The notes: generated from the sequence alone by a model not told the origin. Counted from the stretch's first letter, positions 1-64,000 are shown. The stretch: DNA of 64,000 bases from Flavobacteriales bacterium (GCA_026418175.1 JAOABX010000008.1:40111-104110); one strand, 5' to 3'. Made by a program: numbers and translations.

Positions 1-1
1 T

Positions 2-301
2 GCCGGTGTTGAATTAGCCGCTGCTATGTCTGAAAAGTTTGAAGCCAGTGTGAATGAACTGGTAAAAAAAGGTAAAATCTCTGCTGAAGAAGGAAAGAAA
101 ATGGTAGATGAGTTTTTGAGCAAAAGCGAATCCAAAGCAGCTGATTTTGAATCGAAAGTAAAAGAATTTACAAGCAAATTCAAGAAGAAAACTGAGGAAG
201 AGCAATTGGAAGAATTAAAAAAACAGGTAGCAGAATTAGAAGCTAAATTGGGTAAAAACAAACCAGCTCCAAAAGCAACAACTGCTGCTTCAAGTAAGTA
301 A
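2..301 (+). CDS. Phasin-like (granule-associated) coiled-coil protein, 5'-partial
   Basis: Frame is open from base 2 (AGVELAAAMSEKFE...). The 'VNELVKKGKISAEEGKKMVDEF' pattern resembles phasin-family proteins that commonly precede ABC1 kinases. Confidence 0.6.
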   Translation, partial: AGVELAAAMSEKFEASVNELVKKGKISAEEGKKMVDEFLSKSESKAADFESKVKEFTSKFKKKTEEEQLEELKKQVAELEAKLGKNKPAPKATTAASSK

Positions 302-340
302 TTTGAGCAAGCATAGTTTAGATTTAGATTAGATTAGAAG

Positions 341-373
341 AACGGGTTCCATCAAAAGGAGCCCGTTTTGTTT
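341..373 (+). terminator. Rho-independent terminator
   Basis: Stem AACGGGTTCC/GGAGCCCGTT followed by a T-rich tract. Confidence 0.6.
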
Positions 374-442
374 ATTATAAATATTTTAGAAAAAAGTTCC
401 ATTTTTATTTTCGATAACTATTTAAGCACACCCTATTTTTGA

Positions 443-450
443 TACTTTTG
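443..450 (+). promoter_or_regulatory. Bacteroidota sigma-A -7 element (TACTTTTG)
   Basis: Matches TAnnTTTG about 30 nt upstream of the ATG at 482. Confidence 0.5.
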
Positions 451-481
451 CACGGCTAGCCATCAAACAGGCTTCCAACCC

Positions 482-2170
482 ATGATTTTTAAGCAAACAT
501 TTCGAAATATCCGGCGTATCCGGGAAATTATTGCCATACTGATAAAGTATGGGTTTGAAGACATTGTAACCAATTCAACCCTTCGAACATTTGTTACTGA
601 AAAGCGACGCCTCACCTGGATGCGGTATGAAAAGCCGGTATTTGAATATACCCGTTGGGAACGCATTCGCATGGTAGTAGAAGAATTAGGTCCCACGTTT
701 ATAAAATTAGCACAAGTGCTTAGCAACAGGCCGGATATGTTGCCGGAGCCTTTAATAGAAGAATTTGAAAAATTACAAGACAGGGTACCACCATTTGCGT
801 ATGAAGAAGTTCGTCGTATTATACGTAAAGAGATGGGATGTGAAATTGAAGATATTTTTGATGAGTTTGTCGAAACACCCATCGCATCCGCTTCTATTGG
901 ACAAGTGCATAAAGCCCGGTTAAAAACTGGTGAATTGGTAGTAGTTAAAGTACAACGTCCGGAAGTACAGGAAGTAATTGAACGTGATTTGGCCATTGTG
1001 CATGAAGTGGTACGTCGAACTGATCGATATTTAAGAAAACAGGGAATTTTAAATGCTTCGGATATTGTCAAGGTATATGAAAAAACCATGCAGCGGGAAC
1101 TTGACTACCGAAACGAAGCCCGAAACATTAATAAATTTCGAAAACTTTACGGCAAAAACAGCAATTTATATATCCCCAAAGCCTATAAAGAATATACCAC
1201 ACAACGCATGATGGTGTTGGAGTATGCCGATGGATGCAAAATTACTAATGTAGACCAGTTGCGTGAATGGGGATTAAACCCTCATCGTATCGTAGAAAAT
1301 GGAATGAGCATATACCTGGAAATGATTTTTGAAAAAGGGGTGTTTCATGCTGATCCACATCCAGGAAATGTGCTGGTGCGACGAGATGGGGTGATACTAC
1401 TTCTTGACTTTGGCATGACCGGGCATTTGATGAAAAAAGATAAATATGCATTTGCCAACGTTTTTATTTCAATAGCAAAAGGTGATGCACGCCAAGCTGC
1501 CGAATACATGCGTAAACTTGCCATTGAAGACCAAGTAGAAGACTTTCGATCGTTGGAATATGACATGCATGAGTTAATTGAAGACTTTAGTAATTTGGAT
1601 GTGAGTGAAGGAAGCATTGCAGATATTACCCAGCGGTTGCAAAAGATTATGTTGAATTATCAAATGCAGGTGCCGGGTGATATATTTATGATTTTCCGAG
1701 CTTTGGCCATTTTGGAAGGCATTGGTAAAATTATGCACCCCAACTTTAAAACCTTTGAATTTATTAAGCCTTGGGGAGCCAAAGTTGTAGCAGATCAATT
1801 ACGACCGGATAATATTCTTAGCGAATTAGAAAACCGGTATTTTAACCTTACCGCTTTTCTTACCACACTACCCATTGAAATTAAAGCCATTTTACAGGCA
1901 ACCCGTAAAGGCAAATTGCATTTTGAAGTGGAATTGCAAGGGTATGGTTACCTTCTGAAAAAAATGGATCAAGTAACCAACCGAATTTCTATAACATTTA
2001 TAGTTGTAGCTTTGGTGATTGGTTCTTCCATAATGGCTACAGTGCCATTTCCGCAGGAGATGGTTACACCCTACGGTTTAAATTATTTTTCGTTAGCCGG
2101 CTTCCTCATTGCCGGAGGCCTTTTTCTTATCTTGATTTATCTTATTATACGGGTTAGAAAGTATAAGTAA
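482..2170 (+). CDS. ABC1/AarF/UbiB family atypical kinase with C-terminal membrane helices
   Basis: LGPTFIKLAQ, PIASASIGQVH, VVVKVQRP, FHADPHPGN and LLDFGM motifs. Confidence 0.92.
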   Translation: MIFKQTFRNIRRIREIIAILIKYGFEDIVTNSTLRTFVTEKRRLTWMRYEKPVFEYTRWERIRMVVEELGPTFIKLAQVLSNRPDMLPEPLIEEFEKLQDRVPPFAYEEVRRIIRKEMGCEIEDIFDEFVETPIASASIGQVHKARLKTGELVVVKVQRPEVQEVIERDLAIVHEVVRRTDRYLRKQGILNASDIVKVYEKTMQRELDYRNEARNINKFRKLYGKNSNLYIPKAYKEYTTQRMMVLEYADGCKITNVDQLREWGLNPHRIVENGMSIYLEMIFEKGVFHADPHPGNVLVRRDGVILLLDFGMTGHLMKKDKYAFANVFISIAKGDARQAAEYMRKLAIEDQVEDFRSLEYDMHELIEDFSNLDVSEGSIADITQRLQKIMLNYQMQVPGDIFMIFRALAILEGIGKIMHPNFKTFEFIKPWGAKVVADQLRPDNILSELENRYFNLTAFLTTLPIEIKAILQATRKGKLHFEVELQGYGYLLKKMDQVTNRISITFIVVALVIGSSIMATVPFPQEMVTPYGLNYFSLAGFLIAGGLFLILIYLIIRVRKYK

Positions 2171-2229
2171 AAGCATAGATTCGATATATTCATCTGTTTT
2201 TATAATTTTATCGCATAAATTCTATCTAT

Positions 2230-2439
2230 ATGTCATCACATACTGAGCATCATTCACAAAAAGAAAATGCAACAGTTTTCATTGTTGTTGTTTTAATGTT
2301 TATCATCATTGCTCCTGTAATTGGTGCTATTGGTAAAGCAAGCAACTGCAGCAAGAATTGTGAAAAGCACAAAACCGAGCAACACGATTCACATCATAAT
2401 GTATCAGAAACCCATGAAGAACATCATGGAGGCCATTAA
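2230..2439 (+). CDS. Small membrane protein with His-rich tail
   Basis: 69 aa, one hydrophobic helix, CxxxC, His/Glu-rich C-terminus; fills the gap between two genes. Confidence 0.55.
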   Translation: MSSHTEHHSQKENATVFIVVVLMFIIIAPVIGAIGKASNCSKNCEKHKTEQHDSHHNVSETHEEHHGGH

Positions 2440-2448
2440 AAAGTAAGG

Positions 2449-3162
2449 TTATTGCTGAATTACACTTCCTGATCCTGTATCTGTTATGTTGGTTATAGGG
2501 TTGCCTTTATAATATACATTGCCAGAGCCTGTGAGTGTTACGTTCAGTGTATCCATCACGTTTACTTTGCTATGGCCCGATCCTGTGTTTAATACATCAG
2601 CTAATTGAGCTATTAAATCAAAACATTCGGTATGGCCTGAACCTGTGTTGGTAACGTCTAAATAATTCGCCATGCCTTGCACTATAATTTTTCCTAATCC
2701 GGTATTAAGTGTTGAAAGAATATTTGCATCTGCACTAATATCAATAATACCGCTTCCTGAATTTTTCAAGGCAATCTGCGGCTGAGACATCGTTTGCATG
2801 GTTTCTATTTTTCCGGAAGAAGTGTTTTGTATTGATTGAATTACGGAGGGTGTATAAACTCTTACTTCCATGGTAGCATTACAAATGGATTGATTTTCAT
2901 CTACGCGGATGATAAGTGTATTATTTTCTACAGAGGTAAGAATTCGTTCTTCAATATTTTCGTCGGCAAAAACTACTACCCGCTGTATGGTATCTGAAAT
3001 AATGGACACATTGGCTTCGCTTTCGAGTCGAACACCGGTAAATGAGTTGGTTAATGTACGTTCTACCGTAATCAAATTCCCGTTTCCTTTTATATCACAT
3101 AAAAATCCACAGGAGGTTAAAATCAACGTAAGAGTGATACATATCGGAAGTAATTGCTTCAT
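2449..3162 (-). CDS. DUF2807 (GIN domain) beta-helix lipoprotein
   Basis: Lipobox LTSC, 'IKGNGNLITVER', repeated xTGSGxI motifs, 'GSGNVYYKGNP'. Confidence 0.85.
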   Translation of the reverse strand: MKQLLPICITLTLILTSCGFLCDIKGNGNLITVERTLTNSFTGVRLESEANVSIISDTIQRVVVFADENIEERILTSVENNTLIIRVDENQSICNATMEVRVYTPSVIQSIQNTSSGKIETMQTMSQPQIALKNSGSGIIDISADANILSTLNTGLGKIIVQGMANYLDVTNTGSGHTECFDLIAQLADVLNTGSGHSKVNVMDTLNVTLTGSGNVYYKGNPITNITDTGSGSVIQQ

Positions 3163-3167
3163 GAGGT

Positions 3168-3626
3168 TTATGGTTTATAACGTTTCCAGGTTTCAGTACG
3201 GCCAAGGATTGAAAACCCACAAATACTTCCCCGCAAATCAATTTCATCCGGTGAAATAATGGTGATTTTTCCACAGTACGTTTTTCCGTCGTTGGGGTCA
3301 TATACACGCCCGTCTTTAAAAACTCCATTGCCTGCATATGTAAAGTCTTTCATAAATCGTAATCCCATGATCGGCTGATTTCTCAGGGTGGGATCTGGAT
3401 TTTTATCATCTGTTTCGGGGAGGCCTGTTTTGGGATCATTCGGCTCTTTCAGCCATACCACTTTGCCATAATATTTGGTTCCAATTTTTTCAATTTTTAC
3501 ATGCGATTTTTCATCCTTTGGAATCCAAATTCCCAACAATAAATCCGGATTATCAATTCCTTGAGCATAACTGTTTCCAACCCATAATAACAAGGTTGCA
3601 ATAATCGTATTTAAAAATCTTTTCAT
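3168..3626 (-). CDS. DUF2147 family protein
   Basis: Signal peptide and motifs LGIW, YYGKVVWL, DDKNPDP, GRVYDPNDGKTY, LGRTETWKR; ATG at 3626 preferred as start. Confidence 0.85.
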   Translation of the reverse strand: MKRFLNTIIATLLLWVGNSYAQGIDNPDLLLGIWIPKDEKSHVKIEKIGTKYYGKVVWLKEPNDPKTGLPETDDKNPDPTLRNQPIMGLRFMKDFTYAGNGVFKDGRVYDPNDGKTYCGKITIISPDEIDLRGSICGFSILGRTETWKRYKP

Positions 3627-3630
3627 CCAT

Positions 3631-4146
3631 TTATTTCTTTTCAGCAGCACTAAATTTAAGCTTCATATTCATTAACATTTCATAACCCAACGTATCCATT
3701 TCGGTCATGTTGGCATCAATGATTATGAATAACGAATTTTCTGAAAAATACTTGTGTATATCTGCTTTTTCAGTGGCAACAGGTTTTAGTATTGTGCTTT
3801 CTTTCGGAACAGGAGATAGGCTGGCCAGTTTGGTCATATTGTTTTTATCGCTGAAAAAATTTACCACCAGGTTCTCAAAGTTATTGAAGTTACGGCCTCC
3901 CTGCATGTTCAATTCGATGCTTTCAATAGTTACATCATTGATTTTGCTGCGGTCGGCATGATTTGTTTTAAATAATTCATCAAGGTTTAATGGCACTTCT
4001 GCTTGAAAAGAATTGGGGCCCGGCGTAACCGGAGCTTCGAGTTTAAGTGGAACATTTGAAAAATCGTAAGTAAATTCAACTAACGTAGGTTTGTTACAGG
4101 ATGATAAACTAATAGCAGCAACAAAAAGAATTACTATCTTTTTCAT
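3631..4146 (-). CDS. Hypothetical lipoprotein
   Basis: Lipobox LSSC; co-oriented and closely spaced in the operon. Confidence 0.75.
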   Translation of the reverse strand: MKKIVILFVAAISLSSCNKPTLVEFTYDFSNVPLKLEAPVTPGPNSFQAEVPLNLDELFKTNHADRSKINDVTIESIELNMQGGRNFNNFENLVVNFFSDKNNMTKLASLSPVPKESTILKPVATEKADIHKYFSENSLFIIIDANMTEMDTLGYEMLMNMKLKFSAAEKK

Positions 4147-4192
4147 GTTTTTATTTTTTTACAAAATAAACAAAAATGATGGGAATAATCTG

Positions 4193-5461
4193 TTATTGAT
4201 TATCTACCCAAAGAATTATTTCAGGGAAAAACGTAACGATGATTAGTGACAAAAAAATCATCAGCATAAAAGGCAATGTGGCTTTAACAACTTTTCCGAA
4301 AGGCTGATTAAATACGCCGGAAGATACAAATAAGTTTACTCCAACGGGTGGGGTTAGATAGCCAATTTCCAAAGCCAAAGTGAAAATGATACCAAAATGA
4401 ATAATATTTACATCATACATCCGGGCGGTAGGTAAAAGCAAGGGAGCCATAATTAGAATGGCAGAAATGGCATCCATAAATAAACCCACAATAAGTAACA
4501 TCAAGATAGAAATTAATAGAAACATCATTTTGCCGGTGATAAATCCGGATAATTTTTCAAGTAATAAAGAAGGTACGTCTTGCAGAATTAAAAACCTGTT
4601 GAATACAGCTGCCATGGCAATAATTATGAATATAGTACCCATGATAATAACCGAATCATACAGGGTATTTGCAATATCTTTTATGGATGATTTTCTAAAA
4701 TACAACAATTCTACAAGAATAGCATAAACAGCTCCTACCGACGCAGCTTCTGTTACATTGTATATTCCACCGTAAATGCCGCCAATTATCAAAATAGGCA
4801 TCAATAATGCCGGGATGCTTTTAACAAAGCTGGTACTCAGGTTGGGAGCTGAAAACGGAACTGTTTGTAACGGATATTTACGTGCAATAATTAATGCCAG
4901 AGTCATAAGAAATATAGCGGTTACAATTCCGGGAACCAATCCGGCAATGAATAATTTATTTACATCGGCACCTGTCATGATAGAAAAAATAATCATGGGA
5001 ATACTCGGCGGAATAATAATTCCTAACGAGCCGGAAGCGGTTATACTACCTAAGGCCAGGGTGTTAGGATAACTATAACGCAACATGGCAGGATACATAA
5101 TTGATCCAATGGCAAGTAGTGTAACCGGTGATGAGCCGGAAATAGCAGCAAAAATGACACATGCAAATATAGCCCCCACAGTAAGACCTCCTTTCATCCA
5201 GCCAAATAATGCCATCATCAAATCAATGAGGCGTTTGGCAATTTCGCCTTTCGACATTACAGCACCGGCAAAAACGTACAATGGAATAGATAATAAGGCC
5301 GGTTTATTCACTGTATCAAACATGTCTTTGGTGATTGAAAATAACTCTACATCCCCTATTAAATAAAAAAGTGATAAGCTGAGCGTTCCAATAATTAAAA
5401 ATAATTGAGAACCTGTAAGAACCAATATCAACAAGAGCAATAATACAATGAACAATTCCAT
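4193..5461 (-). CDS. dctM: TRAP transporter large permease
   Basis: 422 aa polytopic protein with LLSIPLYVFAG, FAAISGSS, GIIIPPSIPMI and GYLTPPVGVNLFV. Confidence 0.93.
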   Translation of the reverse strand: MELFIVLLLLLILVLTGSQLFLIIGTLSLSLFYLIGDVELFSITKDMFDTVNKPALLSIPLYVFAGAVMSKGEIAKRLIDLMMALFGWMKGGLTVGAIFACVIFAAISGSSPVTLLAIGSIMYPAMLRYSYPNTLALGSITASGSLGIIIPPSIPMIIFSIMTGADVNKLFIAGLVPGIVTAIFLMTLALIIARKYPLQTVPFSAPNLSTSFVKSIPALLMPILIIGGIYGGIYNVTEAASVGAVYAILVELLYFRKSSIKDIANTLYDSVIIMGTIFIIIAMAAVFNRFLILQDVPSLLLEKLSGFITGKMMFLLISILMLLIVGLFMDAISAILIMAPLLLPTARMYDVNIIHFGIIFTLALEIGYLTPPVGVNLFVSSGVFNQPFGKVVKATLPFMLMIFLSLIIVTFFPEIILWVDNQ

Positions 5462-5465
5462 GGCC

Positions 5466-5999
5466 TTACAATATTTGTTTATTTACAAAATCTGTTTCCA
5501 GGCGTTTCCCTTGAAGTACATCCAACCAAAGGAAAATAGTGAAAAGAAAACGTACCGAAGAAATAACAAAACTGATTGGAATTATCATAATAACCCACCA
5601 CATGGGTATTCCTAGTACGGGGTCTTTATCATTAAACTCCATACTAAGGATGGTGTACTTGTAACTTAATAGCGCAAAGATAAAAATAACAATGGCTGCG
5701 ATGAAGTTTATAAACATATTCATCATGCATTTTGTCCGAATGGAAACTTTTGATTTTACAAATTCTACTTCAATATGCCTGATTTTAGAAGTAGCTATTT
5801 GAAATCCAATAAACCCCAACCAAATCATTAAATAGGTGCCCAACCGATCTACACCATACAAAGGAAGATTAAATGCGTACCGCGAAACGGTTCCAGCAAA
5901 AACTACCAATACAATACTTAATATGATGACAACGGAAATTACTTTTTCAAGCCTTTCAAACCAACCATTTAGCTTTAAATACCATGTGGTAATCTTCAT
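5466..5999 (-). CDS. dctQ: TRAP transporter small permease
   Basis: Four TM helices, RYAFN, 'MIWLGFIG', HIEVE; lies between dctP and dctM. Confidence 0.9.
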   Translation of the reverse strand: MKITTWYLKLNGWFERLEKVISVVIILSIVLVVFAGTVSRYAFNLPLYGVDRLGTYLMIWLGFIGFQIATSKIRHIEVEFVKSKVSIRTKCMMNMFINFIAAIVIFIFALLSYKYTILSMEFNDKDPVLGIPMWWVIMIIPISFVISSVRFLFTIFLWLDVLQGKRLETDFVNKQIL

Positions 6000-6004
6000 A
6001 CCGA

Positions 6005-7027
6005 TTACTTTTTGCCTTCTTTGTATTCTTTGATTTTATCGCGAACTAATTTAATAATATGTGAGCCAATCTTTTTCTCAAGTGCTTTATATACTGGTTC
6101 AGATGCTTTTTTAAACTCATCGCGTTGAGCTTTGGTTAAATTGGTAACCGTTATGCCCAAATCAGGAAATGAACTTAATACGGCTGCGTCTTCTGTACGC
6201 ACGGCATTGCGTGATTTGTTTTGCAGTGCCAATCTATCTGTTTTTATTGCAACTGCTTCTTTTAAATTTTCGGGCAGTTTATCAAAGAACTTTTTGGAGA
6301 TAATTACAGCACCCGGCTGATAGATATGTTTGGTTACGGTATAATACTTTACCGTATTAATCCATCCTGTGGAAAGAGAAAATACAGGTGTTTGATCATA
6401 CCCATCTACCATTCCGGTTTTTAGTGCCATCAATACATCGGGGGTTGCCATGGGAACTGCAGTTGCTCCCATAGTTTTGTAAAAATTAATATATACATCT
6501 GATTCCTGAGATCGCATTTTTAGGCCTTTTAAATCGTTTGGAGATGTAATTGCTTTATTTTTCGTACCAAAACTTCTCCATCCATTAGTACCCCACATGA
6601 TTAGAACAACCCCTTTTTCTTCAAAATATTTCGAAATAGTTTCAAAGAGGTTATCCATTACGTAATCTGCTTCCTGGTCACTTTCAAATAAAAACGGGAG
6701 TTCTAATGTTTCAAGTTCTGGTATGCCCAAAGCTTCGGCAATAGCAGCTGTACTAAATGCTCCTGCTTCAAGACTTCCCATGGCTATGCTTTTTATCATT
6801 TCTACTTCTCCGCCAAGCTGCCCTCCCAAATACTTTTTAAAGGTGATTTGCCCGCCAGCTTTACTTTCAACTTTTTTTATGTATTCATTGATTCCTTCTT
6901 CCCAAGGGCTATCTGGTGGGATTACACTTCCGATTCGGATTTTGTAAGTGTTTTGTGAAAAAGCAGATAGACTAATGACGCTAACTAAAAACAGGAAGGC
7001 AAAAATGCGTTTTGCTATATTTATCAT
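6005..7027 (-). CDS. dctP: TRAP transporter substrate-binding protein (DctP/TatP)
   Basis: Signal peptide; GGQLGGEVEM, LELPFLF, DLKGLKMR, ALKTGMVDG. Confidence 0.93.
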   Translation of the reverse strand: MINIAKRIFAFLFLVSVISLSAFSQNTYKIRIGSVIPPDSPWEEGINEYIKKVESKAGGQITFKKYLGGQLGGEVEMIKSIAMGSLEAGAFSTAAIAEALGIPELETLELPFLFESDQEADYVMDNLFETISKYFEEKGVVLIMWGTNGWRSFGTKNKAITSPNDLKGLKMRSQESDVYINFYKTMGATAVPMATPDVLMALKTGMVDGYDQTPVFSLSTGWINTVKYYTVTKHIYQPGAVIISKKFFDKLPENLKEAVAIKTDRLALQNKSRNAVRTEDAAVLSSFPDLGITVTNLTKAQRDEFKKASEPVYKALEKKIGSHIIKLVRDKIKEYKEGKK

Positions 7028-7056
7028 TTGTAAATAATTATTAATGGTTAATCAAT

Positions 7057-7878
7057 TTAATCAAATAGTTCAGCCTGATTGGCTTTCAATTCTTTGGCCT
7101 TATTCTGAGCATTTAAATTTTCAGGATAAATCTCGGGCCATTGACTAATATCTGTCGCCAAAACTTCATCCAATAATTGATTAAACAATTGTTTATTTTT
7201 TATTTTGGCATGGGTACAGTATGCTTCGGCATATAAAACTTTGGTTTCAAGATAATTAGGAGCAACAGCCACTGCTTTATCAAACATTTCTTTCGATTTT
7301 ACCGGGTCTTGCTCGCCTGTAATACTCGGAACCAATGCAAAATATCCTCCAAAGAAGCGATATACTCCTCCATAATTAAATTCTGGTGCAGTAGCCAGCA
7401 CATGATCCCACAAATAGCGTACACGGCCTTTAACCGCCAGTTTTTTACCAAATGGAGCAAATTTTGCATATCGTGCAAGATTTGCAGCAACCCAATATAA
7501 TCCTTCAATATCTTCTTTGCTGATTTTTTTTATAGCATCTTCTTCTTTTTTGGTAGAAGCCATAGCTTCTGTATAAGCTTTCACCTTACTGAGAGCTTTT
7601 TCTCCTGCATCCACTCCTTTTAGATAAATATCGAGTTTGGTATTTTTATCCTGTTCGGCTTCACCTTTGAAGTAATAGCAGCGTGATAAGTAAACAGCCA
7701 CTTCATAGTTTACATCTTTTGCCAATATGCTTTCACAAAGCTTAATGCATTCTTCCAGTTTTTCTTTTTTATGTCTTTCTGCAAAAAGGGCTTTGATTTG
7801 GTCTATTTCGGCATTTTGAGCCCAACCAATTGAAGTTACAGATACTGCAAATACAAATAGAAAAATGTGTTTTTTCAT
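7057..7878 (-). CDS. TRAP-associated TatT-like helical-repeat protein
   Basis: Signal peptide, TPR-like helices, 'GLYWVAAN', 'PEFNYGGVYRFFGGYFALVP...GEQDPVKSKEMFDKA', 'YPENLNAQNKAKEL'; first gene of the TRAP operon. Confidence 0.75.
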   Translation of the reverse strand: MKKHIFLFVFAVSVTSIGWAQNAEIDQIKALFAERHKKEKLEECIKLCESILAKDVNYEVAVYLSRCYYFKGEAEQDKNTKLDIYLKGVDAGEKALSKVKAYTEAMASTKKEEDAIKKISKEDIEGLYWVAANLARYAKFAPFGKKLAVKGRVRYLWDHVLATAPEFNYGGVYRFFGGYFALVPSITGEQDPVKSKEMFDKAVAVAPNYLETKVLYAEAYCTHAKIKNKQLFNQLLDEVLATDISQWPEIYPENLNAQNKAKELKANQAELFD

Positions 7879-7988
7879 GATGTGTGCTTTTAATTCAACA
7901 AATTGTTTTATGCTGTGTAATTATCAAACATTCAAATTAAACAAAATGTTCATGTTGCCAAAAATAATGATTCTAATGAAATTTATTG

Positions 7989-9167
7989 CTAAAAAAAATT
8001 CAATGTGGGAAAAGAACGCTTCAGAATTTTATCGGGAGGTACATTCAGCTTTTTTTGAAGAATAGTGGCATATATACTTCGAAAGTCAACGGTATGAATT
8101 AAGTCTCCATCGTCTAGTTTTTGCAAATCAGGGCTTTCATTCAAAATTCCGGCATTTTTTAATTGGCCGTTGATGATGAATATGTTATTGGCTGTACCAT
8201 GGTCAGTTCCTCCGCTAGCATTCTGCGCCACTCTTCTGCCAAATTCGCTAAATGTTAGAATGGTAACATCGTTAAGTTTGTTATTATTTTTCAAATCCAT
8301 CACAAAGGGATATATGGCATCATTGTATTGTTTAAGAAGTTGGGCTTGTGTTCGCAATTGGGCAATATGTGTATCAAAACCACCTATTTCGCAGTAATAA
8401 ACAGATGATTGTGTATTTGAAATAATTAGCTCTGCAATGGTTTTCAGATGTTTACCTAACTCAGTTCCTGGATATTCTTCCCGGCTTTGATAAATTTTAC
8501 TTTGTGCGTAAATATAATTGGCAGCTGATTCTGAATCTGCCAGTGTTTTATATAAATAATTTAAATTTTCATTGGTTGAGTCGTAAGGTATTTTTTGGGT
8601 ATTAAGCAACTTGAAAGCTTGATAAAATGTTTCTGGTTTAGCAACGGCCAATGCATTGAACGTTTCTCCTTTCATTGCCAGGCTTAATGTATCATCCACT
8701 TCCATGGCGGTATAAATAGGTTTTCCAGCATTACACTGAGCATCCAGGTATCTTCCAAGCCAGCCGCTTTGCCAATACTCATCAGCATTACTGGCAGTGT
8801 GCCAAATATCCATGCTTCGAAAATGTGACCTATCAGGATTAGGATAACCAACATTATTAATTATGCTTAACCACCCTTGATTGTAAAGTTCACGAATTCC
8901 TTCCAGCGAGGGATGCAAACCCATTTCATCAGTAAGTTTTAAAACCTGATTTTCTGCAATAGCTATCGAAGGCCTATTTTTGTAATACAAATCGTTTTTG
9001 TAAGGAATTACTGTATTTAATCCGTCATTTCCTCCAGAAAGCTGAATAACCACCAAAATCTGGCCATTGGTTTGTTCAGTGTTTCCTTGAAATGCTTTTA
9101 CAAAACCGGGAATAAACAGGCTGGTACTGGCAAGTCCGGTATTTTTTATAAATGATCTTCGGTTCAT
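7989..9167 (-). CDS. DUF1501 family protein (Tat-exported)
   Basis: NRRSFIK Tat motif; VIQLSGGNDGLNTVIP, RSHFRS, GGFDTH, FSEFGRR, GTDHG. Confidence 0.9.
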   Translation of the reverse strand: MNRRSFIKNTGLASTSLFIPGFVKAFQGNTEQTNGQILVVIQLSGGNDGLNTVIPYKNDLYYKNRPSIAIAENQVLKLTDEMGLHPSLEGIRELYNQGWLSIINNVGYPNPDRSHFRSMDIWHTASNADEYWQSGWLGRYLDAQCNAGKPIYTAMEVDDTLSLAMKGETFNALAVAKPETFYQAFKLLNTQKIPYDSTNENLNYLYKTLADSESAANYIYAQSKIYQSREEYPGTELGKHLKTIAELIISNTQSSVYYCEIGGFDTHIAQLRTQAQLLKQYNDAIYPFVMDLKNNNKLNDVTILTFSEFGRRVAQNASGGTDHGTANNIFIINGQLKNAGILNESPDLQKLDDGDLIHTVDFRSIYATILQKKLNVPPDKILKRSFPTLNFF

Positions 9168-9182
9168 ATACTTTTTCTTGAT

Positions 9183-10562
9183 TTAACACAATTGGTATTC
9201 GGGTTGCCTGAGTAATTGCAACACAAAATGGAAAATAAGTTCTTCCCTGTATTCTGTTGTTTTTATTTCTAAAGCTTCAGCCAAATTATTACGAGGTTGA
9301 ATGAAGTAGTTAGTTAGCATTTTCTTGATTTGATCTTCGGGAACTGAGGCCATCATGGCAAAAAGATATTTCATATCAGTTTTTGCTTCAAACTGACGAA
9401 AGCGGTTTCCCAGACGCTGGGTTTCTGCCTGGTCTTTGTCTTGTATTTCTATATTTGAATTTAGCAGAATAGCATCTCCTAGTTTAAGTCGAAAGAGTAG
9501 GGTGGAGGTGTCAATCCAGGGCTTACCATCTTTCCATCCTGCTACGTTGGGTGGGTGCCCCAAAACCTGCCCCAAAATTCGTTGCGCAAACAACATGGCC
9601 TTATCATCTTTGAATTCGATTCCGAAAGCTCTTCGAATTCCGCAAATCAATTCCAACGGAGATTTAATTTTGGTCCCTATATTTTCTTCCTCATAAAACC
9701 ATTCAGATTCTATTACTTCGCGTATCAAACGACTGATATCATAACCGCTGTTATAAAATACTTCAGCTAGTGTTTCGATTTTTTTCTCATCCGGATGCTC
9801 ATTTATAAAATATAAGTAAAATTTTCGGGTGATGAATGTGGCGGTACGTCGGTCATTGAGAAGTATATTGATAATATCTTCTCCGGTAAAATTTCCTGTT
9901 TTCCCAAGAAATTGCTTTTCTCCGAAGTCGTGATCCTTTTCATCTACATAAAAATTTCCTTCTTCATCATACCTCCAACCGGTAAACGCCCGTGCTGCTT
10001 CTTTAATATCTTGTTCAGTATAATTTCCTCTTCCCAGGGTATATAATTCCAATAATTCCCGGGCAAAATTTTCATTGGGATGATCCTTCTTGTTATTTAC
10101 ATTGCTTAAAAATTCAAGCATGGCCGGGTCTTTTGCGATGGCATGCAAAAGTTCTTTATAATTACCCAATGCCATTTTTCTGAGTTTGTTAATATGTAAT
10201 TGCATGGCATACGCATAAGGCACAAAACATGCAAAATGATCGTGCCAGAAAAGTGCCATTTTTTCTCGCAATTGCTCTTTGCTGAATGTAAGTATATTTA
10301 CCCAGGCAATATTCAAATCCATCAGCTCTTCCAGATTGATTTTTCTGAATGCTATTCGCTGAGCTTTGCTGAGCCGGCCTTTTTTCCTCCATAATGAAGC
10401 CTTTGGTTTACTCGCAATATCCAGAGGTTCAAAGGAGTAAGAACGATGAAATATTTCTGTTATTAGTTCCTTTTTATTTAGTTTTTCAAGCCTTGGAAAC
10501 TCACTAATATCGGGGCCGAACCCAAAGCGCCAGCTAACATGTGCGATATGCCGAATATCCAT
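9183..10562 (-). CDS. DUF1800 family protein
   Basis: RFGFG, QLREKMALFWHDHF, PNENFARELLELYTLG, AARAFTGW, PPNVAGW, PEYQLC. Confidence 0.9.
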   Translation of the reverse strand: MDIRHIAHVSWRFGFGPDISEFPRLEKLNKKELITEIFHRSYSFEPLDIASKPKASLWRKKGRLSKAQRIAFRKINLEELMDLNIAWVNILTFSKEQLREKMALFWHDHFACFVPYAYAMQLHINKLRKMALGNYKELLHAIAKDPAMLEFLSNVNNKKDHPNENFARELLELYTLGRGNYTEQDIKEAARAFTGWRYDEEGNFYVDEKDHDFGEKQFLGKTGNFTGEDIINILLNDRRTATFITRKFYLYFINEHPDEKKIETLAEVFYNSGYDISRLIREVIESEWFYEEENIGTKIKSPLELICGIRRAFGIEFKDDKAMLFAQRILGQVLGHPPNVAGWKDGKPWIDTSTLLFRLKLGDAILLNSNIEIQDKDQAETQRLGNRFRQFEAKTDMKYLFAMMASVPEDQIKKMLTNYFIQPRNNLAEALEIKTTEYREELIFHFVLQLLRQPEYQLC

Positions 10563-11008
10563 ATTGGAGCAGTATTTGATTTTATTTCAATAAAGAAGTG
10601 AATAAAGCTTTATATTTTACCGGAAAAGATTGTGCCAAAGAAGAAAATTTGTAATACTTAGAATAAATCCAATGTTAATTTAGTCTCAAAACATGCTTTC
10701 CTATAGGATATTTGCATTTTTTTGGATTATATCATATTATGTAAGTCTTCGAGAAATCAAAAGTTTATACCGGCACTTCTTTATGATATCTATTTTTTTA
10801 ATCATAATCAGGAATCATGTTGCTTCTTTTGAAATATAGAATTGTTTTTTACGAAATGTTAATATAACGTTTTTACGATTACGTTCATTGTTCTTGGGCT
10901 GACAACAAGATAGGAGCTAAGGGGATGAAGTTTCTACCAATACATAAATAAGATATTGTTGATTGAGGCTTTTAATAAGGATAAGATATAAAAACCTAAT
11001 AGCATAGG

Positions 11009-12544
11009 TTAATTATTAAATTTTGGATTTTTGAAAATGGTCATAATTTCTAATCCATCCACCGTTAAAGAATAAATTTTTTCTGTATAATCATATACCG
11101 GATGAAACCGATAATTGGTTACAAAGTATTTGCACGATAAATAATCTGTTAGTTTTAACTTTTGTAGTTCTTCGTTAGTAAACCAAGCCAAATTGTATAA
11201 ACCGGGAGGTGTTTCATACTGTACTACAATTGGTTTTTCTTTTAATTCATAAATTAGGAATTCCCAAGCATACCTATAGCTTAATCCCCAATAATCCATC
11301 TCATAACGAAGGTGGATGTTTTTACCGGCCAATGCATTAAAATATACATATTGATGAGGGTTGTTTTTAATCATAAAATAACCGGTTACAAGTATTTGCC
11401 AAGTGAAAGCCCCATAAAAAAAAGTTTTAGTTAAAAATTCTATTTTTCCTGTTGGTGTTCTTTTAATAACCTTTTTTATTAACATCAGCATTATAAGTAT
11501 CATGGCCGGATAAATGAAAAATAAATGTCGCCATTCATCATAAATATGTGAACCTAAAACAATCACCATAAGCCAGGGTATAAAAATCCAAACAATCAAC
11601 AAAGCTTCTTTCCATTGTGATTTTAAGAATATTCCTGGTTTTTTTATAAAATCAATAATTGATATGAAAGTGCCGGAAAGAAAAAGGATAGTCCATAATA
11701 TTGGAACCGAAATACCTATCCAAACGGGTACATAATACCAAGGCAAATCAGCCGGTTTGATGTATTTTCCCATAAACAGTACCGGGTCATCAAATGGAAA
11801 ATGGCTCATCATTTTAAACGCTTCTTGCACATGAAATATGGGGTTAGGCCATAGCACAGGAACACACAGATACACACAAAGCGGATAAAGGATAATATAT
11901 AATCCCAGCCATTTAAGTTGAAGCAACCGCAAATTTCCGTTTAATATATTCAACAGAAAAAAACTTCCTATTATAAAAGGAACCATTATTCCCAATATAC
12001 GCATACCGAATAATGCTCCTGAAAACAAAGAAAGCAACAATAAGTTACGGGCTCTAGGTTTTTGAATAAATCCAATTCCATAATACATGCTGATAATAAA
12101 AAATGAAAGGAAGGGAATGTCTTTAGAATTGTAGAACCCATGGGCATAAATTCGGGGTGTCAAAATTAAAATTAATATGCCTAGTAAGGCTAGTCGCCAG
12201 TTACCAACAATGCGTAGAGCCAGCAAATACAAATAAACAGCCCCAATCCAAAAAATTAAGAAATTGAGCAAATGACGGGAATAATAAATGGTACGGCCGG
12301 ATGTTAAATGCAACCATTTTTCAGGTAAAACATTTAATAATTCACAAGTGGAATTGTGATATTTGTTTTGAATGTTAAATAACTCGGCACTTTTTCCGGT
12401 TACATAATCATAACATAACAAGCCCATTTCACGTTGCATAGGCTCGTCCCAAGAAATACCATATTTTTTAAAATTCAATATTCCAATTAATAAAAATATT
12501 CCAAAAAAAACTGCAGGAAATAACTTGTATGTTTTTACTTTCAT
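11009..12544 (-). CDS. GT-C fold membrane glycosyltransferase (ArnT/PMT-like)
   Basis: Polytopic protein with an N-terminal loop WDE motif, YNSKDIP, PWYYVP, YDEWRH, DYWG. Confidence 0.75.
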   Translation of the reverse strand: MKVKTYKLFPAVFFGIFLLIGILNFKKYGISWDEPMQREMGLLCYDYVTGKSAELFNIQNKYHNSTCELLNVLPEKWLHLTSGRTIYYSRHLLNFLIFWIGAVYLYLLALRIVGNWRLALLGILILILTPRIYAHGFYNSKDIPFLSFFIISMYYGIGFIQKPRARNLLLLSLFSGALFGMRILGIMVPFIIGSFFLLNILNGNLRLLQLKWLGLYIILYPLCVYLCVPVLWPNPIFHVQEAFKMMSHFPFDDPVLFMGKYIKPADLPWYYVPVWIGISVPILWTILFLSGTFISIIDFIKKPGIFLKSQWKEALLIVWIFIPWLMVIVLGSHIYDEWRHLFFIYPAMILIMLMLIKKVIKRTPTGKIEFLTKTFFYGAFTWQILVTGYFMIKNNPHQYVYFNALAGKNIHLRYEMDYWGLSYRYAWEFLIYELKEKPIVVQYETPPGLYNLAWFTNEELQKLKLTDYLSCKYFVTNYRFHPVYDYTEKIYSLTVDGLEIMTIFKNPKFNN

Positions 12545-12661
12545 ACCCAAGGTTCGTAGTTCGAAGGTACCTATTTGTAATTGAAATTAAAAGATTTGAG
12601 AAACGGATTAAACCATTTGTAAATTATAGAGTCATAAATAACGAAAATTACAATGTAGCAC

Positions 12662-13204
12662 ATGGGCGAACCTGAAGAACAAGAATTATTACATTTACTT
12701 AGGAATCCGCTTACAAAAGAAAAGGGGCTTCGTTTGCTCATTGAAACTTATCAGCAACGTTTGTATCAACTCATTCGACGCATGGTGATTTCTCATGACG
12801 ATACCGATGAAATTCTTCAATTAATTTTTATCAAAGTATGGAAAGGAATACCCGGGTTTAGAGGTGATTCTGGGCTTTATACATGGATTTATCGGATTGC
12901 TATTCACGAAGTACTCAATTTTTTAAACCAAAAAAAGAAAAGAGCTTGGATAAACGATAAGATTGTGATGCCTGGTAATAAAGATGATGTTTGGATTGGT
13001 TTTACCGGCGATGAATTACAGAAAAAATTGTTAGAGGCAATGCAATTGTTACCAGAAAAACAGCGGGCTGTTTTTAATCTTCGATATTTTGAAGAAATAC
13101 CATACGAACAGTTGGCTGTTATTACCGGCACGTCAGTAGGGGCATTAAAAGCGTCATACCATCTTGCAGTTAAAAAAATTCAAGAATATTTTTTAAATCA
13201 TTAA
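12662..13204 (+). CDS. ECF-type RNA polymerase sigma factor
   Basis: Region 2 (FRGDSGLYTWIYRIA) and region 4 (LPEKQRAVFNLRY...GALKASYH). Confidence 0.92.
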   Translation: MGEPEEQELLHLLRNPLTKEKGLRLLIETYQQRLYQLIRRMVISHDDTDEILQLIFIKVWKGIPGFRGDSGLYTWIYRIAIHEVLNFLNQKKKRAWINDKIVMPGNKDDVWIGFTGDELQKKLLEAMQLLPEKQRAVFNLRYFEEIPYEQLAVITGTSVGALKASYHLAVKKIQEYFLNH

Positions 13205-13232
13205 ACCTTTTATTATTAAATGAATCAAACAA

Positions 13233-13697
13233 ATGGTAATGGATAACAACGAATTAAATATTCCAGGGCTCAAACCAAAGCCCAACTTGTTTGAAATGCC
13301 GGAAGGGTATTCAAATGAGTTGGAAGAAAAGTTAATGGCACAGACCCTTAATCAACATCAACTAACCCTTAAAAAAGAGAGAAAAATCAAATTGTATGCT
13401 TGGGGTACGTCGTTAGCTGCTTCAGTATTCTTTGCTATTTGGATGATTTATTCTGTGTATTTTAAGAATAATATTTCAAATGTTTCTGATCATTTATGGA
13501 CTGAAGAAGATGAATGGGTAGATGCATTTTCAGCCGGAGGTGAATATGAACTAATAGATGAAGATTTTGTGCAATTAACTACACTGCTTTTAGAAGAAAA
13601 AGAAAAAGAATCTGCTGTTCAGGCCATTGAATCTTGGCTATTACAAGAAGAAGTAGAGGAAGAAGTGGTGGTAGAAGTTTTAATTACAGAGGTATAA
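13233..13697 (+). CDS. Putative anti-sigma factor
   Basis: Directly follows the ECF sigma; FEMPEGY motif, single TM helix, acidic C-terminus. Confidence 0.65.
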   Translation: MVMDNNELNIPGLKPKPNLFEMPEGYSNELEEKLMAQTLNQHQLTLKKERKIKLYAWGTSLAASVFFAIWMIYSVYFKNNISNVSDHLWTEEDEWVDAFSAGGEYELIDEDFVQLTTLLLEEKEKESAVQAIESWLLQEEVEEEVVVEVLITEV

Positions 13698-13714
13698 TTT
13701 TAAACTTCAGAAGT

Positions 13715-14191
13715 ATGAAAACAAAAATGAGTTTAGTAATTTTAATTTTCACAACAGCGTTTGCAGCATTAGCGCAATTACCTGGAAAGGGAAAAAAAGA
13801 AGAGATTAAGGCAGAACGCCGGGCTTTTATAGACCGATTTGTTGGTTTATCTGGTACAGAGGCTGAAAAGTTTTGGAAACTAGAAGAAGAATTACATGTA
13901 AAACTTCACGAAATTAGAAAAACCATGCGTCAGGAGTTCAAAGCTATAAAAGATAAAGGTATTGAAAATGCCACAGATACCGAATTAAAACGCGCCATGG
14001 ATAATCGCTTGAAATATGAACAAAAAATGCTTGACTTACGCCAAGAATACCATACACGTTTTATTGATTTGATTGGCGTAAAAAAAACTGCTAAGTTTTA
14101 TGAAGGTGAACGAGAATTTAAAAAACAACTTTTAAAGAAGCTTAAAGATAGTGGCCGAGAATTTGGCCCTCCGGATGAAGACGAAGATTAA
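13715..14191 (+). CDS. Periplasmic Spy/CpxP-like helical protein associated with the ECF sigma
   Basis: ATG at 13715 gives a signal peptide; 'IKAERRAFI...LSGTEAEKFW' pattern. Confidence 0.65.
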   Translation: MKTKMSLVILIFTTAFAALAQLPGKGKKEEIKAERRAFIDRFVGLSGTEAEKFWKLEEELHVKLHEIRKTMRQEFKAIKDKGIENATDTELKRAMDNRLKYEQKMLDLRQEYHTRFIDLIGVKKTAKFYEGEREFKKQLLKKLKDSGREFGPPDEDED

Positions 14192-14197
14192 TCAATG

Positions 14198-14221
14198 AAA
14201 GCCCCTTATGGGGCTTTTTTT
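14198..14221 (+). terminator. Rho-independent terminator
   Basis: AAAGCCCC-TTAT-GGGGCTTTTTTT. Confidence 0.8.
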
Positions 14222-14917
14222 ATTCTTTTTGATTAAATAAAAATTGACGCCATTCAAAATTCTAGAATTTATAGGGTAAAGGATGGACAACATTTTATCG
14301 CAAATTTATTCGGGTTGATTCCAGGCAATTTCAACGGATGACTCTAAAATACTGTATGCGTTGCTAAAAAGGCTTATACTATCGTTGCAAGCTTTTAAAA
14401 ACCGATGTACAATTCGCACATTGTTCAATTCTTTTTTTGACAAAGCTTCAGGAGCCATACATGACGTAACAATTTCAAACAAATGATTGTAGGCATCATT
14501 ACCACTGACTAACTGGATTTTATATATAATGGACCACAGAAGGTAATTTATTTTCGGACGAAGTGTCAGTAATTGCTTGTTGCTGGTAACGCTATCCGGA
14601 TTCAAATATTACGGGTGAAAACAGATTCAACTTCAAATGTTCGAATTCTTGAATTTTTTCAATGGCAAGCAATGAAAATGGAAGCTTGATTAAACTGGTC
14701 GAATAGAAATAATTTTTTGGAATTGTTCCAAATGTGTACGTGTTGAGTTATGGATGTGTTTGTGAATGATTGTGTTGTCTATTGGTAAGTAACTTGAATC
14801 CAGTATTTCGTGTAATCTGGAATTAGATGTTTTAGTTCAGTTTTTTTTTATTCAATTATGAATCTATTAGATTTTGAGCCATTGATTGAAGCATCAAAAT
14901 AAACATGAAGACTATGT

Positions 14918-16117
14918 TCAGTCAATTAATTTTTCATCTTCTTGAAGGAGGTGTTGACGAATAAAAATGGAATAAAACAAGCAAAAGAAAACCACACCAC
15001 TTTGCCGGTTCAGGATGTTTTCGCCCAGCATAATAATAGAAGAAAGTACTAAGAATGAGAGAAAAAGTAAATTGTGGTATTTCCAAGCAACAATCAATCC
15101 GGCTATGAGGATGAGAATCAAAAAAAGAAAGCCCGGTAAGCCAAGCGATAAAAGATAGTCAAGGTATTGGTTATGGGTGTTATAAGCATGGTTTTTAAAA
15201 ACTAAATCATTGCCATAGCATTCATTTAATTTTTTTTGCGTTTCAGTAGGCCCAAAGCCCAAAGGCAGAGCTATCGGAATCAGTGAAATAGCACATTTAC
15301 TAATTACCGTACGAACTTTGAGGGAATTACTGGCTGTTTGATCTTTTTTGAATGAAACAAATTCAGCTGTGCGTGGATTAACAGAAAACATACCCCCCAG
15401 TAATGCAAGTAAGGTTATCATTGTTACAACCTTCCAAACAATAGATAGTTGTTTATTTAGAAAAATCATCATTACCCATGAAGCAGCACCAGCAATCCAT
15501 ACCAACCGGGCTGCCAGAAAATATGTAAAAAAGAATAAAATGATAGCAATGACAATGTGCAGATGATTGATTGATTTACTGAAATTAGGATATGCATAAA
15601 AAAGAAATAATATAGAATAAACAGCCATAAGGGAAAGATAAGTAGGATGAATGTGAATCAGCTGATTGATTTCGTTTCGATATCTGAATATAAAATCATG
15701 CTGTTCGATTGCTGTTATTTTAAATCCGAACAATAAAAAATAAATACTGGTAGCAACAGCTAATGCTGCCATACTATATGCCAATATTCGATGAAACAAA
15801 AGAAGATGAATAGATGGTACAATTTTTTTTAAAAACAAAATGCATAGTGGAAATACCCAAAAACTATGTGCTTTTTCTACCGCGAACCAATCTGTTTTAT
15901 TTTGACTTACCCATGCTTGTATGAGTAATAAAAAAAAAGGAGAAGCGAGCAACATTCCCCAGAAATATTTTTTATCATCGGTTTTTTTAAAATCTAAGAG
16001 AAACAAGGAGAGTACCCCCCAAATTGCAATTAAATACGTTACCCATTGCTGTGGGATAATGGGTATAGCAGCTAATAAATAAGTAAATATTCGATGGATG
16101 TTAACTATAAACTGCAT
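14918..16117 (-). CDS. O-antigen ligase / Wzy_C family membrane protein
   Basis: About 12 TM helices; HPTYLSL, R..I in the periplasmic loop, GFG, YNTHNQYL. Confidence 0.8.
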   Translation of the reverse strand: MQFIVNIHRIFTYLLAAIPIIPQQWVTYLIAIWGVLSLFLLDFKKTDDKKYFWGMLLASPFFLLLIQAWVSQNKTDWFAVEKAHSFWVFPLCILFLKKIVPSIHLLLFHRILAYSMAALAVATSIYFLLFGFKITAIEQHDFIFRYRNEINQLIHIHPTYLSLMAVYSILFLFYAYPNFSKSINHLHIVIAIILFFFTYFLAARLVWIAGAASWVMMIFLNKQLSIVWKVVTMITLLALLGGMFSVNPRTAEFVSFKKDQTASNSLKVRTVISKCAISLIPIALPLGFGPTETQKKLNECYGNDLVFKNHAYNTHNQYLDYLLSLGLPGFLFLILILIAGLIVAWKYHNLLFLSFLVLSSIIMLGENILNRQSGVVFFCLFYSIFIRQHLLQEDEKLID

Positions 16118-17229
16118 ATTATGCCGGCATGTTTTTCTAAAAAAGCAGCCATTTCCTGATGAAAACGCTGGCGATTAAACTTTAATGCCTGTTGTCTGAT
16201 TTTATTAGGATCAAATTGGCTTTGTTGATTTTCAAATCTGTATATAGCATCAACGATGCTTTTTACGGTTTGGTGATGAAAGAAAATGCCGTTCTTTTCA
16301 TTGTGTACGGTTTCCAATACGCCGCCTTTTCCAAATGCAATTACCGGAGTGCCGCAGGCCATGGCTTCTACAGGGGTAATACCAAAATCTTCTTCGGCGG
16401 CAAAAACAAAAGCCTTGGCACGTTGTAAATAATATCGAAGTACTTCGTAGGTGTCGTACTTTATCATTTCAATGTTGGAAGTTGAAATGCTTTTTATTTT
16501 TTTCCAATCAGGCCCATTGCCAATGATGATGAGTTTTTTATCCGGCATTTCAGAAAATGCTTTAGCAATAAGGTCAATTCGTTTGTAGGGCACTAACCTA
16601 GATGCTGTAACGTAATACGATTCTTTTTGTCCAGAAGGAACAAAAAAGTCGGTATTTACCGGTGGATAAATAACAGTTGATTCTTTATGATAATTTTTTT
16701 TAATCCGATTTTGAATATACTTTGAATTAGCGATAAAGAAATCCACATCTGTTGAAGTTGCAAAGTCCCAGTTGCGAATATTTCGCATCAGGGGTTTGGC
16801 AGCCAGACGCTTCCAGCCTTTGTTTAGCCCATGATCGCTAATATATTGCTGACGCATGTCCCAAATATATCGCATGGGCGTATGGCAATATGAAATATGG
16901 ATTTGCCCAGGGTGTTTATGTACACTTTTTGCTACTGAATGTGAAGATGAAATAATTACATCAAACCCCTGGGTGCGAAAAGCACGAATGGCTCGGGGAA
17001 ACAATGGAAAAAAATATTTGTAATTTTCTTTAATGCCTGGAATCAATTGTAAAAATGAGGTATGCGGTTTTTTCCCAAAAATAAATTCTTCCCGGTCTTC
17101 GTCAGACAGAAAGTCCATCAAAGTAAATAGGGTTATATTCTGGTTGCGAAGTAGATACAAGATTTCCCGGAGCACTTTTTCTGAACCTCCGGGGGTAATT
17201 AGCCAATCGTGTATAACTGCAATTCGCAT
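16105..17229 (-). CDS. GT4 glycosyltransferase (WbaZ-like)
   Basis: HDWL..GGSEKV, YCHTPMRYIW, EEDFGITPVEAMACGTPVIA. Confidence 0.9.
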   Translation of the reverse strand: MRIAVIHDWLITPGGSEKVLREILYLLRNQNITLFTLMDFLSDEDREEFIFGKKPHTSFLQLIPGIKENYKYFFPLFPRAIRAFRTQGFDVIISSSHSVAKSVHKHPGQIHISYCHTPMRYIWDMRQQYISDHGLNKGWKRLAAKPLMRNIRNWDFATSTDVDFFIANSKYIQNRIKKNYHKESTVIYPPVNTDFFVPSGQKESYYVTASRLVPYKRIDLIAKAFSEMPDKKLIIIGNGPDWKKIKSISTSNIEMIKYDTYEVLRYYLQRAKAFVFAAEEDFGITPVEAMACGTPVIAFGKGGVLETVHNEKNGIFFHHQTVKSIVDAIYRFENQQSQFDPNKIRQQALKFNRQRFHQEMAAFLEKHAGIICSL

Positions 17230-17265
17230 GGTATGTTATTCGCGTGCTAAAAGTACAAGTAAAAA

Positions 17266-18282
17266 TCACAATTTCTGCAAAGCGCGCCATAATTGAAGCC
17301 CTTGAACTGCCATGGTGAATTTTTGATGAGGAGCCGGCGATTTGATATATGATAAATTATATGTATTGATACGTTCTGCCAGGGTAGCTGCAGCATTTGA
17401 TTGATGTATTTCAAAAAATTCTGCCCGACCGGAATACAATTCCCGATGAACAGGAATGTTTGAAATGAGTACTGGGCATCCATGCTGTATAGCTTCAAGC
17501 ACAGGCAGGTTGTACCCTTCATAAAATGATGCGCTTATTAATACCGATGCTTTGCTGTAAAGTAGGCTTAGTTCTTCTTCTTGAATATTATTTAAAAGCT
17601 GAATACGTGGATGCGTTTTTAATTTATAAATCAGGGCTTTGTCTGTATGAAAGTTAGAAGAAAATCCACCTACAATGACCCATTGCCAATCATTAGAACA
17701 CTTTAGAAATGCATCCAACATCAACCGATAGTTTTTTCGCGGTTGAATGGTTCCCACAGAAAGTATAAATTTTTCTCTGGTGTGTGTGTTTGAAACAATT
17801 TCAGCAGTATTATATATTACCTGGATGTTAGAAGAAGGTATTTTAAAACTACAACAAATTTCATCTGCCATAGTTTCGCTTACTGTAAAGATTCGAATTG
17901 CTTTGTTAGCAATTTTCGGAATAAGCCAATTATAATATGCTGAAAACAGAGGATGAAATGTATTTGGATAATGCCGAAATGCTAAATCGTGAATAGTAAT
18001 AACCTGTGGTTGATAATTTAATGGAGCTGTATTGCAAAAATTTATCAGCAACGGATGATTTTGTTTTTTCAAGTATGCGGGAAGTGACCATTGTTCCCAA
18101 GCGTGTCCAAAAAATTTTCCGGTTTGTATAGTCTTCCAGTCGGTTGATATAATTGATTTTGATGGAGTAACAATTTTAATATCATCATCCTGTTGCATCA
18201 AGTATTTACTGAACCTCCGGGCAAATTGTTGAACACCGGTAATAGGTTGCGTAAGGAAACGACCATTAATACGTATCACCAT
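17266..18282 (-). CDS. GT4 glycosyltransferase
   Basis: INGRFLTQPITGVQ, TIHDLAF, VGTIQPRKN, EGYNLPVLEA. Confidence 0.88.
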   Translation of the reverse strand: MVIRINGRFLTQPITGVQQFARRFSKYLMQQDDDIKIVTPSKSIISTDWKTIQTGKFFGHAWEQWSLPAYLKKQNHPLLINFCNTAPLNYQPQVITIHDLAFRHYPNTFHPLFSAYYNWLIPKIANKAIRIFTVSETMADEICCSFKIPSSNIQVIYNTAEIVSNTHTREKFILSVGTIQPRKNYRLMLDAFLKCSNDWQWVIVGGFSSNFHTDKALIYKLKTHPRIQLLNNIQEEELSLLYSKASVLISASFYEGYNLPVLEAIQHGCPVLISNIPVHRELYSGRAEFFEIHQSNAAATLAERINTYNLSYIKSPAPHQKFTMAVQGLQLWRALQKL

Positions 18283-19043
18283 AGAAACGGAAATACGGCT
18301 TTACGTTGTTGGGGATAATCGGCAAATTTTTCTTTGTACCACTTGTGGTGAGCAATAGCCCTAGGTACCAGATTTGCAAATGTCCATACAAAAAATACCA
18401 ACCCCGGAATACTCCAAGTTAGAATAGCAAAGCCCAGCCACTCAATAATTTCACCCAACAGATTCGGGCAACTAATATATTCAAATAGCCATCCATGTGG
18501 AATCTTATAATCGGTTTCACCGGGCTTTCTTAAATTAATCAACCGTGTATCTGCTATCCAATTTATAGCCATACCAGTAAAAAAAATAATGAATCCTAGA
18601 ATAAATCTTGGATCATACAACCATGCTATGGTGTAGGAAGAAAACCAGGTAAAATGCATACCTAGCAGTGAACCGTTCATTATGTTGAATCCAATAGCCA
18701 TTAATGCAATTACAAGCGGCATTTTTTTTCCTTGAGTACGAATACGCAACGGAAAAATAAAACTCCGATTGAGGTAATGTAATGTAAACAATGCAACCAT
18801 AATCCACGAGGGCCATGAAAGCTGAAATCCAATTTGTGTAAAGTAGCTATATAAGACCAACAAAACAGTGAATTCCATAATAAACCATCCCAATTTATTA
18901 TCAATCATTGGTCCCCATCCTTCACGAGTATGCCTACCGTAAGGTGCAGTTTTAATAAACAGGTAAAAAAAAGTAATAATTCCAATACCCATCCAAATTA
19001 GGGAAATCCAAAGGTAGTTTTCGTAACTTATTAATGCTTTCAT
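18276..19043 (-). CDS. 3-oxo-5-alpha-steroid 4-dehydrogenase (steroid 5-alpha-reductase) family protein
   Basis: APYGR, WFIME, HYLNRS, LRKPGETDYKIPHGWLFEYISCPN.LGEIIEW, NLVPRAIAHHKWY (SRD5A1/2-DET2-type motifs). Confidence 0.9.
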   Translation of the reverse strand: MKALISYENYLWISLIWMGIGIITFFYLFIKTAPYGRHTREGWGPMIDNKLGWFIMEFTVLLVLYSYFTQIGFQLSWPSWIMVALFTLHYLNRSFIFPLRIRTQGKKMPLVIALMAIGFNIMNGSLLGMHFTWFSSYTIAWLYDPRFILGFIIFFTGMAINWIADTRLINLRKPGETDYKIPHGWLFEYISCPNLLGEIIEWLGFAILTWSIPGLVFFVWTFANLVPRAIAHHKWYKEKFADYPQQRKAVFPFLW

Positions 19044-19046
19044 GGC

Positions 19047-20024
19047 TTAAATATAGCCGTTTTGTTTAAACCATTGCATGGTGTCGTTCACGGTTTCTTG
19101 AAGTGGTCGGGGTGAAAAGCCAAGTTCACGCTTTGCTTTTTCAGAACTTATTTTAGTATTTCCATGCCGAAGAATATGTAATGATTCCTTTGTAAATAAA
19201 GGTTCTTTGCCGGTGATAAGCGAAAATAGTTGTACAAAGGGTAACAAGGCATACGCCACCCAAAAAGGTAGAATAATAGCTTTTCGTTTTTTTCCCGTGG
19301 CAAGATTCACCATTCGAATCATGTCCAACATCGTAATATATTCTCCCGACATTAAATAACATTCTCCTGTTCGGCCTTTCTCCAAAGATTGTATAATTGC
19401 AGTGGCCACATCCCGGTTATCAACAAAATCAAATCCTCCACGAAAAATAGCCGGAACCCTTCCTTGGTAAATATCAATGAATGCTTGCCCCTGTAATGAT
19501 GGTTTATGATCGGGCGGTCCTATCAGCGAAGTTGGATTGATTACAACTACATCCAGTCCTTTGTTTACATAACTTAAAGCTAACAATTGGCTGTCGCGTT
19601 TTGACCGATCGTATGAAAATGCATTGTCATGGGCCAGTTCCCTGGTTTCATCAAGTACTTCATGCAAAGGTTCCGGATGAAAAGCATGAATAGAAGAGAG
19701 GTGAATAAATCGCTTTACACCACATTTCAATGCTGTGTCAAGTAACCGTTTTGTGCCTTCCACATTGGTTTGATGAACCTTACCATCTGGATCTCCGTTC
19801 AGTGAAATGATTGCAGCGCAATGAATGACAGCATCGCAATCTTCCAATAATTTTTCTAACACCGGGTAATCCATCATGGACCCCTGAATAAAAGTAGCCT
19901 GAATACCTTCTAAAGCTCGTGTATCCTTATGTATTAAAAGTTTTAGTGTATCGCCACGCCTTTCCAATTGTCGGGCAATTTCAGAACCCAAGTGGCCGGA
20001 CGCCCCGGTAATAGCAATTTTCAT
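19047..20024 (-). CDS. Extended SDR, NAD-dependent epimerase/dehydratase (HpnA/3-beta-HSD-like)
   Basis: TGASGHLG, HCAA, NVEGT, SS, YDRSK catalytic motif. Confidence 0.85.
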   Translation of the reverse strand: MKIAITGASGHLGSEIARQLERRGDTLKLLIHKDTRALEGIQATFIQGSMMDYPVLEKLLEDCDAVIHCAAIISLNGDPDGKVHQTNVEGTKRLLDTALKCGVKRFIHLSSIHAFHPEPLHEVLDETRELAHDNAFSYDRSKRDSQLLALSYVNKGLDVVVINPTSLIGPPDHKPSLQGQAFIDIYQGRVPAIFRGGFDFVDNRDVATAIIQSLEKGRTGECYLMSGEYITMLDMIRMVNLATGKKRKAIILPFWVAYALLPFVQLFSLITGKEPLFTKESLHILRHGNTKISSEKAKRELGFSPRPLQETVNDTMQWFKQNGYI

Positions 20025-20130
20025 AAAAGGGTTTTTAAAACGTTTTTAAATTACCCAAACCTAACTAAAATTCTTTTTCCGAATAAATCTGTTAAAAGTG
20101 TTAACTTTGCATACCTTTTTAGTCTATTCT

Positions 20131-21135
20131 ATGATTCAAACTGATATCTGCATTGTTGGAGCCGGACCTGTTGGGCTCTTTGCAGTATTTGAAGCCGGCT
20201 TGTTAAAAATGCGTTGTCATTTGGTTGATGCATTACCGCAAGTAGGTGGCCAGCTTTCTGAAATTTATCCCAAAAAGCCAATATATGATATTCCAGGCTA
20301 TCCGGAAATTTTGGCCGGTGATTTAATTACTAACCTGATGAAACAAATTGAACCGTTCAAGCCTACTTTTACCTTGGGTGAACGGGTTGATTCTTTTGTG
20401 CGTAACGATGATGGAACCATTATTGTAACAACCAACGAAGGCACAACAATTTCATCCAAAGTATTGGTGATAGCTGCCGGATTGGGCTGCTTTGAGCCCC
20501 GTAAGCCGGAAGTAAAAGATTTGGAAAAATTTGAAGGGAAAGGTATAAGTTACATGATTTTAGATCCTGAAAAATATCGGGGTAAACGGGTAGTGCTGGC
20601 TGGCGGTGGTGATTCTGCCTTGGATTGGGCCATTCACTTATCGGAAATTTGTGGGGAATTATCACTGGTGCATCGTAGCGAAACATTCCGCGGCGCACCT
20701 GATTCAGCGGCCAAAGTATTTGAATTAGCCAAAAAGGGTAAATTAAATTTGATATTAAATTCAAATGTTACAGCTGTTAGCGGTAATGGACATTTGGAAT
20801 CTGTAACGATCACGAATAACCAACAAGAAAACACCCAACTCTTTGTAGATAATTTTATTCCATTGTTTGGTTTAACTCCTAAACTTGGCCCAATAGCCGA
20901 ATGGGGGTTGAATATTGACAAAAATTCCATAGTTGTAAATGTGGAAGATTATTCTACAAACATTCCGGCAGTTTACGCTATCGGCGATATCAATACTTAT
21001 CCCGGTAAATTGAAATTAATTCTGTGCGGATTTCATGAAGCAGCACTGATGGCTCAAAGTGCTTTTCGTTATGTATATCCTGACCAAAAACTGAGTTTTA
21101 AATACACTACCGTTAACGGGGTAAATGCCTTTTGA
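20131..21135 (+). CDS. Ferredoxin--NADP+ reductase (TrxR-type)
   Basis: GAGPVG, GGQLSEIYPKKPIYDIPG, GGGDSALDW, no CxxC; TAACTTTG -7 motif at 20102-20109. Confidence 0.9.
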   Translation: MIQTDICIVGAGPVGLFAVFEAGLLKMRCHLVDALPQVGGQLSEIYPKKPIYDIPGYPEILAGDLITNLMKQIEPFKPTFTLGERVDSFVRNDDGTIIVTTNEGTTISSKVLVIAAGLGCFEPRKPEVKDLEKFEGKGISYMILDPEKYRGKRVVLAGGGDSALDWAIHLSEICGELSLVHRSETFRGAPDSAAKVFELAKKGKLNLILNSNVTAVSGNGHLESVTITNNQQENTQLFVDNFIPLFGLTPKLGPIAEWGLNIDKNSIVVNVEDYSTNIPAVYAIGDINTYPGKLKLILCGFHEAALMAQSAFRYVYPDQKLSFKYTTVNGVNAF

Positions 21136-21467
21136 TGAAAGACCTAATTGAAGTAACTATTATCGACAAAGACGGAACATCAAATACCTTACAAATTCCT
21201 ACAGGTATTTCGCTTAGCTTGATGGAAGTATTAAAAGGAGAGGGCTATCCGATTTTGGCTACTTGTGGTGGAATGGCACTTTGTGCTACCTGCCATGTAC
21301 AAGTTATTAAAGGTTATGAAAAGTTACATCAACCCGAAGACCAGGAGTGGGCTATGCTTGATACATTACCTAATTATACACCGCAAAGCCGCTTGTCGTG
21401 CCAGCTTAAAATTGACGAAACCATGGATGGTATGGAATTCCGTGTGATGGGTGAAGATAATGTGTAG
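21135..21467 (+). CDS. 2Fe-2S ferredoxin (adrenodoxin-type)
   Basis: CGGMALCATCH and SRLSCQ; ATG overlaps the FNR stop codon. Confidence 0.92.
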   Translation: MKDLIEVTIIDKDGTSNTLQIPTGISLSLMEVLKGEGYPILATCGGMALCATCHVQVIKGYEKLHQPEDQEWAMLDTLPNYTPQSRLSCQLKIDETMDGMEFRVMGEDNV

Positions 21468-21564
21468 GCAATAATTTTTTTTCACCATCGTTTTTTTACT
21501 AATTTCCTTAACAATATTTCATAAAGTGAATGGAATCACTATTTTTGAGGTGAAACATAAGCCT

Positions 21565-22308
21565 ATGAATAGCAAACATCTACTTGTATTTTCGCTGGGG
21601 ATTTTGATAATACTAGGTTGGACATCATGTTCAAAAACTACCATTTACACCGGCAGCAGCCAAACCGGTGTGTTTTATAATAAACTTGCATTGGGTATTC
21701 CTGGGGCAGGTAATTCAGGATATAGCCCCAAGCGTAGATACAAAGATGGTAAGCAAATCGTTCCGTTACCCATATATCATACAGTAGGAGGTTCGTTCCT
21801 TATGGGAATCGATAAAGATATTCAATATGGCTATCCCGGTGGAGGAATTCATTATGACTTGCGTCTTACAGCGGCTAAATGGAGTAATGAGGGAACATTT
21901 TCCATTAACTTTCCGCTCACCGTGGCAGTAACTTATCACAACGATTTTGTACAATATCCTAATCCGGCACTGGTGCCTCAAAAGAAAACAAATTTCACTG
22001 CGGAAGTACCCATTAACTTTACTTTTAATTTTGGACATTGCACAACACCCAAATCTCTTCAAAATTTTGGTGTTTTTTTTGGAGTAGGGTATGCATTTGC
22101 ATACTTGCCCAGCGGACGTACCGGTACTTACATATTTCCACAGGGTACAACGTACAATCTACCCATTGGTCACGGCCCGCATGCTCGGGTAGGTATTCGC
22201 TTCAGAACCGGATCACTGTCTTGGCAAACCTTTGGAAGTTTTCTTTATAACATTTATACGCCTTCTCACTTAGCCGGTGTAGGGTTAGGACTTACATTCG
22301 GTAAATAA
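21565..22308 (+). CDS. Hypothetical protein, probable outer-membrane beta-barrel
   Basis: Lipobox-like WTSC, alternating beta-strand pattern, C-terminal GVGLGLTF. Confidence 0.6.
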   Translation: MNSKHLLVFSLGILIILGWTSCSKTTIYTGSSQTGVFYNKLALGIPGAGNSGYSPKRRYKDGKQIVPLPIYHTVGGSFLMGIDKDIQYGYPGGGIHYDLRLTAAKWSNEGTFSINFPLTVAVTYHNDFVQYPNPALVPQKKTNFTAEVPINFTFNFGHCTTPKSLQNFGVFFGVGYAFAYLPSGRTGTYIFPQGTTYNLPIGHGPHARVGIRFRTGSLSWQTFGSFLYNIYTPSHLAGVGLGLTFGK

Positions 22309-22417
22309 TTTGAATAAATTAAATGTATAGAGATTAAATATGTTTATTGATTAGTTAAAATAAACGTATTGTTTTCGTTTAATAAAGTTTTTGATTAGTT
22401 TCCCAATACTTTATTAT

Positions 22418-23671
22418 TTAGTGTTCGTTGTACACTATCCGATATAAGTTATATAATAATAAATAATCTAACCCATTAAACAGAGCTCCCTGCTGGTCTT
22501 TTGAGCCGTTGCGGTGATTAGGATGAAACCAACGGTTTTCACCACTCCATCCGGGAGTATTTGTACAATGGGTTGACATAAAACAAGGGCCATGGCTTGG
22601 TGCATTATGAAGCATTTCTTCAAACATGGATTGATAGAAAACCAAATTACGCTTTCTAAATAAAGCATCTACTAATAAATAAATTTCCATACCAGCACCT
22701 TCACACCATTGTGTAAAGCGATTATACGAGGGATAACCAATTACACTACACAAGGCTAATTGCATACCCATATTTACTTCGGTTTGCGTAGGATTATTTT
22801 TTTCATAGGGAATTTGCATCAAGGTTGACCAAATAGGCCTTCCGTTTATTAAAGACCCCCAGTTATGATAATTTTTTCCGGTAATTATTTTGCCAATACG
22901 GGCAATTGCAAACGCATATCCGGTGGCAGAATAACCGATAGGTACCCGGTTCCCATTGGGATCTAAAATTTGCCAATCGGTATTCCGGAAATAGCTAATG
23001 ATTTGGTGGCATTTAGTTTTTATTTTTTCTTTTAATGCTATGCCGTCAAGCGATGAAGTGAGTGTATCCGGTAGTAATTGATTAGAAATAGCTGCTGCCC
23101 AAAGTATATATATCGCTTGGTCTTGACTCATCATATTACCATCTTCTATGCCGGTACGGCAAACTTCGCCTGATTTTACGCAATGCATGCCCTGCAATTT
23201 TGCTGCCAGGGCAGTAGGAACATCATCTCGCAATAAAAAACCGTCTTCCCTCGGATTTTGTCCATACTTTAATTTTGAAGCTTTATCCAAACGTGATAAC
23301 GCATACCAGGCTTTTGAAAGTTCATCGCGTATCAGCGATACATTTTTTTGTTCTTTCCATTGTAAATAGTATTCAGTACTAAGCCAAGCCGCATAGTGTG
23401 CCCAATGAACAGTTCCATCCATCCATTCGGCCAAACCATTTTTACCGGGAATCATACCATTTCCGCCACACAAAACCTGCATTTGCCATGCATTGTCACA
23501 ATTCATTTCCGGCCAAATTCTAGCAGCTGGCAGGCATCCGCCTTTGCCGGTATCAACTACCAAAAAACGGGTGTACAATCGTTCTTGATATTGAATTGCT
23601 TTTTCTCCGGGAGTTTGCGAAAGCAATTTCCCGATGAACATATATGTTAGAATGATGAAAAAAATTCGCAT
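22418..23671 (-). CDS. Hypothetical secreted protein
   Basis: 417-aa ORF with a signal peptide; no family recognised. Confidence 0.7.
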   Translation of the reverse strand: MRIFFIILTYMFIGKLLSQTPGEKAIQYQERLYTRFLVVDTGKGGCLPAARIWPEMNCDNAWQMQVLCGGNGMIPGKNGLAEWMDGTVHWAHYAAWLSTEYYLQWKEQKNVSLIRDELSKAWYALSRLDKASKLKYGQNPREDGFLLRDDVPTALAAKLQGMHCVKSGEVCRTGIEDGNMMSQDQAIYILWAAAISNQLLPDTLTSSLDGIALKEKIKTKCHQIISYFRNTDWQILDPNGNRVPIGYSATGYAFAIARIGKIITGKNYHNWGSLINGRPIWSTLMQIPYEKNNPTQTEVNMGMQLALCSVIGYPSYNRFTQWCEGAGMEIYLLVDALFRKRNLVFYQSMFEEMLHNAPSHGPCFMSTHCTNTPGWSGENRWFHPNHRNGSKDQQGALFNGLDYLLLYNLYRIVYNEH

Positions 23672-23806
23672 TACAATATCTTTTCACAAAATAGTGAATA
23701 AAGTAATATATTAAAAGTGCTTGTTCTATAAGAGGAAGAAAAACACATTCAACTACCAGTTTATTGGGAAATATTTTTTTGTATTTGTTTTGTTATACTA
23801 ATTGCG

Positions 23807-25000
23807 TTACATCATAGACTTTGTACTTAAAAGTAGCGAACTATCACCATAACTAAGAAATCTGTAATTGTTTTGCAGGGCTTCATGGTAAACGGTTTTC
23901 CATTGTTCTCCAATCAGGGCTGAAATAAGCAGCAATAATGTGGATTTAGGCTGATGGAAATTGGTGATAATACCCCGGCAAACTCGAAACTCATATCCCG
24001 GCACAATATAAATAGAGGTAACTCCTTCCAGATTTTCTAAATGTTGCTGGTCCATGTAAGTTAGTACCCGTTGTAAGGATTGTTGAAGAGAGATATTACA
24101 AGCATGTTCATAAGGAAAATATTGCGGAATAGTAAACGACTCCAGGCGTTGTTGAATTAGTCCTACGCCAAACCAGTATAGGCTTTCAAGGCTACGCATG
24201 CTGGTGGTGCCAACCGGAATGATAGGCCCTTCATGTTGCATGAGATGCATGATATTATCACGGCTAAAAAACATTTTTTCAGCATGCATTTCGTGCTCCA
24301 ATGCATTTTCAGTACTTACAGGTTTAAAGGTGCCTGCACCTACATGTAAGGTAATGAATTCTTTCTTTATCCCCTGTTTTTCTAAATCCTGCAATACATG
24401 TTCGGTAAAATGTAAACCGGCAGTTGGGGCAGCAACGGAGCCTTCCTGAGTAGCATATACGGTTTGATAGACCTCTTTATCTTTTTCTACAGCTTCACGT
24501 TTGATGTATGGCGGAATGGGCATGTTGCCTACTTCTGCCAGCACTTCGGCAAATACCCTGTTGTCGTTCCATGCAATGCAAACAACATCATGTTCACGGT
24601 CAACCCAAGAAAATTCAAGTTCATGATGATATATTACTTCATTTTCTTTCCACCGTTTTTTATTGCCTATCATACAATGCCAGTGTACTTGCTTGGTAGC
24701 TCCCATGGTTTGCATAATTACCGGGGAAGGATAAATAGGTTCCAATAAAAAAATTTCAATCTGTGCTCCGGTTGCTTTGGTTATTTTAAGGCGTGCCTGA
24801 ATTACACGGGTTTGATTAAAAACCAGAAGGGTATTGGACGGTAGCAATTGAGGCAATTCTTTAAACCGATGGTGGGTGATAATATTTCCTTCTAATCGTA
24901 GTAATTTCGAGCTATCTCGGGGTTCAACCGGAAACAAGGCGATTCGTTCCTCTGGTAGCGGATAATCAAAATCGTTGATATGAATTTCTTTAGGTAACAT
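23807..25000 (-). CDS. queA: S-adenosylmethionine:tRNA ribosyltransferase-isomerase
   Basis: DFDYPLPEERIA, PIPPYIKR, YQTVYA, GSVAAPTAGLHF, TLHVGAGTF, TNFHQPKSTL, YRFLSYGD. Confidence 0.96.
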   Translation of the reverse strand: MLPKEIHINDFDYPLPEERIALFPVEPRDSSKLLRLEGNIITHHRFKELPQLLPSNTLLVFNQTRVIQARLKITKATGAQIEIFLLEPIYPSPVIMQTMGATKQVHWHCMIGNKKRWKENEVIYHHELEFSWVDREHDVVCIAWNDNRVFAEVLAEVGNMPIPPYIKREAVEKDKEVYQTVYATQEGSVAAPTAGLHFTEHVLQDLEKQGIKKEFITLHVGAGTFKPVSTENALEHEMHAEKMFFSRDNIMHLMQHEGPIIPVGTTSMRSLESLYWFGVGLIQQRLESFTIPQYFPYEHACNISLQQSLQRVLTYMDQQHLENLEGVTSIYIVPGYEFRVCRGIITNFHQPKSTLLLLISALIGEQWKTVYHEALQNNYRFLSYGDSSLLLSTKSMM

Positions 25001-25064
25001 CAATAATCATTGCAAAAATGATACATTCGTTTTAAGTATTCAAATGTTAAGTATATTAATTATT

Positions 25065-26336
25065 ATGAACACAGAAACCCTGTATGAGGTTTATAAAAAA
25101 CATCCGATGGTATGTACAGATAGCCGATCTATTCAAGCAGGATGTATATTTTTTGCCCTGAAAGGAGAACGTTTTAATGGAAATACATTTGCAGCCCAAG
25201 CACTTAATGAGGGTGCTTCCTTTGCTGTGATTGATGAACCCGAATGTAAGGTAGATGAAAGAACTATTTTGGTACCAGATGCCCTCAAAGCCTTGCAACA
25301 ACTGGCTTATTATCATCGAATGCAGTTTAATATACCGTTTATTGCTGTATGTGGTTCGAATGGTAAAACTACATCAAAAGAATTAATGCATGCAGTATTA
25401 AGTACAACCTATAAAACTATAGCTACTCCCGGTAATTTTAATAATCATATTGGTGTTCCGCTTACACTGTTAAGTATTCCCAAAGGGACAGAAATGGCCA
25501 TTATTGAAATTGGTGCTAATCATCTGCATGAAACCTATGCCTTGTGTAAAATAGCAGCCCCTGATTTTGGGGTAGTAACAAATAATGGAAAAGATCATCT
25601 GGAAGGTTTTTGCAGCATCGAAGGAGTAAGAAAAGCTAATGCGGAATTGTATCAATACTTATATGAAATCGGAGGTACAGCTTTTGTTAATGCAAGCCTG
25701 GCTGATTTAATGGAAGACTCTGCTTCGCTTAAACGCATCATTTATGGAGATGACCCCAAGGCTGATTTTATTTGCCATAGTTATCCGCATGGTATTTTTG
25801 CAGGACTTCAATTTCCTGATGGGAAAGTGGCAATCTCCCGGCTGGCAGGAACATTTAATTGGATAAATATGGCTTTGGCTGCAGCCGTGGGGCATTATTT
25901 TCAAGTAAGCCAGGAAAACATTATTCAGGCGCTCGAAACATATCAACCTCGATTAAACCGTTCACAAATGCTTAATTACCGAGGGGCTACTATCATCATG
26001 GATGCATACAATGCCAACCCCAGCAGTATGGAGCTGGCATTGCGTAGTTTTATGCAAATACCGGGTAAAAAATGTGTAATATTGGGCGACATGCTTGAAT
26101 TGGGAGAACATGCAGCTGCAGAACACTGGGCGATCGTGCAGTTAGTGAAACAATTATCGCCCGATGAAGTGGTGTTGGTGGGCACGGAATTTGGCCAATA
26201 TAAAAAGGAGATACAAGCACATTTTTTTGAAAATTCATCCGATGCGGCCGGCTGGTTTAAACATCAGGATTTTAACGGCTGGCATATTCTACTCAAAGGT
26301 AGCCGTGGATTGAAACTGGAAAAAATATTGGAGTAA
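25065..26336 (+). CDS. murF: UDP-N-acetylmuramoyl-tripeptide--D-alanyl-D-alanine ligase
   Basis: TDSR, GSNGKTTSKE, GNFNNHIGVPLTL, DAYNANPSSM, LGDMLELG, LLKGSRG. Confidence 0.96.
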   Translation: MNTETLYEVYKKHPMVCTDSRSIQAGCIFFALKGERFNGNTFAAQALNEGASFAVIDEPECKVDERTILVPDALKALQQLAYYHRMQFNIPFIAVCGSNGKTTSKELMHAVLSTTYKTIATPGNFNNHIGVPLTLLSIPKGTEMAIIEIGANHLHETYALCKIAAPDFGVVTNNGKDHLEGFCSIEGVRKANAELYQYLYEIGGTAFVNASLADLMEDSASLKRIIYGDDPKADFICHSYPHGIFAGLQFPDGKVAISRLAGTFNWINMALAAAVGHYFQVSQENIIQALETYQPRLNRSQMLNYRGATIIMDAYNANPSSMELALRSFMQIPGKKCVILGDMLELGEHAAAEHWAIVQLVKQLSPDEVVLVGTEFGQYKKEIQAHFFENSSDAAGWFKHQDFNGWHILLKGSRGLKLEKILE

Positions 26337-26381
26337 AAGCAATTTAATTTCAACAATTCAGAACATTGGAATATTGCAAGT

Positions 26382-26505
26382 TCAAAAAATTACAAACTCA
26401 AAAATTAAGATAAAAACCAGGATATTTTAAAACGCTTCTAATAAGGCCGATATAAAACCAATGATTCCGAAAGAATATTTTTAAAGTAAGTTGTGCAACG
26501 GTTAC
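26382..26505 (+). mobile_element. Remnant right end of an IS1182-family element
   Basis: Diverged copy of 29297-29419; both end in the identical 16-mer GTTGTGCAACGGTTAC. No transposase is attached. Confidence 0.75.
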
Positions 26506-26525
26506 GGCTTTTGGCGGTTCGTTTT

Positions 26526-27497
26526 TTATATTGTTTGTATTGACATTTCATTTAAAAATTTCTCAAAGCATTTCAATGCATATTGTTCGCCTGGCTTATT
26601 TATTTCTTCTATTAAGTTACTCCATCCTTTTTTCAAACTTGTCTTTTTGTAAAAGTCAACTATTTTTTTGCTTGCTGCATATTTCCACTCTGTTGTACTG
26701 TTAACTATCATTTCAATGAGTGTCATCCATAAAAGCCAATATTGGTCTGCCTTAAATTCTCTTATTATTCTTTTCAATACTGGGTCACTTTCTTGTCCTA
26801 AATATTTTGAATAAGATAGTAGCCCTATTCGTAAAGTCCATATATGTTGTAGAAGCACTTTTTCATTTCTTGAATTGTCTTTAACTAATTTGATTGCAAT
26901 GTCAATCAAGTTTATAAGATTATCTCTTTGGCTTCTACCATCGTCAAATGACGAAAACCATAAAACGTCTTTGTATTTATAGTTTTCTAAAAATGTAAAA
27001 GAATCATCTTGATACAAACCATATCTAATGTTTCTATTCCAATCAAGTTGCATTTGTTCTTGTTGTTCATTTTTTACGGCAACAAGGAGTCGGCTTCCTT
27101 TTATTTGAGTTTCCAATTTTGCTGAATGGACTAATGCTTGGCTAACAATAAAGTCCTTCGTAAGATTAGGGGCTGTTTGTCTTTCTTCAACATTTACAAT
27201 TCCTACACTCATTGCTCCACGAGGCAACAGAAAAAATTTAGATAACTCAGAATAAGAGTCATTTTTTAACAAGCACTTTTGATAAATAGCTGCAAGACAA
27301 TTTATAAGGTCTTCTCTAGAGTCTGAATAAGCCAAAAGTGAATCTGAAAATAAATGTCCATTAACACTTGGCCTATCTTTTATTTCTTTAAAGGCAATAT
27401 TGTAAAAGTCATTCAAAATTACTCGGGCTTTATTTTCGTCTGTGTTTACCATTTGACTAAATCCGAGTAAGTCAATAAATGCTAAAATTTTTTCCAT
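26526..27497 (-). CDS. Cassette 3: hypothetical protein with an N-terminal class III nucleotide cyclase-like domain
   Basis: AFIDLLGFS, FSDS, LPRGAMSVG and ALVHSAKLE resemble adenylate/guanylate cyclase core motifs; the C-terminal helical region is unrecognised. Confidence 0.6.
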   Translation of the reverse strand: MEKILAFIDLLGFSQMVNTDENKARVILNDFYNIAFKEIKDRPSVNGHLFSDSLLAYSDSREDLINCLAAIYQKCLLKNDSYSELSKFFLLPRGAMSVGIVNVEERQTAPNLTKDFIVSQALVHSAKLETQIKGSRLLVAVKNEQQEQMQLDWNRNIRYGLYQDDSFTFLENYKYKDVLWFSSFDDGRSQRDNLINLIDIAIKLVKDNSRNEKVLLQHIWTLRIGLLSYSKYLGQESDPVLKRIIREFKADQYWLLWMTLIEMIVNSTTEWKYAASKKIVDFYKKTSLKKGWSNLIEEINKPGEQYALKCFEKFLNEMSIQTI

Positions 27498-27537
27498 AGC
27501 TTCATTTATGTTGGTATGTTGTTTCGTTTAAAATGAC

Positions 27538-27662
27538 CGCCTACGGTCTCGGGCTTTGCGTTCGGGCGGGCATAGAAGCACAAAGCTGTCAACCTGCACC
27601 ACACTTGAGTAGAAGCACAAATCTCCAAGTTTGCACGTCACTCCGCATGACGCCAAATCCGT
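27538..27662 (-). repeat. attC-like site, interrupted by an IS
   Basis: Imperfect inverted arms CGGGCTTTGCGT / ACGCCAAATCCG; internal direct repeat TAGAAGCACAAA (27573, 27610); degenerate core GTAGGCG on the minus strand just before the cassette-3 gene. Confidence 0.65.
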
Positions 27663-29419
27663 GTGCCCGTTGCACACCTAACGAAAAATAATAAATAACT
27701 TTTAGAAATACAATAATTAAATTGCGGAGCATGTAGATATTTTAGCGTCATGCAAGGGAGAAAAGAATTACAGCCGAAAATATTATATCAGTTCAGTTTA
27801 GAGGAGCTGGTGGCAGAAGATAATTTTTATCGGCAATTGTCCAAGGCATTGGATTTAAGTTTTCTGTATCAAGCCACGGCTAAGTACTACGGCAAAGAAG
27901 GCCACGAGAGCATCGACCCGGTGGTGTTTTTCAAGATATGCTTAGTGGGGTATTTAAATAATATCAACTCCGATCGAAAGCTTATTGCCTATTGCAGCAA
28001 TTGCTTGGATGTGCGCTGGTATTTGAAGTACGATATAGACGAGCCCTTGCCATGGCACAGTACCATTAGTCGCACCCGTCAGTTGTATGGCGAAGAAGTG
28101 TTTTTAGAGTTGTTCAGAAAGGTGTTAAAATTGTGTATCGAAAAAGGGATGGTACGAGGCAAGCGTCAGGCGATCGATAGCGCTTATATGAAAGCCAATG
28201 CCAGCATGGATAGTTTGGTAGAAAAAGAAGTGATAGAAGATGCGGAGCAATACGCTCGAGAGTTGAACGAACACAGCGAGTATAAGGTAAGCATGGAGAA
28301 GAAGAAAGAAGTAGCGCGGCACCATCAGTGGAAAGCGAAGGCCTACCAAGGGATGCCCGGGCATGTGGACAACCCCAAACAAGTAGATGAGAACGGGAAT
28401 TTGATACGACCCAAGTATTTGAGCAATCACACCCATTACAGCCCAACCGACCCCGATGCGAAGATAAGCACCAAGCCGGGCAAGGCAAGGCAGTTGAATT
28501 ATGCGGGACAAATAGCTGTAGATGACAAACACCATGTAATAACTGGAGCCTGTGCCAGTAGTGCAGGCCACCGGGATAGCCAAAACTTAGCGGAGATATT
28601 GGGTCAGACGATAGAGAACTTAAAGCAATCGCACATTCAGGTAGAAGAGATAGCCGCCGATGCGGGCTATAGCAGTGGCGAGGCACTGCTATATTGCGAA
28701 GAAAAGCAGATAGAAGCCTACATACCCAATTTTGGGCAATACAAAGCAGAGCGTGAAGGTTTTATTTACAACCAGGAAAAAGACCAATACGAATGTCAGC
28801 GAGGGAATAGAGCCCTTTTGCCGTTTAAGAGGATAGCTACAGATAGCAAGGGATACACTAAACGAATATACCGCAGCGACAACAGCAAATGCAAGGACTG
28901 CCCGTTGAGAGCGCAATGCATAGGCAAGAGCGATTTTAAGAAGATAGAAGACAGCATAGACAAGCCGTATTACGATAGGATGCATCACAAGCTACAAAGC
29001 CAAGCGAAGTATGCCCGATGGATGAGCCGAATGCGAAGCCGCACGGTAGAGCCGGTGCTGGGCACACTGTTAAATTATATGAATATGCGCAGAGTAAACA
29101 CGAGAGGAATGCAAGGAGCCAATAAACACGTGCTGTTAAGCGCCATTAGTTATAACATCAAGAAGTACCTGAAGTTTATCCACAAAAAGGCAAAAGTCAA
29201 TGCTCAGGTTATGAGGGTAGAAGCGAGCATAACGATAGAAAGAACAAAAACACTTTTTCAATGCCTAATAAGCTCATTACAGCCGATATAAGAGCATCAA
29301 AAATTACAAACCCAAAAAATTAATAGAAAAACCAGGCCTTGTTAAATGGGCTCTCATATGGCCGATTTCTTCAATAAGAATCAATTCAAATGTTTTTTAG
29401 AGGGTTGTGCAACGGTTAC
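27663..29419 (+). mobile_element. IS1182-family insertion sequence
   Basis: Terminal inverted repeats GTGCCCGTTGCACA / TGTGCAACGGTTAC (10-bp perfect core CCGTTGCACA) around a transposase; higher GC than the flanks. Exact outer ends are inferred. Confidence 0.85.
27750..29291 (+). CDS. IS1182-family DDE transposase
   Basis: N-terminal DUF772-like region (SIDPVVFFK, PWHSTISRTR), AIDSA, TDPDA, ADAGYS, CxxCPLRxxC, RSRTVEPVLG. Confidence 0.92.
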   Translation: MQGRKELQPKILYQFSLEELVAEDNFYRQLSKALDLSFLYQATAKYYGKEGHESIDPVVFFKICLVGYLNNINSDRKLIAYCSNCLDVRWYLKYDIDEPLPWHSTISRTRQLYGEEVFLELFRKVLKLCIEKGMVRGKRQAIDSAYMKANASMDSLVEKEVIEDAEQYARELNEHSEYKVSMEKKKEVARHHQWKAKAYQGMPGHVDNPKQVDENGNLIRPKYLSNHTHYSPTDPDAKISTKPGKARQLNYAGQIAVDDKHHVITGACASSAGHRDSQNLAEILGQTIENLKQSHIQVEEIAADAGYSSGEALLYCEEKQIEAYIPNFGQYKAEREGFIYNQEKDQYECQRGNRALLPFKRIATDSKGYTKRIYRSDNSKCKDCPLRAQCIGKSDFKKIEDSIDKPYYDRMHHKLQSQAKYARWMSRMRSRTVEPVLGTLLNYMNMRRVNTRGMQGANKHVLLSAISYNIKKYLKFIHKKAKVNAQVMRVEASITIERTKTLFQCLISSLQPI

Positions 29420-29424
29420 TGCTG

Positions 29425-29577
29425 TTATGCACAGGGCTTTATTGTCATCTGTGTTTTGCGTTTTTTAAAGTATTCTAAAATTTCTTCTTTAGTCATTTTA
29501 GATAACTTCTCGCTCAATTTGTCTCGCTGTTGACGCATGAATTTAACAGCGTCAAATGTTTTTTCAGTCGTCTTCAT
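29425..29577 (-). CDS. Cassette 2: 50-aa protein, putative antitoxin partner of the PIN protein
   Basis: Hand-translated MKTTEKTFDAVKFMRQQRDKLSEKLSKMTKEEILEYFKKRKTQMTIKPCA*. Overlaps the PIN gene 3' end; its TAA lies in the inverse core GCATAAC. Too short for the ORF track. Confidence 0.7.
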   Translation of the reverse strand: MKTTEKTFDAVKFMRQQRDKLSEKLSKMTKEEILEYFKKRKTQMTIKPCA

Positions 29578-30028
29578 ATTTTTTAAATTCTCTTGGTGAA
29601 CGTATTTCTAATTGCTTGTAACCCTTTTTAATGTTGATAGAATTGTAACCCCTAATTCTTTCAATGTTAACTATGTGCTTGAAGTTCCAACTAACTAAAA
29701 AGTCTGCATGATTTATTGTTGCTAATGCTATGTGCAAGCAGTCAGCAAAACTTGTTTGCCCAACAACTTTCTCAGTAATATATTCAGTTGCCAAGTCAAC
29801 CGCTTCATCAGTTATTTCTATGAACTCTGTTTGGTCAGCTCTAAGGCTTTTTACAAGTTCTTTTACTTTTTCGGGTGCGTTTTCAAGTTCGTCCTGCGTA
29901 ACTGTCGAGTAGAGAATTATAAATTCACCTGCTTTAATCCTATCAAACAACGGAACAGTATGTTCTTTGAACTCTTCGTCAAAGTGTCCACCGAAAACGG
30001 ATGTGTCAATATAAATTCTTTGTTTCAC
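29564..30028 (-). CDS. Cassette 2: PIN-domain (VapC-like) ribonuclease
   Basis: IYIDTSV, TQDEL, ADCLHIALA, LVSWNFKHIVN. Confidence 0.88.
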   Translation of the reverse strand: MKQRIYIDTSVFGGHFDEEFKEHTVPLFDRIKAGEFIILYSTVTQDELENAPEKVKELVKSLRADQTEFIEITDEAVDLATEYITEKVVGQTSFADCLHIALATINHADFLVSWNFKHIVNIERIRGYNSINIKKGYKQLEIRSPREFKKYEDD

Positions 30029-30056
30029 TTTTAATTTAATGTTGTATTACTGTTAT

Positions 30057-30064
30057 CAAAAATA
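30057..30064 (-). promoter_or_regulatory. Cassette-internal -7 element (TATTTTTG)
   Basis: Matches TAnnTTTG about 28 nt upstream of the PIN gene GTG start. Confidence 0.5.
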
Positions 30065-30122
30065 CGATTTTTATGAGTTCAGTCGGTCAGTTTCTTGTCT
30101 AGATGTTGTCTTTTAGCCTTGT

Positions 30123-30253
30123 GCATAACGGTTGGCGGTATGGTTAGTTGCCGATTTCGAAGCACTTTCCTATCAAGTTACAACTACTTTTGATACGAGC
30201 TGTACCGCTCGAATACCCACTGCACCGGCAATTAACTATACCGCTTGTTACCT
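30123..30253 (-). repeat. Intact attC-like recombination site
   Basis: Minus strand reads AGGTAAC ... GTTATGC; 19-nt arms at 30135-30153 and 30226-30244 with 17/19 Watson-Crick pairs; starts just after the cassette-1 stop codon. Confidence 0.8.
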
Positions 30254-30262
30254 GCTGGGCAT

Positions 30263-31057
30263 TTATTTCACTAATCTTACTGGTTTTGTTACAATTGTTT
30301 TTACTGTGTCTGGTAATATATTTTGTTCTAGAAAATCATTAGTCTTTTTATATAAAGAATCAATCGAGATTAATGACTTAGTTAAAGTCTCATATTGAGT
30401 TTTATTTATTTTAGCATCAATCGGTCTTTGTGATAAAAAAATTGAAACAGCGATACTCAATATCCCTAAAAGAATAGAAATCCCAATTGCCACAGAAGAC
30501 CTATTTACACTTTTCTTCGCTTGAACCAGCGAGTTGTTTGCAACATCTAGATTGTCTTTTGCAATTTTAATATTTTCATCATGTCTAATTTGCTCATCAG
30601 TCTTAAAATCATTTTCTACGTAATCAATAAGAATTTGTCCAACTACAATTGTTCGATATGAGTAATCAAGTAAAAAGTCAACTATTATCGGGTCTGTAAT
30701 TTGGTATGAAACTGGCGTATTTCCTTTCAATAATAGACCAAATCTTGTAGGTTGTTTGGGAACATTTCCTTGTTGATACAAATAAATGTAATCAAGTCCT
30801 TGTAGATATTTAAGTAATGTCACAAATCGCATTAATAACCATGCTTTATCAGTTACAATCGTTGTGAAATTAGTTAAATGAAGAAATTTTTGTTGATCAA
30901 ATAACAATTCAACAGTTCTATTTTGATAATCAAGCTTAACATCAATATCAAGGAGAAATCTATCAACAATGTCAGCTAAACAAACTGCCTGTCCATTTTT
31001 CCATCGAGTTACTATTTCTGAAATAATGTACTTTTCGTCGGTGTCAAATTTTTTCAT
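30263..31057 (-). CDS. Cassette 1: hypothetical protein with a coiled coil and one TM helix near the C-terminus
   Basis: 264-aa AT-rich ORF bounded by matching core sites; hydrophobic VAIGISILLGILSIAVSIFL. Confidence 0.75.
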   Translation of the reverse strand: MKKFDTDEKYIISEIVTRWKNGQAVCLADIVDRFLLDIDVKLDYQNRTVELLFDQQKFLHLTNFTTIVTDKAWLLMRFVTLLKYLQGLDYIYLYQQGNVPKQPTRFGLLLKGNTPVSYQITDPIIVDFLLDYSYRTIVVGQILIDYVENDFKTDEQIRHDENIKIAKDNLDVANNSLVQAKKSVNRSSVAIGISILLGILSIAVSIFLSQRPIDAKINKTQYETLTKSLISIDSLYKKTNDFLEQNILPDTVKTIVTKPVRLVK

Positions 31058-31086
31058 ATCGTTGGTTTTTTAGTTTTTTGCCTTGC

Positions 31087-31179
31087 AGGTAACTTACTTA
31101 TAAGTCTGAAAAAATCATCCTTTTGCATCCAATAGTGGAAAATAGGTATGATTTTATCAGGCCTGTTTTTCCAAATATA
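31087..31179 (-). promoter_or_regulatory. attI/Pc-like array leader
   Basis: TATATTTG -7 motif (31172-31179), 13-bp inverted repeat (31106-31118 / 31148-31160, 12/13), palindrome ACTTATAAGT, then core GTTACCT. Confidence 0.5.
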
Positions 31180-31404
31180 AAAATTTATTTAAACAATTTA
31201 ATCACATGATATATATGTTTTACAGCTACATAAATATTCAGTTTACCCCTAAAATTGATTTTATTCAAGCTGATAAATTCAACCCCACATATAATAATTT
31301 ATTTTTTTATTTGTCTGGCTTTCATACATGCTGTTTTTGCTGATTCGGTCTTACATCAAACAAACCCTTATCTTTGTGGTTTAATATAATTGAAAAGCGG
31401 TAGT

Positions 31405-31794
31405 ATGAAGAAATCGCACATTGTTTTATTGCTTATTATTGCCGGAGCTGTAGGCTTGGCATTTTATTCATTGCAAAGCTCCGAAACCTACGCCTCGTTT
31501 GCTGAAGCCATGAACGAGCCTGATAAAACGTTTCATGTGGTGGGTAAGCTGAATTTGGAAAAAGAAATGGTGTATAACCCAGTGGTTGATGCTAATCTTT
31601 TTACCTTTTACCTAATAGATAAAGAAGGCCAGGAAAAAAAAGTATTGCTTTATAAATCTAAACCTCAAGATTTTGAAAAGTCAGAACAGGTAGTGGTTAT
31701 TGGTAAAATGCAGGGCAATGAATTTCATGCTAAAGACGTACTCACGAAGTGTCCGTCTAAGTATTCAGACGCTCAAACTCAACAAGTAAAGTAA
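31405..31794 (+). CDS. ccmE: Cytochrome c maturation heme chaperone, CxxxY type
   Basis: N-terminal anchor, KPQDFE, VVVIG, LTKCPSKY; TATCTTTG -7 motif at 31369-31376. Confidence 0.88.
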   Translation: MKKSHIVLLLIIAGAVGLAFYSLQSSETYASFAEAMNEPDKTFHVVGKLNLEKEMVYNPVVDANLFTFYLIDKEGQEKKVLLYKSKPQDFEKSEQVVVIGKMQGNEFHAKDVLTKCPSKYSDAQTQQVK

Positions 31795-31797
31795 GGC

Positions 31798-34383
31798 ATG
31801 GAAATACAGTACAACGGAGAAAATCTTTGGCTGGGTATCATCGGTAATTTGTTTATTTCATTATCGTTTTCGGCGGCTATTTTGTCAACCCTGGCATATT
31901 GCATGGCCGGAAGAAATGAACTTATTCATACCGGTTGGAAGAGACTAGGTCGCATTGGATTCATGCTTCACTCCGTAGGCGTGCTTGGCATTATCAGTAC
32001 CTTATTCTATATACTTTTATCCCATCGCTTTGAATACCATTATGCCTGGCAGCATTCCAGTCGTGATTTACCTTCGCAGTACGTTTTTGCAGCTTTTTGG
32101 GAAGGACAGGAGGGAAGCTTTCTGTTGTGGACTTTCTGGCATGTAGTAATTGGTAACATTCTAATTTGGCGAAGCCGTGAATGGGAGCCTTATGTAATGG
32201 CTATTTTTTCTGTTGTGCAGGTATTTTTGGCTTCTATGGTTATTGGTGCTGTGATTGATATTCCCGGAATTATTCAATATAAAATCGGCTCCAATCCATT
32301 TCTACTTACCCGTGAACATCCTAGCATGGCTGGCCTACCGTTTTTGAATAATCCTGATTACCTGCTTAAGTTGGATGGGCGAGGACTCAATCCTTCGCTA
32401 CAAAATTACTGGATGACAATTCACCCCCCAACGTTATTTTTGGGGTTTGCATTGACCTTAGTTCCTTATGCTTATGCACTGGCCGGAATTGCAAATAAAA
32501 AATATACGGAATGGTTTGCTCCGGCATTGCCCTGGACGTTTGTAGGCATTGCAGTATTAGGTACCGGTATATTGATGGGTGGTGCCTGGGCATACGAAGC
32601 ATTAAACTTTGGAGGTTTTTGGGCTTGGGACCCGGTGGAGAATTCATCGCTGGTACCTTGGCTTACCTTAGTGGGTGGAGGTCACTTGATGCTTATCAAA
32701 AAGAATAAAGGAACTTCGCTCTTTGTAGCATTTTTTCTTATCATCATCTCATTTGTATTGATATTGTATTCTACGTTTCTTACTCGAAGCGGTGTGTTAG
32801 GTGATGCTTCGGTACATTCATTTACAGATTTAGGGATGACCGGCCAATTACTCATGTATTTGTTTTTCTTTATGTGGCTGCCTGTTGTACTGATTATGCC
32901 TTCCTTTAAAACCCGCTTGCTGTATTCTATCTTCTCATTAGTATTGTTGCTTTTAGGATTTTATCTCAATTTCAATAGTTTTATTAAAATAGCATATTTC
33001 ATCTTTGGGTTAGTTTCGTTGGGATTGGCAGGTTATTTGGCCAATCGCTACTTTCCGCAGGATACTCAGGGAGAGTCAGCATTTAGTCGGGAGTTTTTTA
33101 TGTTTATCGGTAGTTTATTGCTGCTCATTTCTGGCTTACATTTAACGTTTGAAACATCCAAGCCGGTAATTAACAAACTCATTGGTACGAATTATGCCCC
33201 GGGAAGCATTGATACATACAATAAAGTGCAAGCGGTATTGGCAATTTTAATTACAGTGATGATGGGTGTAAGTCAGTTTTTGTTGTATAAAAAAAATATC
33301 CTGGATGTATTTTGGGGAAAAATCATGCGGTCAATTATGATTGCAGCAGGACTTACCTTGCTTGCCGGTTTAGTATTTAAAGAGTTTAATAATCCGCAGT
33401 ATATTTTGTTATGTTTTGCTTCCGGTTTTACGGTGATAGCCAATGCTGATTATATTATTCGATATTTAACTAAAAATCTAAAAATGGCGGGTGCTTCGCT
33501 GGCACATATTGGGTTTGGAATGATAATTTTAGGAGCAGTGATTTCTGCCGGGCATAAAAAGTTTATTTCACAAAATGTCAATCGTATAAATTTGGAATCG
33601 CTCAATCCAGATTTTAAAAATAATGAAAACATTATGCTTCATCGTGGCGATACCGTGCCGATGTATAAATATTACCTTTCGTATCAAGGCGATACGTTAA
33701 TTGGCAATGTTGCGTATTATCGAGTAGATTATTTTACTTTAAAAAATGGCCGTTTAGAAAAGGCATTTACTTTATATCCTAAACTGATTATGAATGAACG
33801 AATGGGGAATTCACCTGAGCCGGCTACCAAGCATTTTATTGATAAGGATATCTTTACGCATGTTACATATGTGGATGTTGAAAAATTAAAGCGGAAAAAG
33901 AACAATGAACAGCCCCAGTATACCGATCCGCAGCACTTTACCATTCAGGAAAAAGATACGGTTTTTGGCACTCGCTTTTATGTTGTGTTTGAGGGATTAC
34001 AGGCAGAAACCCCACTGGAAGAATCTTCACCCGCAGATTCCTTGTTCATTCAGTTAAAAGGCGTATTTAGTGTTTACAATGTCCGTGGGCAAATACTTGA
34101 CCGGATTTATTCACAATACGAAATTCGTAATAACTACGTGTACACAAAACCCGGCATAGGAGAAGAAACCGGACTGAAGATAGAACTGGAGCGTATTAAT
34201 CCTAAAGAGCGAACGGTAGAAGTAAACATGGCGGAACTGAAAGGTGGAAAAATGAACGATTTTATTATCATGCAGGCAATAATATTTCCGGGAATAAATA
34301 TACTTTGGGCCGGATGTGTGCTCATGGTAATCGGTATTTTTCTCTCGGTATTTTATAGGCTAACCCAAAAGACAATGGTTTGA
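31798..34383 (+). CDS. ccmF: Cytochrome c biogenesis heme lyase (CcmF/CcsA family)
   Basis: FWEGQEGSFLLW, GLNPSLQNYWMTIHPP, WAYEALNFGGFWAWDPVEN, TRSG..SVHSF. Confidence 0.92.
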   Translation: MEIQYNGENLWLGIIGNLFISLSFSAAILSTLAYCMAGRNELIHTGWKRLGRIGFMLHSVGVLGIISTLFYILLSHRFEYHYAWQHSSRDLPSQYVFAAFWEGQEGSFLLWTFWHVVIGNILIWRSREWEPYVMAIFSVVQVFLASMVIGAVIDIPGIIQYKIGSNPFLLTREHPSMAGLPFLNNPDYLLKLDGRGLNPSLQNYWMTIHPPTLFLGFALTLVPYAYALAGIANKKYTEWFAPALPWTFVGIAVLGTGILMGGAWAYEALNFGGFWAWDPVENSSLVPWLTLVGGGHLMLIKKNKGTSLFVAFFLIIISFVLILYSTFLTRSGVLGDASVHSFTDLGMTGQLLMYLFFFMWLPVVLIMPSFKTRLLYSIFSLVLLLLGFYLNFNSFIKIAYFIFGLVSLGLAGYLANRYFPQDTQGESAFSREFFMFIGSLLLLISGLHLTFETSKPVINKLIGTNYAPGSIDTYNKVQAVLAILITVMMGVSQFLLYKKNILDVFWGKIMRSIMIAAGLTLLAGLVFKEFNNPQYILLCFASGFTVIANADYIIRYLTKNLKMAGASLAHIGFGMIILGAVISAGHKKFISQNVNRINLESLNPDFKNNENIMLHRGDTVPMYKYYLSYQGDTLIGNVAYYRVDYFTLKNGRLEKAFTLYPKLIMNERMGNSPEPATKHFIDKDIFTHVTYVDVEKLKRKKNNEQPQYTDPQHFTIQEKDTVFGTRFYVVFEGLQAETPLEESSPADSLFIQLKGVFSVYNVRGQILDRIYSQYEIRNNYVYTKPGIGEETGLKIELERINPKERTVEVNMAELKGGKMNDFIIMQAIIFPGINILWAGCVLMVIGIFLSVFYRLTQKTMV

Positions 34384-35162
34384 AACCGATAACAATAATT
34401 GGCACGGGCAATGTAGCTTGGCAGCTTGGTAAGGCAATTTACCAAGCTGGTATTCCCATTACTCAAATATTTGGGCGGGATGCAACCCAAGCGGAAACTT
34501 TAGCCATACAATTGGGTACAACATCCGCATCAACATGGCAACAACTCATACCGCATCAAGGTATATTTATACTCTGTGTTAAAGATGATGCCATTGCTGA
34601 GGTAGCAGCATCTTTATTGCATCAACCTTACTTGTTAGTACATACATCGGGCGCTGTTTCTATGAGTATATTAGAAAGCAAAGCTCAGCATATTGGTGTA
34701 TTTTATCCATTGCAATCGCTTCATAGAAACCGAGTGGTAAATTGGAAAGAAATACCTGTATGCCTGGAAGCATCTTCGCCCGAGGCAATAAATGAGCTCT
34801 CAAGGTTAGCTTCTCATATTTCAGATCATGTAACTATTTTATCATCGGATGAACGCCGCTGGTTGCATTTGGCAGCAGTATTTGTTTCGAATTTTACAAA
34901 TTTTCTTTACATACAAGCTGAAACTCTTTGTGAAGAACACGGTCTTTCGTTTGATTTACTTCAGCCGCTTATTCTAGAAACTGCTCAACGACTCAAAATC
35001 AACTCTCCTCATCATTGGCAAACGGGGCCTGCCCGTCGCAACGATAGTCAGGTTATAAATCTACACCTGCAAATGCTCAAAGATAATCCTAGCTTGCAAC
35101 ATTTCTATCGTGAATTTTCAGAATCCATTGTTCGCTATTATCAATCAGATGTTCAGAAATAG
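34380..35162 (+). CDS. Rossmann-like plus DUF2520 oxidoreductase
   Basis: IIGTGNVA, VKDDAI, HTSG, FYPLQS, LHLAAVFVSNFTN, QTGPARRND. Confidence 0.88.
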   Translation: MKPITIIGTGNVAWQLGKAIYQAGIPITQIFGRDATQAETLAIQLGTTSASTWQQLIPHQGIFILCVKDDAIAEVAASLLHQPYLLVHTSGAVSMSILESKAQHIGVFYPLQSLHRNRVVNWKEIPVCLEASSPEAINELSRLASHISDHVTILSSDERRWLHLAAVFVSNFTNFLYIQAETLCEEHGLSFDLLQPLILETAQRLKINSPHHWQTGPARRNDSQVINLHLQMLKDNPSLQHFYREFSESIVRYYQSDVQK

Positions 35163-35241
35163 AAATTTTTCACCAATTCTATTTGATAACTTTTATTTGT
35201 TTTAGTTAATACTTTTTTATTTTTAGGATAATATTGACAAT

Positions 35242-35829
35242 ATGAGTCAAGCCAATCCATCCTATGATTCTTCAAAATACCTTCATGTACTTACTCCCTC
35301 GGTAAGTTTCAGGAAATTGCCCTCCGGTATTAAGTTTTATTTTCAGTATCAAACTCGTGCTGACCGAGAAATGCTTTCTCAACTGAAGCAAAAAATTCTA
35401 GCAGTGGGAGCGTGTGGATTATTATTTATTCCATTGGGATGGTTTGGGTTGGGTTCTCCGGCCTGGCCTTTTATTTTCGGTGCCTTTTTTTTATGGATGA
35501 GTTGGATGCTGCACATGGGCTGGCAACGTTTTTTGAAAATGCATGGAATGGAAACCCTCTATGTAACGTATCAAAAGGTAGAATTAAAGCGTTGTGTGAA
35601 TTGGGGAAATCGCCGTTGGAATCTTTCACGAAATATATTGTATGGAAATGTATCCTTTACTATACTGAATCAATCGGTAAAACAACAATCGTTCCTGGGC
35701 ATGGATCGAATTCAGGTAATAAAGTTATTACATCCCTCGCCTGCCAGCTCTTCTCCTGAAATTGGATTAAAGGTATCTGACGACGATTTTCAAAAAATTT
35801 TACCCTTAATTCAGAGTATAAAAAATTAG
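35242..35829 (+). CDS. Hypothetical membrane protein
   Basis: Two TM helices; ends at a bidirectional terminator. Confidence 0.6.
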   Translation: MSQANPSYDSSKYLHVLTPSVSFRKLPSGIKFYFQYQTRADREMLSQLKQKILAVGACGLLFIPLGWFGLGSPAWPFIFGAFFLWMSWMLHMGWQRFLKMHGMETLYVTYQKVELKRCVNWGNRRWNLSRNILYGNVSFTILNQSVKQQSFLGMDRIQVIKLLHPSPASSSPEIGLKVSDDDFQKILPLIQSIKN

Positions 35830-35837
35830 AAATAAAC

Positions 35838-35866
35838 AAAAAGCTACCTAAGTGGGTAGCTTTTTT
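35838..35866. terminator. Bidirectional terminator
   Basis: AAAAAGCTACCT-AAG-TGGGTAGCTTTTTT between convergent genes. Confidence 0.75.
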
Positions 35867-35893
35867 CTGTAGCAATTTTTCCAGAATCATTTC

Positions 35894-36262
35894 TTATGCA
35901 GATAATTCTGCCGAAGGCTTTGTGTATTGGGCATTTCCAAAGGCGAGCATTGGGAAGAAAATGAATGGTAGTAGAATCATCCCAATGGCAAACCCGGTAT
36001 CTTTTCCAAATACTTTTGCTAGTTGGATGTTGATTATAATAGCAACTACAATGTTTACAAAAGGTATTAGATAAAGAATCACCCACCAGGTTGGTTTCCC
36101 TACCATTTCCAACATTACTATGATGTTGTAGATAGGTACAATACAAGCCCATCCGGGCTTGCCGGCTTTGGTAAAAATTTTCCATAAACTGGCAATCATT
36201 AAAACGATTATGGCCAGATAAATCAACATAACAAAAATACTTGCTGCTGCTAATGCTTGCAT
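35894..36262 (-). CDS. DUF5684-like membrane protein
   Basis: WKIFTKAGKPGWACIVPIYN, LAKVFGK, MLAFGNAQY. Confidence 0.85.
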   Translation of the reverse strand: MQALAAASIFVMLIYLAIIVLMIASLWKIFTKAGKPGWACIVPIYNIIVMLEMVGKPTWWVILYLIPFVNIVVAIIINIQLAKVFGKDTGFAIGMILLPFIFFPMLAFGNAQYTKPSAELSA

Positions 36263-36410
36263 AATAAAAGAAATTTAAGTTGGTGCCTACTCTAAATATG
36301 GTTTTCGGCATCCCCATCTAAATCTAAGTTATATATTGTATTGAAATTAACAAAATGAATAATTTACCCCTAATGATTTATTATACTAATTATGTGAATA
36401 AATAACAAGA

Positions 36411-37433
36411 TTATTTCCATGCTTTCATTACCTGGTCAGCGGCTTGAAAGGGGTCTAGTTTGCCTTCACTAACTTGTTGGCGTAAGTGGTCAACCATTTG
36501 ATTGTTTTTGTTTTGTTGATAAAATCTTTTTAGGATTTCTTGATCAAGGGTTTCTTTAAACCACCAAACGGATTGTTCTTTTCTCTGTGATTCGAAGTAT
36601 CCTGAATTTCGAATGGCTTGTGCATATTTTAAAATGGATTGGCAAAGTTCAGCTACCGTAGGTTTTTGTATGGCAGAGCCGGTAAGTACTTGCACCGGCT
36701 GTTCGGAGGCATGCAAAGGAAAAAAATGCAAAGCATTTTCAAGTTGTTTTTGAGTTTGGCGGACTTTTTCAGGATTTATATCAGCTTTATTAATAAAAAT
36801 AATATCTGCCATTTCCATGATGCCACGTTTAATGCCTTGTAATTCATCACCGGTTCCTGGAATGGCCAGGAGAAGGAACAAATCAGTCATGGAATGTACT
36901 GCTGTTTCTGATTGGCCAACACCCACCGTTTCAATCAGGATGATATCGAAACCAGCTGCTTCACAAAGCAACATGGCTTCACGGGTATGGCGGGCTACAC
37001 CACCCATAGTTCCGGCCGAAGGAGTAGGCCGAATGTATGCATTGGGATGACGGGACAATTGTTCCATTCGGGTTTTATCGCCCAGAATGCTTCCTTTTGA
37101 AAGCTGGCTGCTTGGATCAACAGCCAAAACAGCTACTTTATGTCCTTGCGAAATCAATTCGAGCCCTAGGGCTTCAATCAAGGTGCTTTTTCCAGCTCCG
37201 GGTATGCCCGTAATGCCGATACGAAGCGATTGGCCGGTATAAGGAAGTAAAGCTTGAATAATACGGTGTTTGCCGGCTTGATCTTCTTCTTTGCTACTTT
37301 CAATAAACGTAATACCACGGCTCAAAACTGTTATATCCCCTTTTAATATCCCTTTAATCAAAGTGTCAGGATCAGGGCGGTGTAATGTTTTTTTTGAAAA
37401 GCGAGGATTAATTCCCGAAGTATCGGATGACAT
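36411..37433 (-). CDS. meaB: Methylmalonyl-CoA mutase-associated GTPase
   Basis: GITGIPGAGKST, AVDPSS, GSILGDKTRM, ETVGVGQSE, GDELQGIKRGIME, NKAD. Confidence 0.95.
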   Translation of the reverse strand: MSSDTSGINPRFSKKTLHRPDPDTLIKGILKGDITVLSRGITFIESSKEEDQAGKHRIIQALLPYTGQSLRIGITGIPGAGKSTLIEALGLELISQGHKVAVLAVDPSSQLSKGSILGDKTRMEQLSRHPNAYIRPTPSAGTMGGVARHTREAMLLCEAAGFDIILIETVGVGQSETAVHSMTDLFLLLAIPGTGDELQGIKRGIMEMADIIFINKADINPEKVRQTQKQLENALHFFPLHASEQPVQVLTGSAIQKPTVAELCQSILKYAQAIRNSGYFESQRKEQSVWWFKETLDQEILKRFYQQNKNNQMVDHLRQQVSEGKLDPFQAADQVMKAWK

Positions 37434-37435
37434 GA

Positions 37436-37948
37436 CTAGCGAACTATTTTTTGTAGAATTTCCACCAAATCCTTTTCTAATGAAGATTTAGGCGTTTCAA
37501 CAATACGTCCAACTTCTTTATTATTATAATACACAATAAATGTGGGTACATTTACAATATTCAGTGCCTGAAAACCTTCAAAACCAGCCCATTTGTTTTC
37601 ATCTACTCCGTATATTTTAACTTGTTTTTCATCTTCTACATCCCAGCCTGCATCTTTTAAAATTCTTAGCATTCGTGGTACCTGTATCTGGCTGTCTTCA
37701 CACCAAAAACCCATAACAATTTTAATACGAACATCCTTGCTATTTTTCTTAATGTATTTTATAGCATCAGCATCAGCTTTGTATGAAAGAAATTCGGGTT
37801 CAAAGGTGCCTTTGTTTTTAGAATTAAATAGAACATCGTAATTCACATTTCCTTCCGGATACTTTTTAGGTTCATTGTTTTGAGCCTGAATCAATGACGA
37901 TGCAAAAATAAGCACATGGAGTACTACAAAAATTTTTATCATTTTCAT
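37436..37948 (-). CDS. Exported thioredoxin-fold protein (monothiol WCEDS)
   Basis: Signal peptide, GFWCEDS, VPTFI, GRIVETP. Confidence 0.8.
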   Translation of the reverse strand: MKMIKIFVVLHVLIFASSLIQAQNNEPKKYPEGNVNYDVLFNSKNKGTFEPEFLSYKADADAIKYIKKNSKDVRIKIVMGFWCEDSQIQVPRMLRILKDAGWDVEDEKQVKIYGVDENKWAGFEGFQALNIVNVPTFIVYYNNKEVGRIVETPKSSLEKDLVEILQKIVR

Positions 37949-37959
37949 CTGAAATTTTT

Positions 37960-40179
37960 TTAATTAGTGTGTACTAATTTAAGAAAATATCGTGCCGAAT
38001 CTGAAGATACTTCCAAAAGGTATATTCCGGGAGCCCAGTTCTCGGAATATAAAACCACTTCATGAAATACATTTTCAGATATTTGAATGATTCGGCCATT
38101 TAGGTCTCTAATAGTAAAATGAAATATTTTACCTGGAAATTGAATGTTGAAATGTATGGAGAAGGGATTGGGGAAAACCTGTATTTGTGTTTGTGTGGAA
38201 TTAATGTTTAATTCGGAAAATCCCACCTGTCCGACGTACAGGCTTACGCCTCCGGCATAATTTCCAACCACCAAATCGGGAATGTTATCATTGGTAATAT
38301 CAGCAACAGCTGGTGTGCCACGAAACCCGGGATACATAAACCCCCAATTACTATTTAGTAAATTAAATTGCGTATTTATTTGATTTGTTGCATCATGTAA
38401 TTGGTTGTAATGATGAATGCCTCCTTTGAGTGAACCAACTGCTAAGTGCAAGTTGCCGTTATATTGAAAAAAAGAGGGTACACTGTAACCGGACGAACTG
38501 ATAGTAGGATCAACTACATTTACACCTCCTAATTGAGAAATGGTAGGTATTGCCGGATTGGAAGCCGTGGGGTTGAAATTAGGAGTTGTTAAGGTCCCGG
38601 TATTTTGGTAAAAATTTAATTTGCCCATTCTGCTACCACATACAATATCATTTAATCCATCCAAATTTAAATCTACTATGGCTGGTGCACTGAAAGAGTT
38701 TTCTTTGATATTAAAATATTGCATTACCGGAGAAGCAAACACCGCAGGTGTATTAGGTGCAACCGGGGCTATGTTTTCAAAAAAGTGAATATAACCTGAT
38801 GTTTCACCTATGAGCAAATCGTCATCACCATCGCTATCCAAATCACCAAATGCCGGTACTATGTTGGTTAAGTTGAGTGAAGAAATTCCAGCCAAATCTC
38901 GAGTTATAAGTTCAAATTGTGGTTGTGAGGCTGACCCAGTATTTTGGTAAAGTGCCAACTGTCCATAACCATTAAAATACATAGCGTTTCCAATCACCAA
39001 ATCCAACAATCCGTCGCGATTAAAATCAACCCAAGTAGGGAAAGCTCCTTCACCCAGGTCAATCATTTCTCCCTGAATGAAGTTGGTTTCTAATTTTATA
39101 AAATTCGGTTGATTATCAGTTCCTATGTTTGAATATCGCCAAACCCCGTTTCTGGTTTCTGAGCTACTCGGTGCATTGGGAGCTACAATCAGGTCTCTAT
39201 TGTAATCATTATTTACATCTACATAAAATGCAGTGGGAAAGGTGGTTAGATTCACCGGTTGGGTATCGATGTGATTTTGAGGAAAATTTAATTCAAATGC
39301 ACCCATATTGGCTTGTGCTGGTGTGCCGTCGTTATGCAAATAGGTTAGAAAGTTTGCACCAATATCTCCCAGTACCAAATCTTTATCGCTATCACCATCC
39401 ATATCTAATGCCAACAATGAAGAGCCGCTGTGACGCATTCCTCCAGGTATTCCGCCTCCCGGTGCATCGCAGCTATCATTTAGATAAATATCTGTTGCCG
39501 ATGCTCCCTCAACAAAATTTCCCCAGTTGTCTGTTCGTAATGTAAAAACTAAACTATCCCGATGGCCGTAAAGTTCCATGCTGCGATTTTGATGAAATTC
39601 AACACATCCCCCTAAAAAGTTAAATGTGAGAATGTCCAAGTCACTGTCTCCATCCACATCTGTTATGGCAGGAAAATCAGCTGAACTAACATACAAAGGC
39701 AACTGGTTAAGACCGTATTGTGATCGGATTTGCTCTTTCACCAGTGAGAATTGAATTCCAATTGATGCATTTCCAGTGTTACGATGAGCTTGCACACTAC
39801 CATTCCAATAGTGAAATAAATCATGTTTGCCATCGCCGTCATAATCGGCCATTAGCATCCAGTCAGTAATTGAAGGAAAATGATATCTAAATTCATCACC
39901 AATCAAATATTCAGGCTTGCCGGGTACCCCTTGATTTATCAAACACGTAATTTTATTTCCGGTACGGTCAAAAATTACCAGGTCATTCCATCCATCATAG
40001 TTTACATCTGCTGCAGAAAATTGCGGATAATTTAAAGCTCCCCCCCAAGCTAGTTTTAATGTGTCTGATGTTTCAATAACCAAAAATTGGTCGTTTCGTA
40101 TCAGGTCAATATGTTGAGCATTCAGTGAAAATAAAAGCAAGGTTGCTGTAAAAAAAGTGAATTTAATTTTTAAACGCAT
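37960..40179 (-). CDS. FG-GAP/VCBS-repeat protein with T9SS C-terminal sorting domain
   Basis: Many DxDGDxDxD repeats; C-terminal VFPNPF...GIYLLEV. Confidence 0.85.
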   Translation of the reverse strand: MRLKIKFTFFTATLLLFSLNAQHIDLIRNDQFLVIETSDTLKLAWGGALNYPQFSAADVNYDGWNDLVIFDRTGNKITCLINQGVPGKPEYLIGDEFRYHFPSITDWMLMADYDGDGKHDLFHYWNGSVQAHRNTGNASIGIQFSLVKEQIRSQYGLNQLPLYVSSADFPAITDVDGDSDLDILTFNFLGGCVEFHQNRSMELYGHRDSLVFTLRTDNWGNFVEGASATDIYLNDSCDAPGGGIPGGMRHSGSSLLALDMDGDSDKDLVLGDIGANFLTYLHNDGTPAQANMGAFELNFPQNHIDTQPVNLTTFPTAFYVDVNNDYNRDLIVAPNAPSSSETRNGVWRYSNIGTDNQPNFIKLETNFIQGEMIDLGEGAFPTWVDFNRDGLLDLVIGNAMYFNGYGQLALYQNTGSASQPQFELITRDLAGISSLNLTNIVPAFGDLDSDGDDDLLIGETSGYIHFFENIAPVAPNTPAVFASPVMQYFNIKENSFSAPAIVDLNLDGLNDIVCGSRMGKLNFYQNTGTLTTPNFNPTASNPAIPTISQLGGVNVVDPTISSSGYSVPSFFQYNGNLHLAVGSLKGGIHHYNQLHDATNQINTQFNLLNSNWGFMYPGFRGTPAVADITNDNIPDLVVGNYAGGVSLYVGQVGFSELNINSTQTQIQVFPNPFSIHFNIQFPGKIFHFTIRDLNGRIIQISENVFHEVVLYSENWAPGIYLLEVSSDSARYFLKLVHTN

Positions 40180-40231
40180 ACTGTAAATATACAACACCCT
40201 TTGCAAACAAGAAATTGAACGATTTTCTTTC

Positions 40232-42610
40232 TTATTTGATTACAATTTTTGAATAACCGATAAGGGTTGAATCCTTGTATACTGCCAAATAATAAATTCC
40301 TGCAGCCAATTTATTTCGTTGAATTTGGAATGTTGGCCCGTGAATATGATAATAATCTTTTACCACCAATCCCGAAGAATTGATGAGGTATGCAACCAAA
40401 TGCTCACCTTCGGTATTTGGCACATTGATCATGGCTGAAGATGTCATAGGGTTAGGGAATACCATCAGTTGAGCATTTTCTTTTATACTAAGTGGCTCAT
40501 TCAATGAACTGATTCCTGTATACTGACTGCAAGAATCACCGTATAAATTAAGTTTTAAAAATAATTCATCAAAATAACTGTCGTTATCTGATCCTGCATT
40601 ACGTTTACCCATCAAGTTCATTCTAATTTTTCGTGTACCTGCTGGTACAGCCCACTGGGTTTCTTTAAGCGTCCATATACCGCCAGTAAATCTTGTGGTG
40701 TCAGAGAATCCAATTATTTGATTTGATATATTAAGAAAATGAACGGCATACGAAGGCTCATCGGTACCATTCCAGTCTCTTAAATAGCCACCAAATTTAA
40801 CCATGCAAACCCCTTGATCTATTTGTGAGGCGTAAGCTGAAACATCCACATCTTGATATGCAGAGCCGAACGCATTGTCAGTACATATACCACCTACAGC
40901 AAAATATTTATTTCCGGTATATGGCAAAGTACCGCCACATTCACCTGGTCCAACAGATTCAATTACTCCTGTAGAGGCAGTCCATTGGCTAGTACCATTT
41001 TCTGCCCCTCCATTGATGAGCAAATTGGTTGTAAAAACACTGTTACCCGTTGAGAAAGGAATAGGATCAGACCAGTCGCTCCAAGCTAAGCTCTTATCGC
41101 GGTATCGAACCCTCCAGCAGTAGTTTGTATTGGGCTGAAGGGTAGTTGTTTTTTCATCCGTAAGGTCATCACCTGCTTGTAAATCTAAATCATAATACCA
41201 GTTTTCGTGCTGCTTCCAAGAGTTGATTATCGGATTAGAAAAATCTCCGCATGATGTGCTGACTTGCCATTGGGCTGAACCGAATCCGTCATTGTCGGCA
41301 TCAAAAAAAGCACTTCCTTTTAGAATTAAACAATCTGGACTAACCAATGCATTATTGTAAGGATAAAGACCAATGGGCTTGAGTGGAGTATTATTATATC
41401 GTTTTACAGTTATCAAGTCTTCCAGACTGTTTTGCTTGGCTGTTGTTTCATCACCTAGGCTAAACCGTTTTAAAGTAAATTTTGGATTAGACCCTGCTTC
41501 TACATGCACAAAAACAAAACCGTATTCATCTTGACTTTTGGTAAACTCTTCGTAATCTTGTTGTGCAAATTCACCCCAATAATCAATGTTACCTCCTGCC
41601 GTAGCAACATTCACCCATAAATGAGAATGATCGCGAGACTGACCGCGTGAATAGCCGTGTGTATGCCCAAAAAAATGAATGCTGGGTTTGCCGCAGTTAG
41701 TTGAAAAGTTTTCAAGCAACTGTATGATTTGGCCTGTGTAACTGATTTCACCAGCCAGCCAAAGCTCTGATTTATGGGGGTGATGCAGTTGTACAAATAC
41801 AAAATCAATAGCCGAATTATTGCATGCATCATTTAATACAGAATCAAGCCAGTCAAGCTGAATTTGAATGCGGTATCCGGTATTCGAGTTTAAGCCGATA
41901 ATCCGTACATTCGAATTATCTTTAAACCACCAGTGTTCTTTGTAACCATTGCTTCCATTATCAGGTAAAGTAAAATACTGAAAATATAACGGCGTATTTA
42001 GTTCGTGATTTCCAAGTACAGGGTATACAGGAACGTGAGCAAACAGAGGGTGTGCCGGGGCAAAAAAGTCGTCTTTCCATTGAGCATAAATCAGCCCATT
42101 ATCCACCAAATCACCTGGAATTATCACCATCTGAACATGATCGCTGACTTGTTGACCCAAACTGTCAGCAATGTATTTCAATACCCCCTCATGAATTATC
42201 TCTTGAAACTTGGTAGGATTGCCGTTGTCTTTTTGCATGTCGCTCATTGCAACAATGTTTACATAGTTTTCTGCCGCAGGCAATGAAGGTGATACAAAAT
42301 CAAATGTATCTGAAACAATAGTTCCGGTTCTAACCCGATAAAAATAACGAGTAGCTGGTAAAAGGCCGGTTATCGTTACTGTATGGATTTGTGCGCCACT
42401 TTGGCTGTTTACGGCTATTCCCTGGGTTGAATTACCTAATGAAGTAGTTGTTCCCCAGTCTACCCAACTGTCGCTATTGCTACTAGTTTCCCACATGATG
42501 CTGATACGGTTGGGTTCCGCGTCTTGCAAGTACGGTTGAACTATAATTGATTGGCTGTATAAATAATTATACATATATACAGCTAATATAAAAGCAAAAA
42601 CTCTTTTCAT
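40232..42610 (-). CDS. Purple-acid-phosphatase-like metallophosphoesterase with T9SS C-terminal domain
   Basis: SDMQ, GDLVD, LGNHE, HHP, GHTH; FN3-like domains; VFPNPM...GIYYL. Confidence 0.85.
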   Translation of the reverse strand: MKRVFAFILAVYMYNYLYSQSIIVQPYLQDAEPNRISIMWETSSNSDSWVDWGTTTSLGNSTQGIAVNSQSGAQIHTVTITGLLPATRYFYRVRTGTIVSDTFDFVSPSLPAAENYVNIVAMSDMQKDNGNPTKFQEIIHEGVLKYIADSLGQQVSDHVQMVIIPGDLVDNGLIYAQWKDDFFAPAHPLFAHVPVYPVLGNHELNTPLYFQYFTLPDNGSNGYKEHWWFKDNSNVRIIGLNSNTGYRIQIQLDWLDSVLNDACNNSAIDFVFVQLHHPHKSELWLAGEISYTGQIIQLLENFSTNCGKPSIHFFGHTHGYSRGQSRDHSHLWVNVATAGGNIDYWGEFAQQDYEEFTKSQDEYGFVFVHVEAGSNPKFTLKRFSLGDETTAKQNSLEDLITVKRYNNTPLKPIGLYPYNNALVSPDCLILKGSAFFDADNDGFGSAQWQVSTSCGDFSNPIINSWKQHENWYYDLDLQAGDDLTDEKTTTLQPNTNYCWRVRYRDKSLAWSDWSDPIPFSTGNSVFTTNLLINGGAENGTSQWTASTGVIESVGPGECGGTLPYTGNKYFAVGGICTDNAFGSAYQDVDVSAYASQIDQGVCMVKFGGYLRDWNGTDEPSYAVHFLNISNQIIGFSDTTRFTGGIWTLKETQWAVPAGTRKIRMNLMGKRNAGSDNDSYFDELFLKLNLYGDSCSQYTGISSLNEPLSIKENAQLMVFPNPMTSSAMINVPNTEGEHLVAYLINSSGLVVKDYYHIHGPTFQIQRNKLAAGIYYLAVYKDSTLIGYSKIVIK

Positions 42611-42831
42611 AAGGAAAGAAAATATATTACAAGATACGATTTATTGAAATTTTAAAGTAAATTATCTTGAATTGTTGATAGTTGAGAAAGAGTTTTTATG
42701 ATGTAGATAATTTTTAAAACTTCCATTCAATAATTGTTTTTCTGAGATAGAAATTATTCATAGGTTTTCAACACGTCGTTTTTTGGCGGGGCAGTCTTTG
42801 TATTTTTACGGTACGTAATGTTTATTATTCT

Positions 42832-45800
42832 ATGCCTACATTTAGTCATCTACACGTACATACACAGTTTTCTCTGTTGGATGGAGCTGCAGAAATCGGT
42901 AAATTATACAAAAAAGCCATTGCTGATAATATGCCTGCCTTGGCCATTACCGATCATGGTAATATGTTTGGAGTATTTCATTTTGTAAATGAAGCCTTTA
43001 AGCATAAGCATGAAGATGGAACTTTACGTGTAAAACCCATCATAGGTTGTGAATTTTATGTAGTAGAAGACCGCCACAAAAAACAATTTACCAAAGAAGA
43101 TAAAGATATCCGCTATCATCAGCTTATGTTGGCAAAGGATGAAGAAGGATATCGAAATTTGTGTAAACTTACTTCATTGGGATATATTGAAGGGCTGTAT
43201 TCTAAATATCCTCGTATTGATAAAGAGTTAATTCTGAAATATCATAAAGGATTAATAGCTACGACTTGTTGCCTGGGAGCAGAAGTTCCTAAAACCATCC
43301 TGAAAAAAGGAGAAGAAGAAGGTGAAAAAGTATTTAAGTGGTGGCTTGATTTATTTGGCGAAGATTATTATATCGAATTACAACGCCATCACATTCCTGA
43401 GCAGGATAAAGTGAATCAGGTATTATTGAAATGGGCTGACAAATACAATGTAAAAGTCATAGCAACAAATGATTCGCATTATGTGGACCAAGAGGATTAT
43501 AATGCTCATGATATATTGTTATGTATAAATACCGGTGAAAAGCAAAGTACTCCTACTGTAAAAGATCCGGACGAAGAATCAGGCGGAATGAAAGGGAAAC
43601 GATTTGCGTTTTATAACGATCAGTTTTTCTTTAAAACACAGGCCCAGATGAATGAATTGTTCAACGACATTCCGCAAGCCATTGATTATACCAATGAGAT
43701 AGTAAGTAAAGTAAAAACACTCAATCTGAAACGGGATATATTACTGCCCAATTTCCCTATTCCAGAAAAATTTAAAATACATACTACGCCTCAAAAGTAT
43801 GGCAACAAAGAACTAAGTCCTGAAGTGTTAAATCAATGGGAATATTTAAGGCATCTAACCTTTCAGGGGGCCATAACACGTTATCCTATCATGACACCAG
43901 CTATCGAAGAGCGATTGAATTTTGAGCTGGAAACTATTCGAAATATGGGGTTCCCGGGTTACTTCCTCATAGTAGCTGATTTTATTAAAGCCGGTCGTGA
44001 TTTGGGTGTTTTTGTAGGGCCTGGGCGTGGATCAGCTGCGGGTAGTGCCGTGGCATATTGCATTGGAATTACCAATATTGATCCTATTAAGTATGACCTC
44101 CTGTTTGAGCGTTTCTTGAATCCTGAACGGGTAAGTATGCCAGATATTGATACAGATTTTGATGATGAAGGCCGGCAAAAGGTAATAGATTATGTAGTTG
44201 AAAAATATGGTAAAAATCAGGTAGCACAAATTATAACGTATGGTACGATGGCAGCTCGTACCAGCATTCAGGATGTAGCCCGGGTACTGGATTACCCGAT
44301 ACCGGATATGAATGCCTTAAAAAAAATGCTTCCGGAAAAACCAGGATTAACATTAAATCGAGCTTTGAATGCACCACTGGAAGGTGAAAAAAGCCTGAAA
44401 GAAAAAGAAGGCCTTAACAGTGAAGAATTAGAAATGATTAAAGAGCTACGAAAAGTTGCCGAAGGAAATGATATTCGTGCAAAAATTCTCAAAGAGGCTT
44501 CTGTGCTGGAAGGTTCGGTACGCAACACTGGCGTGCATGCAGCAGGTATAATTATTGCACCCAGTGACCTATCCGATTTGATTCCGGTTGCCGTGGCCAA
44601 AGACTCCGATTTATTGCTCACACAATATGAAGGAAGTGTGATTGAAGAAGCCGGAGTTATTAAAATGGATTTTTTGGGCTTAAAAACATTAACCCAAATT
44701 AAAAATGCTTTGGAGTTAATTAAAGAAAATCATAATGTAACCTTGGATATTGAAAAGATTCCATTGGATGACCCTAAAACCTTTGCTTTGTATCAACGGG
44801 GTGAAACCAACGGAACGTTTCAGTTTGAAAGTCCGGGAATGCAAAAATACCTCATTGATTTAAAGCCGGATAAATTTGAGGACTTGATTGCCATGAATGC
44901 TCTCTACCGTCCTGGACCGTTGAAGTATATCCCAAACTTTATTAAGCGAAAACACGGTTTAGAAAAAATAGAATATGATCTTCCTGAAATGCAGGAATAT
45001 CTTGAGGAAACTTATGGCATTACTGTTTATCAGGAGCAGGTAATGTTATTGAGTCAAAAATTAGCCGGATTTACCAAAGGTGAAGCAGATACTTTACGAA
45101 AAGCGATGGGAAAAAAGCAAATTGAGGTATTGAATAAGATGAAATCTAAATTTATTGAGGGAGCTAAAGCGAAAGGACATCCAGAAAAAGTATTACATAA
45201 AATTTGGAGCGACTGGGAAGATTTTGCCCAATATGCTTTTAATAAATCACATTCTACATGCTATGCCTACGTAGCTTTTCAAACTGCCTATCTCAAAGCG
45301 CATTATCCTGCCGAATTTATGGCTGCTGTGCTGAATGATGCAGGTAATATTGAAAAAATTACCTTTTTTATGGAAGAATGCAAGCGCATGGGCATTCCGG
45401 TATTAGGTCCTGATGTCAATGAATCAGGAATTCGTTTTACCGTTAATAAGAAAGGAGAAATTCGTTTTGGTTTAAGTGCCATTAAAGGGGTAGGAGAGGG
45501 CGCTGTTGAATCTATTGTGAATGAACGTAAAGCCAATGGCCCATTCAAAGATATTTTCGATATGGTAAAACGAATTAACCTTCGGTCGTTGAATAGAAAA
45601 ACCATGGAAAGTTTAGCCTTGGCCGGAGCTTTTGATTGTTTTAAAGAATTAAGCAGGGCAGATTATTTTGCCACGGAACCAGGTTCAGATTTAATTTATA
45701 TTGATAAAATACTAAAGTGGGGATCACAATATCAACAGCAAAAAGACGGTGCACAAGTATCGTTGTTTGGTGACTCTGAAGAAACCGAATTACCACAACC

Positions 45801-46488
45801 ATCACCGCCTGTAACCGAACCTTGGGGACGATTATATGAATTAAAACGCGAAAAAGAAGTAACCGGATTTTATATTTCCGGACATCCATTGGATGATTAT
45901 AAATTTGATATTGAACGTTTTTGTAACATAAAATCGTTTAACCAACTGCAGGATTTAAAATCATTGTGTGATCGATCCATCACTTTTGCAGGGATTGTTA
46001 CAGATGCTCAGCATAAAACCGGAAAAAATGGAAACCCCTTTGCATTTTTTAAATTGGAGGATTTTAATGGCAGTATTGAAATAGCTTTATTCGGTGAAGA
46101 TTATTTGAAATTCCGGCACTTCTTCGATGCAGGAGCTTTTTTATACATCAGCGGCAGGGTGCAAAAAAAGTTTAATCAGGAAGAACAATTCGAAATAAAA
46201 GTTAGTAAAGTTGAACTGCTACATGATATTCGAAGCAAGAAACTTAAAGGGGTTATCGTAAATGTTAGCAACGAAATGATCACTGAGGAATGGATTCGCC
46301 TAATAGTTCAACAAACAGAAAAATATCCGGGCACTATGTCGTTTGGTTTCAGAGTGTATGATTCAATCGCAAATTTTTCAGTTGAACTAAAATCAAAAAA
46401 GATAAAAATTGATCTCACCAACAACGAATGTATCCGTTTTCTTAAGTCATTAGTTAAAAATGAAAATGATTTGGAATGGATTAAGTAA
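42832..46488 (+). CDS. dnaE: DNA polymerase III alpha subunit
   Basis: HLHVHTQFSLLDG, ITDHGN, GRGSAAGS, FERFLNPERVSMPDIDTDF, KMDFLGL, YAFNKSH. Confidence 0.98.
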   Translation: MPTFSHLHVHTQFSLLDGAAEIGKLYKKAIADNMPALAITDHGNMFGVFHFVNEAFKHKHEDGTLRVKPIIGCEFYVVEDRHKKQFTKEDKDIRYHQLMLAKDEEGYRNLCKLTSLGYIEGLYSKYPRIDKELILKYHKGLIATTCCLGAEVPKTILKKGEEEGEKVFKWWLDLFGEDYYIELQRHHIPEQDKVNQVLLKWADKYNVKVIATNDSHYVDQEDYNAHDILLCINTGEKQSTPTVKDPDEESGGMKGKRFAFYNDQFFFKTQAQMNELFNDIPQAIDYTNEIVSKVKTLNLKRDILLPNFPIPEKFKIHTTPQKYGNKELSPEVLNQWEYLRHLTFQGAITRYPIMTPAIEERLNFELETIRNMGFPGYFLIVADFIKAGRDLGVFVGPGRGSAAGSAVAYCIGITNIDPIKYDLLFERFLNPERVSMPDIDTDFDDEGRQKVIDYVVEKYGKNQVAQIITYGTMAARTSIQDVARVLDYPIPDMNALKKMLPEKPGLTLNRALNAPLEGEKSLKEKEGLNSEELEMIKELRKVAEGNDIRAKILKEASVLEGSVRNTGVHAAGIIIAPSDLSDLIPVAVAKDSDLLLTQYEGSVIEEAGVIKMDFLGLKTLTQIKNALELIKENHNVTLDIEKIPLDDPKTFALYQRGETNGTFQFESPGMQKYLIDLKPDKFEDLIAMNALYRPGPLKYIPNFIKRKHGLEKIEYDLPEMQEYLEETYGITVYQEQVMLLSQKLAGFTKGEADTLRKAMGKKQIEVLNKMKSKFIEGAKAKGHPEKVLHKIWSDWEDFAQYAFNKSHSTCYAYVAFQTAYLKAHYPAEFMAAVLNDAGNIEKITFFMEECKRMGIPVLGPDVNESGIRFTVNKKGEIRFGLSAIKGVGEGAVESIVNERKANGPFKDIFDMVKRINLRSLNRKTMESLALAGAFDCFKELSRADYFATEPGSDLIYIDKILKWGSQYQQQKDGAQVSLFGDSEETELPQPSPPVTEPWGRLYELKREKEVTGFYISGHPLDDYKFDIERFCNIKSFNQLQDLKSLCDRSITFAGIVTDAQHKTGKNGNPFAFFKLEDFNGSIEIALFGEDYLKFRHFFDAGAFLYISGRVQKKFNQEEQFEIKVSKVELLHDIRSKKLKGVIVNVSNEMITEEWIRLIVQQTEKYPGTMSFGFRVYDSIANFSVELKSKKIKIDLTNNECIRFLKSLVKNENDLEWIK

Positions 46489-46599
46489 ACTTTACACTAC
46501 TTATTTACAAGCAAAATTGAATTAATTAGCGAAGAAACAACTCTTTTAAATTTTACCTTCAACTATCTACTTTTATTAGCTTTGTACAAACTTTAGTGC

Positions 46600-47871
46600 A
46601 TGAAAATCTCTTCATTATCATCATTAAACACTTGGGTGCATGTTCCCGCCAATAGTGATTTTACATTATATAATCTTCCCTATGGAATTTTTAAATATGG
46701 AAGCAAAAAACCAAGGGTTGGTGTAGCCATTGGCGAGCATATTCTTGATCTTTCATACTTATATAAAAAAGGGTACCTTGATCAGTTGTTTTTGAATGAA
46801 AATGTGTTTAAGTCAGATTCTTTGAACCGCTTTATAGCACTTGGAAAGCCTTATTGGACGTTAACTCGCAAGCGTTTAATAGATATCCTCAAAGAAGATA
46901 ATGGAGAGTTACGGGATAGAAAAGAAGATGTGGAAAAAGCGCTTATCCCAATGAAAAAAGCAACCCTGCTGATGCCTGTAAAGGTTGGCAACTATACGGA
47001 TTTTTACAGCAGCATGGAGCATGCTACAAACGTAGGAAAAATGTTTCGACCGGATGGCGACCCTTTGCTGCCGAATTGGAAGCATATTCCGGTAGGCTAT
47101 CATGGACGTGCATCATCTATTGTCGTAAGCGGAACCCCCATTCATCGACCCAAAGGTCAAACTATGCCTGATGGAGCTACAACTCCCGTTTTTGGACCTA
47201 CTCGGCAACTCGACTTTGAATTGGAAATGGGGTTTATTGTGGGGCGCGAAAATGAATTAGGAACTTCAATCACTACAGATCAAGCCGAACAATATATATT
47301 TGGCATGTTGATATTTAACGATTGGTCTGCAAGGGATATTCAAAAATGGGAATATGTTCCATTGGGTCCCTTTCTCAGTAAAAATTTTGCATCTTCTGTA
47401 TCGCCTTGGGTGGTAACAATGGATGCATTGGAACCATTTCGTTGCGCCGGACCTATACAAGATCCGCCGGTATTACCATATCTTCGTTTTGAAGGCGAAA
47501 AAAGTTTTGATATTCATTTGGAAGTATATTTACAACCCGAGGGTGGAGAACCTCAACTTATTAGCGAATCGAACCATAAATACTTATATTGGAATATATC
47601 CCAACAATTGGCGCACCATACCGTAAATGGTTGCAACATGAAGATTGGGGATATTTGTGCCTCTGGAACAATTTCGGGGGCTACAGAAAACAGCTATGGC
47701 AGTATGCTCGAACTCACCTGGCGTGGAACCCGTCCTATTCGTTTAGCCAATGGAACCGAACGAAAATTTATTGAAGACGGTGATACGGTGATTATGAAAG
47801 CCTATTGTAAAAAGGGTAATCTCCGTATAGGCTTTGGATCTGTACAGTGTAAGATACTCCCTGCTATATAA
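46600..47871 (+). CDS. fahA: Fumarylacetoacetase
   Basis: NLPYGIF, YTDFYSS.EHATNVG, PVGYHGRASS, LDFELE, NDWSARDIQKWEYVPLGPF. Confidence 0.95.
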   Translation: MKISSLSSLNTWVHVPANSDFTLYNLPYGIFKYGSKKPRVGVAIGEHILDLSYLYKKGYLDQLFLNENVFKSDSLNRFIALGKPYWTLTRKRLIDILKEDNGELRDRKEDVEKALIPMKKATLLMPVKVGNYTDFYSSMEHATNVGKMFRPDGDPLLPNWKHIPVGYHGRASSIVVSGTPIHRPKGQTMPDGATTPVFGPTRQLDFELEMGFIVGRENELGTSITTDQAEQYIFGMLIFNDWSARDIQKWEYVPLGPFLSKNFASSVSPWVVTMDALEPFRCAGPIQDPPVLPYLRFEGEKSFDIHLEVYLQPEGGEPQLISESNHKYLYWNISQQLAHHTVNGCNMKIGDICASGTISGATENSYGSMLELTWRGTRPIRLANGTERKFIEDGDTVIMKAYCKKGNLRIGFGSVQCKILPAI

Positions 47872-47932
47872 CTGGATTTTATCATTTTATAAGAACTTCG
47901 TAACTTTAGGTTTATAAATTTTAATCTGTTAA

Positions 47933-50164
47933 ATGATACCTGATCCCGAACAGGAAAGACGAGAAATACTTCGCAGATATAAGGAATTGCTGAAATATGC
48001 ATATCCTTTGGTGCCTGACCGGGAGGAACGCAAGCAAATTAAAAAAGCATTTCAAATCGCGGTGGATGCGCATAAAGAAATGCGTAGAAAATCTGGTGAG
48101 CCTTACATTTATCATCCCATTGCAGTGGCACAAATTGTGGTACAGGAAATGGGATTGGGTGCTACTTCCGTTATTTGTGCACTATTACACGATGTAGTAG
48201 AAGATACCGAGTTGACACTCGAAGATATTGAAAAATTCTTTGGGCCTACAGTGGCCAGGATTATTGATGGCCTGACAAAAATTTCGGGGGTTTTTGATAA
48301 TACAAAATCCATTCAGGCTGAAAATTTCCGTAAGATAGTATTAACGCTTTCGGAAGATATTCGTGTAATATTGATTAAGATTGCCGACCGTCTCCATAAC
48401 ATGCGTACGCTTGAACACATGCGTCGCGATAAGCAATTAAAAATTGCATCTGAAACGTTGTTTCTTTATGCTCCGTTAGCTCATCGTTTGGGTTTGTATA
48501 ATATAAAAACAGAGCTCGAAGATTTATCCTTGAAATACGTTGAGCCAGAAGCATATCAAGAAATCATTAATAAGCTTGAAAAATCTAAAGATGTTCGGGA
48601 ACGTTTTATTCGCCAGTTTACTCAGCCCATAAAAAAGAAATTGGATGAAATGGGCTTGGTTTATGAAATAAAAGGAAGAACCAAATCAGTTTATTCCATT
48701 TGGAACAAAATTCATAATAAAGGGGTGCCGTTTGAAGAAATCTACGACATTTTTGCTATTCGAATTATTCTCGACGTTCCTCAGCAACTCGAAAAATCAG
48801 AGATTTGGAAAACTTATTCGGTGGTTACAGATTTGTATCAACCCAAACCTGACCGGTTGCGTGACTGGATTTCATTTCCTCGTGCCAATGGATATGAATC
48901 GTTGCATGTAACAGTAATGAGTCCTACAGGTAAATGGGTAGAAGTACAAATACGGTCTAAACGAATGGACGAAGTAGCCGAACGCGGATATGCTGCTCAT
49001 TGGAAGTATAAAGAATCAAATACTGAAACGGCCATAGACGAATGGATTACGCGTATCCGTGAATTGCTTGAAAACAAAGAAGAAGAAGCTGTAGATTTTG
49101 TTGATGCATTCAAACTAAATTTATATACTGACGAGATTTATGTTTTTACTCCAAAGGGAGAACTAAAAACCTTGCCTGCAAATGCTACGGCACTTGATTT
49201 TGCTTATGAAATTCACAGTGATGTAGGCGATCATTGCCTTGGAGCCAAAGTAAACAATAAGTTGGTGCCATTGAGTTATAGACTCAATAGTGGAGATCAA
49301 ATTGAAATTATAACATCTCAAAAACAAACTCCCAAAGAAGATTGGCTAAATTTTGTAAATACCAGCAAAGCAAAAGCTAAAATTAAGGCAGCGCTTAAAG
49401 AAGAAAAGAAACGCATTGCCGAAGAAGGAAAAGCTATTTTTGAACGTAAACTGCGTCGGTTAAATTTTAACTTCAATCCGGAGGATATTAATACACTTTT
49501 AAAGTACTTTAAATTACCCGATGAGCAGGAATTCTTTTATCGCGTAGGAAAGGGTATTATCACCAGTCAACAAATTAAAAATTTTTATAGAGAAGAAGGT
49601 AAAAAAAGCTGGTATTCATATCTTACAAATCGCCTGAGCAGAAAGGCTACCAAGAAAAAAGAAGAAAAAGAAAACTTTGATTCACTATTAAAAAAATTTG
49701 ATCGTGGAAGTGAACAATTATTGATTGGCGACAGTGAAGAAAAAATAGATTACACCTTGGCTCCGTGTTGCAACCCAATTCCGGGCGATGAAGTGTTTGG
49801 GTTTGTTACCATCAACGATGGAATTAAAATACATAAAATCAGTTGTCCCAATGCCATTCAGTTGCTATCAAATTATGCGTATCGAGTTGTAAAAGCGAAG
49901 TGGGTGGGCGCTGAAACTTTATCATTTCTTACGGGTATTACCGTAAAAGGTATTGATGAAGTGGGAATAGTAAATAAAATCACTAAACTCATATCCAATC
50001 AAATGAAAGTGAACATGCGTTCACTCAGTTTTGATTCAAACGATGGAATTTTTGAAGGAAAAATTACGTTATTTGTACAAGATACTCGTCACCTCAACGA
50101 ATTGATGGAAAAACTAAAAAGAGTTCCGGGGGTGACTTCGGTAGAACGAATCGATCAGGCTTAA
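47933..50164 (+). CDS. relA: Bifunctional (p)ppGpp synthetase/hydrolase (RSH)
   Basis: [41 protein letters not shown], then TGS and ACT domains. Confidence 0.95.
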
Positions 50165-50168
50165 GTAT

Positions 50169-50639
50169 ATGCAGGATAACGATACATTATCAAAAGTAAA
50201 ACATATTTTTTCTTCGTATTTGGAGAAAAGAGGACACCGTAAAACACCTGAACGTTTTGCGATTTTGGATGAAATTTATTCCAGAAACGAGCATTTTGAT
50301 GTAGAAGAACTATATATCAGCATGAAAAATCGCAACTATCGTGTGAGCCGAGCTACAGTGTATAATACACTCGATTTACTCTTAGATTGCGATTTGGTGA
50401 GAAAACACCAGTTTACTGGTAATTTGGCTCAATATGAAAAGTCGTTTGGAAATAAACAACACGATCATCTCATTTGCATGGATTGCGGGAAAGTTATTGA
50501 ATTTTGTGACCCCAGAATCCATCATATTCAAACCGGTGTGGCTGATTTATTGAATTTTGAGGTGATGAATCATTCCTTCATCATTTATGGAAATTGCCGT
50601 GATGCACAATGCGAAGGCAAGCAACCCAAAAAGAATTAA
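50169..50639 (+). CDS. fur: Fur family transcriptional regulator
   Basis: [30 protein letters not shown]. Confidence 0.9.
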
Positions 50640-50666
50640 TTTTTATCTTTATTTAAAATTTTTTAC

Positions 50667-51011
50667 GTGTCGTTTACGTATTCCATAGAACCCAAAGATA
50701 AGTATGCCGTGATTAGACTTCATGGGGCCTTACTTAGCAGTTTTGAAGCAAAGCCATTTTTGGAAGAATTGCACGAAGTACGAAAAACCATCAACCGATT
50801 TGTGGTTGACCTTCAGGAATTAAAGCACATGAGCAGTGAAGGCTTAGGTGTGTTGATCCAGATTCTTACCAAAGCCCGAAATGCCGGCGGTGATGCAGTG
50901 ATAATCAATTTATCAACAGAACTCCAACAATTATTTATTATTACCAAGCTGAATTCTATTTTTACCATCGCAAAAGATGTTCGTTCAGCCGTCAAAATAT
51001 TGGCGAGCTGA
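50667..51011 (+). CDS. STAS-domain anti-anti-sigma factor
   Basis: VVDLQELKHMSSEGLGVL, ITKLNSIF. Confidence 0.85.
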   Translation: MSFTYSIEPKDKYAVIRLHGALLSSFEAKPFLEELHEVRKTINRFVVDLQELKHMSSEGLGVLIQILTKARNAGGDAVIINLSTELQQLFIITKLNSIFTIAKDVRSAVKILAS

Positions 51012-51036
51012 TTTTTATTTTTAAATCAAACAAAGT

Positions 51037-52308
51037 ATGAGCAAAGCTGATGTGTTGCTGGGTTTGCAATGGGGTGACGAAGGAAAAGGAAAAATAGTGG
51101 ATGTACTTACCCCGCAGTATGACCTGATTGCCAGGTTTCAGGGAGGCCCTAATGCTGGCCATTCCCTTGAATTTGAAGGAACAAAACATGTATTGCATAC
51201 CATCCCTTCCGGAATATTTCATGCTGACAAACAAAACCTGATTGGAAATGGAGTAGTGATAGATCCGATTATTTTAAATCGGGAAGTAGAAAAACTTTTA
51301 GAAAAGGGGGTGGATGTATCCAAAAACTTACTTGTTTCGCGAAAAGCCCATCTTATATTACCTACCCATCGTATACTAGATGCTGCATCTGAAGCATCCA
51401 AAGGATTATCTAAAATTGGCTCTACCCTCAAGGGGATAGGTCCAACATACATGGATAAAACCGGAAGAAATGGTATTCGCGTGGGAGATACTGAATTGCC
51501 GGATTTTAAGGATAAATATGAGTTTTTACGCAACAAGCATCTGGAGCTCATCCGTTTGTATGATTATTCAGACTTTGACCTGGATAAAATGGAGCAGGAA
51601 TGGTTTGAATCACTGAAAGTTTTCAACCGGCTTCCTAAAGTAGATAGTGAACATTTGGTAAATACTTACTTACAACAGGATAAAAAAGTTTTGGCCGAAG
51701 GCGCTCAGGGCACTTTGCTGGATATAGATTTTGGTAGCTATCCGTTTGTTACTTCTTCCAACACCATTACAGCCGGAGCTTGTACCGGATTAGGCATAGC
51801 TCCAAATCGTATAGGCGAAGTGTTTGGTATTTTTAAAGCATACTGTACACGCGTAGGAAGTGGGCCATTCCCTACCGAATTGTATGATGAAACCGGCGAA
51901 AAATTACGACAGATTGGCCGTGAATTTGGCTCTACCACCGGTAGGCCTCGACGTTGCGGTTGGCTTGATTTGCCTTCGTTGCGTTATGCTATTATGATCA
52001 ATGGTGTTACACAGCTAATCATGATGAAGTCAGATGTACTTAGTGATTTTGATACCATTAAAGTTTGTACTTCATACCGTTATAATGGTGAGCTCATAGA
52101 TTATCTACCCTATGATTTACTAAGCGGTAAGATTGAACCAATTTATACGGAAATAAAAGGATGGAAAACCGATATTTCGACTTGTAAAAACAGTCATGAA
52201 CTTCCATTAGAATTTTTGAATTACGTACAGTTTATTGAGCAGCAAGTTAATGTTCCAATAACAATATTATCTGTAGGCCCTGATCGTTCACAGACAATGT
52301 TTAGATGA
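51037..52308 (+). CDS. purA: Adenylosuccinate synthetase
   Basis: GLQWGDEGKGK, RFQGGPNAGH, EGAQG, YPFVTSS, TTGRPRRCGW. Confidence 0.98.
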   Translation: MSKADVLLGLQWGDEGKGKIVDVLTPQYDLIARFQGGPNAGHSLEFEGTKHVLHTIPSGIFHADKQNLIGNGVVIDPIILNREVEKLLEKGVDVSKNLLVSRKAHLILPTHRILDAASEASKGLSKIGSTLKGIGPTYMDKTGRNGIRVGDTELPDFKDKYEFLRNKHLELIRLYDYSDFDLDKMEQEWFESLKVFNRLPKVDSEHLVNTYLQQDKKVLAEGAQGTLLDIDFGSYPFVTSSNTITAGACTGLGIAPNRIGEVFGIFKAYCTRVGSGPFPTELYDETGEKLRQIGREFGSTTGRPRRCGWLDLPSLRYAIMINGVTQLIMMKSDVLSDFDTIKVCTSYRYNGELIDYLPYDLLSGKIEPIYTEIKGWKTDISTCKNSHELPLEFLNYVQFIEQQVNVPITILSVGPDRSQTMFR

Positions 52309-52311
52309 AAT

Positions 52312-52338
52312 AAAAAAGAGGCCTTTAAGGCCTCTTTT
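52312..52338. terminator. Bidirectional terminator
   Basis: AAAAAAGAGGCCTT-T-AAGGCCTCTTTT between convergent genes. Confidence 0.8.
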
Positions 52339-52354
52339 CTTTGCTAGTTAAATT

Positions 52355-54643
52355 TTATTTCTTTATAAAACGTTGAATTACTTTTTCTCCTGTGGATGTA
52401 TCCATGATGATAAGATAATAGCCACTATTTAACCACGATACATCTATAGAAATGGAACTGTTATTACAAATTTCTGAGAAAAGTTCGCTTCCTAAGGTGT
52501 TATAAATTTTCAATTGTTTAATGGTTAAGTTACTATTGATAGAAATAGTTATCAAATTAGATGCTGGATTAGGGTAAGTTACAACATCAAAATCAGATTC
52601 AATATCATCAATTCCAGCTGTTGAATAAACATTCACAGATGTTGGTGAACTTACCTCTGATGAACAATCATTGCTAACCGTTAGTTGTATAGTATAATTC
52701 CCGGGATTACTAAATACAATTTGTGGATTTTGAGAATTGCTAGTTGTTCCATTCACAAATTGCCAACCAGTAGCTGGAGAAATATTCCACTGCCATTGCG
52801 TAGGATTGTTTGTAGAACTATCAAATAATGAAAGAGTATCTCCTGTTCCTAAATTTGTTGAAGATGAATTAAACGAAGCAGTAATACTATAATTTTCATC
52901 TTCTTTAACATACAAATTTGTATTGATGGGTGGATTACAAATTTTAGTAATATTTCCTGAAGGCCATTTTACAATTACTGAATCAATACTAGTTGCGGTT
53001 CCAATACCAAAGTGAGGATTTAAAGTACCCATATTCCTAAAGCCAATTCCGGCTTGTACATCACGAATTTGTTTTCCCCATGCTCCATATAATTCAATGC
53101 GTGCACCAATTCCGTTGATATTACTTTGTACTCCTTTTAAGTTTAGTTTAATCCAATTATATCCGTTGGGTTGTGAAAAATAAACTGTATTGCCATTTTG
53201 AACATCGAGAAATCCATCATTATTCAAATCTCCCACAGGGCCAACATTTGCGGGCACATTGTAAAATGTAAATGTATTATTTCCATTATTTATTGCAATT
53301 CTTCCATCGGTAAAAACATCAACCCATCCATCATTGTTAAAATCATAAGAAACATACTCTATCGATGTGTAGGAATATGTATCCCAGCCGCTTCCGGCTT
53401 TAATTTCTGAACATTTTCAATTTCCATTATTGGACATGTATAAATTACCACCATCTGTAAAAGAGGTTACACCTATGATTACATCCATATCACCATCATT
53501 ATCAAAGTCGTTCCAGGCAGAAGACCAAGTCTGATTAGGGTGATTGAGGTTTGCAGCAGCAGATACATTGGTAAAAGTTCCATTGCCATTATTTCTATGT
53601 AATTCATTTATTTTCGCAGTACTAGCCCCACCTCTACATTTTGCAATAAATAAATCTTGGTCTCCATCATTGTCATAATCTATAAAAATAGAACCGTAAT
53701 TACCACCTTCTACATGGTCTCCCATTCCTCCCTGATGAAAAGTTAAACCACCACTTCCATTATTTAAAAAATATACATTGGGTGCTACATCATGACAAAC
53801 AAAGGCGTCTAAATGTCCATCATTATTTATATCCACAAAATTGCTACGTTGAGAAAAAACATAGTTCCCTGAAGTAAAATGCGTATATGAAGTTCCTGTA
53901 TTATTTGAATAGAAAAAACTTACTCCAGCTCCTCCTCCATAAAGTAGGTCATTGTATCCATCTTTGTTGTAATCGCCGATAGCCATGCTCCAGCTTGGTA
54001 AGTTGGCAGCTGTAGTTGTTGTAAAAGATACGGCATTGAAAGAGCCATTATTTTGTTGGTAAAGGATATAAATATTATTTGAAGATACAGATACTATATC
54101 ATCCAAGTAATCTCCATTCATATCAGCTACAGCTATTTTATAATCTCCTATAATATTGCTGAATGATTGAGGCGAAAACGTGACAGGTGGAGCAGGAGGG
54201 GGAGTGCCTTCAATTAATTCAAATGTAAAACCTGAATTATTCCAAAGATTATCAAATGCAATATAGTATGTTGTATTTGCTGTTGCATTAAACGAAGCAA
54301 CACAAAGCAAGCCACTTCCTGAATCATCATCACCTGCGATGCAAGATAAACTTCCACAATTCCCGGTATATATATGTACTCTGTTATCTATTCCATTATT
54401 GATTGGAAAATCTGTAGTGATAGTAACAAAATAATTTTGTGTTGGAGTGTACTTGTACCAATAACCAGCAGTAGCTCCAGCACCACCACTGGCACATACT
54501 GGGGTCGGTACTTCAGTTCCATTAACACTGGCAAAATTGTATGTACCCGCTGTAATTGTGATAGCTGTGTTACATGTACTTTGACTATAAATGGCTTTTG
54601 AAAATCCAATGAATAGTGCTAATAATAGTAGTTTGTTTTTCAT
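52355..54643 (-). pseudogene. FG-GAP/ASPIC-UnbV/PKD T9SS protein interrupted by one in-frame TGA (53417-53419)
   Basis: ORFs 53417-54643 and 52355-53257 share a frame; the 53 codons between them translate as an intact FG-GAP repeat (YDFNNDGWVDVF). Confidence 0.75.
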
Positions 54644-54659
54644 AATTAAAAAATTTAAA

Positions 54660-55760
54660 TTAATTGCAATCTGATAGAGTTAAAATATATTGTTTTAATA
54701 AATCTACAGCTTCTTTATGAACAATGGTTCTTCCTAATAATGGCATTCTGTTTGACTCGTCTACAGAATTCATGCGATAGTACATCATTGATTTGTTGTA
54801 ATTACCGGGTGTAATAACATAAACTTGTGATGGATTAATGATTTCTTGAGGCTCTACACAAAGTCCCATGTTAGTTCTATTTGTTGTTTCTGAAAATGCT
54901 AAACGTAAAGGCCGATAAGAACAATGTTTATTTTCTGCATGGCAATGAGCACAATTCATATCTAAGTATGATCTGATTCGTAATTCAATAGGCTGAGTAT
55001 CATCCTTAAAATCTACAACAGTATTTATATTATTAGGGAGTGGCCCTTCTAAATATCCAACATCAATAAGATGTTGCAACTGATTTTTAACTCCTGCATC
55101 AGAGTAATTATAATTCTTGTTTATATGTTGTGGTTTAATACCAATTGGAATGGGTATATCATAATGTTTATGACATACCATACATTCTGTTAATGAGGGC
55201 AACCTGTATGTGGTATTATATGTTTCGCTGTTGTGTATAAAAGAAATATCCAAATATTCACCATCGGTATCTAATATGGCTTCGGTTTGTTCATCATTCC
55301 ATTTATATTCTGCGAAAATCCATCCCTCTGGCTTTTTTATCATTAATCTTGTTTCTAAAATTTTTTTTACACTTTGTGGCAAAAAATTTTCATAATAAAA
55401 GTTTTTTATCAAAACAGTTCCAACAGGCATGTCTAATAATTCACCATCCCCTTGATAAGTTGCTTTAACTCCTGCTGGCATCCATATAAAACGTTTTTTA
55501 GAAGCATAATCGGTAAAAAGGCCTGTTATAGGTTCATAGGGTATTACTCCATTATTAGGAGTTAGGTTTTTGATATCACCAATAAAGAAACGATAGCTAG
55601 AAAGGGAGTCATATGGAACTTGAGATAGGTTAACATTCACGCTTGTGTCTTCAGGTAATGGATTGGGATCGTTGGGGTTTTCTTTATTACAAGAGTTGGT
55701 AAGTATAATTAAATTAGCAAGTAAAATAAACAGTGAAGTAATAATTAATTTTCGAATCAT
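54660..55760 (-). CDS. Diheme c-type cytochrome lipoprotein (SO2930-like)
   Basis: Lipobox TNSC; two CxxCH motifs (CMVCH, CAHCH); LFTDYASKKRF, LETRL, RMPLLGR. Confidence 0.8.
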   Translation of the reverse strand: MIRKLIITSLFILLANLIILTNSCNKENPNDPNPLPEDTSVNVNLSQVPYDSLSSYRFFIGDIKNLTPNNGVIPYEPITGLFTDYASKKRFIWMPAGVKATYQGDGELLDMPVGTVLIKNFYYENFLPQSVKKILETRLMIKKPEGWIFAEYKWNDEQTEAILDTDGEYLDISFIHNSETYNTTYRLPSLTECMVCHKHYDIPIPIGIKPQHINKNYNYSDAGVKNQLQHLIDVGYLEGPLPNNINTVVDFKDDTQPIELRIRSYLDMNCAHCHAENKHCSYRPLRLAFSETTNRTNMGLCVEPQEIINPSQVYVITPGNYNKSMMYYRMNSVDESNRMPLLGRTIVHKEAVDLLKQYILTLSDCN

Positions 55761-55837
55761 ATATTTGACTTATATTCAATAATATACTCTGTTAAATAAA
55801 ATATAAATTTATAAAAATTTCTTTAGAAAGTAAAAAC

Positions 55838-57949
55838 ATGAAAAATAGGAATACTATTTACATACTTTTACAATTTATCTTAATTATGAACATAGATGCA
55901 CAAACTATGCAAGCACCTAAGGCACTTAAAAAACCACATAAGATGGAGATTCATGGTCATGTTCGTATAGACGATTATTATTGGATGAATGAACGTGACA
56001 GTAAAGAAGTGTTAGATTATTTGAATGCTGAAAATGCATATACCGATGCAGAGCTGAATCACACAAAAGAATTACAGGAAAGCTTATTTAACGAAATGGT
56101 GGGTCGTATTAAGCAGACAGACCTTTCGGTACCTTATCGCTTGCGTGGATATTATTATTATTCTCGCTATGATGAAGGAAAGGAATATCCCATATACTGT
56201 CGGAAAAAAGGAAGCTTGGAGGCCGCTGAAGAAGTGATGCTCGATGTCAATAAACTCGCTGAGGGACAAAGCTACTGTGATGTCGTTGGACTTACTGTTA
56301 GTCCTGATAATACATTATTGGCATACGGGGTTGATTTTGTGAGCCGCCGTAAATACACATTATATATCAAAAATCTGATGAGTGGTGAAATAATTGAAAA
56401 AACAGTAGAAAATACGGATGGTTCTTATGTTTGGGCCAATGATAATAAAACTTTGTTTTATGATGTTAAGGATGAAGAAACCTTGCGTTCATACAAAATA
56501 AGAAAACATATATTAGGCACTCCGGCCAGTACTGATGTTGATGTTTTTGAAGAAAACGATGAAACATTTGGTTGTTATGTTTACAAATCAAAATCGCAGG
56601 AATATATTTTTATAAATTCTTATTCTACACTTACTTCAGAAGTTCGTTATCTCAAAGCATCGGACCCACAGGGTGAATTTAAAATTCTACAACCCAGAGA
56701 GCGGGATCATCTATACGGCGTTGAGCATTTTGATGATCATTTTTACATCAATACCAATTGGAATGCTAAGAATTTTCGGTTAATGAAAACCCCGATTAAC
56801 AAAACAGGAAAAGAAAACTGGGTAGAAGTAATACCACATCGCAATGATGTACTCATTGATGGATTTGAAATTTTCAAACAATACTTGGTATTAGAAGAAC
56901 GACAAAACGGATTGTTACAATTACATATAAAGTCATGGGATGGGAAAGTAGATTACCTGATTGACTTTGCTGAGCCTACCTACACGGTGGGATTGAATAT
57001 AAATGTGGATTTTGATACTGAAGTTTTACGATACTCATACACATCTTTCATTACACCCAATTCAGTGTATGATTTTAATATGCGAACTCGCAACAAAGCT
57101 TTGCTCAAGCAGCAGGAAGTGTTGGGTGGATATGATGGCCGTTTGTATGAATCTAAACGACTGTATGCAACAGCATCAGATGGCACAAAAATACCCATAT
57201 CTATGGTTTATAAAAAGGGAATAAAAACCGATGGAAAAAACCCATTGTTGTTATATGGATATGGTTCATACGGTGCCAGCATGGATGTGTACTTTAGTTC
57301 TGCCAGATTGTCTTTGCTTGATCGAGGATTTGTATTTGCCATAGCTCATATTCGGGGCGGGCAGGAAATGGGCCGCCAATGGTATGAAGACGGTAAATTA
57401 CTTAAAAAGAAGAATACATTTACCGATTTTATTGCTTGTGCAGAATATCTGATAGCTCAAAAATATACATCACCTGAACATTTATATTGCATGGGTGGAA
57501 GTGCCGGAGGATTGCTTATTGGCGCCGTTGTGAATATGCGACCTGATTTATTCAAGGGAGCTATAGCACAGGTTCCGTTTGTGGATGTTGTTACTACCAT
57601 GCTGGACGAGTCAATTCCACTAACTACGGGTGAATTTGACGAATGGGGCAATCCTAAAGATAAAATTTACTATGATTACATGCTTTCTTATTCCCCGTAT
57701 GATAATGTAAAAAAACAAGCATACCCCAACATGCTTATCACTACAGGGTATCATGATTCGCAAGTGCAATATTTTGAACCAGCCAAGTGGGTTGCTAAGC
57801 TAAGGGAAAACAATACGGGAACTTCAAAGATCTTGTTCTTTTGCGAAATGGAAGCAGGTCATGGCGGAAAAAGCGGCCGTTTTCAACGCCTGCGTGAAGT
57901 CGCTTTAGAATATGCCTTTTTACTTGATTTGGAGGGAATAAGAAAATAA
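55838..57949 (+). CDS. ptrB: Oligopeptidase B (S9A)
   Basis: DDYYWM, YGYGSYG, HIRGG, GGSAGG nucleophile, HDSQV, AGHGG. Confidence 0.95.
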   Translation: MKNRNTIYILLQFILIMNIDAQTMQAPKALKKPHKMEIHGHVRIDDYYWMNERDSKEVLDYLNAENAYTDAELNHTKELQESLFNEMVGRIKQTDLSVPYRLRGYYYYSRYDEGKEYPIYCRKKGSLEAAEEVMLDVNKLAEGQSYCDVVGLTVSPDNTLLAYGVDFVSRRKYTLYIKNLMSGEIIEKTVENTDGSYVWANDNKTLFYDVKDEETLRSYKIRKHILGTPASTDVDVFEENDETFGCYVYKSKSQEYIFINSYSTLTSEVRYLKASDPQGEFKILQPRERDHLYGVEHFDDHFYINTNWNAKNFRLMKTPINKTGKENWVEVIPHRNDVLIDGFEIFKQYLVLEERQNGLLQLHIKSWDGKVDYLIDFAEPTYTVGLNINVDFDTEVLRYSYTSFITPNSVYDFNMRTRNKALLKQQEVLGGYDGRLYESKRLYATASDGTKIPISMVYKKGIKTDGKNPLLLYGYGSYGASMDVYFSSARLSLLDRGFVFAIAHIRGGQEMGRQWYEDGKLLKKKNTFTDFIACAEYLIAQKYTSPEHLYCMGGSAGGLLIGAVVNMRPDLFKGAIAQVPFVDVVTTMLDESIPLTTGEFDEWGNPKDKIYYDYMLSYSPYDNVKKQAYPNMLITTGYHDSQVQYFEPAKWVAKLRENNTGTSKILFFCEMEAGHGGKSGRFQRLREVALEYAFLLDLEGIRK

Positions 57950-58010
57950 TTATTAGAAAGGTTTAGTAAAAATTGATTTAATTTTAAAAAATATCAGCTC
58001 ACATAAATAA

Positions 58011-58038
58011 GAAAAAGGCACTATTATGTGCCTTTTTC
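58011..58038. terminator. Bidirectional terminator between ptrB and tRNA-His
   Basis: GAAAAAGGCAC-TATTAT-GTGCCTTTTTC. Confidence 0.8.
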
Positions 58039-58045
58039 TTTTGAG

Positions 58046-58120
58046 GGAGGAAGAGGGGACTCGAACCCCCGGCCTTCAGAGCCACAATCTGACGCTCTAA
58101 CCAACTGAGCTACAACCTCC
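58046..58120 (-). tRNA. tRNA-His (GTG)
   Basis: Cloverleaf with anticodon loop TT-GTG-GC, GGTTCGAG T-arm, G-1:C73; CCA not encoded; TATATTTG promoter at 58132-58139. Confidence 0.93.
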
Positions 58121-58169
58121 GTTTGAGGGCGCAAATATACAAAAATTTAAGAATATGAGCAGTTGTTGC

Positions 58170-58799
58170 TTATTGTGATATAATTTTTGTTTTATTGCCT
58201 TGTTTCTCCTTTTTACGCATCACTCGTTGGGAATATTCCAGGAGTTTCTTGTTAAATTCAAATACCCCACTTTCATAATTTCTGAATTGCATGCGTATAA
58301 AAAAAGGAAATGGCCTCCGCAGTTGTTTGAACGTACTATCACGTACCACCAACGCCGGCAACCCAAAATTAGAGGATGGAGCTTCCAATTCATCCAGTTC
58401 TGCAATCAAGTATGGGCGGTTACCCAGCAAATCATCTGGTAAACGTTGTAAAGAGTCATTTATGAAAATCCCCTTAGTTTTTCTGCTTCGCAATGAATCA
58501 GTGGAGGTATTTAAAAAAAATAATACCGGGCTAAATGTGTATTCCTTGGAAAATGCTTTTATAATGGCCTTGTTTTCAGTTTCCCAAAATTTAGCTATTT
58601 CATCTGCTTCAGCATTCTTACCAGCTTGCCGCAATAGTTTTATTTGGTTACTACCGGTTTTTAATCGTACCAGCAACACGCCTTGTTTTAGAGTGTTTAA
58701 ACAGCGTTCTGCTTCGTTGATTTCAGCCTTGCTGGCCACATAACACGACGCTAATAACATTATAAATAAAACAGTAATTAATAGGTAAACATTCTTCAT
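58170..58799 (-). CDS. Hypothetical lipoprotein
   Basis: Lipobox LASC; LKQGVLLVRL and PFPFF segments. Confidence 0.7.
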   Translation of the reverse strand: MKNVYLLITVLFIMLLASCYVASKAEINEAERCLNTLKQGVLLVRLKTGSNQIKLLRQAGKNAEADEIAKFWETENKAIIKAFSKEYTFSPVLFFLNTSTDSLRSRKTKGIFINDSLQRLPDDLLGNRPYLIAELDELEAPSSNFGLPALVVRDSTFKQLRRPFPFFIRMQFRNYESGVFEFNKKLLEYSQRVMRKKEKQGNKTKIISQ

Positions 58800-59321
58800 T
58801 TTATTTTGGCTTGATAACAATATTACTTAATTCAAATCTTTTAAGTATTAAAAATTCAAAATCAATTTTCACTATTATTTTTTATCGAATTAATAAAATC
58901 AGAAAAATTCAGTACGAATCTACAGCTTTGGTACTTCATTGCCCGTGTAAATTATGGCTATTTCTTTTTGGGAGTTGCATGTTGTGGTTATAAAATAAAA
59001 GCGACGCATTACTACTTAATTTATATTTTACTTTTTACAATATGAAGTATTGTTTTATTAAATGTGCCCCCAATTAAGCAAATACATGTCAATAACCCTT
59101 CTTAGGTTTATTTCTTAATCTGGTTTAAGAGCAAATCATTTTACAGCATGTAATTTTGCACTGTAAATTTTATGGAATTATCATGAATCAAAATAATTTT
59201 AAAATGTATGGTCTGGCAGAAGTTGATCGCACTATTGCTTCGATTCATGGTATTTCATTAACCAATAATCAAAGTGACGAAGTTCGTTTTAATCATTTGC
59301 CCCTTCCAAATAATCCAATAT

Positions 59322-60035
59322 ATGAACAATAAGGTGATACACAAAGCCAATACCCGTGGAAAATCAGATCATGGATGGTTACAATCATACCATAGTTTTA
59401 GTTTTGCTGGGTATTACAACCCAGAACGTATGGGCTTTGGAGTACTTCGTGTATTGAATGATGACCGTGTGGCTCCTGCCATGGGCTTCAGCAAGCATCC
59501 GCATGATAACATGGAAATCATTTCCATTCCGCTGCATGGTGATTTGGAACATCGAGACAGCATGGGGAATGTATCAGTAATTAAACAGCATGATGTTCAA
59601 ATCATGAGTGCCGGCACTGGAGTGTTTCATTCTGAAATGAATCGAAATAAAGATCTGGAAGTTGCGTTTCTTCAAATCTGGATTTATCCTAAAATGTACA
59701 ATATTCAACCTCGCTATGATCAGCGTACTTTTCATCCCAACGACAGGTTGAACAAAATGCAAGTGATAGTTTCGCCATACGGAGAATCTGGTTCGCTAAT
59801 CATTAATCAGGATGCCTGGTTATTGTTAGGTTGTTTTTCTGAGGAAGTGATCTATTCTTATAATCTTCGAAGAAAAGAAAATGGATTATATATTTTTGTG
59901 TTATCGGGTTCAGTAACCATTGACAGTGAAACATTGAATACCCGAGATGCCATGGGATTATGGGATATTGAAAATATTTCTTTGCACATTAAATCAGGCA
60001 GCGAATTATTGTTGTTGGACGTTCCGATGCAATAA
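59322..60035 (+). CDS. Pirin family protein (YhhW-like)
   Basis: HGWLQSYHSFSF, LRVLNDD, HPHDNMEI, HRDSMGN, MSAGTGVFHSE, LQIWI. Confidence 0.93.
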   Translation: MNNKVIHKANTRGKSDHGWLQSYHSFSFAGYYNPERMGFGVLRVLNDDRVAPAMGFSKHPHDNMEIISIPLHGDLEHRDSMGNVSVIKQHDVQIMSAGTGVFHSEMNRNKDLEVAFLQIWIYPKMYNIQPRYDQRTFHPNDRLNKMQVIVSPYGESGSLIINQDAWLLLGCFSEEVIYSYNLRRKENGLYIFVLSGSVTIDSETLNTRDAMGLWDIENISLHIKSGSELLLLDVPMQ

Positions 60036-60101
60036 AAAATGTTAAGAACTAAACAAAACGATGTATTTATTATTTAACTCAAACACTTTAATTTAAACTG
60101 T

Positions 60102-60767
60102 ATGAAAACAAACAAGTTAACCATTGTTGCATTAATTGCAGGATTGACTGTTCTTAGTGCTTGCGGAGGCAAAAAAGAAACCGTGAAAGCCGGTGAAGAA
60201 CAACAAGTAGCCCAAGCTACGGAGCTTAGCAAAACCTACAATGTGGATGTAGCATCCAGTACTTTGGGATGGACCGGAACCAAAGTTACAGGGAAACATT
60301 TTGGAAAAATTGGAATTCAGAGAGGAACCATCAGTGTTGAAAAAAATGAAATTAAAGCCGGTTCGTTTGTAATTGACATGAAAACAATTACGGTAGAAGA
60401 CCTGACTGACCAAGAAGCAAATAAAAAGCTAGCTGGTCACCTGGCTTCTGCTGATTTCTTTGATGTAGAAAAATATGCTACTTCAAAATTTGAAATTACG
60501 GGTGTAGAAAAATTAGCTACTCCTGATGCAGATGGTAACAATTTCAAGATTATGGGTAATTTAACCATCAAGGATGTAACTAAGAACATTACAATTCCGG
60601 CAAACATTACCATGGATGAAAATCAATTCACTGCTAAAGCCAAATTCTCCATCGATCGTACGGAGTGGAATATCCAGTACGGTTCTGGTAAGTTTTTCAA
60701 AGGCCTGGGCGATAAAATGATCCATGATGCCATTGAATTTGATTTGAACTTGGTGGCTAAACCATAA
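60102..60767 (+). CDS. YceI family lipoprotein
   Basis: LSAC lipobox, HLASADFFDVEKY, GNLTIK, IDRTEWNI. Confidence 0.92.
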   Translation: MKTNKLTIVALIAGLTVLSACGGKKETVKAGEEQQVAQATELSKTYNVDVASSTLGWTGTKVTGKHFGKIGIQRGTISVEKNEIKAGSFVIDMKTITVEDLTDQEANKKLAGHLASADFFDVEKYATSKFEITGVEKLATPDADGNNFKIMGNLTIKDVTKNITIPANITMDENQFTAKAKFSIDRTEWNIQYGSGKFFKGLGDKMIHDAIEFDLNLVAKP

Positions 60768-60789
60768 GTAAGTCAGATTGTAATTTGTG

Positions 60790-60820
60790 AAAGGCAGGAT
60801 GTAAATCATCCTGCCTTTTT
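60790..60820 (+). terminator. Rho-independent terminator
   Basis: AAAGGCAGGATG-TAAAT-CATCCTGCCTTTTT. Confidence 0.85.
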
Positions 60821-60838
60821 GTGTTAAAAAGTGTTAAA

Positions 60839-60870
<32 letters not shown>

Positions 60871-60897
60871 TCTAGAAAAATTTTAAATTTTATTTTC

Positions 60898-61251
60898 ATG
60901 AAAAATAAATTTAATTTCTGGGTTATTTCTTTGATGTTATTATCTTACTCTTGTTCCAATGAAGTAGATGTTGATCATTCTCTTCATACAAGGTGTTACA
61001 ACAAAGATGGAATTGTTGTGGATTGTAAAGATGTAAACAATCCTGAATTTTTTATTGAAAATTTGCAGGATAAATCTTCGGAGGTTAGATGGGAAGGTGT
61101 AGAATGTATTATTATGGTAAACGGCAAAGAATGTAGAGGGATTCAATGTATTAAATCACGAATATCCAATTGCAATAATATATCGGGAAGTACTGCATGT
61201 GTTGTATGTGGAAATTGTGGTAATCCGCCGGAGTGTATGAGTTCTTTTTAA
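60898..61251 (+). CDS. Small cysteine-rich lipoprotein
   Basis: Lipobox-like SYSC plus 10 further Cys in 117 aa. Confidence 0.65.
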   Translation: MKNKFNFWVISLMLLSYSCSNEVDVDHSLHTRCYNKDGIVVDCKDVNNPEFFIENLQDKSSEVRWEGVECIIMVNGKECRGIQCIKSRISNCNNISGSTACVVCGNCGNPPECMSSF

Positions 61252-61254
61252 ATA

Positions 61255-62484
61255 GTGAATATGCATAAAAGAGGTAATTATTATTTTAAAATATATTTTC
61301 ATTCAATATTTGTATTTATTTGCTTTATTTTAGTTAGTTGTAGCGAACAAAATAAAGCAAAGGATAGTGGGCTCTCTTTTTATTATGAAATAATTCAATT
61401 TCATGGTAAGTATATAGATAGTCTTCTTAAAAATACACCTATAATTTATTTAGATATTTCAAACGATGCTAATGGAAATGCTGATATTTTAATTGCAGAT
61501 AATTATTTAAATAATAGTGTATGGTTTATATCATTGATTGATACCAATGTAGGCTACAAGGTCAAATATCCAGAAAACCATAATATTAGTTTATCAACTC
61601 ATCACGTAGCTCGTTTGAATAATGATTTTTACTGGATTGATGGTTTAACAAGTAATTTATACCTATATCATTGGGGGGACACCGTTTTTCGTTTTGTTGA
61701 AACGTTAAATACTAATTTAGACTTAGTAGCTGAGGGTTTAGAAGTATGGCCTTCTCTAATATGTTCTTCTAATATAAGAAGCTGTTTTTTTATTGGCGAC
61801 TCATTGTTAGCATTTCCATGTTTGTCAAGAGTAGATGGAAATGGGACTTACGTTAATGCTGTAAATAACTTCCCTTTTACTGGTTTTTATAATATTTATA
61901 CAAAAAAAATAAAATTTAGTAAATTCAAATATCCTCCAATTTTTGAAAAAAAATATTATGGGATGTTGTCAAAATTCTTTCAGGTTTATGATAATCATCG
62001 TAAAATTTATTATTATTCACCTGCACTTACTCAAATCTTTACATATGATATTTTAAGTGATAAAATTGATAGTTTTAATATTCGCAGTAAATATCAAAAT
62101 GAAGAAATACCGTTTTTTAACATTGATTCGCCTGATTTAATACAACATATAGAACAACGGGCATTAGTAAATCATAACAGGCAATCACCAAATTATAGAC
62201 GATTATTTATTTCTCCTGATGGTAAGTTGTTCTATCGTATTTTTAAAAATGGAACATCTAATGTTAATTTTTTATCTGATAATAATTCATCAAATGAAAA
62301 TTATGATGATTATTATTTAATTGTATTCAATAATAAATATCAAATATTGACTGAATTTAAATTGCCTAAGGAGGCATTTATTTATAGTGTTTTTGCATTT
62401 AATGATGGGATATACATTATGTATTCTCCGAAAGGAAAGTCTTATGATGAAGGTCTTTATTGGCTCAAAATTAGCATAAGATAA
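61255..62484 (+). CDS. DUF4221-like beta-propeller lipoprotein
   Basis: LVSC lipobox; 'YRRLFISPDGKLFYRIF', 'LIVFNNKYQILTEFKLP', 'DGIYI'. Start may be the ATG at 61261. Confidence 0.65.
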   Translation: MNMHKRGNYYFKIYFHSIFVFICFILVSCSEQNKAKDSGLSFYYEIIQFHGKYIDSLLKNTPIIYLDISNDANGNADILIADNYLNNSVWFISLIDTNVGYKVKYPENHNISLSTHHVARLNNDFYWIDGLTSNLYLYHWGDTVFRFVETLNTNLDLVAEGLEVWPSLICSSNIRSCFFIGDSLLAFPCLSRVDGNGTYVNAVNNFPFTGFYNIYTKKIKFSKFKYPPIFEKKYYGMLSKFFQVYDNHRKIYYYSPALTQIFTYDILSDKIDSFNIRSKYQNEEIPFFNIDSPDLIQHIEQRALVNHNRQSPNYRRLFISPDGKLFYRIFKNGTSNVNFLSDNNSSNENYDDYYLIVFNNKYQILTEFKLPKEAFIYSVFAFNDGIYIMYSPKGKSYDEGLYWLKISIR

Positions 62485-62628
62485 TTTTATCATTTTAAGA
62501 ACAAACTTTCAGGGTTGTTTTAGCATATGAATGTGTCTGCCTAGAAAATAAATTCTTATTTTTAAAAATCAGTTTAATTCCTGTTTGTTTTCCTACAGCC
62601 AACCAAGCAAAAATTTGTTGGCTTTCTG

Positions 62629-62652
62629 AAAAAAAAGCCCCGGTCGGGGCTT
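62629..62652 (-). terminator. Terminator downstream of tRNA-Ser
   Basis: AAGCCCCG/CGGGGCTT stem followed by a T-run on the minus strand. Confidence 0.7.
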
Positions 62653-62664
62653 AAGCATTTTCTT

Positions 62665-62752
62665 TGGCGGAGAGTGAGGGATTCGAACCCCCGGAACCTC
62701 TCGGTTCAACGGTTTTCAAGACCGCCGCAATCGACCACTCTGCCAACTCTCC
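62665..62752 (-). tRNA. tRNA-Ser (TGA)
   Basis: GGAGAGTTGGCAGAGTGG...CT-TGA-AA..., long variable arm, GGTTCGAATCC, encoded CCA; TACTTTTG promoter at 62758-62765. Confidence 0.95.
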
Positions 62753-62794
62753 GGGGGCAAAAGTAGTACAAATTTTATAATTCCAAAATGCAGG

Positions 62795-63460
62795 CTATTC
62801 AAAGTTGGTCATGGAATGCCACTTGCGGACATTTACCATGGGCTGCGTAGCAAGTTCTGTGCGGATTACATCTATAATGCTGGGATAAGTGTTAGCCAAA
62901 ATTTTTTCCAGTTTGCTTTCCTTTTTCCACTTAATTTTTGTGATGCCTTCTTTTACTTGCGGAGTTAGGTTTTTATCTTCAGAATACATCCGGAACCAAA
63001 CGGTTTTTTTGAGCTTTCTGTTTAAGGGCGAACCATACGTATGGTAAGTATCAGTGAGGTGACGAATAATAATCAGATTTTTAATTCCACATTCTTCCTG
63101 TACTTCCCGCAGGGCGGTAGTTTCAATGTCTTCATTGGGTTCTGTTTTTCCTTTGGGCAAATCCCATTTGCCGTTTCTAAAAATAAATAAAATCTTGTTT
63201 TTTTCGTTTCGAACCAATCCGCCTCCGGCTATTACTAACTGGTAATGTTTGCGAAATTTTCTCCACATCAACGGAACATCATCACCAATCACATAATAGC
63301 ATAGTTTTTCGCCAATGTGATTTTCAAATAATCGAATAATTTTTTCAAATGAGTCTGATTTTTCAAAGGCAACTACACTTACTTTTTTAAAACCAGGAAC
63401 ATGTTTTGCCGGTTTCTCTGCGATAAACAGTACATTGCCGTTAATAAAAACTTTATACAT
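62795..63460 (-). CDS. NUDIX hydrolase
   Basis: Nudix box GKTEPNEDIETTALREVQEECGI. Confidence 0.92.
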   Translation of the reverse strand: MYKVFINGNVLFIAEKPAKHVPGFKKVSVVAFEKSDSFEKIIRLFENHIGEKLCYYVIGDDVPLMWRKFRKHYQLVIAGGGLVRNEKNKILFIFRNGKWDLPKGKTEPNEDIETTALREVQEECGIKNLIIIRHLTDTYHTYGSPLNRKLKKTVWFRMYSEDKNLTPQVKEGITKIKWKKESKLEKILANTYPSIIDVIRTELATQPMVNVRKWHSMTNFE

Positions 63461-63468
63461 TTGCAGCT

Positions 63469-64000
63469 ATGATTTATAGTGAAGAGGTTGCCCTGAACGT
63501 TGCTGAATATTTGCTGCAAATTAAAGCAATAAAATTAGAACCATCCAATCCTTTTACTTGGTCTTCCGGTTGGAAGTCGCCCATATATTGTGATAATCGT
63601 GTTACTTTATCCTATCCTCAGGTGCGTACTTATATTCGGCAGCAAATGGTAAAAGCCATTGAAGACCGTTTTGAAAAACCCCAAACCATAGCCGGGGTAG
63701 CTACGGGCGGTATTGCTCACGGAGTATTAGTAGCACAGGAACTAGGAGTTTCGTTTGTGTATGTTCGTCCTGAAAGCAAAAAACATGGACTTAAAAATCA
63801 AATCGAAGGCCATTTGCAGCATCGCAACAATGTTGTGGTAGTAGAAGACTTAGTTTCTACCGGAAAGAGTTCGCTTGCTGTAGTTGATGTTTTAAGAGCA
63901 GAAGGGTGTGATGTTAAAAGCATGGCTGCCATTTTTAATTATGGATTTGAAGAAACAGAATTATTATTTAAAAAACATAAAGTAGAATTGATAACCCTTT
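63469..64000 (+). CDS. pyrE: Orotate phosphoribosyltransferase, 3'-partial
   Basis: Hand translation gives LLQIKAIKL, FTWSSGWKSPIYCDNR and the PRPP-binding VVVEDLVSTGKS; runs off the window. Confidence 0.95.
   Translation, partial: MIYSEEVALNVAEYLLQIKAIKLEPSNPFTWSSGWKSPIYCDNRVTLSYPQVRTYIRQQMVKAIEDRFEKPQTIAGVATGGIAHGVLVAQELGVSFVYVRPESKKHGLKNQIEGHLQHRNNVVVVEDLVSTGKSSLAVVDVLRAEGCDVKSMAAIFNYGFEETELLFKKHKVELITL

Follow-up and report, generated by a model that had tools for sequence, protein, structure and literature searches.

Several described systems come close to the locus studied here. In human SRD5A2, residues E57 and Y91 bind the 3-oxo group of the substrate, NADPH is contacted by N160, D164, R171, N193, E197, R227, H231, and Y235, and the substitutions Q56A/L abolished activity (PMC7815742). 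Its relative PbSRD5A acts on progesterone in vitro (PMC7815742). In gut Bacteroidales, 5AR and 5BR genes are adjacent (PMC10942478; PMC12345280), and a 5AR-5BR-3beta-HSDH cluster acts on bile acids (Sato et al., 2021, as cited in PMC12345280 and PMC10942478). In eukaryotes, the conversion of polyprenol to dolichol by SRD5A3 and DHRSX follows a dehydrogenase, SRD5A-family enal reductase, and reductase logic (PMC11250103). Finally, SdmB is a NADP-dependent reductase in sterol C-4 demethylation (PMC10202945).

The window, a 64,000-nucleotide stretch from a Flavobacteriales bacterium, carries five minus-strand genes in the order extended SDR, SRD5A, GT4a, GT4b, and Wzy_C, as verified by an ORF check. 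These genes and the features around them are as follows.

20056..20063, minus strand: candidate -7 promoter element TAGGTTTG, 32 nt upstream of the SDR start codon, read from the sequence
19047..20024, minus strand: extended SDR of the 3beta-HSD / HpnA / SdmB-like group, 325 aa (Pfam Epimerase and 3Beta_HSD)
18276..19043, minus strand: predicted SRD5A1/2-type membrane NADPH-dependent enone reductase, 255 aa (PF02544, PDB alignments)
17266..18282, minus strand: GT4 glycosyltransferase a (GT4a), 338 aa (Glycos_transf_1 and Glyco_transf_4)
16105..17229, minus strand: GT4 glycosyltransferase b (GT4b), 374 aa (Glycos_transf_1)
14918..16117, minus strand: polytopic membrane protein with a Wzy_C domain, 399 aa, like an O-antigen ligase, polymerase, or O-oligosaccharyltransferase (Wzy_C)
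20098-21135, divergent: thioredoxin-reductase-like flavoprotein (Pfam Pyr_redox_2)
21132-21467, beside the divergent flavoprotein: 2Fe-2S ferredoxin (Pfam)
11009-12550, near the operon: PMT_2 GT-C protein (Pfam)

A 3-nt gap separates the SDR gene from SRD5A, which overlaps GT4a by 7 nt; GT4a and GT4b are 36 nt apart, and GT4b overlaps Wzy_C by 13 nt. Coordinates and Pfam matches agree with the gene run described in the sequence-only reading (SDR, SRD5A after 3 nt, an overlapping GT4, then a GT4 and Wzy_C overlapping each other), and the divergent flavoprotein and ferredoxin and the nearby GT-C gene that it had listed were all found by Pfam. Judging from this arrangement, the five genes are probably co-transcribed as one operon. 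The -7 promoter element of Bacteroidota has the consensus TAnnTTTG, which the candidate upstream of the SDR gene fits. A sigma-70 scan gave no enrichment (18 sites vs. 23.9 expected). The five-gene order is not due to chance. Of the 27 genomes in the small order to which the organism belongs, seven from two genera share it, with protein identities that go down to 64-66% for SRD5A, 34-35% for GT4a, and 30% for Wzy_C.

The SRD5A protein matched the Steroid_dh profile PF02544 over all its positions (1-150 of 150; 178.6 bits for a cut-off of 22.6). It aligned over nearly its full length with PbSRD5A (PDB 7C83; 237.9 bits, residues 10-254) and human SRD5A2 (PDB 7BW1; 162.5 bits, residues 23-254), and with a TECR homologue in its C-terminal part only (54.9 bits, residues 150-254). 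It resembles the first two proteins in length (255 aa vs. 258) and in its active site. Indeed, the catalytic residues Glu57 and Tyr90 are present, and invariant in 91 alignable relatives, and all eight NADPH-contact residues are kept (N161, D165, R172, N194, E198, R228, H232, and Y236, mapped by hand on ungapped blocks of the 7BW1 alignment, with a chain numbering offset of +4). The difference lies in the QEY motif, where Gln is replaced by Met56, as it is in all 91 relatives, including those of gut Bacteroidales. By sequence, the protein is of the SRD5A1/2 type; the SRD5A1/2-like motifs previously ascribed to it hold for the full-length likeness, Glu, Tyr, and the eight NADPH residues, the Gln of QEY being the part that does not. 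A language-model look-up returned at rank 2 a 256-aa cluster mainly from Streptophyta, and its designation as DET2-like, a label that did not come from the tool, serves only as a lead.

The SDR matched Pfam Epimerase (101.8 bits) and 3Beta_HSD (62.7 bits). Its two best curated matches, both over the full length, were the NCBIfam families HpnA (TIGR03466; 228 bits) and sterol demethylase SdmB (NF052578; 189.3 bits), which are both tied to triterpenoids, but these scores are far below the respective cut-offs of 367.65 and 600. The locus also differs from that of SdmB, as no SdmA adjoins the window SDR and the sole Rieske gene of the genome is on another contig. The TGxxGHxG motif (TGASGHLG), the Ser region, and YxxxK (YDRSK) were kept across 35 orthologues. 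With TGxxGxxG, Ser-Tyr-Lys, and a length of approximately 325 aa, the protein is, on sequence criteria, an extended SDR of the 3beta-HSD-like kind. A hydrophobic stretch spans residues 249-272 approximately. The best PDB match was 3WJ7, a "putative oxidoreductase" (163.7 bits), which we take to be the Gluconobacter NADPH-dependent reductase of C7-C10 aldehydes. It was followed by 2X4G, kavalactone reductase, cinnamoyl-CoA reductases, sugar dehydratases, and dihydroflavonol reductase. These next neighbors work on aldehydes, CoA thioesters, or flavonoids and not on steroids.

Of 80 related loci, 26 have an orthologous SDR (phmmer >200 bits) directly upstream of SRD5A in the same orientation; one more locus is truncated by its contig end. 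In nine further loci, which show three other arrangements, a less closely related extended SDR lies within approximately 450 nt of SRD5A. Across 15 annotated loci, the neighborhoods of the pair were otherwise unrelated. The conserved unit is thus the SDR and SRD5A only, and it is widespread in Bacteroidota. SRD5A was present in 39 of 388 Bacteroidia genomes outside the family in a class-wide sample. This conserved partner sets the window gene apart from PbSRD5A, for which the portion of the paper available to us mentions none (PMC7815742).

The gut bile-acid cluster is similar in that it also combines a Bacteroidota SRD5A-family reductase with a 3-hydroxysteroid dehydrogenase. The SRD5A relatives of gut Bacteroidales (L075-L088) showed 41-43% identity and the same M-E...Y residues, and in one of these loci (L081) the gene after SRD5A encodes an Old Yellow Enzyme (Oxidored_FMN), an order matching the reported 5AR-5BR adjacency (PMC10942478; PMC12345280). 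However, no Old Yellow Enzyme (5BR) gene was observed among the window neighbors, the window partner is an HpnA/SdmB-like extended SDR found within 2.5 kb in none of the 14 gut loci, and the organism's assembly is environmental and not gut-derived. Steroid or sterol conversion, the first of two roles put forward in the sequence-only reading, gains from homology, from the active-site residues, and from the grouping with gut Bacteroidales 5AR proteins, and loses from the Met at the Gln position of QEY.

We favor, with a probability of about 0.5, a predicted reductive pair for the A-ring of steroids or sterols that stands beside an unrelated glycan module and whose substrates are likely not made by the organism. 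The extended SDR and SRD5A would form a self-contained pair for the reduction of a membrane lipid at an alpha,beta-unsaturated carbonyl. In SRD5A, Glu and Tyr would activate this carbonyl while NADPH donates a hydride to the C=C bond, and the SDR would interconvert the neighboring carbonyl and alcohol. The likeliest substrates would be 3-oxo-delta4 sterols or steroids, which would be converted to 5-alpha-3-oxo and then to 5-alpha-3-hydroxy (stanol-type) products. These substrates would most likely be taken up from eukaryotic material and not derived from the organism's own cycloartenol-type sterol.

The in vitro steroid activity of relatives, such as that of PbSRD5A on progesterone, does not fix the physiological substrate. 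PF02544 also matched controls in which steroid metabolism is not evident (the genomes of Caulobacter, Synechococcus, and Lactococcus); therefore, bacterial members of the family may serve purposes unrelated to steroids. The pair could then reduce a non-steroid enal or enone, turning membrane-soluble alpha,beta-unsaturated aldehydes or ketones into saturated alcohols for detoxification or catabolism, with lipid-peroxidation 2-alkenals, phytenal from chlorophyll phytol, or keto-carotenoid rings as candidate substrates. The PDB neighbors of the SDR, most of which reduce carbonyls in compounds other than steroids and which include the presumed Gluconobacter aldehyde reductase, point the same way, as do redox or NADPH-related neighbors seen repeatedly at some of the loci (AlaDh/PNT or PntB in L029, L051, L053, and L064, AhpC in L040, and a nitroreductase in L014). 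We nevertheless consider this explanation unlikely: the neighbor associations are few and could be due to chance, and the closest characterized SRD5A relatives all act on steroids.

In the organism's genome, genes for squalene synthase and squalene epoxidase are present along with one for an oxidosqualene cyclase of the cycloartenol-synthase type, a pathway that lay beyond the reach of the sequence-only reading. The cyclase carries Y381/H449/I453, the cycloartenol-synthase signature (PMC4919349), and Fluviicola taffensis, the only Bacteroidota species with a lipid analysis in that study, made only cycloartenol (PMC4919349). Going by these residues, the product of the organism's cyclase would be a 4,4-dimethyl sterol. 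Such a sterol cannot give a delta4-3-ketone. In another explanation, the pair would tailor a derivative of the organism's cycloartenol-type sterol that other enzymes have first demethylated or desaturated, and the two GT4 proteins and Wzy_C would attach a glycan to its 3-hydroxyl or build one there, yielding a steryl or stanyl glycoconjugate. Bacterial sterol conjugates are indeed on record, with their identity and enzymes described as undefined in the portion of the report available to us (PMC10202945).

The distribution of the cyclase bears on this proposal in both directions. Within the order, the cyclase was present in 17 of 27 genomes and SRD5A in 26 of 27, and the cyclase accompanies the five-gene order in six of its seven genomes. 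A Rieske protein for which SdmA (sterol C-4 methyl oxygenase) was the best curated match, over its N-terminal half only and at 103.6 bits for a cut-off of 600, occurs in 14 of the 27 genomes, 13 of them with the cyclase. The genome of the organism also yielded nine FA_hydroxylase-family matches. Among the 80 genomes holding close SRD5A relatives, 11 strong cyclase matches and one fragment were found, compared with 0 of 388 genomes outside the family in the class-wide sample; this hints at some link to own sterols, though the enrichment is confounded, as the 80 genomes were picked by likeness to the window SRD5A. On the other hand, most SRD5A-bearing Bacteroidia are without the cyclase, and none of cyclase, squalene synthase, and squalene epoxidase lies within approximately 10 kb of SRD5A in the 91 loci searched. 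The search of the organism's genome found no P450 and no ERG4/24 reductase, the latter blank being weak since the control genomes gave no match either. Moreover, the congener G267, rated 100% complete, has all five operon genes, and its genome search returned 0 cyclase candidates and no squalene epoxidase. The organism's own cyclase pathway is therefore not needed for the operon, the retention of which is independent of it. Three cyclase-bearing genera (g3, g4, and g5) have no linkage to the glycosyltransferase genes. Hence, we view the tailoring of an own sterol into a glycoconjugate as decidedly unlikely, and there is only a slim chance that this cyclase-rich order uses the operon to hang or build a glycan on a reduced sterol derivative. 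If true, the operon would be the first set of genes by which a bacterium turns a sterol of its own making into a glycoconjugate, and G267 would have lost sterol synthesis recently and would scavenge sterols instead.

The three downstream genes have the appearance of common glycan-assembly functions. GT4a matched Glycos_transf_1 (70.4 bits) and Glyco_transf_4 (47.8 bits), its NCBIfam matches being weak, generic, and far below cut-off, and its orthologues are 34-73% identical in genomes sharing the arrangement. GT4b matched Glycos_transf_1 (95.9 bits), and its best PDB match was a fragment of the WbaZ-1 mannosyltransferase (2F9F; 73.2 bits). The Wzy_C protein, with many hydrophobic segments, scored 57.2 bits for a cut-off of 31.7 and had no match in the PDB or NCBIfam searches. 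The three probably form a surface-glycan module of an ordinary and variable kind, either LPS-core/O-antigen ligase or O-glycan in type.

The proximity of such genes recalls dolichol synthesis, in which an SRD5A-family reductase likewise works with a dehydrogenase/reductase. At this locus, polyprenol would first be oxidized to polyprenal by the SDR; once SRD5A has saturated its alpha-isoprene unit, the SDR would turn it back into an alcohol. The dolichol-like carrier would serve the two GT4 proteins and Wzy_C encoded downstream or the nearby GT-C protein. The same dehydrogenase-reductase logic, the tight joining of the pair to protein types that depend on polyprenyl phosphate (Wzy_C; PMT_2 at 11009-12550), and the aldehyde- and CoA-ester-reducing enzymes among the PDB neighbors of the SDR would be consistent with this role. 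However, in length (255 aa) and in its full-length alignment, the window reductase resembles SRD5A1/2 more than a longer SRD5A3-like form. DHRSX is a classical SDR, whereas the window partner is an extended one. A term search of the available text of a 2026 polyisoprenoid review found no passage on alpha-saturated bacterial carriers. The linkage to glycosyltransferase genes is restricted to seven genomes; most of the order does not show it, nor do 13 of the 15 annotated loci that carry the pair. Remodeling of a lipid carrier thus appears highly unlikely. As for the second role proposed earlier, a lipid carrier or acceptor for the glycosyltransferases, the linkage on which it was built is not unique to this genome (seven genomes, two genera), so that the role survives the strict test set for it, but the 13 loci, a member of genus g6, and genus g4, all described below, leave it poorly supported.

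The reductive pair beside a separate glycan module agrees better with how the two sets of genes are distributed. No co-directional downstream glycosyltransferase was found in the 13 further annotated pair-bearing loci, and in G493 (genus g6) the SDR-SRD5A pair occurs without glycosyltransferase genes. GT4b orthologues were detected in nine of the 27 genomes of the order, beside SRD5A in seven and elsewhere in two, both of genus g4. In one of these, G234, GT4b (43% identity) is followed by Wzy_C at a separate locus among housekeeping genes, and Wzy_C follows GT4b in the five-gene loci and in this g4 locus alike. Since the five-gene order is found only in two genera and their sister genus g4 has GT4b-Wzy_C elsewhere, the glycan link, which reaches no further than these two related genera, appears to have arisen when two separate modules fused locally. 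In that one lineage, the glycan module would have come to adjoin the reductive pair directly downstream. The tight spacing kept over two genera could also reflect a functional tie between the modules. Among the other pair-bearing loci, L025 has a convergent Wzy_C gene near the pair and L027 a divergent GT4.

The sequence-only reading had proposed a tightly packed run of five open reading frames (ORFs), and this was borne out by ORF calling and by Pfam, which agreed with every family named. The run is read on the minus strand from 20024 to 14918 and has the following members:

19047-20024, minus strand, extended SDR (ORF, Pfam)
18276-19043, minus strand, SRD5A-type reductase (ORF, Pfam)
17266-18282, minus strand, glycosyltransferase GT4a (ORF, Pfam)
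16105-17229, minus strand, glycosyltransferase GT4b (ORF, Pfam)
14918-16117, minus strand, Wzy_C protein (ORF, Pfam)

The SDR and SRD5A are 3 nt apart, SRD5A overlaps GT4a by 7 nt, GT4a and GT4b are 36 nt apart, and GT4b overlaps Wzy_C by 13 nt. The spacer between the SDR start and the divergent gene is just 73 nt long and contains TAGGTTTG, 32 nt upstream of the SDR ATG. It fits TAnnTTTG, the Bacteroidota -7 promoter consensus, and is read as a -7 match on that basis. A sigma-70 promoter scan gave no enrichment (18 sites versus 23.9 expected), and the terminator-like sites from the promoter and terminator scan were situated within genes. Pfam also agreed with the neighbours previously named, a divergent flavoprotein reductase with a 2Fe-2S ferredoxin (20098-21467) and a nearby PMT_2 GT-C protein (11009-12550). 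The reductase and ferredoxin are divergent neighbours in four of the fetched loci (L009, L010, L090 and L112). They were rejected as members of the system, being absent from the 8-kb upstream flank of the congener G124 (L089) and about 7.5 kb distant in genus g2 (L097 and L098), and were treated as conserved housekeeping neighbours. Two ORFs beyond them, at 21526-22308 (plus strand, 260 aa) and 22418-23671 (minus strand, 417 aa), had no Pfam or NCBIfam match; the 260-aa ORF keeps its place beside the reductase-ferredoxin pair in the same four loci.

SRD5A homologues are very common, with 4925 proteins at E<=1e-10, the named top matches coming from Crocinitomicaceae, Brumimicrobium, Chitinophagales and Flavipsychrobacter. 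In a class-wide sample, SRD5A was present in 52 of 401 genomes (approximately 13%), and in 39 of the 388 sample genomes from other families. We compared 80 related loci taken from species-representative genomes. An orthologous SDR (phmmer >200 bits) was found directly upstream of SRD5A on the same strand in 26 of them, and one further locus ends at a contig edge; the upstream flank was shorter than 1 kb in three of the 80, the contig-end locus among them. Nine other loci carry a more distant extended SDR within about 450 nt of SRD5A in differing arrangements: upstream with a DUF2141 gene in between (L049 and L050), downstream on the same strand (L055 and L071), or convergent to SRD5A (five SAR86-type loci). 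Among 15 annotated pair-bearing loci, the Pfam families of the four to five genes on each side were unrelated (DUF2130, UvrD, GH25, CLC channel and RimK, for example). Since the SDR orthologue recurs amid unrelated contexts, the unit under selection is the SDR+SRD5A pair. Targeted literature searches found no description of an HpnA/SdmB-like extended SDR (hopanoid-associated and sterol C-4 demethylation proteins, respectively) paired with SRD5A, and what appears to be new here is this conserved pair across free-living Bacteroidota.

In a quick maximum-likelihood tree built from 91 SRD5A proteins, with 38 of 88 inner branches unresolved, the window protein and those of L009, G124, G267 and G234 formed a supported five-member group (97% SH-aLRT), and that of L010 fell in an adjoining unresolved set. 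One locus, L072, was left out on account of a disturbed reading frame in the motif region. Within Bacteroidota, proteins from pair-bearing loci are scattered over the tree, as would suit an ancient linkage with repeated losses; many of the branches are unresolved.

Among the options raised from the sequence was that the pair changes a lipid carrier or acceptor used by the co-transcribed glycosyltransferases. The organism's order comprises 27 species genomes in a single family of seven genera. SRD5A is present in 26 of them, the lone miss being a genome rated 77% complete, and a GT4b orthologue is present in nine. According to coordinates and tblastn on the fetched loci, seven genomes have the full five-gene order: all five of genus g1 (the window genome G000, G124, G267, G481 and G482) and two of the four of g6 (G431 and G492). 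Hence, the glycosyltransferase linkage is not unique to the window genome. The two modules are also found apart. In the g6 genome G493, SDR-SRD5A is accompanied by the divergent reductase, the ferredoxin and the 260-aa gene, with no glycosyltransferase genes downstream; in the g4 genome G234, the pair stands without companions, and a different contig carries GT4b (43% identity) and, after it, a Wzy_C protein, surrounded by Ppx/GppA, a sigma-54 activator and MeaB. Therefore, the linkage is a lineage-specific junction of two modules that also exist separately. GT4b and SRD5A are likewise on separate contigs in G494 (g4). Of the 15 annotated pair-bearing loci, only L010 shares the GT4-GT4-Wzy_C order; in L025 a Wzy_C gene is convergent, and in L027 a GT4 gene is divergent. 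As the linkage extends outside one genome, the proposed link to glycosylation survives that check; otherwise the result is mostly negative, the glycosyltransferase genes being a local addition, and the link is local and probably incidental. Alpha-saturation of a polyprenol carrier, for which the tight joining of the pair to glycan genes would speak and against which the rarity of that joining weighs, is in our estimation very unlikely. GT4a, GT4b and Wzy_C gave generic matches only; these three genes would build or ligate a surface glycan, and we saw no established chemistry connecting them to the pair. The SRD5A match of G492 (C260:8891-9649, L111), a genome rated 90% complete, contains one in-frame TAA, which may reflect a pseudogene or an assembly error.

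Bacterial SRD5A-family reductases have so far come to notice through a single crystal structure and through bile-acid metabolism in the gut. The window SRD5A aligned over its whole length with the PbSRD5A structure (237.9 bits) and with human SRD5A2 (162.5 bits), and only over the C-terminal third with a TECR homologue; its placement relative to known types rests on these PDB scores and an Atlas look-up. In PMC7815742, Q56, E57 and Y91 are described as the motif for the substrate carbonyl, N160, D164, R171, N193, E197, R227, H231 and Y235 as NADPH contacts, and progesterone as a substrate reduced by PbSRD5A. We mapped these residues by hand on the alignment to the structures. The SRD5A1/2-like motifs claimed for the window protein were largely, not wholly, present: it retains the Glu and the Tyr as well as all eight NADPH contacts, with Met in place of the Gln. 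The M-E...Y pattern occurs in all 91 alignable relatives, gut Bacteroidales proteins among them. In the gut locus L081, an Old Yellow Enzyme gene comes next after SRD5A, an order that corresponds to the adjacency of 5-alpha- and 5-beta-reductase (5AR-5BR) described for gut Bacteroidales in PMC10942478; PMC12345280 summarises 5AR and 3beta-HSDH chemistry on 3-oxo-delta4-lithocholate. We infer that the Met variant is probably compatible with steroid reduction, because it is shared with gut Bacteroidales relatives in a 5AR-5BR setting. A steroid-type assignment of SRD5A appears reasonable from these alignments.

The window SDR has the extended-SDR motifs. Among curated families it came closest to HpnA and to SdmB, the reductase of sterol demethylation, without reaching either cut-off, and its best solved relative was an uncharacterised oxidoreductase (3WJ7), followed in the PDB by 2X4G (a nucleotide-sugar epimerase entry), kavalactone, cinnamoyl-CoA and dihydroflavonol reductases, and sugar dehydratases. 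A term search of the papers listed found no mention of 3WJ7 or Gox2253, and its HpnA matches were unrelated. In general terms, we read the pair with high confidence as an enone reductase plus a carbonyl reductase. With Glu57 and Tyr90 holding an enone in place, SRD5A would transfer hydride from NADPH to its beta-carbon, and the SDR would fix the oxidation state of the adjacent oxygen. On a sterol, the route would lead from a delta5-3beta-ol or delta4-3-one through a 5-alpha-3-one to a 5-alpha-3-ol. We give a steroid or sterol substrate a probability of about one half. Reduction of non-steroid enals would draw on the same enone and carbonyl chemistry and has to be set against the closest characterised relatives of SRD5A, which all act on steroids; we consider it unlikely. 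AlaDh/PNT-type genes, or PntB with a 4TM partner, occur a few genes from SRD5A in L029, L051, L053 and L064 and could supply NADPH, or their proximity may be due to chance. A small DUF2141 protein recurs beside SRD5A or its SDR in L029, L037, L049 and L050.

Sterol-pathway enzymes are also encoded in the genome. Three genes of G000 lie on contig C2 (L007:9323-14495), the cyclase unit being divergent from the synthase and epoxidase unit, and the sole Rieske protein is encoded elsewhere:

Contig C2, strand opposite to the other two: oxidosqualene cyclase, 755 aa (TIGR03463, 729 bits versus 261 bits for the hopene cyclase model)
Contig C2, same strand as the epoxidase: squalene synthase, 407 aa (468 bits, above cut-off)
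Contig C2, same strand as the synthase: squalene epoxidase, 476 aa (PF08491, 251.6 bits)
Contig C55 (L008:1489-2523): Rieske protein, 344 aa (best curated match SdmA)

Alignment with human lanosterol synthase (1W6K) gives the cyclase Y381, H449 and I453, the cycloartenol-synthase signature (PMC4919349), and it is thus predicted to be of the cycloartenol-synthase type; cycloartenol was the sole product found in Fluviicola taffensis (PMC4919349). Within the order, 17 of 27 genomes carry the cyclase, as against none of the 388 genomes of other families in the class-wide random sample; this sterol-cyclase-rich order had previously gone unremarked. The congener G267, rated 100% complete, has the whole five-gene operon and neither cyclase nor epoxidase. 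With the genome's proteins as tblastn queries, no cyclase, squalene synthase, epoxidase, desaturase or Rieske gene was found in the flanks of the 91 SRD5A loci (0/91), and physical clustering with sterol genes was rejected. The organism makes sterols, and the operon is independent of its own sterol synthesis. A 4,4-dimethyl sterol has no route to a delta4-3-ketone, so the cell's own cycloartenol is an unlikely direct substrate of the pair.

Nevertheless, among the 80 genomes selected because they hold close SRD5A relatives, 11 gave a strong cyclase match and one more a fragment (Chitinophagales, Wandonia and a Myxococcota-type genome included). Wandonia haliotis JCM 16083 (L053) carries both cyclase and SRD5A, and the cultured Chitinophaga strains of L032-L034 carry the pair and lack a cyclase. 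The match of the Rieske protein to SdmA covers the N-terminal half only and is far below cut-off. The Rieske protein occurs in 14 of the order's 27 genomes, 13 of which have the cyclase, and its distribution follows that of the cyclase-bearing genera reasonably closely; one or two in-frame stops interrupt six of these 14 matches. The 2.68-Mb G000 genome also has nine FA_hydroxylase-family (PF04116) matches (L102-L109 and C22:137610-138023). Given the cyclase matches, the Rieske co-occurrence and these nine matches, the pair may tailor the cell's own sterols. That such tailoring is coupled to glycosylation would suit the cyclase in six of the seven genomes with the five-gene order and has G267 against it, and seems to us quite unlikely. 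Naming the FA_hydroxylase paralogues by NCBIfam was rejected, the OlsE-like matches being all weak (seven of eight, none in the eighth). No P450 was found in the genome, and an ERG4/24 search of it was blank, as were the control genomes.

Stenols are converted to stanols in waters and sediments, a geochemical link. If the pair makes 5-alpha-stanols from environmental sterols, its carriers are candidate agents for this conversion. A small Bacteroidota order with a cyclase of the cycloartenol-synthase type in most members extends the small set of bacteria that produce sterols and provides a setting for testing bacterial sterol tailoring and conjugation. In marine Pseudomonadota, the SRD5A gene of the SAR86 locus L064 has an extended SDR convergent to it and a GMC oxidoreductase divergent from it, and four more SAR86-type loci (L067-L070) also have the convergent SDR. 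At the OCS116 locus L060, SRD5A is accompanied by a classical SDR, a P450 and an acyltransferase on the opposite strand. Elsewhere in the window, DUF1800 (459 aa) adjoins DUF1501 (392 aa) at 7989-10562 (minus strand), and G296 (L091) has a comparable pair upstream of its SDR-SRD5A genes. An Rfam DUF805b RNA motif was detected at 36284-36318 (minus strand; 38.3 bits, gathering score 35.6), and two tRNAs at 58046-58119 and 62668-62752.

Follow-up and report, generated by a model that had tools for sequence, protein, structure and literature searches.

Positions 26382-31155 of the window (the whole 64,000-nt stretch of Flavobacteriales DNA that was analysed), between murF and ccmE, hold three co-oriented gene cassettes on the minus strand (Table 1). 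In all likelihood they are a partly decayed, integrase-less array of mobile cassettes, which belongs to an integron-like system found throughout Bacteroidota. We found no published description of such a system, and it is apparently undescribed and separate from integrons. The GC content of the cassettes ranged from 0.30 to 0.36, compared to 0.35 to 0.42 for the flanks.

Table 1. Coordinates of the cassette array, its flanks, and associated elements. Positions refer to the window unless a contig is named.
Feature	Position	Strand	Description
murF	25044-26336		Array flank
IS1182 right-end remnant	26382-26506	+	125 nt; truncates site 3
Cassette 3	26507-27544	-	323-aa ORF; degenerate core triplets
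Cassette 3 ORF	26526-27497	-	323 aa, of no known family
attC-like site 2 body	27531-27671	-	Stem, loop, stem, spacer; ends in GTA, not GTT
IS1182-family element	27667-29415	+	~1.75 kb; compared with intact sites, ends uncertain by about 4 nt
IS1182 transposase	27750-29291	+	NF033551, 331.3 bits (cut-off, 270)
Cassette 2	29416-30129	-	PIN-domain protein and overlapping 50-aa partner
Cassette 2 partner ORF	29425-29577	-	50 aa; overlaps PIN gene
Cassette 2 PIN protein	29564-30028	-	Pfam PIN, 30.8 bits (cut-off, 23.6)
attC-like site 1	30116-30260	-	Intact; between units 1 and 2
Cassette 1	30130-31093	-	Start box 31080-31093, 264-aa ORF, own hairpin site
Cassette 1 ORF	30263-31057	-	264 aa, of no known family
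attI-like site	31094-31155	-	65-nt sequence heading the array; conserved on two further contigs
ccmE	31390-31794		Array flank
Candidate recombinase	C9:2628-3758		376-aa tyrosine recombinase, XerA/IntI-like

Each cassette opens with a GTT box, an inverted copy of the AAC box preceding its own hairpin of ~145 nt. An earlier interpretation of this DNA, here called the sequence-only reading, had described three co-oriented minus-strand units with inverted ends, and all of the boxes that it quoted were recovered. In cassette 1, positions 31080-31093 (minus) match 30247-30260 (plus) at 12 of 14 nucleotides; in cassette 2, positions 30115-30129 (minus) match 29424-29438 (plus) at 14 of 15; and in cassette 3 the pair is degenerate, contains GGCGGT, and occupies 27535-27544 and 26509-26520. 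Among consecutive site pairs, 31 of 45 matched at no fewer than 11 of 14 positions and 23 pairs matched at 13, compared to 23 of 1,926 and none, respectively, in the control. One array of 21 sites (G032) contained 14 of 20 pairs matching at 13/14 and 16 of 20 matching at 12/14 or better. As judged by eye, the sole mismatch in all 37 pairs at 13/14 was located at position 11, A versus G. The rule failed in 14 of the 45 pairs, mostly long intervals, in which a site was probably missed. As in integrons, the first bases of a cassette derive from its own site; with the crossover at GTT, they pair with the start of that site.

Only one of the three hairpin sites in the array is intact. Site 1 consists, in order, of the AAC box, AA, a 19-bp imperfect stem (30135-30153 pairing with 30226-30244) enclosing a 72-nt loop, CAACC, and the GTT box with which the next cassette begins. 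Folded as DNA, it yielded z values of -2.4 and -3.2 for the minus and plus strands, respectively. Canonical attC sites carry extrahelical bases in the L box and an R box of 7 bp. By inspection, no base of the 19-bp stem of site 1 is bulged or extrahelical and the R arm comprises 14 bp; in one subclass of sites, also judged by eye, a single base bulges from the R arm. Site 2 is split between its AAC box and its stem by an IS1182-family element, and the terminus of cassette 2 is an AAC box followed by a spacer stub (29416-29438). Positions 27543-27664 of site 2 are 79 to 85% identical to sites in seven other genomes of the class. Of site 3, an AAC-box stub is present; the remainder is missing, and a remnant of an IS end abuts the stub. 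Cassette 3 is probably fixed, since its core triplets are mutated (start, GTA; end, AAA) and its site is truncated. Cassette 1 looks mobilisable.

A covariance model built from related sites gave 79 bits for site 1, which was part of the training set, and 23.7 bits (E = 6e-4) for the body of site 2, which was not. The best unrelated match in 94 kb reached 12.1 bits (E = 0.41), and the window sites are therefore beyond chance. It should be noted that the training sites had been selected downstream of the recombinase by a stem scan of our own and that alignment A2 was fitted to the model. The AAC-A and C-GTT motifs were invariant in 26 of 26 sites, and all 15 stem pairs showed double changes. 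Double changes numbered 245, compared to 89 in shuffles. Hairpin pairing was maintained in 85.3% of cells, as opposed to 50.6% after shuffling and 35 to 48% after sliding. Most sites were 144 to 149 nt in length. In their imperfect hairpins, their R''/L''...L'/R' boxes, and the conservation of structure over sequence, these sites have the properties of attC.

By itself, the covariation is equally compatible with RNA and DNA. The hairpins could be intergenic repeats, terminators, or structured RNAs among accessory genes, in which case the genes would be immobile and the linkage to a recombinase incidental; we regard this as highly improbable. It is true that the hairpins begin immediately downstream of stop codons and could act as transcription terminators, and that repeats of the site-2 type reach very high abundance in four metagenomes (depth of 124 to 1,466 in bin 27518-27691). 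However, this explanation does not account for start boxes that are inverted copies of the unit's own end box, and no Rfam family was matched. The sequence-only reading had likened the sites to the Flavo-1 motif, an identification that is not supported: no Flavo-1 match was obtained in the window with the Rfam gathering score as threshold, and positions 26000-31600 gave none even at E ≤ 10. In two Flavobacterium loci, Flavo-1 (RF01705) did not coincide with any array site (searched at E ≤ 1 in L016 and at the gathering score only in L019). The only Flavo-1 match in these loci (46.4 bits, 9820-9900) was found upstream of the recombinase on the other strand.

The attI-like site at the head of the array contains two direct repeats of 9 to 11 nt, the second of which adjoins the crossover (...A|GTT, 31093/31094). 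Two other contigs of the genome carry sequences of 95% identity to the site, C9:2526-2590 and C17:2085-2150. Similarity among all three copies ends exactly after ...A|GTT, a boundary that intergenic repeats or RNA elements would leave unexplained. The C9 copy directly follows the stop codon of a gene encoding a 376-aa tyrosine recombinase, the attI-like site being situated ~100 nt behind the gene. At the sequence level, an attI beside the recombinase gene and joining at G|TT correspond to the integron arrangement. The proposal of an integrase-less array that is served in trans by a recombinase elsewhere was borne out in these respects: no tyrosine recombinase gene was found in the 64-kb window, and the head sequence of the array recurs beside such a gene on C9. 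Because the window array kept its attI and not the recombinase gene, the enzyme acting on it in trans would be the one encoded on C9.

The genome encodes a total of three tyrosine recombinases, and the other two (301 and 297 aa) are of Xer size. The best NCBIfam match of the 376-aa recombinase is a Xer family, NF040815 (XerA), with 229.6 bits against a cut-off of 220; the product name of this model is "site-specific tyrosine recombinase/integron integrase." No protein of the genome reached the cut-off of 265 bits of the IntI model TIGR02249. The best score, 217.8 bits, was obtained by the same recombinase in two separate stretches. When it was aligned with VchIntIA (2a3v), residues 277-298 lay opposite residues 179-242 of the chain, and ~42 residues of the IntI insert were absent. 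The alignment with XerA, the closest structure, was continuous from end to end. In addition, the recombinase carries an extra N-terminal domain of ~100 aa. According to the literature, the IntI-specific insertion is essential for integron function.

Lacking this insertion, the system is not a canonical integron or CALIN, and the membership assigned by the sequence-only reading stands only insofar as the array works like a CALIN: cassette sites are present without a recombinase gene in the 64-kb window, and the enzyme is encoded elsewhere. The definition of at least two cassette sites with no integrase nearby applies by analogy only, since the window sites, two covariance-model matches and one stub, are not canonical attC. 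Unlike a CALIN, the window array retains an attI-like site and its presumptive trans-acting enzyme is not IntI. A remnant of a classical integron, with cassettes moved by a true IntI, is the least probable explanation of all. The AAC...GTT core, the cassette rule, and a content of toxin-antitoxin and defence genes are as in integrons. Nevertheless, the subthreshold IntI score, the presence of only three tyrosine recombinases in the genome, the 14-bp R arm, the site length of ~145 nt, and the stem of site 1 devoid of extrahelical bases all argue against it.

An alternative that we consider unlikely, if appreciably less so than the preceding ones, is that the same elements recombine in the manner of Xer/dif systems, which include single-recombinase forms (XerA, XerH, and XerS). 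The cassette sites would then act as duplexes or cruciforms, possibly with the help of the housekeeping Xer proteins, and the cassettes would resemble IMEX and the dif modules of Acinetobacter, both of which are Xer-dependent modules, more than the single-strand cassettes of integrons. XerA is the closest family in sequence, scoring above its cut-off, as well as in structure, aligning end to end, and here, too, recombinase sites delimit discrete gene modules. Furthermore, the insert with which IntI reads the extrahelical bases of a folded attC is missing from the recombinase, and stem stability shows no strand bias. The two additional Xer-size recombinases distinguish this genome from known Xer/dif systems and are also compatible with such help; judging from its sequence, a housekeeping role is possible for the 376-aa enzyme as well. 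Against recombination of the Xer/dif kind, the inverted boxes lie ~120 nt apart and meet only if the site folds, and the invariant mismatch at position 11 pairs as G-T on one strand but clashes as A-C on its complement. Whereas dif modules have 28-bp duplex sites in alternating orientation, the sites described here are ~145-nt hairpins in a single orientation, in arrays that can reach more than 20 units, with a dedicated attI behind a dedicated recombinase gene.

Homologues of the 376-aa recombinase occur across Bacteroidota, and behind them lie the same attI junction and co-oriented hairpin arrays. A homologous attI junction was recognized by eye behind the recombinase in about 35 of 48 homologue loci. 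In another family (G015), a recombinase of 52% identity is accompanied by a similar attI and four downstream sites. Across 80 homologue loci, model R1 gave 49 matches at E ≤ 1e-3, 25 of which were outside the training set, and 48 of the 49 were located downstream of the recombinase on its strand, a bias that incidental linkage does not explain. Twenty of the loci L007-L054 had at least 4 kb of downstream sequence; R1 matches were present in 12 of these and absent from 7, and the remaining locus had only a divergent match. In relatives of the same genus, no such sites were detected beside ccmE or murF (0 R1 matches in five loci and none in two G001 loci). At E ≤ 1e-6, R1 matched 81 of 151 sampled Bacteroidota genomes, representing 50 of 89 genera. 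IntegronFinder surveys report almost no integrons in Bacteroidetes, yet sites occur in these 81 genomes, which speaks further against a canonical CALIN. Tallied by hand, sites were present in 40 of the 49 genomes that had a recombinase match and in 40 of the 101 that had no strong one.

Cassette 3 was also found in another array context. A contig from a groundwater metagenome of another study (run X2) carries it with 15 differences in 1,038 nt (98.6% identity), joined at 27541 to a body similar to that of site 1 (30127-30249) such that the junction reads GTT. Similarity of the contig is lost once more immediately beyond the GTT at 30247-30249, and in run X5 the match to the cassette 3 region likewise stops at 27541. 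A breakpoint at GTT in a different array is not explained by immobile genes among repeats. Neither circles nor empty sites were seen in the runs, which are kept as contigs, a form unable to show rare forms. With regard to cargo, the PIN protein and its 50-aa partner in cassette 2 are likely a toxin-antitoxin pair, and the cassette nearest the recombinase on C9 comprises both genes of a complete DS32 anti-phage system (288 bits against a cut-off of 250 and 274 against 240). This is content typical of integron arrays. The 264-aa protein of cassette 1 had no Pfam, NCBIfam, or PADLOC match.

We are inclined, with modest confidence, toward a broader interpretation in which Bacteroidota possess their own unrecognised integron lineage. 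Its recombinase would derive from the Xer/IntI stem, lack the IntI insertion, and have a new N-terminal domain that perhaps reads distorted DNA, and its ~145-nt sites, unreported by current surveys, would be present in about half of the genomes of the phylum. Such a lineage would store defence systems and toxin-antitoxin pairs, exchange cassettes between habitats, and have its own site-specific IS parasite. Features shared with integrons, including sedentary chromosomal ones, are a tyrosine recombinase gene beside a platform site; co-oriented, mostly promoter-less cassettes ending in imperfect palindromic sites with AAC...GTT cores; cargo with toxin-antitoxin pairs and anti-phage systems; and conservation of site types within arrays. 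In contrast to integrons, the ~100-aa N-terminal domain takes the place of the IntI-specific insertion, the R arm reaches 14 bp and includes the invariant position-11 mismatch, sites are mostly 144 to 149 nt, and the recombinase gene is co-oriented with the cassettes in this lineage, being divergent in a sublineage with an enzyme of ~280 aa.

The proposed system would comprise a dedicated tyrosine recombinase, an attI-like site, and cassettes each ending in an imperfect hairpin of ~145 nt. A free cassette would be circular, with its site folded into two duplex arms, the 14-bp R arm with its position-11 mismatch and an L arm of ~20 bp, with a short unpaired spacer between them. The 376-aa recombinase, as the presumed catalyst, would exchange strands with attI or another cassette site at, or adjacent to, the invariant GTT/AAC triplet, by which cassettes would be inserted, excised, and reordered; the system may still be active. 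The folded substrate could be either single stranded or a cruciform. Folding energy favoured the bottom strand in 30 of 55 sites (p = 0.06), i.e., without clear strand bias, and the position-11 asymmetry is consequently the one feature that points to single-strand use and strand choice.

The element that splits site 2 belongs to the IS1182 family according to both its transposase and its terminal inverted repeat (27667-27688 with 29394-29415). This element, the 125-nt IS-end remnant truncating site 3, and the attI-like site were overlooked in the sequence-only reading. The remnant is 73 to 79% identical to 29297-29426 and 88 to 93% identical to IS ends on contigs C6 and C80. Elements of the IS1111-attC group target the attC sites of integrons, as do group IIC-attC introns. 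Like both, the element described here enters cassette sites specifically and in one orientation; unlike them, it encodes a DDE transposase of the IS1182 type, as opposed to an enzyme of the IS110 family, and is not an intron. Site 2 is thus split by an IS that targets such sites, and all six IS ends examined in the genome abut an AAC box at a distance of 4 to 8 nt.

The interval between murF and ccmE carries three co-oriented units on the minus strand, as the sequence-only reading had proposed and the gene calls confirmed. The units are AT-rich (GC of 0.30 to 0.36 versus 0.35 to 0.42 in the flanks), and the quoted end boxes were found where they had been reported, agreeing at 12 of 14 positions for unit 1 and 14 of 15 for unit 2; the third pair, described as degenerate, proved to be so. 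In minus-strand order, a 14-nt box with AAC at its end and then AA precede the 19-bp imperfect stem of site 1; its 72-nt loop and the returning half of the stem come next, followed by CAACC and a GTT box that forms the opening of unit 2. Damage to the other two sites had been missed: site 2 is interrupted by a ~1.75-kb IS1182-family element (NF033551, 331 bits; cut-off, 270), and site 3 is cut short by 125 nt left over from an IS end of this kind. The core triplets of cassette 3 are mutated, to GTA at its start and AAA at its end, and this cassette belongs to a minority site class with one extra base in the box arm. Within the site 2 body (27543-27664), a 33-nt stretch is directly repeated (27573-27605 and 27610-27642). 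Seven other genomes of the class, spread over several families, have sites 79 to 85% identical to this body, which also recurs in great abundance in each of the four metagenomes compared. Its conservation is unusually strong, whereas other site types vary freely.

Features of the array and related elements (window coordinates unless a contig of the same genome, C6, C9 or C80, is named)
Feature	Position	Strand	Remark
murF	25044-26336	+	flank of array
ccmE	31390-31794	+	other flank of array
Unit 1		-	264-aa ORF, no known family
Unit 2		-	PIN-domain protein and overlapping 50-aa partner
Unit 3		-	323-aa ORF, no known family
Site 1	30116-30260		intact, 145 nt, between units 1 and 2
IS1182-family element and deletion derivatives	27667-29415; 26382-26506; C9:1-480; C6:54850-55030; C6:58260-58795; C80:106097-106233		ends: two in window, one on C9, two on C6, one on C80
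DUF805b RNA and two tRNA genes	36284-36318; 58046-58119; 62668-62752	-	Rfam

The 65-nt stretch ahead of unit 1 (31094-31155) has 95%-identical copies on two other contigs of the genome, at C9:2526-2590 and C17:2085-2150. When aligned, the three copies are near-identical through a final A, have the subsequent GTT in common, and are unrelated beyond it. Shared sequence ending at GTT is the footprint expected of an attI platform with different cassettes recombined at GTT. On C9 the copy comes immediately after the stop codon of the gene for a 376-aa tyrosine recombinase (P0001), and the C17 copy keeps ~75 nt of the downstream region of the recombinase gene, last codons included. The same junction was seen by eye 80 to 170 nt past the recombinase stop codon in ~35 of the 48 best homologue loci, usually as ...TATAAAC-N-A/GTT (slash at the junction) preceded by direct or inverted repeats. 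The claim that the array has no integrase of its own held, as no tyrosine recombinase was found in the 64-kb window. The suggested genome-wide search for similar sites and a recombinase returned the attI copies on C9 and C17 and only three tyrosine recombinases, the other two being of Xer size (301 and 297 aa).

P0001 passes the NCBIfam XerA model (229.6 bits; cut-off, 220), whose product name is "site-specific tyrosine recombinase/integron integrase." Against the IntI model it scored 217.8 bits, below the cut-off of 265, and matched in two pieces. In the alignment with the Vibrio IntI structure (2a3v), 22 query residues stand opposite 64 integrase residues, whereas the alignment with XerA is continuous. 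The insertion absent here is described in one paper as essential for integron function. Because the IntI insert is lacking and site geometry differs, the system is not a canonical integron. Catalytic residues are conserved across 26 homologues of P0001. Its AlphaFold model has a mean pLDDT of 85, with XerA and IntI4 as the closest structures. Residues 1 to 72 form a confidently predicted extra domain with the topology beta-beta-alpha-beta-beta-alpha-beta, for which there was no Pfam family above cut-off and no Foldseek match at an E value of ≤0.001. Its best VIA-align matches were the archaeal XPB N-terminal domain (Z 7.7; rmsd of 1.6 over 57 residues) and the T4 UvsW N terminus (Z 6.7), both below the caution line of Z 8. 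The modeled likeness to these DNA-binding N-terminal domains is only a lead.

A search for related loci yielded 80. Full-length homologues of P0001, with 36 to 62% identity, occur in Flavobacterium, Pedobacter, Chitinophaga, Crocinitomicaceae, Bacteroidales, Polaribacter, and one Ignavibacteriae MAG. Hairpin sites downstream of the recombinase gene were found by a stem scan, and 26 of them were aligned. No variation is seen in this alignment at AAC-A, at C-GTT, or at the A in position 11 of the following box, and compensatory changes occur at each of the 15 predicted stem pairs. A covariance model built from it (R1) gave 49 matches at an E value of ≤1e-3 on both strands of the 80 loci, 25 of them outside the training set. 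All but one lie on the recombinase strand, downstream of the gene; the sole exception, L048, has a divergent arrangement. Among the 20 loci from L007 to L054 with at least 4 kb of downstream sequence, 12 had co-oriented matches, 1 had a divergent match, and 7 had none. Over the 49 matches, 85.3% of stem cells were paired, compared to 50.6% in shuffles and 35 to 48% with the partner slid, in an alignment whose fitting to R1 favors the structure. Double changes in the stems numbered 245, versus 89 in shuffles.

The cassette rule was evaluated by comparing the first 14 nt of a cassette with the 14 nt before the next site, taken in inverted orientation. Agreement at 11 or more positions was found for 31 of 45 consecutive pairs (13 of 14 in 23 pairs, 14 of 14 in none). 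Control pairs between different loci reached this level in 23 of 1,926 cases, none of them at 13 of 14. The pairs that fail are mostly separated by long intervals, in which a site was probably missed. In another genome (G032), 21 sites lie on one strand within 20 kb, adjoining a recombinase homologue, and 14 of the 20 pairs agree at 13 of 14. As judged by eye, all 37 pairs with this score have their one difference at position 11, with A in the opening box versus G. When folded, the coding-side strand would have an A-C clash at this position and its complement a G-T pair.

Cassette 3 was also found outside the window. A 12.6-kb contig from a groundwater sequencing run of another study (X2) carries it with 15 differences in 1,038 nt, and an attC1-like body (30127-30249; attC1 being site 1) is fused to it at 27541; the junction reads GTT and then the cassette. 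Similarity between this contig and the window is lost again just past the GTT at 30247-30249. The match also ends at 27541 for near-identical cassette 3 pieces in a sediment run (X5). The presence of cassette 3 in another array context is the most direct evidence for mobility. All four runs consist of contigs, a form unable to show circles or rare excisions. A joint that goes back from 29296 to 26382 was rejected as a circle, as it reflects the repeated IS end. Two further joints in run X1, 27581 to 29425 and 27704 to 29463, have short sides with unknown letters between them.

Taken together, anatomy, linkage, and comparative evidence fit an integron-like capture system, and the array in the window is an integrase-less, attI-bearing, partly decayed member of it. 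P0001 would catalyze cassette exchange, the folded site would be its substrate, and the system may still be active. That exchange is made by a Xer-style duplex mechanism is a live alternative. Stem energies showed no clear strand bias among 55 sites, the bottom strand being favored in 30 and the top strand in 25 (P = 0.06), and the position 11 difference is the only consistent strand asymmetry found.

The system is not confined to this genome. With at most 20 candidates scored per genome, R1 sites at an E value of ≤1e-6 were present in 81 of 151 sampled Bacteroidota genomes and 50 of 89 genera. The recombinase query matched 129 of 401 genomes at an E value of ≤1e-60, a threshold that also lets in proteins of ~280 aa lacking the N-terminal domain, and exceeded 300 bits in 28 genomes. 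By a hand tally in which related genomes are not independent, sites occurred in 40 of the 49 genomes that matched the recombinase versus 40 of the 101 that did not. The P0001 protein family is very large (at least 7,776 clusters at an E value of ≤1e-40 among 8,000 scored), and its members are named XerD or "tyrosine recombinase/integron integrase" in the sources. In family f40 the enzyme has ~280 aa, and the arrays run divergently from its gene. A sub-lineage with a ~280-aa recombinase and no N-terminal domain was noticed at L103 (G064:C33:374000-390000), G084:C14, G088:C44, and L048; its cassette arrays diverge from the recombinase gene, as in classical integrons.

Comparison of the murF-ccmE interval across relatives had been proposed as a check. 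The two genes lie on different contigs in the four same-genus genomes and are not within 9 to 10 kb of each other in two genomes (G002 and G003), so units could not be matched one by one. The site model had no match beside either gene in seven same-genus loci (five plus two of the closest relative, G001). In G001, a GC-rich repeat of ~140 nt stands at the contig ends beside murF and ccmE (L091:3470-3612 and L092:1-150); it is unrelated to the cassette sites. No site match was found around a homologue of the PIN cassette in genome G013.

Surveys have recorded hardly any integrons in Bacteroidetes, at first only In0 elements and later one complete integron, in Salinibacter ruber; a review, as far as consulted, names Bacteroidota among integron-bearing phyla without detail. 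No published description of the system was found in the literature searched, whose coverage mostly excluded subscription journals and supplements. If the reading is correct, cassette capture has a common platform in one of the largest bacterial phyla, apparently overlooked by the standard tools, with a large unexplored cassette pool that here includes an anti-phage system and a likely toxin-antitoxin pair. It would change the annotation of accessory regions in Bacteroidota genomes, provide a natural test of which IntI features are really needed for hairpin-site recombination, and offer a second, independent set of site/recombinase pairs for genome engineering in this phylum.

The recombinase-proximal cassette on C9 (509-2498; L088) holds a complete two-gene DS32 anti-phage system, a PRTase-like protein (NF053875, 288 bits; cut-off, 250) and a NADAR protein (NF053876, 274 bits; cut-off, 240). 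The first cassette on C17 encodes a TauE-family exporter, and the cargo in the window is the PIN pair together with two proteins that fall in no known family. All six IS1182-family ends examined in the genome lie 4 to 8 nt from the AAC box of a site, in one orientation, with the ends and any target duplication fixed to ~4 nt at best. Compared with intact sites of the same type, the IS in the window is placed between the AAC box and the stem of site 2. From these positions, IS1182-family elements appear to insert specifically between box and stem of cassette sites, in one orientation, which parallels elements that target attC in classical integrons. The copy at C6:58260-58795 is MITE-like.

A short site-like hairpin with only 68 nt between AAC and GTT was noticed at C80:106213-106357 (L090). 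After it comes a ~55-nt "empty" unit in which the two boxes are copies in direct, not inverted, orientation, and similar sequence occurs at C6:58900-59040.

The cassette sites had been likened to the Flavo-1 motif; this was not supported, as neither Flavo-1 nor any other Rfam family matched at the sites. A Flavo-1 RNA match (46.4 bits; gathering score, 42) is present in two Flavobacterium loci (L016 and L019, 9820-9900, minus strand), on the strand opposite the recombinase gene and ~90 nt upstream of it, and is not a cassette site. Elsewhere in the window, Rfam detected a DUF805b RNA (38.3 bits; gathering score, 35.6) and likewise two tRNA genes.
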